The notes beneath the pieces were generated by a model. That model was not told where the DNA came from and did not search any database. It saw only the letters and a program-made list of their open reading frames with translations. DNA of 64,000 bases from positions 34,100,001 through 34,164,000 of the forward strand of contig NC_073395.1 in assembly GCF_028641065.1 (NCBI RefSeq). The letters are read 5' to 3'. Both the position numbers and the translations under genes were made by a program. This DNA is from Leucoraja erinacea (lineage: Eukaryota). Shown here piece by piece: positions 1 through 64,000 of the stretch. The stretch's first letter is position 1, and every line of letters starts with the position of its first letter.

Positions 1-9
1 TAGCTGGCA

Positions 10-249
10 CTACAACGTGTTGGTATTTTCTTGGATCTCTGTACTACCAAGCCTTCCTTTCTGTTGCCTATAAGTATGAGCTTCATTCTGCTCATTCCAT
101 TCTTCTGGTTGTGACGTCTGATCTTCAGAGAGCACCTCCTGGAAGGCTAATGGGTTTCTGCTGATGACCAATTCGAGTTTATTGCCAGAATCTGCAATTA
201 GTGGCACTACCAGGCAGCAGTCAAAATCTCTGGTACGAATATGATTTAC
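10..249 (-). CDS. GRIP1: GRIP1 last coding exon (end of PDZ7 and C-terminus)
   Basis: cag|GTAAAT acceptor; translates [35 protein letters not shown]...ENTNTL*, matching the vertebrate GRIP1 C-terminus (...PTNTL); 240 nt, phase 0. Confidence 0.95.
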
Positions 250-370
250 CTGTCACAAGGAAACAAAATAGCCATCAATCCGATTGGAGTCTACTTCCAG
301 GAAGTATGCTACTGGGTTTGTAGTGATCTTTGATGCAAGAATAAATATACAAGTGTTGATCTCTCTGTAC

Positions 371-517
371 CTGTAATAACCTGTCATAGGGCTGAACACC
401 ACCAAGGGCAGCTGGTCCATTTGACCGAATGTTGTTGACATACACACCTTTCTCCAGCAGGCCATCTGAAACACTGAATCCAAAATCCTGAATGTCTGAA
501 TCTTTATATAGTGTTAC
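371..517 (-). CDS. GRIP1: GRIP1 exon (PDZ7 core)
   Basis: cag|GTAACA...TTACAG|gtacag; [49 protein letters not shown]; 147 nt, phase 0-0. Confidence 0.95.
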
Positions 518-899
518 CTGTGAAATTATGGAGATATTTATTAAAAACATTCGAAGTTGGTCCACCATCACTGTCCTCAAGCAGACAACTGCAGTACCTA
601 GTGCATTGTTACCATATGCCACATGTGTAATGGAAAAATCCAACAACATGTAATTTTACTCTTTTTGGGCCATATCTGATAATCACACATTCGCGATTAA
701 AAATAAATTACAACACCATTGTAAAGCTTGTGGACTGTAAGCTGGAGGACAAAAAACCACAGAATTTTGCTAATCTAATCACTTCCTGAAATTCATCAAA
801 GGGAAAATTACATTTGCAACAAATCCAGTTTCTATCCTAAAACAAATCAGAATTGGGAAGGAAACATGACCAGAATAAATATTTTATGGAATCTGAAAC

Positions 900-1136
900 C
901 TTGTGCAACTCCACTGGTGTTGGTGACATAATCTCTTTCATTTCCTGCTTGATCTTCCTAATAGCAAATGACTTTGATCTCACGCCATCTGACGGTAAAG
1001 TATTACTACGGGCAGCTTGGGTGTAATGTGCCCTGACAGCATTCTTCTCTTGGAAGCTTGATTGCCTTCCCAGTGGCCTATGTGCCGGGCTGCTTTCATC
1101 ATTCAGACACAAGGTGCTTCCCGACATGATTGTTGC
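900..1136 (-). CDS. GRIP1: GRIP1 exon (linker before PDZ7)
   Basis: cag|GCAACA...CACAAG|gtttca; ATIMSGST...RSNTLPSD...[19 protein letters not shown]; 237 nt. Confidence 0.95.
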
Positions 1137-1617
1137 CTGTTGGATGAGATAACAAAAGCTGTAAAATGTTGTGCTCCAGAAAATAGTGGAAAGGCAATTC
1201 TGTTAGTGAAGATGGATAAGACTCGCAAACACTAAAATGTTAGTAGTTGACAACTAATGTTTGCCATTAAAATTAGTTAAATAATACACATGTAGATTTG
1301 TTAGTATGGTTTAACTCAGATTGTATTTCCTGTTAAATATCAAACAGCTAATTGTCTGGTTTTAACAGGAAGTCTTTAATGTATCAGACTGTTAGATCTT
1401 GAATTATTGCTTCACACCAACTCTAAAATTAAAAAAATACCAATATAGCCAAGTTTTGCAAATTCAGATCCGTTTGGTTGGCGGCCTTCATTAACGAGGA
1501 GCTAGGTTCCTGTAATTATTAAGACCAAATGATGCAGGTGAAAGATCAACAGCTGTGTGTGAAATTGTTCTTTTACAACTTTGAAAACCTCTGCTGCAAA
1601 GAGTGAAAACTTCCTAC

Positions 1618-1729
1618 CTCCAATTCCCTCAGGATTCCTGATTGACCACAGGTTTCCAAATCTTCCAAGGCTTGAGACCAAAAATTTTCTTCATGATCTG
1701 TTTCTAGTGCATCGTGTCCACCTGCATAA
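1618..1729 (-). CDS. GRIP1: GRIP1 exon (PDZ6-7 linker)
   Basis: Not in the ORF track; tcag|TTATGC...TTGGAG|gtagga; [37 protein letters not shown], a motif I recognise from GRIP1; 112 nt, phase 2-0. Confidence 0.93.
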
Positions 1730-3142
1730 CTGATTTTTTTTTTCAAAAAGGGTATAATTTTAAAGTGTGAATACCTACTATCCCCAAAGCTTTATCAATA
1801 GAAATGGCATTCACCTTTGCCTTAACTATTATAAGTACTGGTTTTGATCTCTGGACTGTTTCAAAACAGTTGGCAAGAATGATCTATAAATAAATTGATC
1901 AACCCAGGTAGTTTAGAGCAACACCATAAAAATACATACCCAACTTTCAGAAATGATTACTAAAATGAGGTACACATTAGTTATGCATAACTATTCAAAG
2001 TGTTCTTTGTGGGTTTCAGATTGACCTGGTAAACAATTAATTGCAATAACAAGTTAAATTAAATATCAAGTTTTCTTAAAAGGTATAATAGTTTGAAAAA
2101 GTTAAATAGATTTACTGAAATGAAATCTAATACAGTGAAAATTGCAGACAGGTTACTACACAAACGGACACAAAGTGCTGGAGTAACTCAATGTAGGTAT
2201 GTTGTAAAACCTACCTGAATCGTCGTTGAAAATCTGCCCCAGCCCATGTGCGCGTTTTGGCGCTGTTTAGAGGGGGCGGGTTTAAAACGCGATTTTTACT
2301 AGGCTGTTCCAATCAAAGATGTTCAGCCTAGTAAATAATTAACGGCAAATCGCTGAAAGACCCCGTCGCAAAAGGTATTATTAGTTTTCTAGGCCTCGAA
2401 TAATAGTTATAATAGTTTTAAAATCACTCTCTCAACCCGCGACCTCTCGTAGCCCCAAGGTTTTATAAAGCAACCAATTAAAGGTATGTACCTTATTTTT
2501 ACATTAAAAGGGGCTTCTTAAGACCCCTTTATACAACGTTTACTATAGCGAGTAGTTCATTTTGGGCTCTTTATATCCCGCAGTATTTTTCTGGGCATTT
2601 GAGGGCACAAATCCAGCGCAATGTGAACGTTCTAAACCAGCGCGTTCACAGAAACCAATAGAAAGCTGATTTAAAATGGATTTTAATTTACAGCAATTGA
2701 ACACTAAATTCCTTCCATTTGGCCTATAAATTGATGTAAATAAGATTTAAAAATCATGTTTTATTGTGAATTATTTGTGAATATTATTTGGACACTTAGG
2801 CTATTTAAAAATGTTAATCATTTATTAAGAAATGGATAGATGTTTAGATCTAGTAATTGAAGTTTGAAATTAGCTACAATTGGGTAACTAACTAATTATA
2901 TGCTGGTTCAATCTATGATAATAGTAAGATTAAATGAGTACTTACCAGTACGAAGTTTGATCTGTATTTTATGAGGAGTTACGATGAGGGATTACGTGAA
3001 GAACCCACCCAGCGCGCAGGCGCGGCATACTTCCAAGCAGCGGTGTGGAATCACAGATAGACACAAGTTGAAGTAAAGATAGTAAAGACCAATGAGACAT
3101 CAGTCCGAGTTTGATCTATACAATGAGGGTGGGAGCGGAGGG

Positions 3143-3255
3143 CACGTAATCCCTCATCGTAACTCCTCATAAAATACAGATCAAACTTCGCACTGGTAAG
3201 TACTCGTTTAATCTTACTATTTTACTTCGGAGTCACGTGAGTGACTACGTGAAGA
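3143..3255. repeat. DIRS internal complementary region (ICR)
   Basis: 3143-3220 is the reverse complement of 2921-2998 (2 mismatches) and 3221-3255 is the reverse complement of 7683-7717, so the ICR is a copy of the circle junction. Confidence 0.95.
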
Positions 3256-3415
3256 CTTCAAAGGTCTGTGATTTCAAACCGTGTAACAGTTATATCACTC
3301 ACTGCCGAAAGATCATCGAGGAGGAAGTGGTATCTAAAGACCAACAAGTTTGTTTAGTTTTAAAAAACAAATGTTTATTAACTACAACAAAAAATAGCTC
3401 CCCTGGGCTTTTAAA

Positions 3416-4426
3416 TTATAACTTTGTGGTTTCTAAAATTCTTTCCGCAAAGACGTCCTTTCCCATCAGCGGTTTCCTGTAGAATTTTTGGAATGTCGAT
3501 TCCCTTGACCATCCCGCTGCTCTGAGGATGTGGTCTAGGGGAACCTGCATCCTATCTGCCGCTGAGGTGGACGCTGCCCTGGTTGAATGGGATTTAAAAA
3601 CATCTGTGTTAATCCCTGCCATGTTAAGGACCTGTTTCAACCATCTGGATATTGTCTGGCTGGTAACCCGTCCAAAAGGCTTTTTGTGGCTGACCCATAA
3701 GGCTTTTTCTCTCCCTCTAAGAGTTTGGGTAGTGTCTAAATAATGATGAAGGTGGGTCACCACACACAGCCTAGGTTCTGGAGGGTATGCCCGGAAGATC
3801 AACGGGGAGTTGGATGTACCTGGTCTGCTCTGTTTTACCAACCCCGGCATGGTGAAAGTAATGGTATCTGGGGTGGTCACCATGTGGTTCAGATTTAACT
3901 GATGCAGCGACTGAACCCTCTGAGCTGAGACAAGCGCCATGAGCATGAGGGTCTTATAAGTGGACTGTTCCAGGCTCAGGGATCCCACCGGAGGCCAACC
4001 TCGAAGGTGTGTCAATACTACACTCACATCCCACATATGGGTGTATCTAGGTGTAGGGGGTTTGGTGTTATAGATCCCTTTAAGGAGTTTGATAACCAGA
4101 GGGTGGGATCCCACACTATGCTGTCCTATGGGCATAAGGTATGCGGACAGGGCGCTCCGAGCTGTATTGATGGCACTGTAGCTCATCTTAAGGTCATGGT
4201 GCAGGTGGGCCAGGAACTCCAGCACATCCGAGATCGAAGCCGTCTTGTAGGATGTCCCTGCTTCCAGACAGTACTGTTCCCATTTCCTGATGTAGGTCAG
4301 GTACTGTTTTTTGGTGGAAACTCGCAGGGATGCCGACATGGTGGCGATTGTTCTCTCTGATAACCCCAATCCCCGGTAAGGTCTGTTCAGAATCTGGAAA
4401 CCAGGAGGTTCAATTTTTGGTGGCAT
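3416..4426 (-). CDS. DIRS tyrosine recombinase (SAM-like N-terminus plus catalytic domain)
   Basis: 336-aa ORF with catalytic pattern R (AQRVQ), K (VKQSR), HSTR, AGWS and FY; alternative start at GCCACCATG, 4339. Confidence 0.93.
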   Translation of the reverse strand: MPPKIEPPGFQILNRPYRGLGLSERTIATMSASLRVSTKKQYLTYIRKWEQYCLEAGTSYKTASISDVLEFLAHLHHDLKMSYSAINTARSALSAYLMPIGQHSVGSHPLVIKLLKGIYNTKPPTPRYTHMWDVSVVLTHLRGWPPVGSLSLEQSTYKTLMLMALVSAQRVQSLHQLNLNHMVTTPDTITFTMPGLVKQSRPGTSNSPLIFRAYPPEPRLCVVTHLHHYLDTTQTLRGREKALWVSHKKPFGRVTSQTISRWLKQVLNMAGINTDVFKSHSTRAASTSAADRMQVPLDHILRAAGWSRESTFQKFYRKPLMGKDVFAERILETTKL

Positions 4427-6321
4427 GGATGACTAATGCCAGTTACCGGGTGAGTCAATAATTGGGGGTGGTTATGAAGGACCATAGGTGTCTCTACCAC
4501 CATGTCGTGGAACATTGGGAACCATGGTTGGGTAGGCCAGTCGGGCACGACCAGAATGCCAGAGGCTGAGTCTGCCTGAATTTTCTGGAGTACCCGACTG
4601 ATGAGGCAGAAGGGAGGGAAAGCATAGAAAAAGAAATTTCCCCAATCCAGCGTGAAGGCATCTACCGCTGCTGCCTCTGGGTCTGGTTCCCAAGCCACAT
4701 ACATGGGTAGTTGGTGATTTAATCTAGACGCAAACAAATCTATATCTGGCGTACCATATTGCTTGACAATTCTAGCAAATAGTTTTGGGTCCAACATCCA
4801 TTCGATGTTGTCATTGAATTTTCGTGACCTGGTGTCCGCCACTAAATTTAGCTTGCCTGGTAAATAGGCAGCTGATAGCCAAATATGTCTCTCGACACAC
4901 CATTGCCAGATTATAGTAGTTAATTTGTCGCATGATACTGATTTTATGCCACCCATGTGCTGGATATAAGATACCGCCGTAGTGTTGTCAATCATAATCC
5001 TAACATGCACATGCCGCATATCAGATGTATATGCTTTTAGCCCATAAAAGGCGGCGAGCATTTCCAAGAAGTTAATGCCCAGTGATTGTAGTAGCGATGC
5101 CTCTGAGTTAGTCCATCTGCCACCTGTGCTGTCTATGGAGTTAGTAGCTCCCCAGCCTAAAGCACTGGCATCCGTTGTAATGGTTATGTTAGGATTGGTG
5201 ATGGCGATAGGACTGTAACTGTGCCAAATATTATCGACCCACCACTGAAGTTCTGATTTGGCTTCAGTGGGTAACTCCATTTTGCGGTCATAATGCCCTC
5301 TATTAAGACGTAGTGCATGAGTCCTTGCCCTTTGCAAATTTTGATAATGCAAGGGCCCATGTTGGGCAGCCGGGAATGCTGCTACTATAGAGCCAATAAC
5401 TCTGGCTACGTGCCGTATCCTTGGTTGCGGTGTAGCAATTAAATTGTTACAAGCTTCGATGAGTGAAACTTTTTTGTTTCTAGGCAGAGTGACAGTCATA
5501 TGGATAGTGTCAATAGTGAAGCCTAGGTAATCCATGTTAGTAGTAGGCTCCAATATTGATTTATCTGGGTGTAGGATGAATCCCAAAGTTTCAAGGAGTT
5601 GTTTAGTGGCTAAAACTCCTGCGACAGCTAGTTCCCTTGTTCTCCCTAATATGAGAACATCGTCCAGATAGGCCACGACTAAATGTTTTTGTTCTCTCAA
5701 TTTTTTCATGGCCACTTTGAGAATTTTTGTAAATAATCTGGGAGCTGTCGTTAAACCATTGGGCAAGGCTCTGTACTGCCACAGTTGGCCCATCCAGATA
5801 AATTTCAGATATTTGTAATAATCCTTATGAATGGGTACTAAATAGTAAGCATCCTTGATATCTATGCTTGCCATGTAGTATCCCTTGGAGATCAGTTGTC
5901 TGGCAGTGACAAATGTCTCCATTTTGAAATGTTGATACTCAACAGACTGATTGAGTGACGTCAAATCAATAATAATGCGACACCCACCATCTTTCTTGGA
6001 TTTAAGAAAAATATTTGATACAAATTCGTGCGGCTCGTGTGTGGTCATTTCTATGATGCCTTTAGCCACGAGCCTATCTAGTTCAGCTTGTCCTTCTACC
6101 TTCTCAAAAGCTGAGGGAAGGAATACCCTTTGGGGCATGTGCTGAACTGGAGGTTCTAAGCCTGGTTTGAATTCAATTTTGTATCCACTGATACTGTTGA
6201 GTATAAACTTATTGTTAGTTAAGGAGCACCAAACATGCTTGAAGAACCTCAAACGTCCTCCTGTTAATACAGCACCCGTTGTCTGTGTATGTTGGCAGGA
6301 ACCAGACCCACCTACCTCCAT
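4387..6321 (-). CDS. DIRS Pol: reverse transcriptase, RNase H and phage-type adenine methyltransferase-like domain
   Basis: 644-aa ORF: IDIKDAYY, LPNGL, YLDD; RNase H TDAS/LE/DN/AD; C-terminal DLFAS...YAFPPF. Confidence 0.95.
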   Translation of the reverse strand: MEVGGSGSCQHTQTTGAVLTGGRLRFFKHVWCSLTNNKFILNSISGYKIEFKPGLEPPVQHMPQRVFLPSAFEKVEGQAELDRLVAKGIIEMTTHEPHEFVSNIFLKSKKDGGCRIIIDLTSLNQSVEYQHFKMETFVTARQLISKGYYMASIDIKDAYYLVPIHKDYYKYLKFIWMGQLWQYRALPNGLTTAPRLFTKILKVAMKKLREQKHLVVAYLDDVLILGRTRELAVAGVLATKQLLETLGFILHPDKSILEPTTNMDYLGFTIDTIHMTVTLPRNKKVSLIEACNNLIATPQPRIRHVARVIGSIVAAFPAAQHGPLHYQNLQRARTHALRLNRGHYDRKMELPTEAKSELQWWVDNIWHSYSPIAITNPNITITTDASALGWGATNSIDSTGGRWTNSEASLLQSLGINFLEMLAAFYGLKAYTSDMRHVHVRIMIDNTTAVSYIQHMGGIKSVSCDKLTTIIWQWCVERHIWLSAAYLPGKLNLVADTRSRKFNDNIEWMLDPKLFARIVKQYGTPDIDLFASRLNHQLPMYVAWEPDPEAAAVDAFTLDWGNFFFYAFPPFCLISRVLQKIQADSASGILVVPDWPTQPWFPMFHDMVVETPMVLHNHPQLLTHPVTGISHPCHQKLNLLVSRF

Positions 6322-6323
6322 GT

Positions 6324-7541
6324 TTATTTGTGGGGCCGTTTTCGGTAGGTTTGGCCCAAGGTTGTCCGTGTTGGTGCTGCGGTGGGGCGGCGCAGCTTCC
6401 CACGGCTCCGCCCTGGGCCCCGCTCTAAAAAAGAGCTCTGGGGGTAGTGGGAGGCGGTCACCAGGCTTTCACCAGCTCGGTACCTGCTGGTGGATGCCGA
6501 GGCGTGCTGCCAACTGGGTGTCTTCACCCTGCTCGGTCCCGGCCCTGCCCTCATGAGGCCTACTGGTTTGGCCGCCTCTTCCAACTCCTTCAGTTTTTTG
6601 GCTAAATCTGCACCAAATAGCAGCGCCTCTCGTTCGGGCGCTGGAGCTTTGCAGAGGCCTGCATATGTCGGGTTGAGGGTAGGCCTAATGTTGTCCCGCC
6701 GTAGGCTATTGAGCTCATAAGTGGTGCTGCACATCAGTGCGAGTGCATCCTGCTGGGGTATGGTTAGGTCTTCGTTCCCCACGGACCGAGCAAAGGCGGT
6801 GATGGCTGCTGAGTGGAGTTTCAGGACCCGCTGCATCTTTACTTCCTGAGCCCTGATCTGCTGCCCCAGCTGGTTCCATATCTGCCCGTTGACCGTTTTG
6901 ACCCGCAGCGCCTCGCAATTCTCTGGCGCTGTGTACGTGTCAAGGGCCTGCTGGACGACCTTGTCCTGCAGCGGCTTGTTGGACAGCCTGTTAATGCTGG
7001 CCGCCATTCTGGGTGGCAATACCATCCCAGTCGTTGGGGGCGCTGCGTACCGGCCCACTACACCCAGTAGCTCTTCTTCTAGCACGCCCGGCATACTGAT
7101 GTTATCCTCCGCCTGCCCTTGGGATAGGCCAGCCCAGTCCTGGCCTCCCTTACTGCCCTCGAACATAGAGGGTACAGAAGGGTGTGGTGAGGAGGAGGCC
7201 AAAGCCCGTCCTCCTGGGAGATGCCTAGCCTGCATCTCCTCATCGATCATTTGCTCTAGGAGCTGCCTCATGCAGCTGATGCGAGCGTCTCCCCGTTTCG
7301 GTGGTGGAGAGCGTTCCCGTTCCTCCGATGAATCGGAGGACACCGGCCGGTCGGTTTTGTGAGTAGCCTTCCTCCCTGTGCGGGGCGTCGATATCTGCAG
7401 CACAGGGGGCGGCTCGGTGTCGGGTGAGCGGGAGCGTTGAAATGGCTCCTCCGCTACGAGTGGCTGCCGCCCAGCTATGGACCCCTCCTCGGGTGGAGTT
7501 GGGCAGGCAGTCCTTCTGGCTGGTCGCTTTCGAGAGGCCAT
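6324..7541 (-). CDS. DIRS Gag-like ORF1
   Basis: First ATG (MASRKRP) at 7541; PENC...VN..IW and RRDNIRP...LFG motifs typical of animal DIRS ORF1; lies upstream of Pol. Confidence 0.85.
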   Translation of the reverse strand: MASRKRPARRTACPTPPEEGSIAGRQPLVAEEPFQRSRSPDTEPPPVLQISTPRTGRKATHKTDRPVSSDSSEERERSPPPKRGDARISCMRQLLEQMIDEEMQARHLPGGRALASSSPHPSVPSMFEGSKGGQDWAGLSQGQAEDNISMPGVLEEELLGVVGRYAAPPTTGMVLPPRMAASINRLSNKPLQDKVVQQALDTYTAPENCEALRVKTVNGQIWNQLGQQIRAQEVKMQRVLKLHSAAITAFARSVGNEDLTIPQQDALALMCSTTYELNSLRRDNIRPTLNPTYAGLCKAPAPEREALLFGADLAKKLKELEEAAKPVGLMRAGPGPSRVKTPSWQHASASTSRYRAGESLVTASHYPQSSFLERGPGRSRGKLRRPTAAPTRTTLGQTYRKRPHK

Positions 7542-8420
7542 AATTCTCCCTTGAGCGACTCTGTAACACAAAACAGGCACTTACCTGAGGTCTTGTCTTT
7601 ATGCTGCAGCTGGAGAGCCTGGCTCCAGCTGCTGCCGCTGTTGCACTGCTGACGTAATGCCGCGCCTGCGCGCTGGGTGGGTTCTTCACGTAGTCACTCA
7701 CGTGACTCCGAAGTAAAACTGAAAATTTCATTCAGTTCTCTTAATTTTTAAGAAGGCCTTTTGACTGTCCACGATCACAGCTTTTTTGTTATGTCCATAG
7801 AAAATCAATAGGGAACAAGATGCTAATTTCCGAGTATGAAAATGGCCATAACCTTTTTATTACTTGAGATATGAAAGTGAATTAGGTGTCAAATTAAACT
7901 TCTTTTTATGCTTTATATGATGGGATAAATTGCAGACTTGATTTTTTAAATCTCAAAATTTTGTAACATTGCTACTCAATGGGTCAGGCAGCATCTCTGG
8001 AGAAAATGAGTTGGACCCTTCACACCGAGTCAGTTTGCCGAGTTACTCCAGCACCCCGTGTTGTTTCACCTTAAATCTTGATGCTGCTGGTCTGCACCAG
8101 TGAGCGTTTCTTCACTGGTTCATGCGGCTTATGTTTCAGCCCCTGGAGACAATTTGTGGCAATTCTGTTGCAATAATTAGCAGTCCCACTTTCAAATAAT
8201 GTATACTGTAGCTTAGTGTTAGGAGAAGCAATACTGCTGCATGCAAGAATTGGTTGGACATCAGTTCTCCCTGCTATCCATTAAACTGCTTTGGAGCATG
8301 CCTGGTGCTACAAACATTAAAATAATTCCTCTCACCCTTAAAAGAAATGGAAGCTAATGACTACGTCAGAACATTTATATCAACTAATATATTCTCACAA
8401 TAATTGTAATCATCAATTAT

Positions 8421-8936
8421 GGATGGGGTGCCACATGATGGCAGCCTCGCCAACAGTGTCTGTTCTTTGTTATTTTTAATGTGTTTTAAAAGTGTGTTAA
8501 TGGCTTCTAGTTTGTTTTATGTGGGGGAGTGGGCGGGGAAAACTTTTTTTCAATCTCTTACCTTGCCGGAGATGCGATTGTTTTCTAGATCGTATATCCG
8601 GCGCTCTGCGGCCTAACGTCATGGAGCTAGAGGCCTTGCTCGTGACTGACTTTGAGCCCCACCGCGGTGCCGTGGACTTACCATCAGGCCGATCCCTTGC
8701 CTGGGATCGACGCTCCAACCACGGCCTGCGGATTTCACCATCAAGGAGCTCGCAGTCTCGGGTAGAGACCAATGTAGGGAAGCTCCAAACAACGCAGAAG
8801 GTTCGACCAGCCGCGACCCAGGGTCAGATCGCCCAGCGCGTGTGTTTTGGTGCTTTTTACTGGTATGACTGTATGGCAAATCAAATTCCTCGTATATGTT
8901 GCAAAACATATACGGCTAATAAAGTATGATTATGAT
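8421..8936 (+). mobile_element. GC-rich non-autonomous retroposon with Rex1/Babar-like tail (copy A)
   Basis: Approximate TSD catcaattat / caacaattat; AATAAA plus (TGATTA)n tail; high similarity to 40568-41282. Confidence 0.7.
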
Positions 8937-10149
8937 CAACAATTATTATCCAATTGGCAATAAAACTCGCTGGCTAAGGGCATTGTTGATGTAAGGGGAC
9001 AGAAAGTATAATTAGACTCATTAATCACCTCAGAACATGTGGAATCCTATCAGAACCAAGTCATTCTTCACCCCAAGGGGCAGCTTAAGAAGTTGATGAA
9101 CACATTACTCTCAAATTCATGTAGCATCAAATGCAGATCAGTAACCATGAAGCAATAGTTGAGTTATAAGTTCTGTTTGCTGCTTTGGTTTTCCTTTATT
9201 TATTTATTCCCTTTATATATCTCTAATCCCTCTTCGTAAAGACAGACTAGATGCTTTAAGGCATACAAATTATACTCAAAATTTTAACCATCCTGACATG
9301 ATTCCTATTTAATTACTTCACATCTCATTTGCCATAATTTAATACCAGTATATCGTTATATCTGAAACATTGCCAATGAGCCAGTCTTGGAAAATTGAAT
9401 GAAACTGCATTCTTTAAGTTGAGCCTTTTTGAAGCTCATCAACATGTGGCATAAAGCCCAGGCTTTGATTGTACATTATTATTTATGCATCAATGAAGAT
9501 TTCTGCTAGTTGCTAGTGCCCTCGCAATAATTCCACCCAAGTTGATGTGAGAATTTGGCAGCAAAATCGGGTTAAACTCAGAGATACTAACAATGCAAGT
9601 TGCATAAACACTCTTACATATTGTTGCCACTAGATTTTCTCCATGAATGTACGGAGTCACAAGATGAGCAATTTTGGATTATTTTATGTTAAAATTCCAC
9701 ATCTTCCAAATTTTGTTGTGACCTTTACGCAATTTTTTAATCTGCTCTTTTTCTGCAGTTGTAACACTGCATTCTGCACCCTATTTTCTCTCCTGCAGTA
9801 CCTTAAGTATGGTATGATTTGCCTGCACTGCACATAAAGCAAAATTCTTCCCCATGTCAGTACATGTGACAATAATATACCAACACTAAAACTTCACAGA
9901 TGTGTTCAAAGCTTTCTTGAAAAAATGCAACCACCACCTGTTTCTATGAATCACTGGTTTATGACCACTTAAAGTTGAGAAAGAGCATTCAAGACTGTAT
10001 TGGGAATCTTGAGGCTGTGCATTGGGGATCCCATTTAAATGGTGGAAGGACTGTCCTTGTGTGCCTTCATTTTAGAATGGCTACTGAGAAAAAGTTATCC
10101 CCCTCTCTCTGACGGGAGGTCAGTGAGACTCTCACTCACTGTTTCCCCC

Positions 10150-12075
10150 TCTCATTCCTGCTGCTCCCCTGCTGTTCGACCATGTTCTGACCCTGACTCG
10201 ATACTACATCCACGTGTCTTTTCTCAGCACTTACCTTGGCCATCAGCTTGTTCCACATGCTTCCTGCTCCGTTTCCAGGCCTCCCTGTTCAGGCCCGACC
10301 AGGGTCTAAGGTATCTACACTCCTACCGCTTCTCGCAGCATTTCTCCATGCATGGATTATACACTACACTCTACCCTCTCTGCAAGGAATCACCAAACAA
10401 GGGGGAAAGCTGGCAGTGCCCATATTTTGGTCAATGCTTTGTTATACACTGATGTGATGGTATCAGCTCAATTCTGCTATCCTGGCCTGGAATACAGTTT
10501 CTGCAATGTCGTCCCTTTTATCTATCGAAATTCACCTCTACCATCTTGTTGGTGGACTACATCCTATCAGATCTGCTTTCTCGAGAATAAACTCTTGGAA
10601 AGCTGCCGGCCCAAAGATAAGTCCTTGGACAGGTTCTCAAATCGTACACCAATCAACTGGTCAGTCTTCGTCTTCAACTTCCTTTTGAACAATCTTCTGT
10701 CCCTATCTGCTTCTAGAAAACCTCTATCATTCCAGTTTCCAAGAAAAACAAAGTAACCTGTGTCAAAGACTACTTGACCAGTGGTTCAAATAATGACCAT
10801 AATGAAATGCTTTGAAAGACATTAATGGAACAATTATCACCAGTATTCCAGACAATCAAGACCCCTTGCAATTTGCCTACAGGATCAACAGGTCTATGGA
10901 GGACACCATCTCTTTTGCACTGTATTCAGCCCTGGAGCACCTAGTCAATATGAACACCTATGTCAGGATGCTATTGATTACAACTCATCTTTCAACACCA
11001 TGATAACGAATAAACTCATTCCTAAATGTCTGGACGTTGGCATCTCCATCTGTAACTGGCTTCCGAACTACTTGATCAGCAGATCTCAGTTGGTTAGTAT
11101 TGGTCAAACCATTTCTCCACCCTCCCCCTGAATACTGGTGCTCCTCAGGTTATAAACTCAGTCCCTTGCTCTACTCCCTGTACACCACGACTGCCCTGCC
11201 ACAAACAACGCTTACTCGATCTTTAGCTTGCGGATGACAACACTGTTGTCGACAGGATCTATAACCCAATGAGATGAAGTACAGGAAATATTTAAAACCT
11301 AGCATCATAGAGTCAGCACATGCTGTTAAGGTCAGTATGATGGAAGAGTTGGTTGCTGATTTAAGAAAGTGAGCACATCCCTGTCCTCATCAAAAGCAGC
11401 AGCTGTAGAGATGTTCAGGACTTTAAGTTCGTTATCACCAGCTACCCAATCTAGTACCTTCGCACTGATGCAGTGATCAAGGAACGTCAGCGTATTTATT
11501 ATCTTAGGCGTCTGAGAAGATTCAACACATCACCAAGAATTCTCTCAAGCTTCTACAGATGCATTATTGAAAGTATTCTGACTGGATGCATCACAGCCTG
11601 GTATGACAACTGCTCTATTCTTGATGGCCTGAACCTGCAGAAGGTAGTGAACACAGCCAGTCCAGCTCAGGCTCTTTATTTCCTTCTGCCTAGTGTATCT
11701 TCACAGTGCGGTGCATAAGGGAGACTGGAGCTAATATCAAGGGTGTCTGCCACCCTGGCCACTCTCTTTTCTCTCTTCTGCCTTTTGAGAGAAGGATATG
11801 GGGGATTGAAAGCTTGGGTATCCAGACTTAAGTACAGCTTCTTTTCCACTGTTATCCACCCCCTGAACCAATCACCTCCTTCACACTCCATCCCTGGAGT
11901 ACTTTAAACTGAATCTGGGTTCTGTTATTCCATTATTGTGCTTTTATATTTAGAGCACTATGCAGATTTTGCACCATTGTATGTATCATTACTGTTTGTA
12001 TACTGTTTACTTTGTGAGCTTAACGTGAACAAGGAATTTCATGGCACCCTGGCGGAAATGACAATAAACTAATCT
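10150..12075 (+). mobile_element. Degenerate Rex1/Babar-type LINE fragment
   Basis: Remnant RT peptides DPLQFAYRINRSMEDTIS and QRIYYLRRLRRF...FYRCIIESILT; tail gacaataaac; many stops. Confidence 0.75.
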
Positions 12076-12668
12076 GATATTGAGATATATGAAGCCGATA
12101 TTGAGATTGCTGTCTATACACAGTACAGACATTCTGATGACTCAGGCATGCAAACTAGGAAAGTGTCCGATTTAATCGCTATAATCAGAGAGTTATCTCA
12201 ATTCAGCTTGTTAGGAAAGTGGTTCACTACATTCAGTTTGTGAGAGGCAGGGCAATGCCGTCCCTCTGTCTCCCCAGAGACAGCCAGCCGGGTTCTGGTT
12301 CTGATCATGAGCTGTGAATCCTGCTGGAATTGCATAATTGTGGAACTACATCAATTTCCTAATTTGCTGCCTTCAGAGAACCAGGGTGAGTGGAAATTTA
12401 GGAAAACAAATATTAGAGAGAGGTGCTCTTTCTTGCACACTAACAGTACAGAATTTAATTTACAATGCAAGGGCTCAAAACAAAGCTCATCTAAATTCAC
12501 AATGCCATTTTCTGAGGTATTAGAACATAGGAAAATGTAACATATGTTCCTATTTGTTATTAACGTTGCTCATTTTACAGGTAATTTCAACAGGTAAGAA
12601 GATGCCAAATTATATAGCATGAGAGACAACGTGTAGTGATTTCATGAAAAATAAACAGTGCAACTTAC

Positions 12669-12819
12669 CCACTGGTGGCGGGTCTATCCCATTCATCGTC
12701 ACTCAGTGCCACATCATGATAAAGGTTAATGTGCCTGTGGGCGGGTGGATATGTTAGTTTAGCACTTCTCCATTCATGTGCATGAAGGCTATAGCCAGAT
12801 GCTTGATATCCAGAAGGAA
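12669..12819 (-). CDS. GRIP1: GRIP1 exon (PDZ6-7 linker)
   Basis: ttcag|TTCCTT...CAGTGG|gtaagt; PSGYQASGYSLHAHEWRSAK...YHDVALSDDEWDRPATSG, similar to GRIP1 SGYNFNTYDWRSPK...DWDRSTASG; 151 nt, phase 1-2. Confidence 0.9.
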
Positions 12820-14439
12820 CTGAAGAGAAAATATAGGGTGTTGAAGAGTTTCAGAAACACAATCTGTGAATATTTAGCAAATGATTAAAACCCTGTTGAT
12901 ACAATTAGTGGAATTCTGTGAACAGAAACAACCGGGAAGGTAAGAAACAATGGCACGGTGTAATATTTAATCTTAATATTACAGATAGAGACTAGTATCA
13001 CAAGGAAATTCACAAATAGGCCAACATATCTATGGATTAGTAAACGGAATTTTGCAGCAGCAACAACAGCAGTCTGGTCCACACCACCGCTTGCAGTTTA
13101 TTTACTCTGCCGAGCAGTCTAATTTAATTACTGACATAACCTGCCAAGTGCAGAGATGATCATTTTATTTTAGAAATCAGCTGCTATAACAGTCACAAAG
13201 CATGATTCGACATCCCTTTACAAGGTGAAAACTATTAGATTTGCATATTCATTGCAAGCATCATTCAGATTATTTAATATTTTGAAGTCTAGTAAAATCA
13301 TGACAGCAGCACTATTTCCCCAACATTTTACTGTAGTCACATCATCTATCTACAATGAAGCAGAAGGATGTGTTTGTTACCTTTTGGCTGCTGGGATGCA
13401 CATTGTGTGAAGTTACAATAACCTATTTAAATTTGCAAATGTGAATGTCACATTCCAACCCAATATATGTACATGGTAGGATTATGGTACATCTGCACAT
13501 TTTTAGTTATGACTGCCTTTTGGTTGGCAGTAATCAGATTACAAGTGATCATTATGCAGAAAAAAAATTGTTACCATTTATCCACAAAGGAAGAAAGTGT
13601 CCATAATGACAGGAAAGCGCTGAAACGACTACCTGGGTGGGGAGTTAATCAGTCAAAACACATCACATGGTTCACACAATTCTAGAAAAATTAGTCTCCT
13701 CTAAACTAATCTCAGGTTCTTTAAACAGTGATGTTTAACATTAAATGGGTGTGTGTTTTAACGAATAGACTTTTAACCAAATTAATTAATATTAACTTAA
13801 CATATGTGTGTTGTGGTGGGAGAGAGGAATGTAGGAAACAGAGATTTAATTGATTGTTAATACTAATAAATCATTGAAAAAAGGAAGATTACCTGCAACA
13901 AATACATTTACAATAGGTTGTTTTGTTCTTGTAATTCCAGGAATATTTCCACATGTATTGCAAATTACTCTTTGCATAAATTATGTCGAATTTAGGGTTG
14001 CATTTAGCCATGTCATAGATGGAGCTACAAAAATGTTTTTAACTGCAGAAAAGTGCAGTGAAAGTGCACATGGTCAGTTAAATCCATAGTGCAATAACAA
14101 ACATTTTTTTTCCCTATTTTGCAACACATGTAAACACTGGTGGACTTTGGCAATCATTCCCCAAAATATTAACCATGATGTTTAAATTCCAACACTCATT
14201 GCACAATGTTTAAGAAATATCGCTTTTCTCATTTCCAGATGACTGCTTTGAGTTGGTGGATTGGTCCATATTCAAGGAGTCTGCAGCCAACCAAAGTAAA
14301 TATGTCACTGCCATCACACACTGTCGGTGCATGGAGGACTGCGTTCCAAAGAAGTGATTTTGATTGTTCATCCACCAGATACCAAGGATGAACCAGGAGA
14401 TTCACTCTCTAGTGAAATCCAAGTCTGTGGCATTTCCAA

Positions 14440-14760
14440 TTTAGTTTAGAGATACAGCGCGAAAACAGACCCTTCGATCCACCGAGTCCGCACCGACCAG
14501 CGACCGGTGATCTAGCACTAACACTATCCTACACACATGAGGGACAATTTTACATTTACACCAAACCAATTAACATACAAACCTGTACGTCTCTGGAGTG
14601 TGGGAGGAAACCAAAGAAATTATTGACAAAACCCACGTGGCCACGAGGAGAAGGTACACACTCCGTATAGACGGCTCCTGTTGATGGGGTCGAACCCGGG
14701 TCTCCGGCGCCACAAGTGCAGTAAGGCAGCAACTCTATCGTTGCACCACAGTGCCGCCCC
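14440..14760 (-). mobile_element. tRNA-derived SINE (V-SINE/HE1-like)
   Basis: tRNA-like head with B box GGTTCGACCC, core ggtttcctcccacactcc, (AAACT)n tail; several related copies in the window. Confidence 0.8.
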
Positions 14761-14769
14761 GACAAGAAA

Positions 14770-16090
14770 TCTAGGAACAATCTTCACAAGGCCATCAAGG
14801 ATGCCAAGAGAAATTTCAGGACAAGCTAGGGTCTAAAAATAACTACACGGAGACCCATTGATTGTAGCATGGCTTGCATGCTACAACGACCTACAAAGTG
14901 AAGTCAGGCATTACCGCTGGCAACAAGGCATCCCTCCTCAACAAGCTCATTGCTTTTATGCTTCTTCAGAACAGAAGGTCAATGGCTTTACCTGTCCAAC
15001 AGTCTCAGGTGCATCCTCACCCAGGGTCAGCTTTGCGGCCTTCCTGAGAGTGAATCTGCGGAAAGCAACTGGTCCAGATGGATGGAGCCACTGAATTAGT
15101 CCTCAGAACCTGTATGGACAAGCTGGCAGCAGTACTGACAGTCATTTTTAACCTCACCCTACTCCATTCCGAGATTCCCACACTTTAAGAAGGCCGCTAT
15201 CTTCCTGGTGCCAAAGAAAAGCAAGGTAGCATTATTTAATTATTACCATCTAGTGCCCCTGCAACCTCATGAGATACTGTGAGAGGCTGGTCATTGCACA
15301 CATAGTCTCCAGCCTCAGACTGCCTTTGCAATTCGCTTACGGTGAAATACCATCTTCCTGGCCCTACACAACGTGGATTATAAGGACACCCGTGTCAGAC
15401 ACTCATTTATTGACGACATCTCTGCCTTCAACATCGTAATTCCAACAAAACTCATCTCCAAACGTGGACCTGGGAGTCAGCACTCCACTCTGTAAGTGGA
15501 TCCTTGACCTTGCCATCAGGCAGCAATCTATAAAGATCCTCCTTGAAAATTCTCAACACTTACTATAATCCCAATACGTTGTGCAGCCAAATATTGCTCT
15601 AACTACAAAAAATAAAGAGGTGGCAGAAACCGGTGGGTCAGGCAGCACCTGTGGAGGGAATGGACAGGTGACTTTGTGTTGGGATTCTTCCTCGGACCGA
15701 TCTAACTGATCATTCAGATCTAATTATAATTACATGCTTGCAGCTGGGCCGGATCTCAAACAATGATGAGCTGGAGTAATTGACAGAGATAAAGAGCTTA
15801 GTAACATCGTGTCAAGACAACAACCTCTACAGCACAAATGAAGGAGCCAGCTATTGACTACAGGAAGTGGGGTGGGGAACACATCCAAGTCTGCATCAAT
15901 GTGGCTGAAGTGGAGGTGATCGAGAGCTTCAGGTTCCTCAGTGTAAATATCACCAACAATCTGGCCTGGTCCTACCACATTAATGATATGGTTTAAAAAA
16001 AAGCGAATGGCTCTTCCTCAAAAGGCTAAGAAAATGTGGCAGGTCTCCAATGACTCTTGTTGAAAGCATTTTATCGGATAGCATAAAATG
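14770..16090 (+). mobile_element. Degenerate Rex1/Babar LINE fragment
   Basis: Remnants such as RVNLRKATGPDG; interrupted by a Penelope-type fragment at about 15605-15700. Confidence 0.65.
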
Positions 16091-16134
16091 GACAAGGATT
16101 ACAAGTTCTAGTGAGCTGTGATCACAACCCCCTT

Positions 16135-16333
16135 GTGGACATTTTTCAACGTTGAAAAAACGTCCCGACTTACCTGATACCCCGAGTTCCTACGGCTGGC
16201 ATTACAAGCCGTTACAAAACATCTATGGACTCCTACGGACTCGCTACTGACATTCCCCGACATTCCCTGAGTTCGAATCAAGGGGAAAACTCGGGAGAGT
16301 TTGTGAGTAACTCTGGAATGTGGGACAGGGCCT
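16135..16333. mobile_element. Truncated Harbinger-type MITE (right end only)
   Basis: Ends gtgggacagggcct followed by tta; shares the ttttcaacgttgaaaa core with the other MITEs. Confidence 0.55.
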
Positions 16334-16439
16334 TTAATATCTGCCTTTATCACAAGTGGCAAGAATTCCACACTTGTATTTCCTTAAAGTAAGGACAAGT
16401 TGATTTCAAATCACAGATCAGCTTCACAATCTAACTCAA

Positions 16440-18020
16440 ATCAATGCATAACTTTGTTAGAGTTATACAGCACAGAAACAGCCCCCACTTGTCCCAATTC
16501 CTCCATGCCGACCAAACATCTATCCGAGTGAGTCATCTTTCCCAGTGTTTGCTTCACATCTCTCTGAAGGGCCTGTCCCACTAAGGCGATCTTATTGGCG
16601 AGTTTCGGAGAGTCTGCGCTCGCCATAAACTCGCAGCATGGTCGACACATGGTCGTAGGTGGTCACTGGTAAGTCTCCTTCCTGGTCCAGAGGAGTTCCT
16701 GCATAGTGGCTACTACTCGCAGATTCAGTTTGGTCGAGGAAAATTTTTCAACAAGCTGAAAATCTTTCTGCGAGTAAAAACTGGTCAGCATGGAGCAAAT
16801 CGATACTTTTGAAGTTGTAATGCAGTGGTAGTGGGGTCGCCATGTTGTAGGTAGTCGCGGTAGCTGTAGGTAATCTCCTTTGCTGACCGGGCATTTTAAA
16901 TGGCTCATTGGGGGAAAAAATACGTAAGCACGAATTTTCAGAACCAAGGAAAACCGACCAGTAATGTTAAATGCCCGCTAAACTTCACAGCTGTGTATCT
17001 GGCTTATTAAAGTTGGCTGGCTTCTTAAAAGTGTCTCCACTCTTTCTGCTCCCTTCTCTCCTCTTCTCCTCCTTTAAAATAGTTACCGTACACTGTGCCA
17101 GCCATGTGTGTGTGTGTGTCTGTGTCTGTGTCTGTGTAGCGCTGACGGTCGATCCAGCTCGCGGTCGATCAGGCGAGTGCCCCTGAGCTTGAAGGTCGCA
17201 GACAGTTTGCTGAAAAGTCATGTAAGTGGGACAGGCCCTTAAAACTGCACTTGTCTCAACGTCATTTGAACATTGTACATATACCCAGCATCCTGAGCTC
17301 TTGGGAAAAACACCCCAGCCCATGCAATATTTCCTTATAACTCAAACCCTCCAGTTCCAGTAACACCCTTGTGAAACTTTTCCCAACCCTTTCCAGCTTA
17401 ATGACGTCCTTCTTGTAGCTTGGTGATCGGAATTGCACATACTTTTCCAACTGTGATCTCACCCAACATCTTGTACAGTTGTAACACGATGTCCCAACAA
17501 CCTGCACTCTAAGGCCTAACTAATGAAGGTAAGCATGCCAAATGCCAAATACCTTCTTCATCACTTTGTTTACTGTCACCACTTTCAGGGGACTATGTTC
17601 TTGTTCCCCAAGTCCCTCTATTCTACCACACTCTCCAGAGCTCCACCATTTACTGTGCAAGACCTGCCCTGATTTAATGCAACACTCACACTTGTTCAAG
17701 TTAAATTCCACCTATTTTTCCCTGACCGACTTTCCCATTTAATCTTTGTCCTGCAGGAATCAAATAGCCTTCCTCGTTATCCACTGTACCCACCAATTTT
17801 GCTGTCATTTGCCAACTACACCCTCATCCAAACCACTAATATAGATTATGGACAACAGTGGAGCTAGCACTGATACCTGCAGCACACTGCCGGTTATCAG
17901 CTTCCAATCTGATAAACAATTCTCCACTCCCACCTCCTGATTCACACCACCAAGCCAATGTTGTGTTTACGTTGCTAGATCAACCTGGATTCCATGTGAT
18001 CTAATCTTCTGGATCAGCCG
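16440..18020 (-). mobile_element. Old CR1 LINE fragment, interrupted by a MITE
   Basis: Degenerate CR1 RT peptides (VRSQLEKYVQFRSPSYKKDVIKLERV; MEFNLNKCE). Confidence 0.7.
16568..17239. mobile_element. PIF/Harbinger-type MITE
   Basis: TIR AGGGCCTGTCCCAC / GTGGGACAGGCCCT; flanks TGA / TAA. Confidence 0.8.
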
Positions 18021-20279
18021 AGTGTGAAGGACCATGTCACAAGTTTTTTGTTCCTGTATTTGGATTTATTTGCACTTTTGAGACGCAGGGTTGATGTTCA
18101 CGATTGACTGAAATTACTGGAATTGGCTGTGATGATCAATGTTAATTGAATTTTCTGCACCACAAATACCTCAAAAACCCAGAAATTAATCAAAAACAAA
18201 AATGTAAAAACTCAAGCTTTCCTCATCAAGATATCCTGTGAGGTTCAAGATTCATAAAATTGACTCACAATCATAAAATTTAATTTTTAAGTTAACATTG
18301 TTCATCACCATACCTGCATATTTATGAAGTATCATCACATGTGTTTCTATTTCAGTGGATGGATTGTTTACACCTTGTCAAGGTTAGGCCAAGCCTATGT
18401 TCAGCAATTCCATTTCTCAGACAAGCAAACAAATGGGGCAGTAGGTAGAGATGGAATTCAGATCAGTATTTCCGTTCAAATAGCAGTTCAAAATAGTGAA
18501 TGTGCTCCATCTCCCACAATATTGGCTCATATTTAAACAGTAACTGCTCCCCTGCATCTTAAATGAACCTAGGCTCAAGCAGCTTTCTGTTTAAATAGCG
18601 TGCATTTATATCTTCTGTGCTGATGGGCTGTGATAAAACTGGGAGGCTTGGCTCTATTTTTATCACGCTGGAGATGTTTAATCAGCCTAGTTTACTATGG
18701 AGCTTCATAGGATCCACTTAACTTGAGACACTGACACATTAATGTAGATTTTGATGTTCTTGGAATATAGCTCATTGATGTGATTACTGATAACCTGAGG
18801 GTAACTAACCACTGTAAGATAAGAAACAACCACATTCATTGCACCTGTCATTTTTATGGGGCGTACATTTGATTTATGGAACTATTTAATTTGAGCTCAA
18901 CTAGAAAAGTAAAACCTCGTGATTCCTGAGGTAACTTGGTTATAACTATCAACCAGCCAACCAGGTCCATATATCTTTGTCTATAAATTCATTTGAATCA
19001 AATCAGATATTATTGTTGCTTCAATTTTAATTTATTGAATGGGAATTTCTCTAATTTTTGATGTACCTGGGGCCGGTAAAGTTTCTTGTTACAATTACAT
19101 ATCTGATAAAATGTCATCAATCATAAGCTGCAAGGATTTGTTAATGTTTAATTAATTCTGGAAAATTAACTCACTTGAGTCATGTGTACTTACACATGAA
19201 ACAATTATTTTGTTGCCAGCAGTTTTGAGAAGATTTTTCATAGTTTCCGTGCAAGCTTTAAATGACAGAGATTCCAGTAAGTTTCACACGAAGATAGATG
19301 TGATAATTTCTGCCTTGTTAATGCACTTTCAATTGTCTTATTCATTTCACTTCCAATTGATATGCCTCATGTCACTTTGCCAAATGGTGTGGGGAATATG
19401 CCCTGAGAAAATATTTTAATCGTCAAAATGGAACTAATGGAAACGTCCTGGCAAAGGGCTAAAGCTAATTAATTAGTATGCCTTATAGAAACATTTTTTT
19501 TTAACCAGTTGTAAATGTGGAGCCTTCAATACCACATGCCTGGAGGCAGCTCCCCATGGGAGGACTTAAGTTTGTCCTTGTTTTTCTGGACATGAAAAAA
19601 TAAATAGGAGAATAAACAAGCAGCCTAATATGCAGCTGGATGTCATCAAGTATTTATAGTAATCCCACTGACAAAAAATACAGATTGCATCTTCCAGTTC
19701 AAAGGTTTCAAAGGTCTTTTATTGTAACGTGTACCAATTAAGGTACAGTGATATTTGAATTATTCATATTTCGAGAAGTGTCCCCTTAGAACACAGTCCA
19801 CCTTTAATACCCCACTGAGATCTGCTAATGCATGTTCATGCACACACGATACCATCGTACACCGGCAGTTTCGACAATTAACTAATTTGCGAGCCTGAGT
19901 AATAACCATTGCTCATTTTGTCAACTTTTGCAATTCAATAGTAAATAGCCACTGTTTAACCCCCACTTTATGACAATGACAATTTGAGTTGAAGCATTAA
20001 AAACTCATCCAACACCATCATTGCTATCCTGCTTTGTGAGGAGTTAGAATCGTGTTTTTGTTCATGTTTTACAGAATGCTTCTCTTCATAACTTACTGAT
20101 TACTCTGGGAACCTCAAGTCCCAGTTTAATATCTTGTATTTGGAAACAAAAATCAGTTAATTCTCAGTAATTTAGCGAAGCTCTCTGTACAATTTCAATG
20201 GCGGGATGTATTCCCATCTCGTAAGGTGTTGATTCATATCTATTCATGTTCTAAGTTCCATAAATGTAGAGAAGGCTAA

Positions 20280-20835
20280 AGGGCCTGTCCCACTTGGACA
20301 ACCTAATCCACGAGTTTAGAAGACCCTATATGAGTTGGAAAAAAATGTCAAGGTCGTGTCGACTCGCCGAAGTGAAAGACCTCCTGTAGACCTTCCACGA
20401 CTATGTCTATGACCTCCTATGACTATGTCTACGACTTCCTACGACCCCCCTCAACCTCAGTCTTCCACACCTAAGACCAACTACGACTATCTACGAGTGG
20501 AAAATGATCACATGATAAAATTGTCATGTTTGCATTTTTTTTTCTCGGGCCAGTCACCTACCTACGACTGCCATCACGACCTACTATGACCTACCTACGA
20601 GTAAAAAGTATACATTTTTTCCATGCTGACCCTTTTTTTACTCGTGAATATTTTTTATCAGGCTGGAAAAACCAACGCAACCTATTTGAGGCCACGAGTA
20701 CGCGGAGACCACTCACGAGCATGAGGAAGAGTTACGAAGACCTCCTACGACCTCGTGGCGACCATGCTGCGAGTACGAGTCAAGGGCAAACTCGGCAGAG
20801 GTCGCCAATTAGGTCGTGAAAGTGGGACAGGGGCT
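20280..20835. mobile_element. PIF/Harbinger-type MITE
   Basis: Same TIR (right end degenerate); internal CTACGA-like short repeats. Confidence 0.8.
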
Positions 20836-22170
20836 GAACAGATACTGGATGACCACTTCCACATTGCCAAACATGTCACAAAGTGCCAACTATTCCCTGT
20901 GCAATGTAACAGCAATGAGATAAACACTGGAGACCCTTCAGTTTTAAACACAAATTTGAATCACTGAGAAGATGTTAGTGTTAGTTTTGTGCCTTCACAC
21001 TCTTCTTTTAGAAAACGGTGAGGAGTATTTGATTAATTAGCAGACTGTTTACTGGTTGTGATAGACTGATTGGTTGCAACATTGCCAAGTCAATGGATAT
21101 TGTTAAAGCAGAGATAGATGGATTCTTGATTAAATACGGATGCCAGGGGTTATGGGGAGAAGGCAGGAGAATGGGGTTAGGAGGAAGGGATAAAACAATG
21201 GTTTCTCATCCTCTGGGGCAGGTGAATATTTTGGGTTCTGGCAACACAAACAATCTGTTGGGCTGACACAAGTATCCCCTAGGATTGATTAGCTAGAATT
21301 CATAGGCAGAGCTCACCAAAACCCTGAAGAACAGGATTTCCTGACGTTGTGAGTTGTCATGATAAGAGGATGTGCAGTAAACTATTATTTTCACAGTTCA
21401 ACAGTGATTGATAGGACAGATGCAGCCATATTGCTGTACACCAAGATGAACTGGAGCAGCTCTGAGAGCATATCATCACCATCTGACAACAATAATATGA
21501 TGACAGACTTGATGTGTCTGTGGATTTCAATGTAAACCTCCTTGTTTTGGTGCAACTCCCAACTAAATCATGTATTATAACTGTTTCAGTCTGTGGTTGT
21601 GTAAAAATTGCTCACCCTTTCAGGTCTGGACCATTGGATGTTTTGGAAGGAAGTGCATTCAGAGCTTGTAACATTTCATTATAGGCAGGTCGAAGTTCAA
21701 TATCAGGCCAGAATCCACCCATTTTGAAGATGTTCTGAAGGTTCTGCAATCTAATCTGACCGGAAGAGTGCTTTTCTATGCAGTTGATATTAGTGTCCAA
21801 GTTTAAAAATTACAGTTTACATATTTTTGTATATTTGTGTTACGCGTACAAGCCACATTTTAATGCTGATGTAAAACCAAGCAAATTGAATCACTTTTCT
21901 GACGTTTGGAGGATGCAATCTATTCATAGTAGTAGAAGTCAGGACCCAGAGTTGCGATGGGAATATGAGAAAAACAATTCCACCAATTGTAGCAAGATAC
22001 AGTAACATCACGCAAGAAGGAATATTGAAGTAATTGAGCCATACATCACGGAAACAGGCCCTTCGGCCCAACGCTTTCATGCCAACTAAGATGCTCCATC
22101 TTAGCCAGTCCAATTTGCCCCATATTCCTCTCAACCTTTCCTATCCATATACCTGTCTAAGTGTCTTTAA

Positions 22171-22533
22171 AACATAGAAACATAGAAATTAGGTGCAGGA
22201 GTAGGCCATTCGGCCCTTCGAGCCTGCACCGCCATTCAATATGATCATGGCTGATCATCCAACTCAGTATCCCGTACCTGCCTTCTCTCCATACCCCCTG
22301 ATCCCCTTAGCCACAAGGGCCACATCTAACTCCCTCTTAAATATAGCCAATGAACTGGCCTCAACTACCCTCTGTGGCAGAGAGTTCCAGAGATTTATCA
22401 CTCTCTGTGTGAAAAAAGTTCTTCTCATCTCGGTTCTAAAGGATTTCCCCCTTATCCTTAAGCTGTGACCCCTTGTCCTGGACTTCCCCAACATCGGGAA
22501 CAATCTTCCTGCATCTAGCCTGTCCAACCCCTC
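22171..22533 (-). mobile_element. Young CR1 LINE 3' end inserted in an older CR1 (about 22030-22655)
   Basis: (TTTCTATG)n tail; C-terminal peptide ...KGIRGYGEKAGTGY, nearly identical to the copies at 24539 and 62030. Confidence 0.85.
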
Positions 22534-23860
22534 AAGTACTGTATCAGTGCCTGCCTCAACTACCTCTTCTGGCAGCTTATTCCATACACCCACCACTGTC
22601 TGTGAAGAGGTTTCCCCTCAGGTTCCTATTAAATCCTACCCCCCTCACCTTGAGATGAAGAAGCTAGTAGGCATAATATGATAGAATTCAACCAGCAATG
22701 TGGCAGAAATTCAAGAGTCAGGGGGCAGAAGTGAGTGCACAGCTTACCATTGAAACCTAATGAAAGGCCAAGATGGAGTGGATGTGGAAAGGATGTTTCC
22801 AGTAGTGGGGGAGTCTAGGACCAGAGGGCACAGGCTCAGAATAAAAGAACATATCTTTAGAGTGGAGATGAGCAGGTATTACTTTAGCCAGAAGCTGATG
22901 AATCTGTGGAATTCATTGGCACAGACAACAGTGGAGGCCAAGTAATTTGTGGCCATTGTAGCTAGATGAAAGGTGCAACGATAGGCAGGATGAAGAGAAT
23001 ATCTTCGATAGAGTTAGCTACAGTATGAGGTCAGCTTTGCCATGGGGTGAATGAGGTAATCTATTCAATGTGTTAGCAGGGACAGTTGGAGTGACCATTC
23101 ATAAAAGCAATGAACTGATGGCAGTTAAAGAAAAGGAACGTAGACCTAGAAATGTGAAAGTTGGGAAATCCAGGGCTGCAGACCATGTCTAACAGGAGAG
23201 TCTATGCTAGTGGGCGGAGAAAAAGCCGAGCCAATCTTACAGTTAAAGCACACTAGCTGCAGTTCTAGAATTGAATATTGAACTGAGAAGGTTGCAATGC
23301 ACCCAGATGGATGATGTCATGTTAACAGGTGCAGGAAGCCACAGATACATAGATCAAGATGGGAGCAGAATTAGGTACAGAAATCTATTTGGTATTATAG
23401 GTCTGCAAATGGTTTGCAAAAATATTTATTTTGCAAACGTATCCACTGCTTAAGCTGCAGTTTTCGAATTTTTGACTCGAATGCACAGATCTGATCATAG
23501 ATCATTTCACCCAATTTGTTTTCAGGAATTTAATTAAAAATGATCTCCAATTAGATAAAGCCAGTGAATCACCCATGAGCTAGGCTGGAGTTAAGATTCA
23601 ATCAGCGTGTTCCTTTGAGATCACAGCTGAAAATAGGTTATGAATAAATAACTGAAGACAATAAGAGGGCAGATTTCATTCTGAGTAAATAGAAACAAAG
23701 TAATAGGTGCAGGGGTAGGCCATTTGGCCCTTCGAGCCATTCGGTGCTGGCAATTTTCACCGCAGAACCCAGATTTTAGGGCTAAAGGAATCAAGGGATA
23801 TGGGGTAAAAGCAGGAACGGGTACTGATTTTAGATGATCAGCCATGATCATATTGAATGG

Positions 23861-24066
23861 CAATTTTACATTTACACCAAGACAATTAACCTACAAATCT
23901 GTACACCTTTGGAGTGTGGGAGGAAACCAAAGATCTCAGAGAAAACCCACGCAGGTCACGGGGTGAGCATCAATTCTCCGTACAGACAAGCACCTGTAGT
24001 CAGGATTGAACCCAGGACTCTGGCGCTGTAAGGCAGTAGCTTTACCGCTATGCCACAGTGCCGCCC
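23861..24066 (-). mobile_element. tRNA-derived SINE (5' part)
   Basis: gggcggcactgtggcatagcggt head, GGTTCAATCC B box, V-SINE-like core. Confidence 0.75.
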
Positions 24067-24190
24067 AGTTGCTAAGATCTTCTCCCTGAAGCATCCATGT
24101 GAGCATACCAAAATTAGAAACACCACAAGAGCAGCTGTTGCATTCAGCCTACCCCAACAAGTTTTCAAGCCAACAACATAGAGATATCTA

Positions 24191-27100
24191 TCTTTTATAT
24201 CTATAAAACTCTGGGGCTATCCGTACGACTGCCGTCCTGATCCCTTTCTGCCTTTTGATTCGTGCCCGATACTCGCAGATGTCCAATCGGAATGGCCGAT
24301 GCTCGCAGATGTCCAATCGGAATGGATCAATTTGGATGTACGGCTGCCGGCTGCATTTCTTCCTTTGATTCATTGCCACGCCCAATCCAGACGCTCAATC
24401 TCCGAGATCTTTTCCATTTCGGTAGAAATTTCGCTTTTCTTTCTAAGTATCGCTCCTCATTACATTTCGTCGTGTTGAAGTACACGTTTTTAATCAAATC
24501 CTTCTCCACCCCACCCCCCACCCCCAAGTATTTCAAAAATAGAAACATAGAAACATAGAAATTAGGTGCAGGAGTAGGCCATTCGGCCCTTCGAGCCTGC
24601 ACCGCCATTCAATATGATCATGGCTGATCATCCAACTCAGTATCCCGTACCTGCCTTCTCTCCATACCCCCTGATCCCCTTAGCCACAAGGGCCACATCT
24701 AACTCCCTCTTAAATATAGCCAATGAACTGGCCTCAACTACCCTCTGTGGCAGAGAGTTCCAGAGATTCACCACTCTCTGCGTGAAAAAAGTTCTTCTCA
24801 TCTCGGTTTTAAAGGATTTCCCCTTTATCCTTAAGCTGTGACCCTTTGTCCTGGACTTCCCTAACATCGGGAACAATCTTCCTGCATCTAGCCTGTCCAA
24901 CCCCTTAAGAATTTTGTAAGTTTCTATAAGATCCCCTCTCAATCTCCTAAATTCTAGAGAGTATAAACCAAGTCTATCCAGTCTTTCTTCATAAGACAGT
25001 CCTGACATCCCAGGAATCAGTCTGGTGAACCTTCTCTGCACTCCCTCTATGGCAATAATGTCCTTCCTCAGATTTGGAGACCAAAACTGCACGCAATACT
25101 CCAGGTGTGGTCTCACCAAGACCCTGTACAACTGCAGTAGAACCTCCCTGCTCCTGTACTCAAATCCTCTTGCTATGAAAGCCAACATACCATTTGCTTT
25201 CTTTACTGCCTGCTGCACCTGCATGCCTACCTTCAATGACTGGTGTACCATGACACCCAGGTCTCACTGTATCTCCCCCTTTCCCAATCGGCCACCATTT
25301 AGATAATGATCTGCTTTCCCGTTTTTGCCACCAAAATGGATAACCTCACATTTATCCACATTATACTGCATCTGCCAAACATTTGCCCACTCACCCAGCC
25401 TATCCAAGTCACCTTGCAGTCTCCTAGCATCCTCCTCACACCTAACACTGCCCCCCAGCTTAGTGTCATCCGCAAACTTGGAGATATTGCCTTCAATTCC
25501 CTCATCCAGATCATTAATATATATTGTAAATAGCTGGGGTCCCAGTACTGAGCCTTGCGGTACCCCACTAGTCACTGCCTGCCATTGTGAAAAGGACCCG
25601 TTTACTCCTACTCTTTGCTTCCTGTTTGCCAGCCAGTTCTCTATCCACATTAATACTGAACCCCCAATGCCATGTGCTTTAAGTTTGTATACTAATCTCT
25701 TATGTGGGACCTTGTCGAAAGCCTTCTGGAAGTCCAGATACACCACATCCACTGGTTCTCCCCTATCCACGCTACTAGTTACATCCTCGAAAAATTCTAT
25801 AAGATTCGTCAGACATGATTTACCTTTCGTAAATCCATGCTGACTTTGTCCAATGATTTCACCACTTTCCAAATGTGCTGCTATCCCATCTTTAATAACT
25901 GACTCTAGCAGTTTCCCCACTACTGATGTTAGACTAACTGGTCTGTAATTCCCCATTTTCTCTCTCCCTCCCTTCTTAAAAAGTGGGGTTACGTTTGCTA
26001 CCCGCCAATCTTCAGGAACTACTCCAGAATCTAAAGAGTTTTGAAAGATTATTACTAATGCATCCACTATTTCTGGAGCTACTTCCTTAAGTACTCTGGG
26101 ATGCAGCCTATCTGGCCCTGGGGATTTATCGGCCTTTAATCCATTCAATTTACCCAACACCACTTCCCGGCTAACCTGGATTTCACTCAATTCCTCCAAC
26201 TCCTTTGACCCGTGGTCCCCTGCTATTTCCGGCAATTTATTTATGTCTTCCTTAGTGAAGACGGAACCAAAGTAGTTATTCAATTGGTCCGCCATATCCT
26301 TGTTCCCCATGATCAACTCACCTGTTTCTGACTGCAAGGGACCTACATTTGTTTTAACTAATCTCTTTCTTTTCACATATCTATAAAAACTTTTGCAGTC
26401 AGTTTTTATGTTCCCTGCCAGTTTTCTTTCATAATCTATTTTTCCTTTCCTAATTAAGCCCTTTGTCCTCCTCTGCTGGTCTTTGAATTTCTCCCAGTCC
26501 TCCGGTATGCTGCTTTTTCTGGCTAATTTGTACGCATCATCCTTCGCTTTGATACTATCCCTGATTTCCCTTGTTATCCGTGGATGTACTACCTTCCCTG
26601 ATTTATTCTTTTGCCAAACTGGGATGAACAATTTTTGTAGTTCATCCATGCAGTCTTTAAATGTCTTCCATTGCATATCCACCGTCAACCCTTTTAGAAT
26701 TAATTGCCAGTCAATCTTGGCCAATTCACGTCTCATACCCTCAAAGTTACCTTTCTTTAAGTTCAGAACCATTGTTTCTGAATTAACAATGTCACTCTCC
26801 ATCCTAATGAAGAACTCAACCAAATTATGGTCACTCTTGCCCAAGGGGGCACGTACAACAAGACTGCTAACTAACCCTTCCTCATTACTCAATAACCCTT
26901 CCTCATTACTCAATAACCCTTCCTCATTACTCAATAACCCTTCCTCATTATTCAATAAATAAACTGGCTTCTCCATTTACATGTCAGCTTCCAACACACT
27001 TCGAAACAAAGTTGCAAGACAGGAACACTCTGAACTTTTCACTGCTGCAGCAGGCAGGGGTGGTGCCATTTGATTGTTTTTTAATCCACTGCTGAGGGAG

Positions 27101-27233
27101 GCAGGGCAGTGCTGGAATCTTACTTTTGAGAACGGCTTCAGTTCCATTGGAGGAGACGGGTGCATGGTGGAATATTGGGTTGGGGGATCACACCATTGGG
27201 GGAGCAGACCCAACGGGTCTGCACTTGGTCTAG
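24191..27233 (+). mobile_element. Non-autonomous Helitron A (inner), split by a CR1 insertion
   Basis: A|TCTTTTATATCTATAAAACT head; same hairpin and CTAG|T end at 27204-27233; 30-bp internal duplication at about 24266-24325. Confidence 0.8.
24539..26956 (-). mobile_element. Young 5'-truncated CR1 LINE (RT domain)
   Basis: ORFs 26976-25264 and 25251-24637 are in frame, separated by one TGA (likely CGA>TGA); motifs KSPGPD, YLDFQKAFD, PQGSVLGP, FADD; (TTTCTATG)n tail. Confidence 0.93.
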
Positions 27234-27917
27234 TATATATATAAAACTGTGTGGCTGCCGGCTGGCTGTGTGTGTTTCTGCCTGACTTATGGCTGCCAGC
27301 CTTTGATTCGTTGCTACGCCAACACCTGACCCAGAAACACCCTGATTTTTTCCATTTCGGTAGAGATTTCACTTTTCATTCCAAGTATCCACTCCTCATT
27401 AAATTTTGTTGTGTTTATGTACACTTTTTTAAATCAAATCCTTCTCCCCCCCCACACTCATTTTGTCGCGTCTTGCCGGCCAGCGACCATAACGGCTGCT
27501 GGCACCCGCATCTCGCCTCAAAGACGCCATTTAAAAACAGCTGCACTGCTGATTCCTGGGCTGCTTGAGTTGGAGGACCACGTCTCCCGTGGGGGCTACG
27601 GGTAGGGAACGGCTGCGTTGGGGGAGCAGACCCAACGGGTCTGCACTTGGTCTAGTATAGTATAAAAAACAGGACCTTCCACCCACCAAGTCCACAGTAA
27701 CCATCAACCAACCATTACATCATTATTAGTGTTCACAAATCTCAGCAATAAGAGAGTAACCAATTTTCAAAACCCATAGGTCTCCTCAGAAAACAATATT
27801 CAGGTAAGATCTAATCTTAGATCTATTACAGTATAATCTTATAAGTTGATTGGAGGTGATTGATTCTTCCATACTTATTGTTACCAACACTCAGTATTAA
27901 CCAAACAGAGAATTTGG

Positions 27918-28221
27918 TTAGTTTTAGTTTAGTTTTAGAGATACAGTACAGAACCAGGCCCTTTGGCCACCGAGTCCACACGACCAGCGATCCCCGCACA
28001 TTAACACCACCCTACATACACAGGGACAATTTTACGTTTGTACCAAGCCAATTAACCTACAAACCTGTACGTCCTTGGGGTGTGAGAGGAAACCGAAGAT
28101 CTGGGAGAAAGCCCACGCAGCAACAGGGAGAACGTATAAATTCCGTACAGACAGCACCCTTGGTCAGTCAAACCAGGGTGGCTGTGAGGCAGCAACTCTA
28201 CCACTACGCCACAGTGCCACC
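27918..28221 (-). mobile_element. tRNA-derived SINE
   Basis: Same family as 14440-14760; (AAACT)n tail. Confidence 0.8.
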
Positions 28222-28302
28222 CTTTATTCTTAAAAAGACTGCCAAAGTTAAAAGTTGCTAAAGGAAGTAACATGGTGGAAATAGAATCAACGTTTTCCTT
28301 AC

Positions 28303-28488
28303 CTTGATTTCCGTAGCTGGTGTCTATGCCTGATCCATCCCAGGATTCCACTGCACTATCCACACTGGGTATCGTTGCTGAATACATCTCACAAAGCTTG
28401 ACTGCCTTTTGTCCAGTAGAAATGTCATCTTCTGCATCGCTCAATTCACTCATCCGGCCTGATACAGATGACTTTTTAGGACTCGACT
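28303..28488 (-). CDS. GRIP1: GRIP1 exon (after PDZ6)
   Basis: gcacag|AGTCGA...ATCAAG|gtaagg; [21 protein letters not shown]...[24 protein letters not shown]; 186 nt, phase 1-1. Confidence 0.92.
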
Positions 28489-28574
28489 CTGTGCAAAAAG
28501 ACCACCAAACATTTTATCTGGAAATCCGACAACCAAAGTTCTAGTCTGTATTGAGAAACATCGTCAAACTATCA

Positions 28575-28882
28575 AGGGCCTGTCCCACTTACGTGACTTT
28601 CTCGGCGACTTGCCGACACCCGTCATAGGTCGTTACAGATCGCCGAAAATTTTCAACGTGTTGAAGATCCAACGGCGACCAGAACAAGGTACGACTCTTT
28701 GGGCGACTACTCGCCCCGCGACATGTGTCGCCAGGGTGTTGCCTGTATGGTCGTGAGTAGTCTCCTCAGTCACCCAAAGAGTCGTAGTATCTTTCTGGTC
28801 GCCGCTGAATTTTCAACATGTTGAACTTTTTTGGCAAGCTATGACGGGTCGCCGTAAAAGTCGCTTAAGTGGGACAGACCCT
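28575..28882. mobile_element. PIF/Harbinger-type MITE
   Basis: TIR AGGGCCTGTCCCACTTA; TSD TCA / TCA; largely palindromic. Confidence 0.85.
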
Positions 28883-29879
28883 TCACTCTCTGTAGTACCG
28901 GCTTTATGTTGCCTTTCTTGTCAAGCATCTATGCTTAAACCCAGAACCATAGTAACAATGCTTTTAATTCAGCTCAGTCATTTGGCTCAAAACCCAAAAT
29001 TGTGCCCAGGTTAAAACCATGACAACCTCATGTAGGCAAGGCTTCATTATCCTCACAAAATATTAACAGGTTTTACTGAAATGAGGTTATGGTTCATATT
29101 ACAATTGGAACAAAAACTGCAAATATTAAAAAATCCAAAATTAAATCATTGGTGAGAGAAACAGAGTTGACATTCTGATCCAACGACTCCTGAGAACTGG
29201 AAAAGTGGAAAAAAAGGATTTTCATTGATAGGGTGAGGGAACAGGGGCAAAGTCAATGACAAAATGCCGACCAAAGACTTCCAGGCAATTACTTTAAAAC
29301 TTTGGAAGTGGCATGGGTTTTCTCTCAGTGTTCTGGTATCCTCCTTCATCCAACAAGATATCAACCCTGGTAGGTTAATTGGCCACTATAATTTGGCCCA
29401 AATGTGTAGATTAGCAGAAGAATCTGTGAGGCGTTGATGGGAATGTGGGGAAAACAAAATTAAATTAGTATAGGATTAGTGTAAATGAGTTCTTGATCGG
29501 ACTCAACTGGTTAAAGGGCTTGTTTCCATGTTACGACACGAGTATAGAAAAATGAAACAAAACAGAAAGGCAGACCCACATCCATGGAGAGGAAGAAGCA
29601 GAGGGTTAATTGAACTTGTTCAACATTAAGTCCCAATGATTGTAACATACACAGATGGCAGGTGAGGAAATGCTCCTCAAGCTTCAATTGGGCATTGTTA
29701 GAACAATGCAAGAGGCAGGACAACGAGTGTGAAAGAGTGTGACAAAGAAGTGTGAAAACGCACACATCCAGATTCAGAATGCAGACAAAAATGCTGGAGA
29801 AACTGAGCAGGTGAGGCAGCATCTATGGAGCGAAGGAATAGGTGATGTTTCGGGTCGAGATCCTTCTTCAGATTTCTCC

Positions 29880-30160
29880 AGATTCAGGGACAGTTTCTAC
29901 GCAGCTTTGTTACAGGCAACTGAACCATCCCACCGCAACTAGAGGGCAGTCCTGAAATACCCCATTGGTGACCCTCGGACTATTTTTAATTGGACTTTAC
30001 TGGCTTTATCTTGCACTAAATGTTGTTCCCTTATCGTGTATCTGTGCACTGTGAACGGCTTAGTTGTAATCATGTATTGTCTTTCCGCTAAGTGGTTAGC
30101 ACGCAACAAAGACTTTTCATTGTACCTCGGAACACGTGACAATAAACAAAACTGCAACTG
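29880..30160 (+). mobile_element. Rex1/Babar-type LINE 3' tail
   Basis: ttttcattgtacctcgg..cacgtgacaataaac stem-loop tail; a related copy lies reversed at about 38172-38600. Confidence 0.6.
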
Positions 30161-30308
30161 AGGACAGAGTGAGTGTGGGGAAGAGAATTAAAATAACATG
30201 AGACTGGCAGCTCAGGGTCATTCCTTTAGATCAGGTATTCTGTACAAGCACAAGCATCAGCATCTATTTTGTCTAGGGACATTGCAGCCCTTTGGGAATA
30301 AAAGCTAA

Positions 30309-30693
30309 AGGGCCTGTCCCACGAGCATGCGACTGCATGCGGCAAGCGCGACCAAACCAGAAGCGGGGATCGCGCGGAGGTCGAGTGAGTGACGTGAAGT
30401 TCGCGCGTGACGTACGGCATCAAGACGCTGCATACGGCGTCAAGACGCTGCGTATGCCCGCCGAGGCGGTGCATACGGCCTCAATGCGGCTGCGGACCGG
30501 CAGGCCGTTGCCGCGCGGAATTTTTGAACACTATCAGTTTTCCGGAGCCCCGCGCGATGTCGGGACCAGCTCCACACAACTCCATACGGCTCCGGCGATC
30601 GAAGTGGGACCAGCCCCGCGAGGCTGTACGGCTCAAGCCACCACGTTAGGTCGCGCTTGCCGCATGCAATCGCATGCTCGTGGGACAGGCCCT
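30309..30693. mobile_element. PIF/Harbinger-type MITE (young, CpG-rich)
   Basis: About 45-bp near-perfect terminal inverted repeats; TSD TAA / TAA. Confidence 0.88.
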
Positions 30694-31015
30694 TAACCCA
30701 CTTTTTTTCACATCGCTCCATACAAAGGCTGTAACTTTCAATTTGTTTCATTTTCTCTTCTCTCTTCAATGACTGTTTCTTAAAGTAACTGCTACCTTGA
30801 CAACTTCAGCCTGCGCCCAATTGCCTCGTCTCGCCACCTCTCTCTGTAATTTAATGCTTGTAATTTAAAACCAACTTGTCATTTTCTACCCACTGATACT
30901 GTTTGAGCTGCTGTGTGTTTTTAGGGATTTCAGTTTTTGTTAATGGTACATGTAATGGCGGTTGATAATAAAAGCTCTGTATTATCAAATTTTCTGAACT
31001 TAAACAGCAGTTTCA

Positions 31016-31225
<210 letters not shown>

Positions 31226-32111
31226 TTAAAAAAAACTCAACAGTACAGAGCTGATGGAACATATGGCAGGGATGTTGTTTTAAACTTTACAAATGTATAT
31301 GGTGTTTTATAATCATCGTGTTTTTTCATGGCATGGAACATTAAATTATCAGTACTAGAATGACAATTAAATTCTATGTTAAGAAATACCTGAAGTGAAT
31401 TACATTCTACATGAAAAATGCACATCATTTTCGCAAGGCTTTGTGAATGAGGGGGTGGTGTCTTTCATATTTCAGTTGGGTTTCGTCTAACAAATTATTT
31501 CACCTCGATATTTAGAAATGTTCCTCATTAACTTCATGACTGTCATTTTCAAAACTTGCAAATCCTGCAATGAATAAAGATGCACATCTCCCATCCATTA
31601 AGCAGGTTTCTGTTTTCCTGTTAAATACTCATTAAAAATATATTGTCTGCAATGTATACAAACATCAAGGTGTGTGTAGGATCAGCAGCATTCACGTTTC
31701 CATACACTACTCGTAGCTTAATGAGCAACGACATAAAGGTTGGTGATCCTTATAAATGCATTTTACATATCGATGCGAGTCATGGGTAATGCAGAGGGAG
31801 GTGTCCTCTCAAACTCACACAGTATGGATACAGTTACTCAGAACATGTTCTAGTGTTACATGTTAAAATTCAGTTGTCTAGTGACTCATTTAACTTCTTC
31901 CATTGTCATGCAGTAACTAACCGGCCAGGAGCTGTTAGCAAGTACTGCCAAGCAAAGATACTAGAGCGGACTATCTTTGCTGCCAAGGAGAACGAGCCAT
32001 CATTTTCTTGTTTGTCCCAGTAAATCCTCAAACAAGTGCCTCTGGCTTGGCTGAGGCCATGGACCTGGGGAACAGTCTACTATTTGGAGGGTGAATAGAT
32101 TCTGCATCTCA

Positions 32112-32372
<261 letters not shown>

Positions 32373-34605
32373 TCAGTTTTCTAATCTGTTAACAATTTCA
32401 CATCATAAAAAGTTTTGCACTGTTTCCTTAACGTATTATTAACACAACTACACAATGCTCAGCTGGGCACGGGCAAAGGGATTGAGAAGGGCAGTGGGAA
32501 TACATGGCACTTTGTGGTTTTAGATTGTTTCCCTTATTTCATGTCCTCTCCTGACAAAAGACCATCAGCATAACTATCGATAACTCTGTTGTTTTCTAAA
32601 CAGGCAATTAACACAGAAAGGGATGAATTGAAAGTCCAAAAACAGCAGAAGCTGCAAATCTGAAGTGACAATAGAAGACATTTGAAATACACAGGTGGTC
32701 AGACAGCATCCATGGACAATGCAACAGCACAATCATTTCAGGCTGATGTCCTTTTAATCAAAACCGAGAAAAGTTAGAAAATGACATACTTTCATTGATG
32801 TAACTGTGGAAGGGAGTTCTGGCCAACACCCTATCAAACACCAGAAGAGAAATAAAAACCAATAACATCAAAGTAAAGCAATAAAATGCAAATACTGGAA
32901 AACTGAAATAAAAGCAAAAAGTGACTCTCTCTCCACAAATCCTGCCCAATCTGCTGAGTAATTCCAGCATTTGAAGTTATTATTTCAGAAAGATCGGAAC
33001 TTGGTGCTAATGAAACTCGTGCAACCAAGTTCAAACCAAGACTCTCGAGGAATAACAAACAATTGAGACTGCCATTCGGAAGCAAAGGCTGGCAGCTCTC
33101 ATGGAATCAGACTGGGTATGATGAATATTTATTTAGACTGAACTTAGGTGTTTATTCTGTTAATTGTTTTAAGCCACAGAATCACAAAATGGTCACAGTA
33201 TGGAAGGAGTCTGTTCAGAATCAGTGCAAGACCAATCCCGCTGAACCCACTCCCTTGTCCTCTCCACACAGACTGCAAATTCTTTCCTTTCATATATTTA
33301 GCTAGTTCATTTCAGCAGCACATTTGAATCTGCCCTACATGCGACCCAGACACTGGCACAGCAATTATTTACCTTTATTATTTCATGCCTACTTGAAACA
33401 ACCATGAAGTGAATTCATTAATATGGAGCATTTATAAACAGCCAAACCCTTTTTCTACAAACTTTCCAGTTGTCCCTCACTGTGGCCATTGCGATTCTAT
33501 GCCCAGTTAACAGGACACACACTGTAATGAAACTAAACTGCAGTGACCACAATTATCTCACCTCACTGCTCCCTTCTAATGGTCCTGTTATCTCAGTTTC
33601 ATCCTGTACATGCCCAGTATTTGCAACTTTGCTGCACTGCACTCCTGCGCAAAGCTCTATTTTTTAAAAAAACATTCCAAATGGCATTGAGATGGGACTC
33701 ATTGAGATTAAATGATCAAGATGCAATGGAAATAAATTGGTTCCCTCCCACAGCTGCAATCTCCAACAACCAACATTTGTCCCACCACCCGCTGATGAGG
33801 AGCTGTGGATGTGGATGTGGTCAGGAATGGAGTGGGTACCAGGCCTTGCTTTCAGACATTCACACACAGTGCACACCCCCTTTTGAAATCAGTCAAACTC
33901 TGTCCATTTTAACAATCCAGCAGCAAATGAAACAGATCTCTTTGAAATGTAAATGAGCAGAAGCCACCAACAGGTAGAATTTATAATTTTGGTAAAACAA
34001 TGCAGATATGACTTTAGCTCATTATAATGCATTGTAAAGGAATAATTAGACCTCAATTATTTTTACATTACTGAATAACGTACCACAGAAATGATTGTGA
34101 CACAAAATTATGCAGCATTGGCAACAAATTATAGACTGCTTCTTCAAAGGCACTTTGATGAATGAGTAAGTGTCATGGTGTGTTTCTGTGCTTGCTCGGT
34201 GACGATGACTCAGAAGGGATCTGCTCTGGAGCACTAATGTATAATTAAGATGTCAAAAACCAACACAACAAATTGTTCGTTTTATGTTCTGGTAAATGAG
34301 ATTTACAATCATCTTCTGGCTGTTGTGCTTTGAGCAAGCAACTTATTGCATGCGGGAAACTCCCTCCAGTGAATCGGTTAAACCATTTAATACTACATTT
34401 CAGCACCAAAACAATAGATAAATAATATAGGGAAACAATTGAAGTATTCACCTCATCCTCATTTGGCACAAGCCTAACCCTTTTGTAATAATACATCACA
34501 TGCCCCTATTTGCCCGTCTTCATCGTGTGATCAAGTACCCACTTTATTGCTTTTATTTTTACACATACACTTCCAGATATTTTAGCATTTTGCCAGATTG
34601 CACAA

Positions 34606-34922
34606 TTTAGTTTTTAGTTTAGAGATACAGCGCGGAAACAGACCCATTGGCCCATCGACCAGCGATCCCCGCACATTAACACTATCCTACACATACTAGG
34701 GATAATTTACACTTATACCAAGTATACAAATAAATTAACCTACAACCAGTATGTATTTGGAGTGTGGGAGGAAACTGAAGGTCTCGGAGAAAACCCACGG
34801 GGTCACGGGGAGAACGTACAAACCCTGTACAGAGAAACACCCGTAGTCAGGATCGATCCCCCGTTTCTGGCGCTACAAGCGCTGTAAGGCAGCAACTCTA
34901 CCGCTGCACCACTGTGCTGCCC
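34606..34922 (-). mobile_element. tRNA-derived SINE
   Basis: Same family; head gggcagcacagtggtgcagcggtag; (AAACT)n tail. Confidence 0.8.
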
Positions 34923-35822
34923 ATTTGCTTGGGTTAATTTTTCACATTCTGAAAAGCCTCAGCAGATTACTTTAAAATCCACTCTCTAAAGCAAGCAAAA
35001 ATAAGAGCACCCTCCTTAAATTTTCCTTCATCTACATACCTCAAATAACCTAGCTATTCACTTGAATATATTTATAACAAGTAGTTTCATTTTTGCTCCT
35101 TTTTGATATTTTTGTAAATGTTAAACTGAGTTTTACAACGATTAAAAAACAATATATACTGTATATTCCATCAGCATTATTCTTGAAATCCTGCTCAACC
35201 TCTTTCCTATGGTCCAGGGCACTACAGGGATATCGTTTAGAATGCCGATATTAAGAAAGTATAAAACTATATTGTGTGATAAAGCTCCTATTAAGCTCCT
35301 GTAAAGCTTTTATTATACTGCTTCTACATTACACGGGCATAACAAATGGGCAAAGAAGAAAATGAATCATGAACATCGCTTAAGCCCAGAGTTATTACAC
35401 AAACAGTTATTTAATCTTAACCTTGTTACTGTGGAGAAAGATGTGGCCTCTATTTGCATAATTAGAAGGAACTTCATGTTTCAGCATGGATTCAGTGCCT
35501 CATGCTATGGAGTGTCTAAAGTGATAGTATAGGGCAAATTTATTCGTTAGTAATGGAATTAAGTCGCTTAAAATATGAAAGTTAATAATGATTATTCGGC
35601 CAAACTTAAGGTGTTCTTCCCCTCAGTTACTTCAATGAGAAAACTGCCTGATTTCCGTTACCTGCATTCAACATTTCAGATTCGGGAACAGTTGCTGCAG
35701 ATTAGGAGAAAGCAAACATTATCCTACAGCAAAGGAAGGAATAAATGGGAAGGGAAACAGCAAAGCATCAGCCAGTTAGCTTGTCAAGAATAGGAGGGGA
35801 AAATGCTGGAATTGATTAGTAA

Positions 35823-36404
35823 AGGGTCTGTTCCACTTGGGCGTCATTTGCGCACCATTTACACGACATCTTAAAAATTTGTCATCGCGTGGTGAGACGT
35901 GGTGGCGTATGCAGTGACGCGCGGTAACGCGTGGCGCCCCAGGATTTTGTGAGGCTCAAAATCCTCACACTCCACCTGCGTGACGTATCCCTTGCGCACG
36001 CTGACGTACTGACGGCATACGTGTAGCGCGTGGTGACACATGGTGACGCACGAACATTGCCTATGCTAATTTATTATGCGTCACCGTGCATCACCATCCG
36101 TAACCGTGCGCGCCCGTATGCGGTCGGCGCGCCATTTGCACGTCATTTGAGCGCCGCACCACGTGACCACCCGATTATAAAGAGCGCGTGGTTTTTCACC
36201 ATAGTATCTTTGATTTTCACTGGGAAAATCCTTGCCACGGAGATCGGGCTAAGTACGAACGACATCGCAAATGGTTCTCAAAAGAAACGGGGCCCTCAAG
36301 AGCACTTGGCGTGTGACTGTCGCACTGCTAGACAATTTTCGCGCGACAGTCGAGCGCCTGTTGCGTAAATGACCCGCAAATGACGCCCAAGTGGAATAGG
36401 CCCT
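35823..36404. mobile_element. PIF/Harbinger-type MITE
   Basis: TIR agggtctgttccacttgggcgtcatttgcg / cgcaaatgacgcccaagtggaataggccct; flanks TAA / TGA. Confidence 0.82.
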
Positions 36405-36754
36405 TGAGCAAGTTGGCCACTTAAAAAACTAACAGAATTGGGCAGAGCCAATTTAGATTTGCGAAAGAGAAATAAGATCTGACAAATTTGTGTATGTGAG
36501 CTGTAACCATCAGAATAAGCAGAGGGGAACTAGCAGGCGTGATCTATTCAGAATTACAGAGGTTTTCAGATACACTAATTGATATTAAACAACATTGGGG
36601 AACGTGGTATTGGGAGTAATGCAGCCGCCTGGGTTAAGGATCTTTTCACAGACAAATAAGGGTGTAGGAAAACGTCATTTTAGGATTGGGAGCCAGCAAC
36701 TAATGGGAACAAGATGCGAGGGAGACATATTATTGATTTGGATGAAGAGATTGG

Positions 36755-37450
36755 TCGGCATGGTGGTAGAGTTGTTGCTTTACAGCGCCAGAGACCCGGG
36801 TTCGATCCTGACTATGGGTGCTGTCTGTACGGAGTTTGTACATTCTCCCTTTGACCACATGGGTTTTCTCCGAATTCTTTGGTTTCCTCCCACACTCCAA
36901 AGGCGTACAGTCCCCTTGTCTTCAATTGGTCAAAGCATTGAATATAAAAGTTGAAAAGCCATGTTTCAACTGTATTAGATTTTGATTGGGACACATTTGG
37001 AGCATTGTGTACAATTTTGGTCACCTCATAGGAAGGATATGAAAGCTTTGGAACAGGTGCCAAATAGGTTCACCAGAATGTTGCCTGGGTTAGAGTATTA
37101 GCTGTGAGGAAAGGTTGGACAAACTTGATTATATTCTCCGGAGCACCAGAGGCCGAGAGCTGACTAGATAGAAGTATGTAAATTATGAGAGGCATAGATA
37201 GGATATATCATCAGAGTCTTTCTCCTCAAGGCGAGGAAATCTCAAGTACCGGAGAGCATAGAGGTTAGAGTTAGAGGGGGGAAATTGAAATGATATTTGC
37301 AAGGCGTTTATGTTTCATAATTTGGTATGTGCCTGGAACAAGCTGCCGGGGGAGGTGCTGGAAACAGGAGCAATGGCAACATTTAGGCAGGCACATGGAC
37401 TGGCAAGGGATGGAGCAATATAAACCATGTGCAGGCAGATGGGATTAGTT
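36755..37450 (+). mobile_element. SINE head (36755-36910) adjoining an old CR1 3' fragment
   Basis: GGTTCGATCC B box; degenerate CR1 RT and 3' end. Confidence 0.65.
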
Positions 37451-37565
37451 TAAATCACTATCACAATCGGCACAGATCTTGTGGTCTCCAAAGTTCTAAA
37501 TCTTAGGAATGAGACACAGGTGTAATGTTTGCCAAACAAAAATATGTCTGCCTGTTCCTTTCTAC

Positions 37566-37711
37566 CTGAGTTGTCCTCGTCTTTACGTATCTTGAGTTTC
37601 ACAAGTTCCTCGCACTGATGAAGGATTTGAACCGCGTCTTCCATGGAGCAGTTATCCAAGCGAATGCTGTCTATGGCGAGCAGCTTGTCTCCCAGTTCTA
37701 AAGTTCCAGTT
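37566..37711 (-). CDS. GRIP1: GRIP1 exon (PDZ5 second half)
   Basis: aacag|AACTGG...ACTCAG|gtagaa; [48 protein letters not shown]; 146 nt. Confidence 0.95.
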
Positions 37712-38257
37712 CTGTTTAGAAATATATATCATGGTTACAGAGGTGTCAATAGTCATGGTAATAGTCTTAGTGGGCAAAGGGAAATCACCATCAATGCTGG
37801 AAATCTAACTTAAAAACAACCAATCCTGCAGAGGTCAGGCAGCAGCTATTGGGAAAGTTTAGGTCGATCACATCTCATTGAGACTGGAATACGATGCAGG
37901 ATGGCATGGACAAGAGGGAAGAAGTGCATAAATATTAAGATGTATGGTGGAAAAAGAAAGTTCTGGAAATATATATTTTTTGTAGTATTGGTGAAAGATT
38001 GTGAATCTGAAACGTTATTTGTTTCTCCCTCCACAAATGTTGCCTGACATTTTCAGCATTTTTTGATTTTATTTCAGATTTTCAGCATTCACATTATTCT
38101 GCTATTGTACAATGGAAGGCAGGAGATATTAAGCGACAAAAGCAGCTAGCTGTGGTAGCTTCCACTTCAGTGTCAGTTTAGTTTATTGTCACGTGTACCG
38201 AGGTACAGTGAAAAGCTTTCTTTGCCACGTGCGAACCAGCCAGCGGAAAGCCAACAC

Positions 38258-38289
<32 letters not shown>
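38258..38289. repeat. (AAT)n microsatellite, tail of a minus-strand LINE 3' end
   Basis: About 10 AAT units adjoining gcattttatttatggacactcaaggacaccttac. Confidence 0.8.
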
Positions 38290-38290
<1 letters not shown>

Positions 38291-40567
38291 CATTTTATTT
38301 ATGGACACTCAAGGACACCTTACAGTTAAAACAAGCAAATTACAAATATGTAAATAAAATTGATCAAAAACAACATACATAATTCAGAGAGAGATTACAA
38401 TCGAGCCATTCACAGTGGCCAGATACACGATAAGGGAATAACATTTAGTGCAAGGTAAAGCCAAGTAATGTCCGAGCAAAGATAGAGCAAGGATCACCGA
38501 TGAGGAAGATAGTAGTTCAAGCTTGCTCTCTGGTTGTGGTAGGATGGTTCAGTTGCCTGATATCAGCTGGGAAGAAACTGTCCCGGAGGTGTGCATTTTC
38601 ACACTTCTATACCATTTACTATGTACTTATACTCAACATCTCTCAGTATCTTTGGGGTGTCAATAATGAAGCAAAGCCAAGCAGCATTCCAATTCACTGT
38701 GAGGATATTTTTAGTATTTACGCAGGCAAGTAACAATGTTTTAAAATGCCATTTATAAACTCGCTTGATCTAATGAATGGGCTGCATTGTGCACAATTTG
38801 TTCACCACACCCCTCGCCCCAAAAGACTGAGTGTCAGTCTGTAGATGCACATTAGCGTTTGATTTCCCCACTTCTACACTAATGCACATGTGAGTCCTTG
38901 TTGCCTGCAATTCTTGATCCTGGAATGGGACAGCACAGATTGTAAATATCTCTGATAATCAGAGACAAAGAACAAATAATTACACAGATTTAAATTATTC
39001 AAACTTAGATTAATAAAAAAAACCTCAACACATTAAACTCTAAATAAGTAAAATAACTCCAAGCTCTTACCTTTACCACAGCATCAACAACCCCCATTCT
39101 CACATGCCAGTGAGATGGGACCGGTAGAGTTAGGGAGAAGGAAATGAATGCTGTGTAATTCCAAGACTGACTTTCTTGGTCATCATTACAACCACCTTAA
39201 GGTTACTCATAACAAAAGGTTCCTGGGTATAAAGCTGAGAGGCCAGATGTGAGGTGCATCTGAGGCTCTTTGCTGTGCAGCAGTGTCAATGGCATGTGCA
39301 GTTTCACAGTGCAAGGTCAGCGACACTGACACTTGCCCTCCAGTTCATTCAGGACTTTCACACACCCATAAAAAAGTGGACATCCATCACAATTGATGAT
39401 GACCACAACATAAAGCAAATGCATCACTAAAGTGAGCTCACTGCTCTAAAACTCTCAGGTGCAATAAGTATGTTGAACACTAGTTAAATTACCAGTTTAC
39501 TATCTAGTCATGGCAGCTGGGGAATGTAAAATTAATTAAATAAATATAATTAATTAACTTAATTTAATGTGAGCAGCAGATTACTTAATTGACATTAAAA
39601 TCCATCTGGTTCACTAATTCCCTTCAGGGAAAGAAACCTACCCGATTTCAGACAGCAAGGCCCACTCCATCGTTCAGGTGCAATTTGGGACACAAACAAT
39701 GCCCATATCCTGTGAATGCTTTACAATATGCCAGTCTCTGTCAAGGTGGGGAACCACAACAAAGGTACTGATCTTGCAGACAGCATTGTGTGAGGAGCCA
39801 TGTGGAGATGAAACATAAGACAAATATCCAATTCCTTTAGCGTTTTGAGATTTTCACAAGAAAACGCTTGTGCATAAAGAGTAGATATGAACAAGCAATG
39901 TTTTGCAATCAAATAAACTACCAGCTTCCACAGAGGAGTGTGAAATTGCCACCAGATGTTATGGACTCCTACCTAACCAAAATTCATTGGATAAGGCTAT
40001 AAGGGTGTTCAAAATAATATGCCGGGTATTTAAGACCATGTGTGGGCCAACAACTAGAACTGGACGTCAGGTCTTTGGTTGGAACTGGCGAGAGGAAAGG
40101 CGCTATTAAGTTTGAAACAATATGTGTTTTTAATTTGATAAGTCACATAAAAGGTTAGAGGCACAATAGCTTGTGGGGTTAGTGTTACATTAAAAGGCAT
40201 GGATTAGCGTAGGCAATGAAGAGTAAAAAGTTGGGGTAAATTGGCCATTTTGGGATTGGTAATCAGTAACCAGTGGTGGGCTACTATGATCTGTTAATGA
40301 TTTAAAGTCAACATTAACTAACTGGATAAAACTGGCAAATTTGCTGATGGTACAATGATAATTAGTAAACAATTTACAAGGAGGACATTTGATGTTTGGC
40401 ATGGACAGGATAGCCTGTGATGTTGGACTGTAAAATACCTGCAAGTGAATGTAGATAGGTCAGGTGAGGCCACAAGATGTTGGCAGATGGAATAATATAT
40501 AGGAAAATGTAAGTTATCCGTTTTGAAAGATAGTTCAAAAAAGCTTATTTAAAATGATATTTCCACC

Positions 40568-42443
40568 AGGTGGCGCCGCACAATGGCAGCACGCCAACAG
40601 TCTGTCTGTCTTTTCATCTTTTTTGTTTTTTTTTTTGTGTGTTTTAAAAGTTTATGTTAATGTTCTCTTGTTTATTTTATATGTGGGGTGGGCGGGGGGT
40701 GGGGTCAGGGGAAACTTTTTTTAATCTCTTACCTTGCCGGAGATGCGATTATTTTCCGGATTGTATCTCCGGTGTCTCTGTGGCCCAACTCATGGAGCTG
40801 CTGCTAGGGACTAACTTTGAGCCCCACCACGGGTCCTTGGACTTATCATCGGAGCCAATCCCTTGCCTGCAGATTTCACCATCGAGGAGCTGGCAGTCTC
40901 GGGTAGAGACCGATGTCGGGAAGCTCCAAAGGACGCAGAAGGTTCGACCAGCCCCGACCCAGGGTCAGATCGCCTGGCGCGGGGAGCTGAGATTTCCTCC
41001 CCCCCTCGATGCGGGAGCTTGATCACCCTGACGTGGAGGGCCCGAGCGCCGGCTACGGCAGCCAAGATGGTCCCGTCAACATTAGGCTGGAGGCCCCCGA
41101 CAGGAGAACAAAGGGAAGAGATTGAACTTTTTGTTTCACCTTCCAGCACAGTGAGGAATGTGGTGAAGCCACTGTGGTGGATGTTCATGTTAAAATGTAT
41201 TTTGTGTGTCGTGTTGCTTTTTATTGGTACGACTGTATGGCAAATCAAATTCCTCGTATGTTGCAAAACGTACTTGGCTAATAGACAATAGACAATAGGT
41301 GCAGGAGTAGGCCATTTGGCCCTTCGAGCTAGCACCGCCATTCAATGTGATCATGGCTGATCATCCTCAATCAGTACCCCGTTCCTGCTTTTTCCCCATA
41401 TCCCCTGCCTCCACTATCTTTAAGAGCCCTATCCAGCTCTCTCTTGAAAGCATTCAGAGAACCTGCCTCCACCACCCTTTGAGGCAGAGAATTCCACACA
41501 CTCACAACTCTCTGTGAGAAAAAGTGTTTCCTCGGCTCCGTTCTAAATGGCTTACCCCTTATTCTTAAAATGTGGCCCCTGGTTCTGGACTCCCCCAACA
41601 TCAGGAACATGTTTCCTGCCTCCAGCATGTCCAAACCCTTAACAAACTTATATGTTTCAATAAGATCCCTTCTCATCCTTCTAAACTCCAGAGTGTACAA
41701 GCCCAGCTGCTCCATTCTCTCAGCATATGACAGTCCCGCCATCCCAGGAATTAACCTTGTAAACCTACGCTGCACTCCCTCAATAGTAAGAATGTCCTTC
41801 CTCAAATTAGGGGACCAAAACTGCACACAATACTCCAGGTGTGGTCTCACTAGGGCTCTGTACAACTGCAGAAGGACCTCTTTGCTCCAATACTCGACTT
41901 CACTGCCTGCTGTACCTGCATGCTTACTTTCATAAGCTGATGAACAAGGACCCCCAGATCCCGCTGTACTTCCCCCTTTCCCAACTCGATGCCATTTAGA
42001 TAGCCTTCCTGTTTTTGCTACCAAAGTGGAAAACTTCACATTTCTCCACATTAAACGTCATCTGCCATGCATCTGCCCACTCCCCCAACCTGTCCAAGCC
42101 ACCCTGCATTCTCATAGCATCCTCCTCACAGTTCACACTGCCACCCAGCTTTGTATCATCTGCAAATTTGCTAATGTTACTTTGAATCCCTTCATCCAAA
42201 TCATTGAAATATATTGTATATTGCACCAAGCCTTGCGGTGCCCCACTAGTCACTGCCTGTCATTCTGAAAGGGACCCATTAATCCCCACTCTCTGTTTCC
42301 TGTCTGCCAACCAATTTTCTATCCATATCAGCACTCTTCCCCCAATACCATGTGCCCTAATTTTGCCCACTAATCTCCTATGTGGAACCTTATCAAGTGC
42401 AATTAATATGCAAATAAAAATTTGATTATGATTATTATGATTA
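40568..42443 (+). mobile_element. GC-rich non-autonomous retroposon (copy B), tail interrupted by a CR1
   Basis: Homologous to 8421-8936; body ends ...ttggctaata at about 41283 and the tail aataaaaatttgattatgattattatg resumes at about 42413. Confidence 0.7.
41281..42397 (-). mobile_element. CR1 LINE 3' fragment (second subfamily, (ATTGTCT)n tail)
   Basis: Peptides ALVRPHLEYCVQFWSP and KFADDTKLGG; frameshifted. Confidence 0.88.
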
Positions 42444-43546
42444 ATGAATGGATCAAAATGAGGTTTCTAATATGAAACACAAAGAGTTGGCATACAGGTA
42501 CAGCAAGTAATTCATGGAATATTGGTACTATGTTATACCAAGTATGAAATACAAAGATGCTTCTTATCCCTCTGAGTTATTCCAGCATTTTGTGTCTACC
42601 TTGGATGTAAACCAGCATCTTTAGTTCCTTCCAACACAAGCATTGACATTGATTGGATTGGCCTTGATCTTATTGAATAGTGAAGCAGGCCAGACAACAA
42701 ATTACCTATTCCATGCTTCCCATGTTCTTCATTACTTCATGACCAACCTCTGTGACTATCATGGTTCCAATCTGAACCAAATTACCTTAAATGGTTTCCT
42801 CTCGCCTCCATTCTGTTGCTCATCCGCTCACTCCAAGTTCTATCATTCATTATTTTATTACACAATATCTTATTGAAGGGTTTTGGGGAATTATGATAAC
42901 TATATTATTAAAGAGAGAGAGAGATAATGATTTGATTATACCTATATTTAAAATAAGAAGGTATTGGAAAGACAGATAAACGTTAAACTTGGAGAATGGT
43001 GACATTAATAAAGGGTAGAATTTCGTTATTTGAATATTAGATGTAATATTAAAGGACAGTAAAAAAATTTAATTTGTAGTTTTGAAGGGCATACTTACAG
43101 AATGTGATCCAAAAGGTATTGCTGAAATTCTCAAGTCTCGCTTAATAAAAATGTAAATGTGGGAAGTATTAATCTTCTGATGAAGGCTGCTCGTTTCTGT
43201 GGAGAAGTATAAAACTGAGATCTTGTAACCTAGAGGCACAGCTGTAACATGTTGATGGGCTGTCGGTAGACGGGATAGGGCTTGCAGAAGGAACTGATAG
43301 ATGGCAATTATTAATAGCTATAAGCTGTAATCATTTAAAATGTGATAGATTGTGTGTAAACTAGCGAGTCTGCAGTTGTGAATATTGTTGAGGAATCAGC
43401 ATTAATGATTAACTTTGGAAAGCTGTGCAGTACACACTGTACACATATTACTGTGAATCACTGTGCTACAGTCCTGTAAATCAAATGCACAACTAGATGC
43501 AAACCATAGCCAATGTTAAAAGCACCGTCAGAGTATGATAGCTTAC

Positions 43547-43616
43547 CTGTGGGCAACGCTTCCCTTTTTAATGTCAGAAATGATGAGCGGGTCCCCTGCT
43601 CTTCTGCTTGCAGGTG
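43547..43616 (-). CDS. GRIP1: GRIP1 exon (PDZ5 middle)
   Basis: ccgcag|CACCTG...CCACAG|gtaagc; PASRRAGDPLIISDIKKGSVAHR; 70 nt, phase 1-2. Confidence 0.92.
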
Positions 43617-43995
43617 CTGCGGTAAAAAAAGATTAATTTTTGATGTCACATTACATGATGGATAAAAATATTTCACTTTTTTTCCCTCTAACTGTAGCTG
43701 TTAAATTAGAAATAATACTGCTGCGAGATTGGTAGCTGCAATACAAAGTTATCGTGTATTTTCAGCCAACAAGAATGAGAAAGAATAGAGCAGCGTAAAA
43801 TAGAATGTCAACATATATATGAGTATTTTGCAAAGGCTATTTGTCAATGTTTTGCAGGGAAAGCTGATAAAATGGGTTGATACAGAAAATAAACTCAACT
43901 GGCATTTTCAAAATTAAATATAAACACAGAGCCATTTGTTATCACTTCAGTTAATGGAAATCCCTTCACAAAGGCAGTGGGTTGCTACAGAGTGT

Positions 43996-45163
43996 TTAAG
44001 AAGGAACTGCAGATGCTGGAAAATTGAAGGTACACAAAAATGCTGGAGAAACTCGGGTGAGGCAACATCTATGGAGCGAAGGAAATAGGCAACGTTTCGG
44101 GCCGAAACCTTTTTTCAGACTGATGGGGGGTGGGGGGGCCGGGAGAAGAAAGGAAAAAGGAGGAGGAGGAGCCCGAGGGCTGAGGAAGAGATCGGAAGGG
44201 GAGTTTCCACTATAAACCCACTGACTCCCACGGCTTTCTTCTTCCCACCCTGCTTCCTGTAAGGACTCCATCCGCCTACTCCCAATTCCTCTGTCTACGC
44301 CGCATCTGCTCCCAGGATGAGGCGTTCCACACCAGGGCATCTGATATGTCCTCAATCTTCAGGGAACGGCGGTTCCCCTCCCCCCCTCACCATAGATGAG
44401 GCTCGCACCAGGGTCTCTTCCATACCCCGTAACACTGCTCTCTCTCCCCATCTCCCCACTCGCAACAAGGGCAGAGTCCCCCTAGTCCTCACCTTTCACC
44501 CCACTAGCCGTCACATACAACAAGTAATCCTCCGTCAGTTTCGCCACCTCCAACGTGACCCCACCACTCGCCACATCTTCCCATCTCCCCCTCCCCCCCG
44601 TCTGCTTTCAGCAAAGACCGCTCCCTCCGTAACTCCCTTGTCAATTCTTCCCTTCCCTCCTGTACCACCCCCTCCCCAGGTACTTTCCGTTGCAACCGCA
44701 AGAGATGCTACACTTGTCGCTTTACCTCCCCCCTTGACTCAATTCAAGGACCCAAGCAGTCGTTCCAGGTGCGACAGAGGTTCACCTACACCTCCTCCAA
44801 CCTCATCTACTGCATCCGCTGCTCTAGATGTCAGCTGATCTACATCGGTGAGACCAAGCGGAGGCTTGGCGATCGATTCTCCGAACACCTCCGCTCGGTC
44901 TCCATTAACCAACCTGACTTCCCGGTGGCTCAGCACTTCAACTCCCCCTCCCATTCCGTATCCGACCTCTCTGTCCTGGGTCTCCTCGAGCACCACTGGA
45001 AATTGGAGGAACAGCACCTCATATTCCGCTTGGGCAGTCTGCATCCTGGGGGCATGAACATTGAATTCTCCCAATTTTGTTAACCCTTGCTGTCTCCTCC
45101 CCTTCCTATCTCTCCATCAGCCCTCGGGCTCCTCCTCCTCCTTTTTCCTTTCTTCTCCCCCCA
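43996..45163 (+). mobile_element. Penelope-like element: inverted pseudo-LTR plus RT thumb and GIY-YIG endonuclease fragment
   Basis: NLIYCIRCSRCQLIYIGETKRRLGDRFSEHL...VAQHFN...GMNIEF (44769-45083); 44145-44184 is approximately the reverse complement of 45117-45157. Confidence 0.9.
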
Positions 45164-45448
45164 TTGAGGTTATAAATTCTTCCTCTAGGATGCTCATCTT
45201 TGAAGCATCAATGAACCAAAACAACATGCTAAAAGCTTTGCAATTTTTAAGAGTACATACATCAATCTTGTTCTCAGAACTGTTGAATTATTGCTGACGT
45301 TATTTCATAACAACATTTGATTTCACTCTGCAATCTCAGGTTCTGGCTAGCTGTTATAAACTCATACGGTTCACTATGTGATCTCACAGCATTTAATAGG
45401 ATGTAAAGTACAACATTTTGGTATTCACCAGTGTTCTACACCCACACT

Positions 45449-46309
45449 AGGGGGCGCTGCACTGGCAGCAGCCTCTACCTACAGCCTGTCTGTTATTTCT
45501 ATCTTTTTTTTAATTTTTAGTTAGTCTAAAGTTTTGTGTTGGGGGAAACTTTAACTTTTCTATGTGGGGGAGGGGGGCAGGGTAAGGGGGAAACCGTTTC
45601 CCAGTCTCTTCCTGGCGGGGACGCGACTATTTCTCCGAGTCGCGTCCTCGCCCCCCACCTCGCGGCCTACCAGCTGGATCGGAGCGGCCTTTCCTGCCGG
45701 GGACCGGGAACCGGACCAGGGCTGCTACAGCGGCGGCGCAGCGCTGGAGTCACCGCGGAGCGGGCGATGCCTACCTGGGTCGCCGTTTGGAGCTCCGGAG
45801 CGTTGGGCCGTTGCTCCAACATCGTGGAGCTCTGGTGCGGAGAGCTTCCAACGCGGGCGGCGCTGAACAACATCGTGGAGTCCTGGGGCGCCTTGCAGAG
45901 GGCCTCCAGCAGCAGTCTCCACCCGGCGCGGCCTGCGGACTTTGGAAGCCGCCGACTCCGGTAGGAGGGGGCCGACTCTGGTGTCCACGCCGCTGAGGAC
46001 GTCCCGCAGCCCCGACGTCGGACTTACAACACCCCGGCGAGCGGTCCTGAACATCGGGCCGCCCGTAGCGGCAACTGCGGAGGGCACGGGGAGGCCCTGA
46101 CCACGGGGAACAATGGAGGAAGAGACTGACTTTGGTGCCTTCCCACACAGTGGGAAACTTTGATTCTGCTGTGTGGGGATGTTTTATGTCAAACCCTATA
46201 GTGTGTTGTGTCCCTTTTTTTTATTGTATGGCTGTATGGGAATTTCATTTCACTGTGCCATCTGGCACATGTGATGAATAAATCTATCTTGTATCTATCT
46301 TGTATCTTG
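45449..46309 (+). mobile_element. GC-rich non-autonomous retroposon (copy C, divergent subfamily)
   Basis: Same block order as copies A and B; tail tttcactgtgcc..ggcacatgtgatgaataaa followed by (TATCTTG)n. Confidence 0.7.
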
Positions 46310-46419
46310 TAAATATAACATTTCTTTATCATTTCCTAAGAATCAACCGTCTGTTTATTATATATTTTAATAATTCCTCTCAAGAGGCAATTCCTAAGCC
46401 ATGTTTCATAATCTGTTCC

Positions 46420-48018
46420 ATACGATGGACACGATGTCAGACGGGTGCTCCTGGCAGTGAACCCCAAGAAGGCTACCGGCCCAGATGGAGTCCCTGGTAA
46501 GGTGCTCAAAGCGTGCGCCCACCAGCTCACTGCCATCTTCACCAGAATTTTCAATCTCTCCCTGGCCCAGGCAGTTATTCCGTCCTGCCTAAAATCAGCC
46601 ACAATCGTCCCTGTGCCGAAGAAGTCTCCCATCACCAGCCTTAATGACTACCGTCCTGTTGCCCTCACTCCGGTAATCACGAAGTGCTTCGAGAGATTGG
46701 TCCTCCAGCACATCAAGGACTATCTACCACCAGACTTCGACCCCCACCAATTCGCTTATCGCCAAAACAGATCTACAGAAGACGCCATCACCGTAGCTCT
46801 CCACTCTGTGCTGAGCCATCTGGAGCAGGGGCAGAGCTACGTCCGGATGCTCTTTGTGGATTTTAGTTCAGCCTTTAACACAATCATCCCGGACATCCTC
46901 ATTGGTAAACTGGTCACTCTCGGCCTCCCCACTGTCACATGTGCCTGGATTAAGGATTTCCTCACAACCCGGCCCCAGACTGTGAGACTTGGCCCCCACC
47001 TCTCCTCCACTCGCAGGTTGAGTACCGGTTCCCCACAGGGCTGTGTGCTAAGCCCCCTCTTATACTGTCTCTACACCTACGACTGTAGTCCGGCCCACAA
47101 CAACAACCGCATCGTCAAATTTGCTGACGACACTACTGTGGTCGGACTTATTTCAAAGGGAGACGAGGCAGCCTACAGAGAGGAAGTCCTGAAGTTGACA
47201 ACCTGGTGCTCAGAAAACAATCTGGCTCTGAACACCAGGAAAACAAAAGAGCTCATTGTCGACTTCAGGAGGCACAGCACCGACTTAGTCCCCCTACACA
47301 TTAACGGCGAGTGTGTGGAGAGGGTCAACACCTTCCGGTTTCTCGGCGTCCATATCGCGGCTGACATCTCCTGGACGGACAACACGACAGCGGTCATCAA
47401 GAAGGCTCAGCAGCGGCTGCACTTCCTGAGGGTCCTCAGGAAGCACAACCTGGACTCTAACCTGCTGCTGACCTTCTACCGCTCGTCCATCGAGAGCCTG
47501 CTGACATACTGCATTACAGCATGGTATGGCAGCTGCACCATGGCAGACAGGGAGAGGCTTCAGAGGGTAACCAGGACAGCGCAGAGGATCATTGGTTGCC
47601 CTCTCCCCTCCCTGATGGACATCTACACCTCCCGCTGCCTTAGCAGGGCAAAGAAGATCACCAAAGACAGCTCCCATCCTGCGTTTGGACTGTTCGACCT
47701 GCTGCCCTCTGGAAGGCGCTATAGGTGCATCAAATCCAGGACAAACAGACTCAGGAATAGCTGCTTCCCGAGAATTATATCTACCATAAATTCAAATCCA
47801 CACATGCACTGACTACACCGCCCAACAGGACTTCCATCTGTATATATGTATGTAGCGCCGTAGAATTTGTGCACCTATTCCCCCCCCCCCATCTCCCTTC
47901 TGTTTTGTTTTTCTGTTTCTTGTTTTTTGTGTAAAATTGTATGTATGCACTGAGTACGAGCAGCTTTCAGTTTCACTGTACATGTATAGTGACAATAAAT
48001 GGCATATCTATATCTATA
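46420..48018 (+). mobile_element. Young 5'-truncated Rex1/Babar LINE with an uninterrupted RT ORF (46445-47812)
   Basis: 455 aa with [38 protein letters not shown]; tail tttcactgtacatgtatagtgacaataaa plus (TATATC)n. Confidence 0.9.
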
Positions 48019-48046
48019 TTAGATCTTGTCTGAGTTTCATCATTAA

Positions 48047-49125
48047 CTAGACCAAGTGCGAACCCATTGGGGCCCGTCCCTCAACAAAATATTCCACCAC
48101 TCATCGATTCATAGCCCCCAACTGCGCAAGCGCGGCTGACGGGTTCCCGTTGTTACGCCAGAGATTCCCGTTGTGATGCGAGTCACGACAACCCTCCCCA
48201 ACTCTGCCTTGCCATCCCTCTTCCTACCCCTATCCTTCTCCATTCCCCCTCATCCCCAGCACTCCCTCTCCCTCCTCTTCACCCTCCCACTTCTTTTCCC
48301 TCTCCTCCTCCCCTCCCCACCCACCTTCACCTCTCCCTCCCTCTCCTTTCCTCTACCCTCAGTCACTCCCTCCCTCTATAACCCCTCTCCCCTACCTACC
48401 CCCCATCTCCCTGCTCTGACACCTCACCTCCCCATCCCACTCTCCCTCTTCACCTCACCCACTGCCCTCCTCCCCTTCTATCCCCCACTCCCTACCTCCT
48501 CCACTCCCTCCTTCCTTCCCCACTATCCCTCCTCACCTCCCCCACTCCTTTCCCTCTATCCCACTGCTCCCCCACTCCTCACTTCCCCCCTTTCCCATCT
48601 CCCCACAATGAAAATCGCAATAATTTAAAAAAAACTCATTCCCCTATCCCACTCCCCCACAACGAAAATCACAATGTTTTTTTTAAAGAAGGAAACCCCC
48701 CCCTTCTCCCCCCCCCCCCCCCCCCCCCCACACAATGAAAGTTGCAATTTTTCTTTAAAATAAACTAAACACAATGTTAGCTGTTAATTAAAACAGAATA
48801 ATTTGATTAAAACTAATTTTTTTTTTTAATTGCGATTGTTTATGTAAATGCGATTCAGGATCCAATTGTGACATTGGGCTGCTGATGGGCAGGGCAAGTG
48901 GACAAGAGATTTGAAAAGTGATTTTTGTAAAGTTTAAAATGTCAATAACTTGTAAAATATAACATCAATCCGAACTAAACTTGTTTCTTTTACATCTCAG
49001 GACAATGGTGAGTAAGGTGGGCCAAACATTGTAGCGCTATCGTGTACTGTTTTGGCGGGGTTTTGGAATATCGTGCACATGCACACTTACATACAAAGAA
49101 GATGAGAGTTTTAGTAATATATAGA
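48047..49125 (-). mobile_element. Non-autonomous Helitron
   Basis: On the minus strand: A|TCTATATATTACTAAAACTC...GGGCCCCAATGGGTTCGCACTTGGTCTAG|T; long internal pyrimidine/purine tract. Confidence 0.82.
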
Positions 49126-50028
49126 TGATCTGTAATACCAAAGGAGCTACATCAACACTGGAAAATGAATGAAAAATGCAGTATTCATGGAAATTATCTA
49201 TTATTTTAGAAACATGTTAATCAGTGTGTAATCTTTATATTTGATGAGGTGATAAATTTATATTGCAAAAATAAATCAATCAGTAATGTTAAAAGTTTCT
49301 CATATTTTCATACCGCATAACGAGGAGCTGTGGAAATTGAGCTCCTTTATTGTAGTTGTGTTTGGCTGCAAAATTATATAATTTAAATCAGGGCTATGAA
49401 ACTGATGCTGAATATTTTACAAAATCTCAAAGGAATGCTAGCTTGGTAGTTTAGCTACAAATCTGCCAGTGAACAAGTGGAAGCTGGGTTGGAGAGACGG
49501 CTGCACCAGTGATAACTCCATAAATATAGCAAGTCTTATCCTCGGGTTTATTGGACCCCTGTGTTGCAGGTTGAGTACCTACATGCAACAGAAACAAATT
49601 ATAATCTGTAACTCAATGCTCCAGGGACAGCAGGGAAGAAATCCAGTTGCAATTCAAAATAAATTTGTTAGTTCCTCATATTGAATTTGGATTTGGAAAC
49701 TGCTTGTACTTGAAGTACCATGAAGTGGTTAAACTTGTTTTGGAAATTGTTTCCCAAGAACAAGAGGGTTGGCCTCAGAGGTTTCAACATTGAACCTCTG
49801 CTTGCTGGCTTTCTCTCCAAATATTAATTCTTCATAACACCCTCCGCTATTATACTTGCCCATCACCCATCCATTGTGAACGACACAGACCCCTACACTG
49901 AACAAAACTTCACATTTAAAATTCTTCTTCTTCCTGGTCTCAATCCACCCCTTGTCAATAACATTGTTAACTGCTGTTAATTCTCTCCCTTAATACCCCA
50001 TTATGGGAATATGTGAAATAGAAACATA

Positions 50029-50580
50029 TCTATATTACTAAAAGTCAGTTCTTGACCGGTTTTGGCGATCTGTGCTGCGATTTCCAAGAGAGCTCCGCCA
50101 CCTACGGCCGTCATTTTTGGCCACCTCGCTCAGAGCCCCCCCTCCGCCGCATGTGTGCCAAGGATTTGTCCCGTCGATGAAAAATGACAGAGATATTAAT
50201 GTTTTTTACAAAATTCCCCATTCCCTCTGCTGCCCCTGCTGGAGGGAGGGGGAGGGACTATAAAACCAGGAAGTGGTGTGCCTCAATCAGTCTCTGCAAG
50301 TGGTGTGCCTCAATCAGTCTCTGCAAGTGGTGTGTCTCAATCAGAGCTCTGAATAACACTGAACAAATGTCTCCACAGCTGTGAGTACCCATAATGTGGT
50401 TTGAAAATGAAAATATGGTGAGTTTGAGGGAAAAAAGCACTGCCTGCAAATGGTTGTTTGGGTTGAAGTAAAAAGGCACCCTCCCCTCTCCCTCCCCCCC
50501 CTCCTCTCCCCTCCTCCCTCCCCTCTCCTCTCCCCCCCCCCCCCCCCCCCTCCCCCCCCCTCCCCCCCCCCCCCCCATCT
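50029..50580 (+). mobile_element. Helitron 5' part (no 3' end seen)
   Basis: A|TCTATATTACTAAAAG head like that at 49125; three copies of a 27-bp unit at 50270-50345; ends in poly-C. Confidence 0.6.
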
Positions 50581-51023
50581 TCAAATGCTGAGGAAATGTT
50601 GGGCTGGTAGATATATGCAAGGCATAAGCATGGACCCAAATTTGCATGTATTCAGAGGGAAATAGAAGTATTGGAACAAATGTTTGCACATGCCAATTCA
50701 TAACGTCATGCTATTTTTGATTGATTATTGTGGGGAGGAGAGGCAGGTGACTATTTATGCCCCCAATCACCCCCCCCCCCCCCCCCCCCCCATTAATTTA
50801 CATTCTCCCAAATATAGAGAGATATAGTGATCCAAGCTCCTGTCTGGCTGTAATGGCTTAGTCTTCCATTGTCTTGGTGCAATTGTTTGTAAATCTTGTC
50901 AATCTTATCACTTCTCAACTGTTGACAATGAGAAACCACCTCACATCCCTTTAATTTCATCACAACTTCCCGCCATGCTACTTTCATTTTCAAAGTCATA
51001 TCAAACTATAATGTGTAATGTGC

Positions 51024-51811
51024 ATAAATGTGAGGTTGTGCACTTTGGTAGCAAAAACAGGAAGGCACATTACTCTCTAAATGGTGTCAAGTTGGGAAAA
51101 GGGGAAGTATAATGGGAACTGGGGGTCCTTGTTAATAAGTCAATGAAAGTAAGCATGCAGGTACAGCAGGCAGTGAAGAAAGTGAAGGGCATGTTGGCCT
51201 TTATAACAAGAGGAGGAGTATAGGAGCAAATAGGTCCTTCTGCAGTTGTATAGGGCCCTAGTGACACCACACCTGGAGTATTGTGTGCAATTTTGGTCCC
51301 CTAATTTGAGGAAGGACATTCTTGCTATTGAGGGAGTGCAGCATAGGTTTACAAGGTTAAGTCCCGGGATGGTGGGACTGTCACATGCTGAGAGAATGGA
51401 GCAGCTGGGCTTGTATACTCTGGAGTTTAGAAGGATGAGAGGGGATCTTATTGAAACATATAAGTTTATTAAGGGTTTGGACAGGCTAGAGGCAGGAATC
51501 ATGTTCCCGATGTTGGGGGAGTCTAGGACCAGGGGCCAGAATAAGGCGTAAGCCATTTAGAATGCAGACAAGGAAACACTTTTTCTCACAAAGAGTTGTG
51601 AGTCTGTGGAATTCTCTGCCTCAGAGGGTGGTGGAAGCCGGTTCTCTGGATACTTTCAAGAGAGAGCTAGATAGAGCTCTTAAAGATAGCGGAGTCAAGG
51701 GATATGGGGAGAAGGCAGGAATGGGGTACTGATTGGGGATTATCAGCCATGATCACATTGAATGGCGGTGCTGGCTCGAATGGCCCACTCCTGCACCTAT
51801 TGTCTATTGTC
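51024..51811 (+). mobile_element. CR1 LINE 3' fragment
   Basis: YRALVTPHLEYCVQFWSPNLRKD; tail attgtctattgtc; same subfamily as 41281-42397. Confidence 0.88.
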
Positions 51812-52529
51812 ATAAGAAATGTGTGTGGGAGTTTAGGCAAGTCAGCAGCTTTGCCATTCAGTAGGATCATGGCTGATCTCTAACTCAACTCCACCTTCCT
51901 GCACTGGCCCCATCTCTTTACCCTTTTAATATCAAAAAAATCTTTCAATCTTAACCTTAAATATCTATTCAGTGACTGAGCCTCCAAAACCTTCTTTAGT
52001 AGAGAATACCAAGCACCCATTAGTTCTGGGTGAAGAGATTTCTTCTCATCTTTATCATGAGCGGCTGAGTTTTTATTTGAGATTCTGACTCTGGTTCCAC
52101 TTCCCCCACCACAGGGAACATCAACTCCTCATGAGCTCTGTCAAACCCACATTAAATACTTTATCTGTTTAAATTCACCTCTCATCCTTCAAAATGCAGT
52201 GCAGATCCAGTCTTATTAAACTCTCCTCATGACATTGCTGCAGGTATGAATCTGTTTACTGTTTACTAGACTGCCTAGAATATCAGTTTAGTAAATCAGA
52301 CCTGCGTACACCTGGGACTTGTATAATTGGTGCAACACACCTCTGCTCTTACACTCAAAAGCTCTGACAACAAAGGTCACCATTCAGTTTGCACTCCGAA
52401 TTGCTTGCTAAACCAGGAGCCATTTACATACAAGAACATTCAGATCCTGGTGACCACCAACACCTTCATGGCAATTGAATAAATATCCTCACTTCTATTA
52501 TGTTTTATCATTACTCTCTTCCACAGATC

Positions 52530-54528
52530 CAGGGCTGCCAACTCTCACGCTTTGAGCGAGACACTCACGCATTTCAGCCAATTCTCACTACCTCACGCTG
52601 ATGACTGAATTCTCACGCTGTCTTCAGTCCCTGCACAGCAAAGATCCTATAGCGGAGCTATATAGTGGAGCTATAGGATCTTTGCTGCACAGTTTGTCTC
52701 TTTACGCCACATGACAGCGATCTGCACGGATTGGGGAAGCGCGTCGGTCCCGGACAGCGGGTGTCAGTGCTGCGCTGCCGGCTGCCACGGCAACCTCGCT
52801 CCCCCCCTCCCTCCCTCCTGCCCTTCAACACACACAGCAGCACCAAAGCAGCCAATCCACGCTACACTGTGCCCGCCAGACTCCCTATTGGGTGGCCGGA
52901 GAAAGAGAGGGAGGAGAGAGGGAGGGGAGCGAGAGAGAGAGAGAGGGAAAGAAAAAAAGGGAGGGATGGAGGCAAAGAGAGACAGGGAGGGAATGTAGAA
53001 AGGGGATGAAGGAAGGGAAGGAGAAAGGGGAGAAAGAGGAAGCGTGAGGAAAAAGAGGGAGGGGGAGAAAAGAGAGAGAGGGAGGGGGGGATGTGAGGGG
53101 GGGGAAGGAAAGGCGTGCGTGTCTCCCCGTGTGTCTGTCTGTCTCCCTGTGTGTGTCTCCCCGTGTGTGTGTGTGTGTGTGTTCCCTGTGTGTGTGTGTG
53201 TGTGTGTGTGTGTCTTCTTTTGTGTATTGTCTCCCTGTGCGTCTGTTGTCACATCCTGGCCTTAGACAGGGCTGCCAACTCTCACAAGCGTGAGAGTCAC
53301 ACATTTCAGCCAATTCTCATGCTGATGACAGAATTCTCACGCTGTCTTCAGTCCCTGCACAGTTTGTCTTTTTGCGCCACATCACAACGATCTGCGCGGT
53401 CTGGGGAAGCGCGTTAGTTGGCGGCTGTGAGTGACGTTGCTTCTCTTCTTTTCTTTCTTGGTTGGATGTGCAGCCGCCGGAGATAGAAATAACCAGGTGA
53501 ACTGGTTGTAAAACATGGGGGGGACCACAATGAGGCCAAACATCTAGGACGGGGTTCGGCAACCGATGGCACACGGGCTGAATCCGGCCCGTAACCCAAA
53601 AAAACGCGTTTTTTTTCAATTTGTTTTCGCAGGGTCGGGGCAGGCGAGCCGACCTGAGAACTGCAGCCAGTCCCTGGGCATGCAGAATGCCAACTTGATC
53701 ATTCTTGAGATTAATACCCCTTTGCTCTGTTAACAGCGTTAAAGTACTTATGAGGTCGAGTCAGGAAAGGGAACATGTTATTTTTTTTAGTTTGCTTTAA
53801 TTTGTTAGTTGATTGTTTGTTGACTGCCATCATTTCTGAAATGGTCTTAAAGTAACGTAACTGTTATGAAGCAGTAATAAGTGATTTTTGTCCAAACAAT
53901 TGGAACTTGCATAGAACGTTTGCATTTCTAGCATGGCTGCCAACTCTCACGCATTGAGCGTGAGACTCACGCATTTCACAAAATTCTCACGCTCTCACGC
54001 TGATCTCAAAATTTCTCACGCTCAATAATCTGCGGGTGCTAAAAGTTCAAAATAAAGCAAACATTGTTTTAGAGGTGAGTAAAACCATGAGGGGAATATC
54101 AGGTGAATGCATAGTCTTTTTCCCAGGATATGTGATTCAAGCACTAGAGGAGATTGGTTTAAAGCAGGGCTATCAAACAGGATATCTTTGGGGGAAAAAA
54201 AGGTAGTTTTGTTTCTCCCATGCAGATGGTGTGATAGGTGAGACACGATGGCGGTGGTCCCAGCACCAACCCCCCCTCCCCTTTCCGCCCTGAGGCACAG
54301 CACACACCTCCCACCCTCACCTCCGGCGGCTCTATGTCCGTCGGCCGCTCTGTCCACACCCCATGGAGTTTTAACCCTGGCCCGGAGCCAGGAGCAGACA
54401 GGGTTGGCGCCACCTCTGGAGCCTACTATGGGAGGGGGAACACCCCGTCCCACACCCTCCCCCCCCTCGGTCACTACGCACCCTCGCAATTTCTCACTCT
54501 CAACTCTCACCCAATGTTGGCAGCCCTG
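52530..54528. mobile_element. Non-autonomous hAT-like element with reiterated left ends
   Basis: TIR CAGGGCTGCCAAC at 52530, 53268 and about 53932, with one inverted copy at 54516-54528; arrays of CTCACGC subterminal motifs. Confidence 0.7.
52639..52684. mobile_element. 46-bp TIR micro-element with 8-bp TSD
   Basis: Perfect 15-bp TIR CAAAGATCCTATAGC; TSD CTGCACAG; paralogous empty site at 53355-53362. Confidence 0.8.
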
Positions 54529-55619
54529 TGATCACTGACATATGCACCTCTGCTGTGCTGGAATTTTCTTCAACAATCAAGCAGTGTCCCATTGCAACAT
54601 CCTCATTTCAGCTATCGTTTTGATTACGCCCTCTGTAGGCTCAAGCTTTTTTACACCAAAGCGCATCCATACAAAGTGCTACAGAAAATTATAACCCAGA
54701 AAATTCCAAAATAAATCAATACGTGGGAATTTGCCACAGTAGGCTGTGGAGGCCTAGTCAATAGATAGTTTTAAGGCAGAGATAGATAGATTATTGATTA
54801 GTAAGGGTGTCGGGTGTTATGGGGAGAAGACAGGAGTATGATGTTCAGGGGGAAAGATAGATCAGCCACGATTTGAATGGCGTGGACGATGGGCCAAATG
54901 GCCTAATTCTGCTCCTATCACTTATGAATTAATGATACAAAAATGACAACTCACTAGCAAATAAAAATGCACTCTTACATTTACAAACAGATTAGGCCCA
55001 AATTAAAGATTCAACCTTGACCTTGATGAACATTCAATAATCAGCTGTACATTAATGATCGTGTATCCCATAAAACAGATTAAATGACACTTAGTCCCAT
55101 CCATCAAGCACTTTGTACGTATTTCAAACCTTGCACATGTATTTCTCCAAATTTTTCAATGGATGCACCAAACAAAATCACCAGCTGGCACGTAAGAATG
55201 AAGTAAAATCCCATAAAAAATAATTAAACCCTTGGGTCAAATCTCTTAATAGTAAAGTGAGGGAATGACTACCTGGAGAATTTAGCTGTGTGATATTTAT
55301 AGGGTGATTTAAAAAAAATAAAATGTGAATTTGCTATAAACTAAGTCACATTCCTTGTGTGGCAGAAGGTTGATGCCTATGAAATTGGAGCAAGATGTCT
55401 GACACATATTGGCTTTTAAAAAGCAGGTGCTGGCCACAAGCCACATTAATTTGTTCTCGGCAAGTTATTAAGTCTTTGAGTCATTAAAAAATCAAACTGT
55501 TTAATTAATGGGCCATGAGTTACACCGACTGAGTTTTGCTGAGCTACATTATGGGCATAATATAATAGCCACAGAAGTTAGGGAGCCTGGGATCCCTTTC
55601 CGGGAATCGCCAGAGAAGA

Positions 55620-55959
55620 GTTAGACCACGCCTGGAGTATTGCGTACAGTTTTGGTCTCCTAATCTGAGGAAATACATTCTTGCCATAGAGGGAGTACAG
55701 AGAAGGTTCACCAGACTGATTCCTGGGATGTCAGGACTTTCATATGAAGAAAGACTGGATAGACTTGGCATGTACCCGCTAGCATTTAGAAGATTGAGGG
55801 GGATGATCTTATAGAAACTTACAAAATTCTTAAGGGGCTATGGAGAGAAGGCAGGTATGGGATACTGAGTTGGATGATCAGCCATGATCATATTCAATGG
55901 CGGTGTATGCTCGAAGGGCCGAATGGCCTACTCCTGCACCTATTTTCTATGTTTCTATG
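55620..55959 (+). mobile_element. Internally deleted young CR1 3' end
   Basis: Matches the 62710-63283 sequence with a deletion; tttctatgtttctatg tail. Confidence 0.8.
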
Positions 55960-56312
55960 ACCGACGGCCTTCGGCCTGTAACATCCTGAAGCCAAAGTCT
56001 CCGGTAGGAAATTGCCGATTCAGGCACTTCAAGCCGTGGAGTGTGTTTGACGGAGGTTTGATCATCCCGAATAGAGGGTCTGTACATCAGGCCATCAGTA
56101 GCGGTGGTTACGGAGGGTTTATGGCCCCGACCACGGATGAACAAAGGAGGAGGACTGACAACTTTGTTGCCTTCCACCACAGTGAAAAATGCTGTGGTGG
56201 ATGTTTGTGTTAAATTCTATGGTGTATTGTGTGTTCTTTTTAATTGTATCGCTGCTGGCAAATTCATTTCACTGCACCTTCGGATGCATTTGACAAATAA
56301 AATTGACTTTGA
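55960..56312 (+). mobile_element. 5'-truncated GC-rich non-autonomous retroposon (copy D)
   Basis: Shares the 3' blocks of copies B and C (gaacaaagg, ccaccacagt..ctgtggtgg hairpin, tttcactg..gacaaataaa tail). Confidence 0.6.
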
Positions 56313-57419
56313 CCAGACAAACATCCCTGATCCTTAATATTGCGTTGACATGGTTATTCTGGTTACTCTCCAATAGTACATTAAATTTAAGATCTCTAAG
56401 AAAAACACCAGATATATCACAAAAGGCAGCTTGAACACAAAGGAGAAATTAAAATCTTCACAATGTATACCAACCAAATAGCATTACGTGACAATTAATC
56501 ACAAGATGAAACATTTTGATTATTGCAATGTATCAAAGAGTAATTTTACATTTTTTAACAACTCTTTTCTATGCTTTGGGAATGATTTAATTTACTCCTT
56601 TTCTTTAAGTCCGACCATTTCTCCTTTAATCAGGGACTCATTTGTAACGTGGGGCTTGTTTGGCAACTCTGACAATCTTTCCACCCATTCCACCAAGTGT
56701 AAACATATTACTTGGCAATTTTCAATATCTGCTACTAACAGAGTCATGAAAATACATCAGCTTTAAATGAAATAGGACCGAGTGTTTGATAACGTCCAGA
56801 AAAAAAAGGTAGAAACAATGTACGGTGAACATTCATGCCTGGTCATTCATCTCCAGCTTTGAGAAAGCTGAACAAAATTGATTTTTCTGAAGATAAGAAC
56901 ACACACACACACACACACAATGTGATTTATGTGTGAATTTACCAAGAGTTGGTAGATTTAAAAGCGTTGTTTGTGATTCATCTTCAAATATCCAGGGTAA
57001 AGATAGCTTGCCTAGTGGCCAATCGTTTATTTTGATAGCTGAGAAAGTTATTTTGATATTTAGAACACAGAAGAGTCCAGCGCAGGAACGGGCCCTTCTG
57101 ATCACACTGTTGTGCTGAACATAATGGCGAGTTAAACTGATCTCATCTGCCTGTTCATGATCCATATCCATCCATTCCGTGCACTTCCATGTGCCTATCT
57201 CAATGCCTCTTAAACGCCATGATTGTATCTCCCTCCCCCATCACCCCGGCAATGTGTTCCAGACCCTTTACTACTCTCTGTATAAACACTTGACCCTCAC
57301 ATCACCTTTAAACTTCCCCTCTCTCACCTTATAGCTCTGCCATTTAGTGTTGGACATTTCCACCCTGGGAAAAAAGGTCTGACTGTCTACCCTTATCTGC
57401 GCCTCCCATAATATTATAC

Positions 57420-57646
57420 TGTAGCGGCGCCTGCTAGCGCACGCAAATATCGAACCCGGCGTTCGGAAGTTGGGGTCACGTGACTCGGGAGGGGCTGTTG
57501 TTTTCGCGCGGTTTTCCCCCTGCGCGCGTTAGTTCAGCGCTGACCACCGATGTGGCCAGACGTGTCTGTTAAACCTGTATGCTGCAACTTAAGCTTTTGA
57601 ATAAAGTATTGGTTGAAAACTCCAGGAGTCGTTTATCAGACCACCA
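57420..57646 (+). repeat. Gypsy 5' LTR
   Basis: TGT...CACCA, contains AATAAA, followed by the PBS. Confidence 0.92.
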
Positions 57647-60600
57647 AATTGGTGACCCCGACCTGTCTAGCCGTCGTCAGACAACAGAATTATGCAGGAA
57701 GAGAATATTCCCGCAGAATCGGCCAGCACGAGGCAGGGCGTACCCGCCTTCAAACTGCCAGCCTTTTGGCCTGATCAACCTCAGGTGTGGTTCGCCCATG
57801 TGGAGACACGGTTTCATCTACATCGTATCAACCACGACGACACTATGTATTTTCATGTGGTAGGAGCATTGCCACAGTTGCCCTTTATCAGAGACCCTCC
57901 TTCCAGCGGCAAGTACGAAGGGTTGAAAGCCCTGTTATTTCACACCTATGGTCTTTCCCCATAGAGACAGGGCGGCAAGGCTGCTGCATATGGACTGCAT
58001 CGTCGACCGAAGGCCATCGACGATCACGGCAAAGATGTTGGCCCTAATGGACGGGCACCGCCCCTGCTTGCTTTTCGAACAGGCGTTCTTGGAGCAGATG
58101 CCCGACGAAGTGCAGCTAATGCTAGCGGGAGCCGATTTCAGCAACCCTCAGCAGCTCGCAGAAAGAGCCGATGAGTTGTGGGCGCTCAAGACGGCGGGAA
58201 GTACACGCCGTCGCCCGCCTCATGGGCACGCAACGGGTGCAGCCGAACTGACGTCGGGAAGAAGAGGAGACGCAGCCTAGCGTTGAAGACGAATCGCCGC
58301 GGCCAGCGGTCTTCGTCCAACGCAGATGGTGCTACTACCAACATCCAGTACCAACAGGAGCAGAAGCCCGAAGATGTCGGAGCCGTTGTTCATTTCCGTG
58401 AAACGCCCAGGCCGATAAAGGCGAACGCGATCGGCCCCAACGTACTCTTTGTCCGTGATCGCCATTCCGGCCACCGTTTCCTGGTGGACTCCAGTGCCCA
58501 TGCCAGTATCCTGCCTCCAAGTGCCAGGGACGTTCGTGCTGGTAAGGTGGGACCTGTCTTCTCGGCGGTTAACGGGAGCGATATTCGCACCTACGGCACG
58601 CAAAACTAAATTTCGAATCCCACCATACAGGTGGAAGTTTATCATCCCACCGCCGGTCCGCCGGTACACGCCCGTGCGCGCCGTCTCCTGCCCGAAAAAC
58701 TGCGCATCGCACGAGACGATTTCCAACTTATGGAGGACATGGGAATTGTCCAGCGGTCAGATAGCCCTTGGACTTCCTCGTTACACATGGTGCCCAAAGC
58801 GTCCGGAGAGTGGAGACATTGCAGCAATTACAGGCGCTTAAACGCAGTAACTACAGCCGACATGTATCCAGTCCCGAACATCCAGGATTTCTCGGCCCAC
58901 CTGGAAGGTGCGACCATCTTCTCGAAGGTTGACTTTATCCGCGGATATAATCAAATCCCGGTCCACCCCGACGATGTCCCTAAAACGGCCACCGTTACCC
59001 CTTTCGGCCTCTTCAAGTGGCTCAGAATGCCTTTTGGCTTGAAGAACGCGGCCCAGGCGTTCCAGAGGCTAATGGATCAGGTCGGCCGGGGTTTGCCGTT
59101 TATATTCATCTACCTAGACGACATCCTAGTGGCCAGCCGCTCGCAGGCAGAGCATACCAAGCACCTCCGCTTACTTTTCGAACGGCTGCACAAGCACGGG
59201 TTGGTCATCAACCCCGAGAAGTGCTAGTTCGGTCTGCGCTCCATCTCGTTCTTAAGGCATTGCATCATCTCTCAGGTAGCGCAACCACTGCCCGAGAAAG
59301 TCGACGCTATCCATCATATCCCCAGGCCATTATCGATCAAGGGTCTGCAGGAGTTTATCGGGATGGTTAACCTTTATCACCGATTCGTCCCGTCTGCAGC
59401 CGCCATCATGCGGCCAATGTTCCGATGCCTGGCCAGTAAGTTCAAGGACCTGGTCTGGTCTGAGGAAGCACAGAAGGCGTTCGAGGGTGCTAAGACCGCA
59501 TTGGCCAACGCCACTATGCTGGTACACCCTAGGGCTTCAGCCCAAATGGCCCTCACCGTGGACGCGTCCAACGTCGCGGTAAGTGCCGTCCTCGAGCAGC
59601 GGACAGGTAACCGCTGGGTGCCGTTGGCATTTTTCAACAGGCAACTGCGAGCCCCTGAAGTCAAATACAGCGCTTTCGACAGGGAGCTCCTTGCGCTTTA
59701 CCTAGCTATCCGTCATTTTCGATATTTCTTGGAGGGGCGCGCTTTCACTGCTTTCACCGACCACAAGCTGTTAATTTTCGCCTTGTCCAAGGTTTCTGAC
59801 CCTTGGGCTGCCCAACAGCAATGGCACCTCGCCTACATTTCCCAATTCACATCTGATATTCGGCATGTGGCAGGTAAGCTGAATGTGGTGGCCGACGCAT
59901 TGTCCCGTCCTGCGCTACCCGAAGTTTCTGCGCTTAGTCTTAGCGTTGATTACGAGGAGCTAGCAGTCGCCCAGCGGGCAGACGCCGGTATGGAGATTTA
60001 TCGCAATGCTGAATCAGGACTGGCTGGTTAAGGTGCCATTCAGCTACTCCGGCGTGCAAGTCCTTTGTGATATTTCCACCGGTAAAGCCTGTCCGATTGT
60101 CCCGGTCACTTGGCGTCGTCGGATCTTCGACACCATCCACAGCCTAGCGCACCCGTCCATTCGCGCCACTTCTGCTTTGGTCGCTGCAAAGTTCGTTTGG
60201 CACGGGTTAAGGAAGCAAGTCGCTGCATGGGCCCGTTCCTGCATCCCATGTCAGACCTCCAAAGTGCAGAGACATGCACCCGCCGGTCCAGGATTTCGCC
60301 ATACCGGATGGCAGGTTCCTGCACATCCATGTAGACCTGGTGGGTCCCTTGCCGTGTTCGCGCGGGGCGACCCACTTACTGACTATCGTAGACAGGTTTA
60401 CGAGGTGGGCGGATGCAATCCCGTTGGAGGATACCTCCGCCGAAGCTTGCGCGAGGGCCATGGTAGCCCATTGGATCGCCCGTTTTGGGGTCCCCTCGCA
60501 TATTACCACCGGTAGGGGGGCCCAGTTCACGTCTTCATTATGGTGTGGTACGGCGCAGCTGTACGGAGCGAAGCTGCGCCAGACTACCGCTTATCACCCG

Positions 60601-61353
60601 GAGTCTAACGCGTTGGTCGAGCGGTTCCACCGGCACCTTAAGTCGCAGTTAAAAGCCAGACTCACTGGTCCTGATTGGGTCGACCAGTTACCTTGGGTCC
60701 TCCTTGGCTTCGGAACAACGCCTAAGGAGAACCTCAAAGCCTCCTCGGCCGAGTTGGTTTATGGCTCGGTTTTACAGGTTCCAGGGAATTTCTTGCCCGT
60801 TCCTCCGGTCCAGGAGGTCTCAACCTCACAGCTGTTGTCGGACATTCGCAAGCGGGCGCACGCTCTGGTCCTGGTTCCCACTTCCCGGCATGTCTTCGGC
60901 GCATGTGCCTACTATGTTATGGGATTGTGCTTATGTTTTTCTCCGTAGAGACGCTCATCGCTCACCATTACAGCGGGTGTACGAGGGTCCGTACAGGGTG
61001 CTCAGTACTGGTGTCTCGACGCTCACGTTGGACATGGGTGGAAAGGAGGAGTTCGTCTCCGTGAACTGCCTTAAGCCTGCACATGTTGACGAGGATTGCC
61101 CAGTAACTGTGGCCACTCCATGGCGTAGAGGACGTCCACCTGCTGTTTTGCCGCCCTCTGCACTTGTTTCCTACGGTCGTGTTTCTTCGGTTCCCTTTGT
61201 TACGCCCGTCCCTCATTCACGTTTTTCGTCTCCCTCCGGTCCTGTTGTACCGGTCCCAAATGTTACGCTGGCCCCTGGACCTCGGACTACGCGTTCCGGT
61301 CGTACCATCCGTTTACCCACGCGTTTCCGTACCGCGGATTCTGGGGGGGCCCA

Positions 61354-61580
61354 TGTAGCGGTGCATTCTAGCAAACGGAGATGTCAAACCCGGCGTTCAG
61401 AAGCCGCGGTCATGTGACTCGGGAGGGGCTGTTGGTTTTGCGCATTTTTTCCCCTGCGTGCGTTAGTTCAGCGCTGACCACCGATGTGGCCAGACGTGTC
61501 TGTTAAACCTGTATGCTGCAACTTAAGCTTTTGAATAAAGTATTGGTTGAAAACTCCAGGAGTCGTTTATCAGACCACCA
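61354..61580 (+). repeat. Gypsy 3' LTR
   Basis: Direct repeat of 57420-57646, preceded by GGGGGGGCCCA. Confidence 0.92.
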
Positions 61581-62029
61581 AAATATACTTCTATCGTCTC
61601 CCCTCAATCTCTGAGATTCCGGAGAAAACAATCCAAGTCCATCCAACCCCTCCCTGTAACTGAAACCCTCTAATCCAGGCAGCATTGATTGTGCGAGAAT
61701 GAACTCAATATGTATTACCCAACAGCAGGTGGATAATCAAAGGTCAGTGACTCCGACAGGAACTCACTGTGACTTTGGCACGGTTTGATTTGCATTGTTC
61801 CCAACTTCAATTTCATGGCCTCCAATGGAATTTTCACTTGTCCTTTCTTGAAGGCATTTTTGGGCATGATTCTTTCCAATTATATCAACATTCCAAAATA
61901 AATATTTTTAAAAATGTTGTATTTTGCCAGTAGTCATTTCTTTAGACAGTAAGTATCGGCAAGCTATTAAACAAAGGCTTGCATATTTCCCTTTGGTAGT
62001 GCAGGAACAGGTAAAGGGCATCAACTTTA

Positions 62030-63283
62030 TATAATTTTTTGAGGATGTAACTAGTAGAGTGGATAAGGGAGAACCAGTGGATGGGTTATATCTGGACTTC
62101 CAGAAGGCTTTCGATAAGGTCCCACATAAGAGATTAGTATACAAACTTAAAGCACACGGTATTGGGGATTCAGTATTGATGTGGATAGAGAACTGGCTCG
62201 CAGACAGGAAGCAAAGAGTAGGAGTAAACGGGTCCTTTTCACAATGGCAGGCAGTGACTAGTGAGGTGCCGCAAGGCTCAGTGCTGGGACCCCAGCTATT
62301 TACAATATATATTAATGATTTGGACGAGAGAATTGAATGCAACATCTCCAAGTTTGCGGATGACACGAAGCTGGGGGGCAGTGTTAGCTGTGAGAAGGAT
62401 GCTAGGAGGCTGCAAGGTGACTTGGATAGGCTGGGTGAGTGGGCAAATGCATGGCAGATGCAGTATAATGTGGATAAATGTGAGGTTAGCCACTTTGGTG
62501 GCAAAAACAGGAAAGTAGACTATTATCTGAATGGTGGCCGATTAGGAAAAGGGGAGATGCAACGAGGCCTGTGTGTCATGGTACACCAGTCATTGAAAGT
62601 AGGCATGCAGGTGCAGCAGGCAGTAAAGAAAGCGAATGGTATGTTCGCATTCATAGCAAAAGGATTTGAGTATAAGAGCAGGGAGGTTCTACTGCAGTTG
62701 TACAGGGTCTTGGTGAGACCACACCTGGAGTATTGCGTACAGTTTTGGTCTCCTAATCTGAGGAAAGACATTCTTGCCGTAGAGGGAGTACAGAGAAGGT
62801 TCACCAGACTGATTCCTGGGATGGCAGGACTTTCATATGAAGAAAGACTGGATAGACTCGGCTTGTACTCACTAGAATTTAGAAGATTGAGGGGTGATCT
62901 TATAGAAACTCACAAAATTCTTAAGGGGTTGGACAGGCTAGATGCACGAAGATTGTTCCCGATGTTGGGGAAGTCCAGAACAAGGGGTCACAGTTTAAGG
63001 ATAAGGGGGAAATCTTTTAGGACCGAGATGAGAAAAACATTTTTCACACAGAGAGTGGTGAATCTCTGGAATTCTCTGCCACAGAAGGTAGTTGAGGCCA
63101 GTTCATTGGCTATATTTAAGAGAGAGTTAGATGTGGCCCTTGTGGCTAAAGGGATCAGGGGGTATGGAGAGAAGGCAGGTACAGGATACTGAGTTGGATG
63201 ATCAGCCATGATCATATTGAATGGCGGTGCAGGCTCGAAGGGCCGAATGGCCTACTCCTGCACCTATTTTCTATGTTTCTATG
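62030..63283 (+). mobile_element. Young 5'-truncated CR1 LINE with open RT C-terminal ORF (62059-63192)
   Basis: 377-aa ORF nearly identical to the 24539-26956 copy; tttctatgtttctatg tail. Confidence 0.93.
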
Positions 63284-64000
63284 CAATTGTTAACTTGGAA
63301 GAGATCAGCTCATCTACAAAGACTAAGGAGTGAAACCGGAAAGTCCTAGTTTGCATTACAGGGTAATGTTTAAGGGGCTATTTATTTTCTTAAATAAAGT
63401 AATATGTTTTTGTGATCCAAGGATGTTATCATGTGGGACAAAATAAAATGCAAAGCCCAGGTTACAAATTGTGCAAGATTGTTCTGTATATAAGCTAGCC
63501 AAATCAATAAATGCAAAATGTATATAAGCAAGCCAAATCAAGAAATGCCAAATTACGTTTACTTTTGGTTATCAATAGAAAAACGGATTACATCTTGGCA
63601 TGTCCAAATTTTCTAATTCAATTCTATATCCTTGATATTTCATGAAGCCTAATCAGATACTAATTCTGTAAAGGTGTAGGAAAGAACTGCAGATGCTGGT
63701 TTAATTCGAAGGTAGACACAAAATGCTGGAGTAACTCAGCGAGCCAGGCAGCATCTCTGGAGATAAAAAATGGGTAAATACTTTTCCTCTCAGAAAATAC
63801 AGCTTGCTTGATCAGATAGCTTTATAAAGATATGCTCATCTTTTAAAATGTACAGGCCACTTAGAAAGCTACAAATTAATTTATTCGAATAAGATTGTTA
63901 TGAATACAGATAATGTGTCAAAATTCTATTTATATATTAATTTAACTGTGTTACAACTATGTATTTCACATTTTTTTACAGACTGTTCATTTTGTGCAAA

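Follow-up and report, generated by a model that had tools for sequence, protein, structure and literature searches.

A slippery U UUU UUA heptamer at positions 6432-6426, conserved across divergent families of DIRS1-like retrotransposons, likely drives a programmed −1 frameshift that would produce a Gag-Pol fusion in an element of the skate Leucoraja erinacea. The element lies in a window of 64,000 nucleotides (the whole stretch of DNA that was analyzed), and all coordinates refer to this window. DIRS elements occur in large numbers in fish, amphibians, and marine invertebrates. Their reverse transcriptase (RT) and recombinase ORFs often have no start codon, and the route by which they are translated is not stated in the literature searched. 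With a conserved −1 signal, Gag-Pol recoding of the retroviral kind would reach the tyrosine-recombinase branch as well; since the −1 mechanism is textbook knowledge for retroviruses and LTR elements, the surprise is limited.

The skate element and its gag/pol overlap

The following features of the element were identified:
2920..7718, (−) strand: DIRS1-like retrotransposon, near-intact, ~4.8 kb, of a young high-copy family, with terminal and internal inverted repeats
7657..7718, (−) strand: left terminus/ITR, inverted match to 2985-3028 and 3199-3255
2920..3028, (−) strand: right terminus/ITR, from repeat comparison
3143..3255, (−) strand: internal complementary region (lICR + rICR), from repeat comparison
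6324..7541, (−) strand: gag ORF1, 405 aa, ATG at 7541, stop TAA at 6326-6324
4387..6468, (−) strand: pol frame with linker, RT (PF00078), and weak matches to RNase H and a Dam-like methyltransferase
3416..4432, (−) strand: tyrosine recombinase ORF (PF00589 and PF13495)
6469..6471, (−) strand: TGA closing the pol (−1) frame upstream, read from the sequence
6426..6432, (−) strand: slippery heptamer U UUU UUA in the gag frame, the predicted −1 frameshift site
6319..6321, (−) strand: pol-frame ATG, 2 nt after the gag stop

The element is classed as DIRS1-like by its ORFs and repeats. Both RT (E 4.6e-19) and the tyrosine recombinase (PF00589, E 1.5e-7) are encoded behind a gag-like ORF1, and inverted terminal repeats and an internal complementary region are both present. 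RNase H and methyltransferase gave sub-threshold Pfam matches only (RT_RNaseH, E 0.071; Dam, E 0.031), and PF17917 and PF05869 were found in homologues. A Pfam search of the 405 aa Gag returned no domain match, and the protein aligns to the Gag portion of natural Gag-Pol fusions. The left terminus was set at 7718 by the repeat match and loose read ends. We found 1870 candidate copies of the element, and the 40 that were scored were 98–100% identical to it.

The gag frame around the site reads CAG AGC TCT TTT TTA GAG, which places T TTT TTA at 6432-6426 with pol in the −1 frame (ORF 6468-4387, …ELFFRAG…), as an earlier note on this DNA had described. The TGA that it placed about 40 nt upstream was found 36 nt before the heptamer, and its reading of the pol frame as open to the ATG at 6321 was borne out; the frame then continues open through RT. 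This heptamer is the sole strict one in the gag frame within the gag/pol overlap.

Conservation of the heptamer

Within the L. erinacea genome, 67 of 73 distinct copies still have the heptamer, with gag and pol in their respective frames and the overlap open; the copies span three families whose Pol identity is 100, 75, and 57%. This retention bears on a second route to Pol in the skate family, namely reinitiation after termination, or internal initiation, at ATG 6321 (giving the recombinase as well after splicing), with the heptamer as an inherited relic or a minor route. The ATG lies in good context (TAA-AC-ATG spacing, with A at −3 and G at +4). Two of the three own-genome families keep this ATG, and no conserved strong stimulator was seen in these families. 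Against this route, the third family (L167) has no ATG, and the pol frame 5′ of the ATG stays open among subfamilies, with indels there in multiples of three. Together with the retained heptamer, these observations make initiation at the ATG improbable as the main source of Pol.

Conservation was then assessed across divergent families. From 167 loci, 142 were kept (25 were excluded for lack of a gag core or RT start) and grouped at 80% Pol identity into 42 families, 34 of which had an intact −1 overlap. Viral contigs supplied one locus and genome contigs eight. A search for LAP2alpha-type vertebrate DIRS gave no match in the L. erinacea genome, and its control likewise matched nowhere, so the survey covers the other families and not that clade. 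The eight families without an intact −1 overlap had an early gag stop (L084, L103, L139, and L130), a +1 arrangement (L106 and L166), or gag and pol in frame (L127 and L137), and a T or A run persists at the site in all of them except L137. As the overlap was defined by an open pol frame, the open frame in 34/34 families is partly so by construction.

A strict X XXY YYZ heptamer was present in the gag frame in 33 of the 34 families; the other two frames had 12 and 4, and dinucleotide shuffles predict 9.5. In the narrow class U6N/A6C/GGGAAAC/UUUAAAC, 33 were observed vs. 2.5 expected, although the families share ancestry and P values therefore overstate their independence. By these counts, conservation of the heptamer is far above chance. 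The 33 sites comprised U6A (22), A6C (5), U6G (4), U7 (1), and GGGAAAC (1), and the 34th family carries G UUA AAC. On a quick tree, A6C requires four changes, at least two of which are forced by starred branches. The motif is thus exchanged between families yet remains slippery by its X XXY YYZ pattern, and the signal is not limited to vertebrates. One study (PMC5009743) counts A_AAA_AAC and G_GGA_AAC among the heptamers most prone to shifting in mammals.

These exchanges largely refute three other readings of the site: a chance motif, a constraint at the protein level (for Phe-Leu in Gag and Phe-Phe in Pol), and slippage of a polymerase along the T run. We regard these readings as extremely unlikely given the cross-family pattern. 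XXXYYYZ words are not rare, with 15 in the whole element, and some copies carry indels near the site, as such explanations would allow. However, the A AAA AAC and G GGA AAC swaps alter the amino acids while preserving the slippery pattern, and wherever Phe and Leu are encoded, the slippery synonym is the codon used. The 12 raw-read rows displayed (of 21) had no indel at 6426-6432, and runs of six are short for RNA polymerase slippage.

The base after the run raised another explanation. G follows 19 of the 22 U6A sites, so that they read TTAG, and TTTTTTAG could be a 3′ splice acceptor, with a leader donor (CAG, then GTAAGT, cut 7585/7584) splicing to 6424 to give a Pol mRNA translated from ATG 6321. 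The skate element does have both the consensus donor 5′ of the gag ATG and the Pol ATG. Across families, however, the AG after the run is missing in 15/34 (three U6A-U, four U6G, one U7, and seven A- or G-type), the downstream ATG between heptamer and RT is missing in 18/34, and of the 16 families testable for a strong leader donor (the skate element not among them), just one had it. An acceptor has no need of a fixed gag frame, yet this frame is kept in 33/34. The U run is exactly six in all 19 TTAG sites, and 17 of these sites are preceded by a further AG at most 14 nt away. In three of the four U6G cases, in which no AG is formed, the run is likewise followed by GGG. Raw reads, at low depth, contained no joint at 6424. 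We consider an acceptor at this site very unlikely, less probable than initiation at the ATG.

The preferred reading remains a −1 slip at the heptamer. A GGN codon directly follows 18 of the 27 U-run heptamers, against a background of 6.5%. Gag is present in frame on 8 of 120 Pol homologues, so by homology the Gag-Pol fusion is a natural product. The suggestion in the earlier note that the element may make such a fusion gains support from the conserved heptamer and frame and the open −1 overlap. The ground for rejection named in that note, a heptamer or frame that related elements do not share, did not materialize in either comparison.

RNA structure downstream of the heptamer

Two structures lie downstream of the heptamer:
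6376..6413, (−) strand: two stems described in the earlier note (pseudoknot-like), the second private to this copy
6353..6419, (−) strand: candidate stimulator, a 9-bp stem of GGCCCAGGG (6419-6411) and CCUUGGGCC (6361-6353), starting 6 nt past the heptamer

The pairings given earlier, GGGCGG (6413-6408)/CCGCCC (6390-6385) and GCTGCG (6396-6391)/CGCAGC (6381-6376), are present in the sequence but are not conserved. The GCTGCG arm hinges on the C at 6395, which is A in 29/29 other closest copies; among the 73 distinct own-genome copies, this second stem is intact in one and the first in 25. Over seven subfamily sequences, 68% of cells were paired, a value reached by 365 of 500 shuffles, and no covariation was detected. 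The RNAalifold consensus of the same seven sequences had one compensatory pair in ten, which is unconvincing. Pseudoknot prediction showed no enrichment across families. The pseudoknot was consequently dropped as the stimulator, and a conserved pseudoknot probably does not fill this role.

The 9-bp stem has a z of 4.9 in this copy and is partly kept in sister subfamilies, where the 3′ arm changes. Across families, a hairpin starting 3–11 nt 3′ of the heptamer is enriched (mean z ~1, p ~1e-4; control offsets −0.13 to 0.47, with two upstream control offsets also at p ~0.03). Though enriched on average, this hairpin did not show covariation-supported conservation across the relatives. Many U6A sites are followed by A-rich, weakly folded sequence (mean MFE z −0.42, p 0.12). 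Most probably, a simple hairpin 3–11 nt downstream, differing between lineages, acts as the stimulator, aided by the GGN codon after the heptamer.

Recombinase expression and comparison with known systems

A conserved splice donor just 3′ of the gag stop was overlooked in the earlier note. The predicted sites are as follows:
6310..6318, (−) strand: predicted 5′ splice donor GAG, then GTAGGT (cut 6316/6315), pol phase 0, 11 nt past the first base of the gag stop
4393..4409, (−) strand: predicted 3′ splice acceptor ACCTCCTGGTTTCCAG, then ATT (cut 4394/4393), phase 0 of the recombinase frame

The donor occurs in pol phase 0 in 33/34 families vs. 83/269 controls, and scores at least 8 in 31/34 families vs. 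3.7% of control windows. It pairs in frame with the acceptor at the recombinase start, defining a predicted intron of 1922 nt. In the starred clade of the skate element, a CAG acceptor in recombinase phase 0 was found in 8/8 families with recombinase data; over all 30 families with such data, 17 had their best acceptor in phase 0 and 16 had one that matched the donor phase. Three public gene models (P0121, P0122, and P0124), which are predictions and not independent proof, skip RT, so that Gag or the FFR linker runs directly into the recombinase. The 6316-4393 joint was not seen in four raw-read RNA runs at a depth of ~5–20; the reads came from both strands and were mostly 90–99% alike (diverged copies), so that splicing is neither shown nor excluded by them. 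Four contig sets contained no joint at 6424 or 6316-4393, and none of the listed sequence sets carrying the element is recorded as RNA. Gag was absent from 120/120 near-length recombinase homologues, and no spliced junction was seen by eye in their N-termini; longer forms yielded gene models alone. We think it somewhat more probable than not that the splice removes the Pol region, so that the same slip would yield a Gag-linker-recombinase protein.

In the model that we propose, the majority of ribosomes would stop at TAA 6326 and make Gag, and a minority would slip −1 at the heptamer, reading a linker of 30–80 residues into RT/RNase H/methyltransferase. The slip would give Gag-Pol on unspliced RNA and probably Gag-recombinase on RNA spliced from 6316/6315 to 4394/4393. 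Nonsense-mediated decay follows a 50–55 nt rule, and since the splice junction lies <50 nt past the gag stop, the spliced RNA would escape it. More broadly, we judge the odds slightly better than even that animal DIRS1-like elements make all three proteins from one Gag ATG, a single slip feeding Gag-RT or Gag-recombinase according to splicing, with the donor held <50 nt from the gag stop to evade decay and with many U6A-GGN sites needing little or no RNA structure. Frameshifting of this kind would mean that the N-termini now given for Pol and recombinase in public annotations are wrong. The natural U6A, U6G, and A6C sites with varied or weak 3′ structure are also a resource on what slippery sites need.

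No report of a gag-pol frameshift or a recombinase splice in DIRS elements turned up in the literature searched, which did not extend to Goodwin and Poulter 2001, the 2003 survey of LTR recoding, Poulter and Butler 2015, supplements, or Repbase notes, any of which may mention the site. The available portions of the DIRS1-like literature (PMC3266345, PMC9210276) describe elements alike in gag, RT/RH/MT, and YR ORFs, inverted termini, ICR, NTT-type ends, and a length of ~5 kb; overlapping ORFs are described there without an expression mechanism for pol or YR. The Xenopus DIRS Gag in these portions has LAP2alpha, in contrast to the skate Gag with no Pfam match.

The HIV-1 gag-pol signal, as given in the available parts of PMC4373837 and PMC6547452, has the same U UUU UUA, a −1 pol frame, and an FFR-type transframe peptide, and its GGG intercodon (PMC4373837) resembles the GGG/GGN after the heptamer in most DIRS relatives. 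Unlike HIV-1, the DIRS families have no conserved stem-loop, the heptamer is swapped for A6C, U6G, GGGAAAC, or GUUAAAC in some, and, by the available part of PMC3783388, there is no protease to cleave the fusion. Among animal LTR retrotransposons, a −1 gag/pol arrangement was reported for 28/51 surveyed (PMC5009743, in part). Those elements and PEG10 share the −1 overlap and classical tandem shift sites, and some relatives have gag and pol in frame. LTR elements carry a DDE integrase inside Pol, whereas the skate recombinase has an ORF of its own farther downstream, to which a splice probably gives access. Within the DIRS order, a programmed frameshift to the Ngaro YR was proposed by Poulter and Butler 2015, as quoted in the available text of PMC13003380. 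That proposal concerns the RT/RH-YR overlap and ours the gag-pol overlap of DIRS1-like elements; frameshifting had thus already been proposed within the order.

Anatomy of the element and its gag/pol overlap

The window holds a retrotransposon whose termini are inverted and which also carries an internal complementary region (ICR), and it was therefore classed as DIRS1-like, in agreement with the definition in the available text of PMC3266345. Matches to RNase H (RH) and Dam-like methyltransferase (MT) domains were sub-threshold. The features were as follows.

7718 to about 2920, minus strand: near-intact element, 4.8 kb
7541-6324, minus strand: ORF1 (gag), 405 aa
6468-4387, minus strand: pol frame, 693 aa, with RT (PF00078, E 4.6e-19)
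6316/6315, minus strand: predicted donor GAG/GTAGGT, pol phase 0
4432-3416, minus strand: recombinase ORF (PF00589)
4394/4393, minus strand: predicted acceptor CCTGGTTTCCAG/ATT, recombinase frame, phase 0
3255-3143, minus strand: internal complementary region

Forty scored copies, out of 1870 candidates, were 98-100% identical, pointing to a young, abundant family. A PDZ-domain host gene (PF00595), presumably GRIP1-like, has exons at 275-1202 on the same minus strand, and the element probably sits inside one of its introns. Elsewhere in the window are a broken pol ORF and several RT ORFs (58610-61417, plus; 24637-26976 and 41371-42057, minus; 46412-47812 and 62035-63192, plus), which by motif we take to be one gypsy-like pol and several LINE-type RTs.

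When the sequence was re-read, the positions given in the earlier note were confirmed: T TTT TTA at 6432-6426 lay in the gag frame with pol in the −1 frame, the upstream TGA fell at 6471-6469, and the Pol ATG began at 6321. The stop codon of gag lies at 6326-6324.

Conservation of the slippery heptamer

Relatives were drawn from the skate's own genome, metagenomes, IMG/VR and MAG contigs, a sample lying outside the LAP2alpha-type vertebrate DIRS. The search collected 167 loci. The gag core was retained together with the start of RT in 142, and these fell into 42 families when grouped at 80% Pol identity; most are 37-49% identical to the window's Pol. The counted set comprised the 34 families whose representative carried its pol in frame −1 and an intact overlap; in the other eight (broken, +1 or in frame), a T or A run persisted in seven. 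DIRS elements also turned up on an IMG/VR contig and on bacterial MAGs (Anaerolineae, Sedimenticola; L158, L159-L161), probably through contamination from host animals.

Comparison of these sequences indicates that the predicted −1 frameshift signal in DIRS1-like elements is real and deeply conserved. A strict X XXY YYZ heptamer was present in the gag frame within the overlap in 33 of 34 families, compared with 12 and 4 in the other two frames and 9.5 expected from dinucleotide shuffles. Counting only the few best-known types of site gave 33 vs. 2.5 expected, with formal P values inflated by relatedness among families. The sites were U UUU UUA (22), A AAA AAC (5), U UUU UUG (4), U UUU UUU (1) and G GGA AAC (1), and the remaining family carried G UUA AAC; on a quick tree, A AAA AAC needed four changes, at least two of them forced. 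Varying letters and encoded residues with a retained slippery form and frame are the pattern expected for a functional shift site. Among the 73 distinct copies in the skate's genome, 67 kept site, frames and overlap alike. The conservation of heptamer and frame on which the earlier note's proposal depended was thereby borne out. Indels put gag and pol in one frame in three own-genome loci, L074 (a short deletion directly after the heptamer), L186 and L192 (heptamer altered).

Eighteen of the 34 families had no ATG from the heptamer to RT, so Pol there could not start independently. Gag was in frame on 8 of 120 Pol homologues, forming two or three separate groups, which makes a Gag-Pol fusion a natural product in the group. 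From anatomy and conservation, it is very probable that a minority of the ribosomes slip −1 at U UUU UUA, producing Gag-linker-RT/RH/MT. Reinitiation at ATG 6321 may contribute in the window's family, and is very unlikely to be the main route to Pol there.

The alternative that TTTTTTAG acts as a 3' splice acceptor draws on its resemblance to one and on a consensus donor at 7585/7584. However, an AG is missing at the site in 15 of 34 families, and G also follows the U UUU UUG sites. Among the 19 U UUU UUA sites followed by G, the U run is exactly six in all and a nearer upstream AG exists in 17; a strong leader donor was found in only 1 of 16 testable families. We consider this alternative highly improbable, and prefer the slippery site. 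The leader donor, CAG/GTAAGT, is followed only 24 nt later by a pyrimidine-rich TACAG acceptor that lies 20 nt before the gag ATG (7585-7561 in all, minus). The distance from this donor to this acceptor is too short for one intron. The donor could alternatively splice to the recombinase acceptor, past which roughly half of the families share an ATG at +54/+57.

The two stems suggested earlier as a stimulator (GGGCGG/CCGCCC and GCTGCG/CGCAGC, 6413-6376) do occur in the window's copy; as a structure, they are not supported by the related sequences. An A at 6395 breaks the second in 29 of 29 other close copies, and among the 73 own-genome copies it is unbroken in 1 and the first in 25. The structure pairs 68% of cells across seven subfamily sequences, and 365 of 500 shuffles did equally well. 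Across families, no pseudoknot excess was found downstream of the heptamer (mean z 0.12). Simple stems beginning 3-11 nt past it were in excess, with a mean z of 0.95-1.04 (p about 1e-4) compared with −0.13 to 0.47 at six control offsets, two of which reached p about 0.03; the excess was stronger after A- and G-type sites. The best candidate in the window's copy is a 9-bp stem (6419-6411/6361-6353) with a 6-nt spacer, whose 3' arm differs among sister subfamilies; in several U UUU UUA families the 3' sequence is A-rich and unstructured.

A conserved candidate donor and a predicted recombinase splice

The stretch from heptamer to RT contained a strong 5' splice-site match (score at least 8) in 31 of 34 families, vs. 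3.7% for control windows. Thirty-three of the 34 families had their top-scoring match in pol phase 0, vs. 83 of 269 controls, although phase 2 is barred by stop codons and phase is kept by descent, so the 33 trials are not independent. The donor was 8-47 nt past the gag stop in 32 of 34 families (exceptions L111 and L125), and GAG/GTA was present in 73 of 73 own-genome copies. The recombinase frame opens just 39 nt before the predicted acceptor; with a crude scorer, a phase-0 acceptor was found in only 17 of 30 families with recombinase data, and phase-0 CAG in 8 of 8 such families of the window's clade.

With the predicted 6315-4394 intron spliced out, the same slip would yield Gag-linker-recombinase, a route we somewhat favor. 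By the distance rule, a junction close to the stop escapes nonsense-mediated decay, and this junction would be near enough to the gag stop. In two echinoderms, predicted gene models fuse Gag or the FFR linker to recombinase without RT, one joining right behind the KGE donor codons. The predicted joint was not among the matches listed for four RNA raw-read runs of low depth (902-1554 reads each, both strands, mostly 90-99% alike) or four contig sets, and the recombinase homologues examined contained no spliced junction.

By eye, natural in-frame gag-pol proteins (P0036, P0037, P0047, P0049, P0056, P0074, P0115) still read GE/V or Q/V at the donor position, which suggests that the donor outlasts the frameshift; in the in-frame family L137 the DNA there is GAG/GTAAGC. 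Three reads of one RNA run skipped 144 nt over the recombinase start (4336-4481) without GT-AG ends. More than 200 RNA reads per run matched the left terminus (7718) and ran on into sequence of the right-ICR type; most simply, these are reads derived from the ICRs of many copies and not proof of circles.

Relation to known frameshift systems

Shifting by −1 between gag and pol is textbook for retroviruses. Many animal LTR elements also use it (available text of PMC5009743, where the first 300,000 of 449,034 characters do not mention DIRS). No frameshift proposal for DIRS1-like gag/pol was found in literature searches or in the available text of PMC3266345, PMC6681497, PMC3783388, PMC9210276, PMC5633606, PMC7192593, PMC4157794, PMC4495291 and PMC13003380; the founding reviews, outside this search, may mention one. 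Frameshifting was proposed for the Ngaro recombinase (Poulter and Butler 2015, as quoted in the accessible part of PMC13003380), whereas the present site is at DIRS1-like gag/pol. A GGN codon directly follows 18 of 27 U-run sites (background 6.5%), resembling the GGG intercodon that supports HIV-1 frameshifting (PMC4373837, in the portion available), whereas the window's own codon is GAG. Relative to the literature searched, the DIRS1-like signal would be a new variant of the gag-pol shifting known for retroviruses and LTR elements.

Follow-up and report, generated by a model that had tools for sequence, protein, structure and literature searches.

Introduction

The closest described relative of the system presented here is the P element of Drosophila melanogaster, for which a staggered long cut is documented. 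According to the portion of the review available to us (PMC7776569), the fly transposase cuts 17 bp inside the 31-bp terminal inverted repeat (TIR) on one strand and contacts the inner half of the TIR, while the transferred strand loops out and pairs with the non-transferred strand over its 5' portion, nucleotides -14 to -18 being disordered. The cut leaves 17-nt tails on the donor flanks, and end joining of these tails yields products in the order target-site duplication (TSD), stub, junction, stub, TSD (Table 1 of PMC2895639, in its accessible part). A hard limit inside the TIR is therefore predicted for P excision scars.

The skate units described below resemble these fly products, as the accessible part of PMC2895639 presents them, in consisting of an 8-bp TSD, a TIR stub, a junction that is blunt, microhomologous or filled by a templated insertion, a second stub and the TSD; in both, the stubs do not exceed the tail left (in the skate, putatively) by the cut. 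They differ in tail length, which would be 18, 19 or 20 nt by subfamily here and is 17 nt in the fly, and in origin: the fly products come from a laboratory assay, whereas those considered here are natural genomic fossils, numbering hundreds to thousands, some of them multiplied as passengers inside other repeats.

Among vertebrates, zebrafish Pdre2/zfTHAP9 is, like the family studied here, P-type, with an 8-bp TSD and internally deleted copies. The available sections of PMC10983969 describe about 50 copies with 13-bp TIRs and excision with larger deletions; in these sections the long cut is not mapped and no integration is detected. In the skate family, by contrast, a single tip type accounts for more than 1,300 exact long ends, the transposase open reading frames (ORFs) are near-identical, and there are TIR-stub units that we read as scars.

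Results

We analyzed a 64,000-nt stretch of Leucoraja erinacea contig NC_073395.1 (the window). It contains a 46-bp unit (52639-52684) with perfect 15-bp inverted ends, flanked on both sides by CTGCACAG, an 8-bp TSD (Table 1). Within the unit, a 13-mer is repeated in tandem (nt 10 to 22 and nt 23 to 35, 12/13 identical), and removal of one copy leaves a 33-bp core. A paralogous segment carries CTGCACAG once and lacks 54 bp, corresponding to the unit plus one 8-mer. The first-pass annotation was accurate in describing the insert, its inverted ends, the flanking 8-mers, the segment with a single 8-mer and a core of about 33 bp, and in regarding the unit as insertion derived. The DNA of the unit is predicted to fold into a hairpin of -13.1 kcal/mol; this follows from its TIRs and is uninformative on function. 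With three mismatches allowed, the lone 15-mer is found four times in the window against a mean of 1.8, which is not above chance. A TIR-like tip, CAAAGATACTATGG, is present on the minus strand at 36198-36212 and is followed by CG-rich palindromic repeat sequence; its partner end and TSD were looked for, and neither was found.

Table 1. Positions of the unit, its host element and related features in the window
Feature	Position	Strand	Basis
Left copy of the TSD, CTGCACAG	52631..52638	+	sequence
Left stub: nt 1-20 of a P-family end, stopping exactly where long elements go on with AAGATRG	52639..52658	+	
Second copy of the 13-bp tandem duplication (first copy 52648-52660, 12/13 identical), stretching a 33-bp scar (our reading) to 46 bp	52661..52673	+	
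Right stub: nt 1-15 of the other P-family end	52670..52684	-	
Right copy of the TSD, CTGCACAG	52685..52692	+	
Nonautonomous host DNA element with ends CAGGGCTGCCAAC...GTTGGCAGCCCTG, carrying the unit in segment 1	52530..54528	+	
"Empty site": lone CTGCACAG in host segment 2 (segment start 53267)	53355..53362	+	
27-bp unit joining two stubs of the same family at an independent site; TSD CTGCCAAG, perfect	31953..31979	+	

The host element that carries the unit in its first segment is 2 kb long, has CAGGGCTGCCAAC ends and may be hAT-like. The 5' end of this element is present in three internal copies (52530, 53267, and 53932), and among nine copies with both ends, the TSD is an exact 6-bp repeat in five and measures 8 bp in one. 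The genome contains 88 matches to the filled host site and 174 to the empty one. In 61 mapped host loci, it is the first segment that holds the filled site, usually followed by an empty site in the second internal segment, where the left flank is fixed; likewise, among 87 host segments, the filled ones are first segments in 34/35 cases and the empty ones second segments in 35/52. Since the pair is repeated at many host loci, the side-by-side arrangement has been copied as one piece. The "empty site" of the window is the host element's own internal duplicate.

That the unit of 46 bp should be a transposon in its own right is very unlikely: all 13 genome-wide matches to its junction type lie at the CTGCACAG host site, not at independent TSDs. 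The commonest form at the filled site is 33 bp long (21/36 units), the other units ranging from 12 to 60 bp, and the longer forms are tandem repeats of one 11- to 13-bp unit, in up to several copies. No long element was found among the 88 filled-site matches listed. In a tree of host segments, which has few columns and unsettled bootstrap values and is thus rough, the filled segments form one group (92/92) that also takes in seven empty first segments, and the 46-mers are dispersed among the 33-mers.

This dispersal, the 12- to 60-bp spread of junctions at one host site and the host copies that break off near nt 19 to 20 could also be explained if, at this locus, each host copy had lost a long P element of its own and the 46-bp junction were a primary product of templated-insertion repair rather than a later expansion of the 33-bp form. 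We consider this unlikely, given that 33 bp is dominant, that a long element is kept at none of the 88 filled sites listed and that the longer forms repeat the same 11- to 13-bp unit. The simplest history comprises one insertion, one excision, passive spread and repeated small expansions, separate excision in each host copy being less likely. Most likely, therefore, the 46-bp unit is a passenger copied inside the host repeat, and the locus, ordinary when taken alone, is one passenger copy of one old scar.

Window positions 51900-52790 were also compared with contigs from four runs (organisms A, B, E, and F). The host copy is joined to the unique left flank in contigs X1, X6, and X19; it is common to at least two other organisms, and thus predates their split. 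Among the pieces and loose ends listed, beside which the comparison holds another 263 loose ends and 4,613 pieces, none spans the unit together with locus-specific flank, and no loose end carries AAGATAG.

Short units of this kind are abundant elsewhere. In the 2.19-Gb genome, the pattern formed by the 15-mer, 0 to 30 nt and the second 15-mer is found at 297 places, and a backwards control at none, so that the pattern is not due to chance; the 50 of these 297 matches that were listed are 30 to 47 bp long and have many different middles. Eleven of the first 15 loci are flanked by an 8-bp TSD that is perfect or has a single mismatch, the remaining four being two nested cases and two host-site copies. 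At the start of contig C1, 89 exact 15-mer hits at 70 loci comprise 44 short units, 27 long ends and 18 other hits. From these proportions, and from 3,960 genome-wide hits for a pattern sampling about three quarters, we estimate that short units number in the low thousands genome-wide. The first-pass annotation had proposed to look for short copies with independent TSDs, and these exist: 162 TSD-bounded short units fall into 85 independent flank clusters. In the short copies, position 2 of the TSD is T in 71% (84% in long copies) and position 7 is A in 71% (81% in long copies), so that short and long copies have a target preference in common. Independent TSDs cannot separate mini-transposons from scars, because scars also keep the TSD.

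Single-end searches revealed that the 15-mer also tips longer elements, in which it continues through RGAGC-AAGATRG into subterminal sequence. Exact long ends of the window's tip type number 1,347 genome-wide, and TSD-bounded nonautonomous long copies measure 372 to 1,174 bp. A P-transposase profile search of the genome yielded 40 matches. Two elements with tips of the 18-nt type enclose a P transposase ORF: one of 10,519 bp with GTCGTGAC as the TSD on both sides (G000:C956:134044-144562) and one with the exact 8-bp TSD GTCAGCGC (C1:34496784-34506705). The ends of the unit are the tips of a P-superfamily family with long nonautonomous copies and P transposase genes. Thus, of the P or hAT affinities first suggested for the ends, the P assignment stands, and the long transposase-bearing elements that were to be sought exist, albeit with tips of the 18-nt type. 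The 20-nt tip of the window lies beside six transposase loci at one end only; the partner end, searched by TSD in the stretches covered, was not found at these six loci. The link of this tip to the transposase therefore rests on that one end and on shared inner sequence.

The long transposase exon (773 aa) matches PF12017, PF21787, PF21788, and PF21789 above the cut-off, and its sole match in the PDB is the fly P transposase (6p5a; E value, 1.3e-42). In the alignment with 6p5a, D230, D303, and E531 (numbering from PMC7776569) fall in the D/D/E positions, and seven of the eight GTP-pocket residues listed for the fly are identical, K400 being replaced by R. The P-type helix-turn-helix (HTH), the split RNase H and the GTP-binding insertion domain were all found in the parent transposase. 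An N-terminal THAP domain is recognized by PF05485 in one locus (L088); exons 1 and 2, which look THAP-like, are open in L079, L081, and L083 and frameshifted in exon 2 in L078 and L082. The family thus shares with Drosophila P, as far as the available source text describes it, the THAP, HTH, split RNase H and GTP-binding domains, the catalytic triad and the 8-bp TSD, and presumably the cut inside the TIR. It differs in TIR sequence and in the 18- to 20-nt variation of tip length among transposed subfamilies. A cut within the TIR and GTP dependence would be expected of this transposase, judging from the stub cut-off and the conserved pocket residues.

Five transposase copies are 98.7 to 100% identical. 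L079, L081, and L083, located on small unplaced contigs, have exons 1 to 3 open and 99.4 to 100% protein identity over the long exon; they are candidates for activity or, alternatively, assembly near-duplicates. Some long P elements (L078, L146, and L166-L190) contain internal scars, 31 bp long at ATCCAAAG and 33 bp long at ATTGCACC, which are inherited by many copies and which we read as self-insertion followed by excision. In another long element (L226:266-1400), AAGAT is preceded at both tips by short duplicated or inserted sequence, and one stub reaches 32 nt; this suggests that the tail gap was filled in an error-prone manner at integration.

The TIR of the parent elements runs past nt 20 into AAGATRG, and the short units end just before this motif. 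Genome-wide, 558 short matches, a figure that counts strands and passengers rather than events, depart from the parent right after nt 20; five continue with AAG, four of which are explained by overlap with the other end. The 85 independent sites provide 170 ends, of which 66 coincide exactly with the motif, 96 fall short of it and 8 extend beyond it. This sample derives partly from patterns that tolerate no more than one mismatch in the TSD and call for intact stubs of 15 or 20 nt; the peak at the motif is inflated as a result, but the whole-genome lack of longer ends is not affected. Only 5 of the 85 units have an end of at least 23 nt, against 37 expected under uniform breakpoints.

The stop also differs among subfamilies. 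In long elements, 18, 19, or 20 nt precede AAGAT, and each type has copies with TSDs of their own. Among the 100 of 446 matches to the 18-nt tip that were listed, 75 are long ends and 25 are other matches (counted by eye); of the latter, 23 depart right after nt 18 and two extend by a single further base, so that nt 20 is never reached. For the 19-nt tip, 31 short matches stop after it, with a TSD of at most one mismatch at 23/30 loci.

These observations bear on the possibility that no defined staggered cut was involved and that long elements instead collapsed spontaneously, or underwent abortive gap repair, to give the units. Palindromes are deletion-prone, the host-site copies show later deletions and expansions, and a wider pattern retrieved three short units that read through AAGATRG, all of which would agree with such an origin. 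However, collapse gives no reason for one stop position within a continuing TIR (558 against 5), for so few ends of 23 nt or more, or for a stop that moves with the motif in the 18- and 19-nt families, and we give this explanation hardly any credence. The common inner stop of hundreds of scars instead likely marks the position at which the enzyme would cut.

The junctions at the 85 sites comprise 9 blunt joins, 11 with 1 nt of overlap, 50 with at least 2 nt and 15 with extra or unmatched bases. Microhomology of at least 2 nt thus occurs in 50/70 simple joins, compared with 22% by chance. The recurrent sizes are those expected, 40 bp from a blunt join of 20 and 20 nt and 38, 33, and 28 bp from joins at GC. 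The stubs retain the unequal end pairs of long subfamilies (19 plus 20 nt, or two different 18-nt tips), and the units lack both the inner TIR and the subterminal motifs common to both ends of long copies.

Could the short units, or at least the palindromic 38- and 40-bp forms, nevertheless be mobile mini-transposons? The 297 exact-ended copies, the perfect TSDs at 50/73 single-copy sites and the occurrence of identical 38-mers at many unrelated TSDs (38-bp units occupy 13 of the 73 single-copy sites) speak for it, and mobility would also produce the 33-, 38-, and 40-bp units that recur at unrelated TSDs. MITEs such as Made1 (about 80 bp) are likewise short, TIR-rich, TSD-flanked and present in many copies; they are, however, homogeneous and keep the whole TIR. 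The units here are heterogeneous, varying in junction from site to site and stopping at a fixed motif inside the parent TIR, and so do not form a homogeneous family with complete TIRs. Their lengths run from 12 to 60 bp with many junctions and no master copy, the 15 insertion-type junctions at independent sites are all different, and the recurrent forms are those predicted from GC microhomology or from blunt joins of 20-nt tails. The restriction of the 46-bp type to one host site and the unequal end pairs are further arguments against mobility, as is the lack of the inner TIR, which the fly transposase contacts according to the available part of PMC7776569. Mobility of the 38- and 40-bp palindromes is accordingly unlikely, and for the short units as a whole we hold it to be very improbable.

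Two further loci do not fit the insertion of a self-contained unit. In L313, a unit of 20 plus 20 nt has no TSD of its own, and its right flank matches the TSD belonging to a long end that lies 118 bp upstream. L314:4879-5178 (300 bp) consists of a left stub, the end of another element together with about 240 bp of foreign flanking sequence, a right stub and the TSD, and looks like sequence captured in break repair. Elsewhere, a tandem array of 24- to 27-bp units made from the TIR stub (L227; G000:C1:49388604-49388924) has the appearance of a scar turned into a minisatellite. In L306-L312 and L317, scars are often closely paired (two within 20 to 840 bp), and some lie in CG-rich, promoter-like DNA; these loci were picked partly for pairing and CG context, and no enrichment is claimed.

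Discussion

The sharp stop inside the TIR and the blunt, microhomologous and insertion-bearing junctions are those of P excision repair in Drosophila, and the short units are therefore most likely donor-site scars. We thus propose, with a probability of about 0.88, that the unit in the window is made up of both outer tips of a transposon of the P superfamily within an 8-bp TSD, left by end joining at the donor site after excision, and is not a mobile element. The first event would have been the insertion of a long P element, at CTGCACAG, into an ancestral host-repeat copy. A P-type staggered cut by the transposase would have followed, as the sharp cut-off suggests, severing one strand at the tip and the other immediately before AAGAT and leaving single-stranded tails of 18 to 20 nt on both flanks. 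Joining of these tails at GC microhomology would give the 33-bp scar. The distribution of filled sites shows that the host repeat multiplied with the scar aboard, which as a history would place this spread after the excision, and 11- to 13-bp duplications arising in some host copies would account for the 46-bp form.

How the inner cut is positioned may be read from the tips. Since the stop shifts with the motif in the 18-, 19-, and 20-nt types, the position of the cut would be defined by the duplex beginning at AAGAT. The same five bases are also found at nt 3 to 7 of every tip. We lean, by a narrow measure, toward a wider reading in which this P family was recently active and has near-intact transposase genes, in which the inner cut is set by the AAGAT motif and not counted from the tip, so that 18-, 19-, and 20-nt tails would all work, and in which AAGAT at nt 3 to 7 would enable pairing between the looped tail and the strand just cut, as in the fly. 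By analogy, the pairing idea would fit the fly strand-transfer structure as the available part of the review describes it, and the nucleotides disordered in that structure (-14 to -18) would tolerate a change in tip length (PMC7776569). Within the same reading, the scars, which number in the thousands, would preserve, for a vertebrate, a natural record of where insertions once lay and of end joining in the germline.

In the main text of the openly accessible papers searched, we found no account of this family or of naturally occurring P scars surveyed across a vertebrate genome; the P family itself may already be named in Repbase or Dfam. Our analysis adds genome-wide scar counts, TSD-bounded parents that bear the transposase and a passenger history. 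It also carries a warning for annotation, as rules based on a TIR plus a TSD will call excision scars tiny MITEs. In this genome, the cut position can be read from fossils, alongside five transposase gene copies that are nearly identical. If the cut is indeed anchored to the motif, these fossils would tell how the P transpososome measures its ends.
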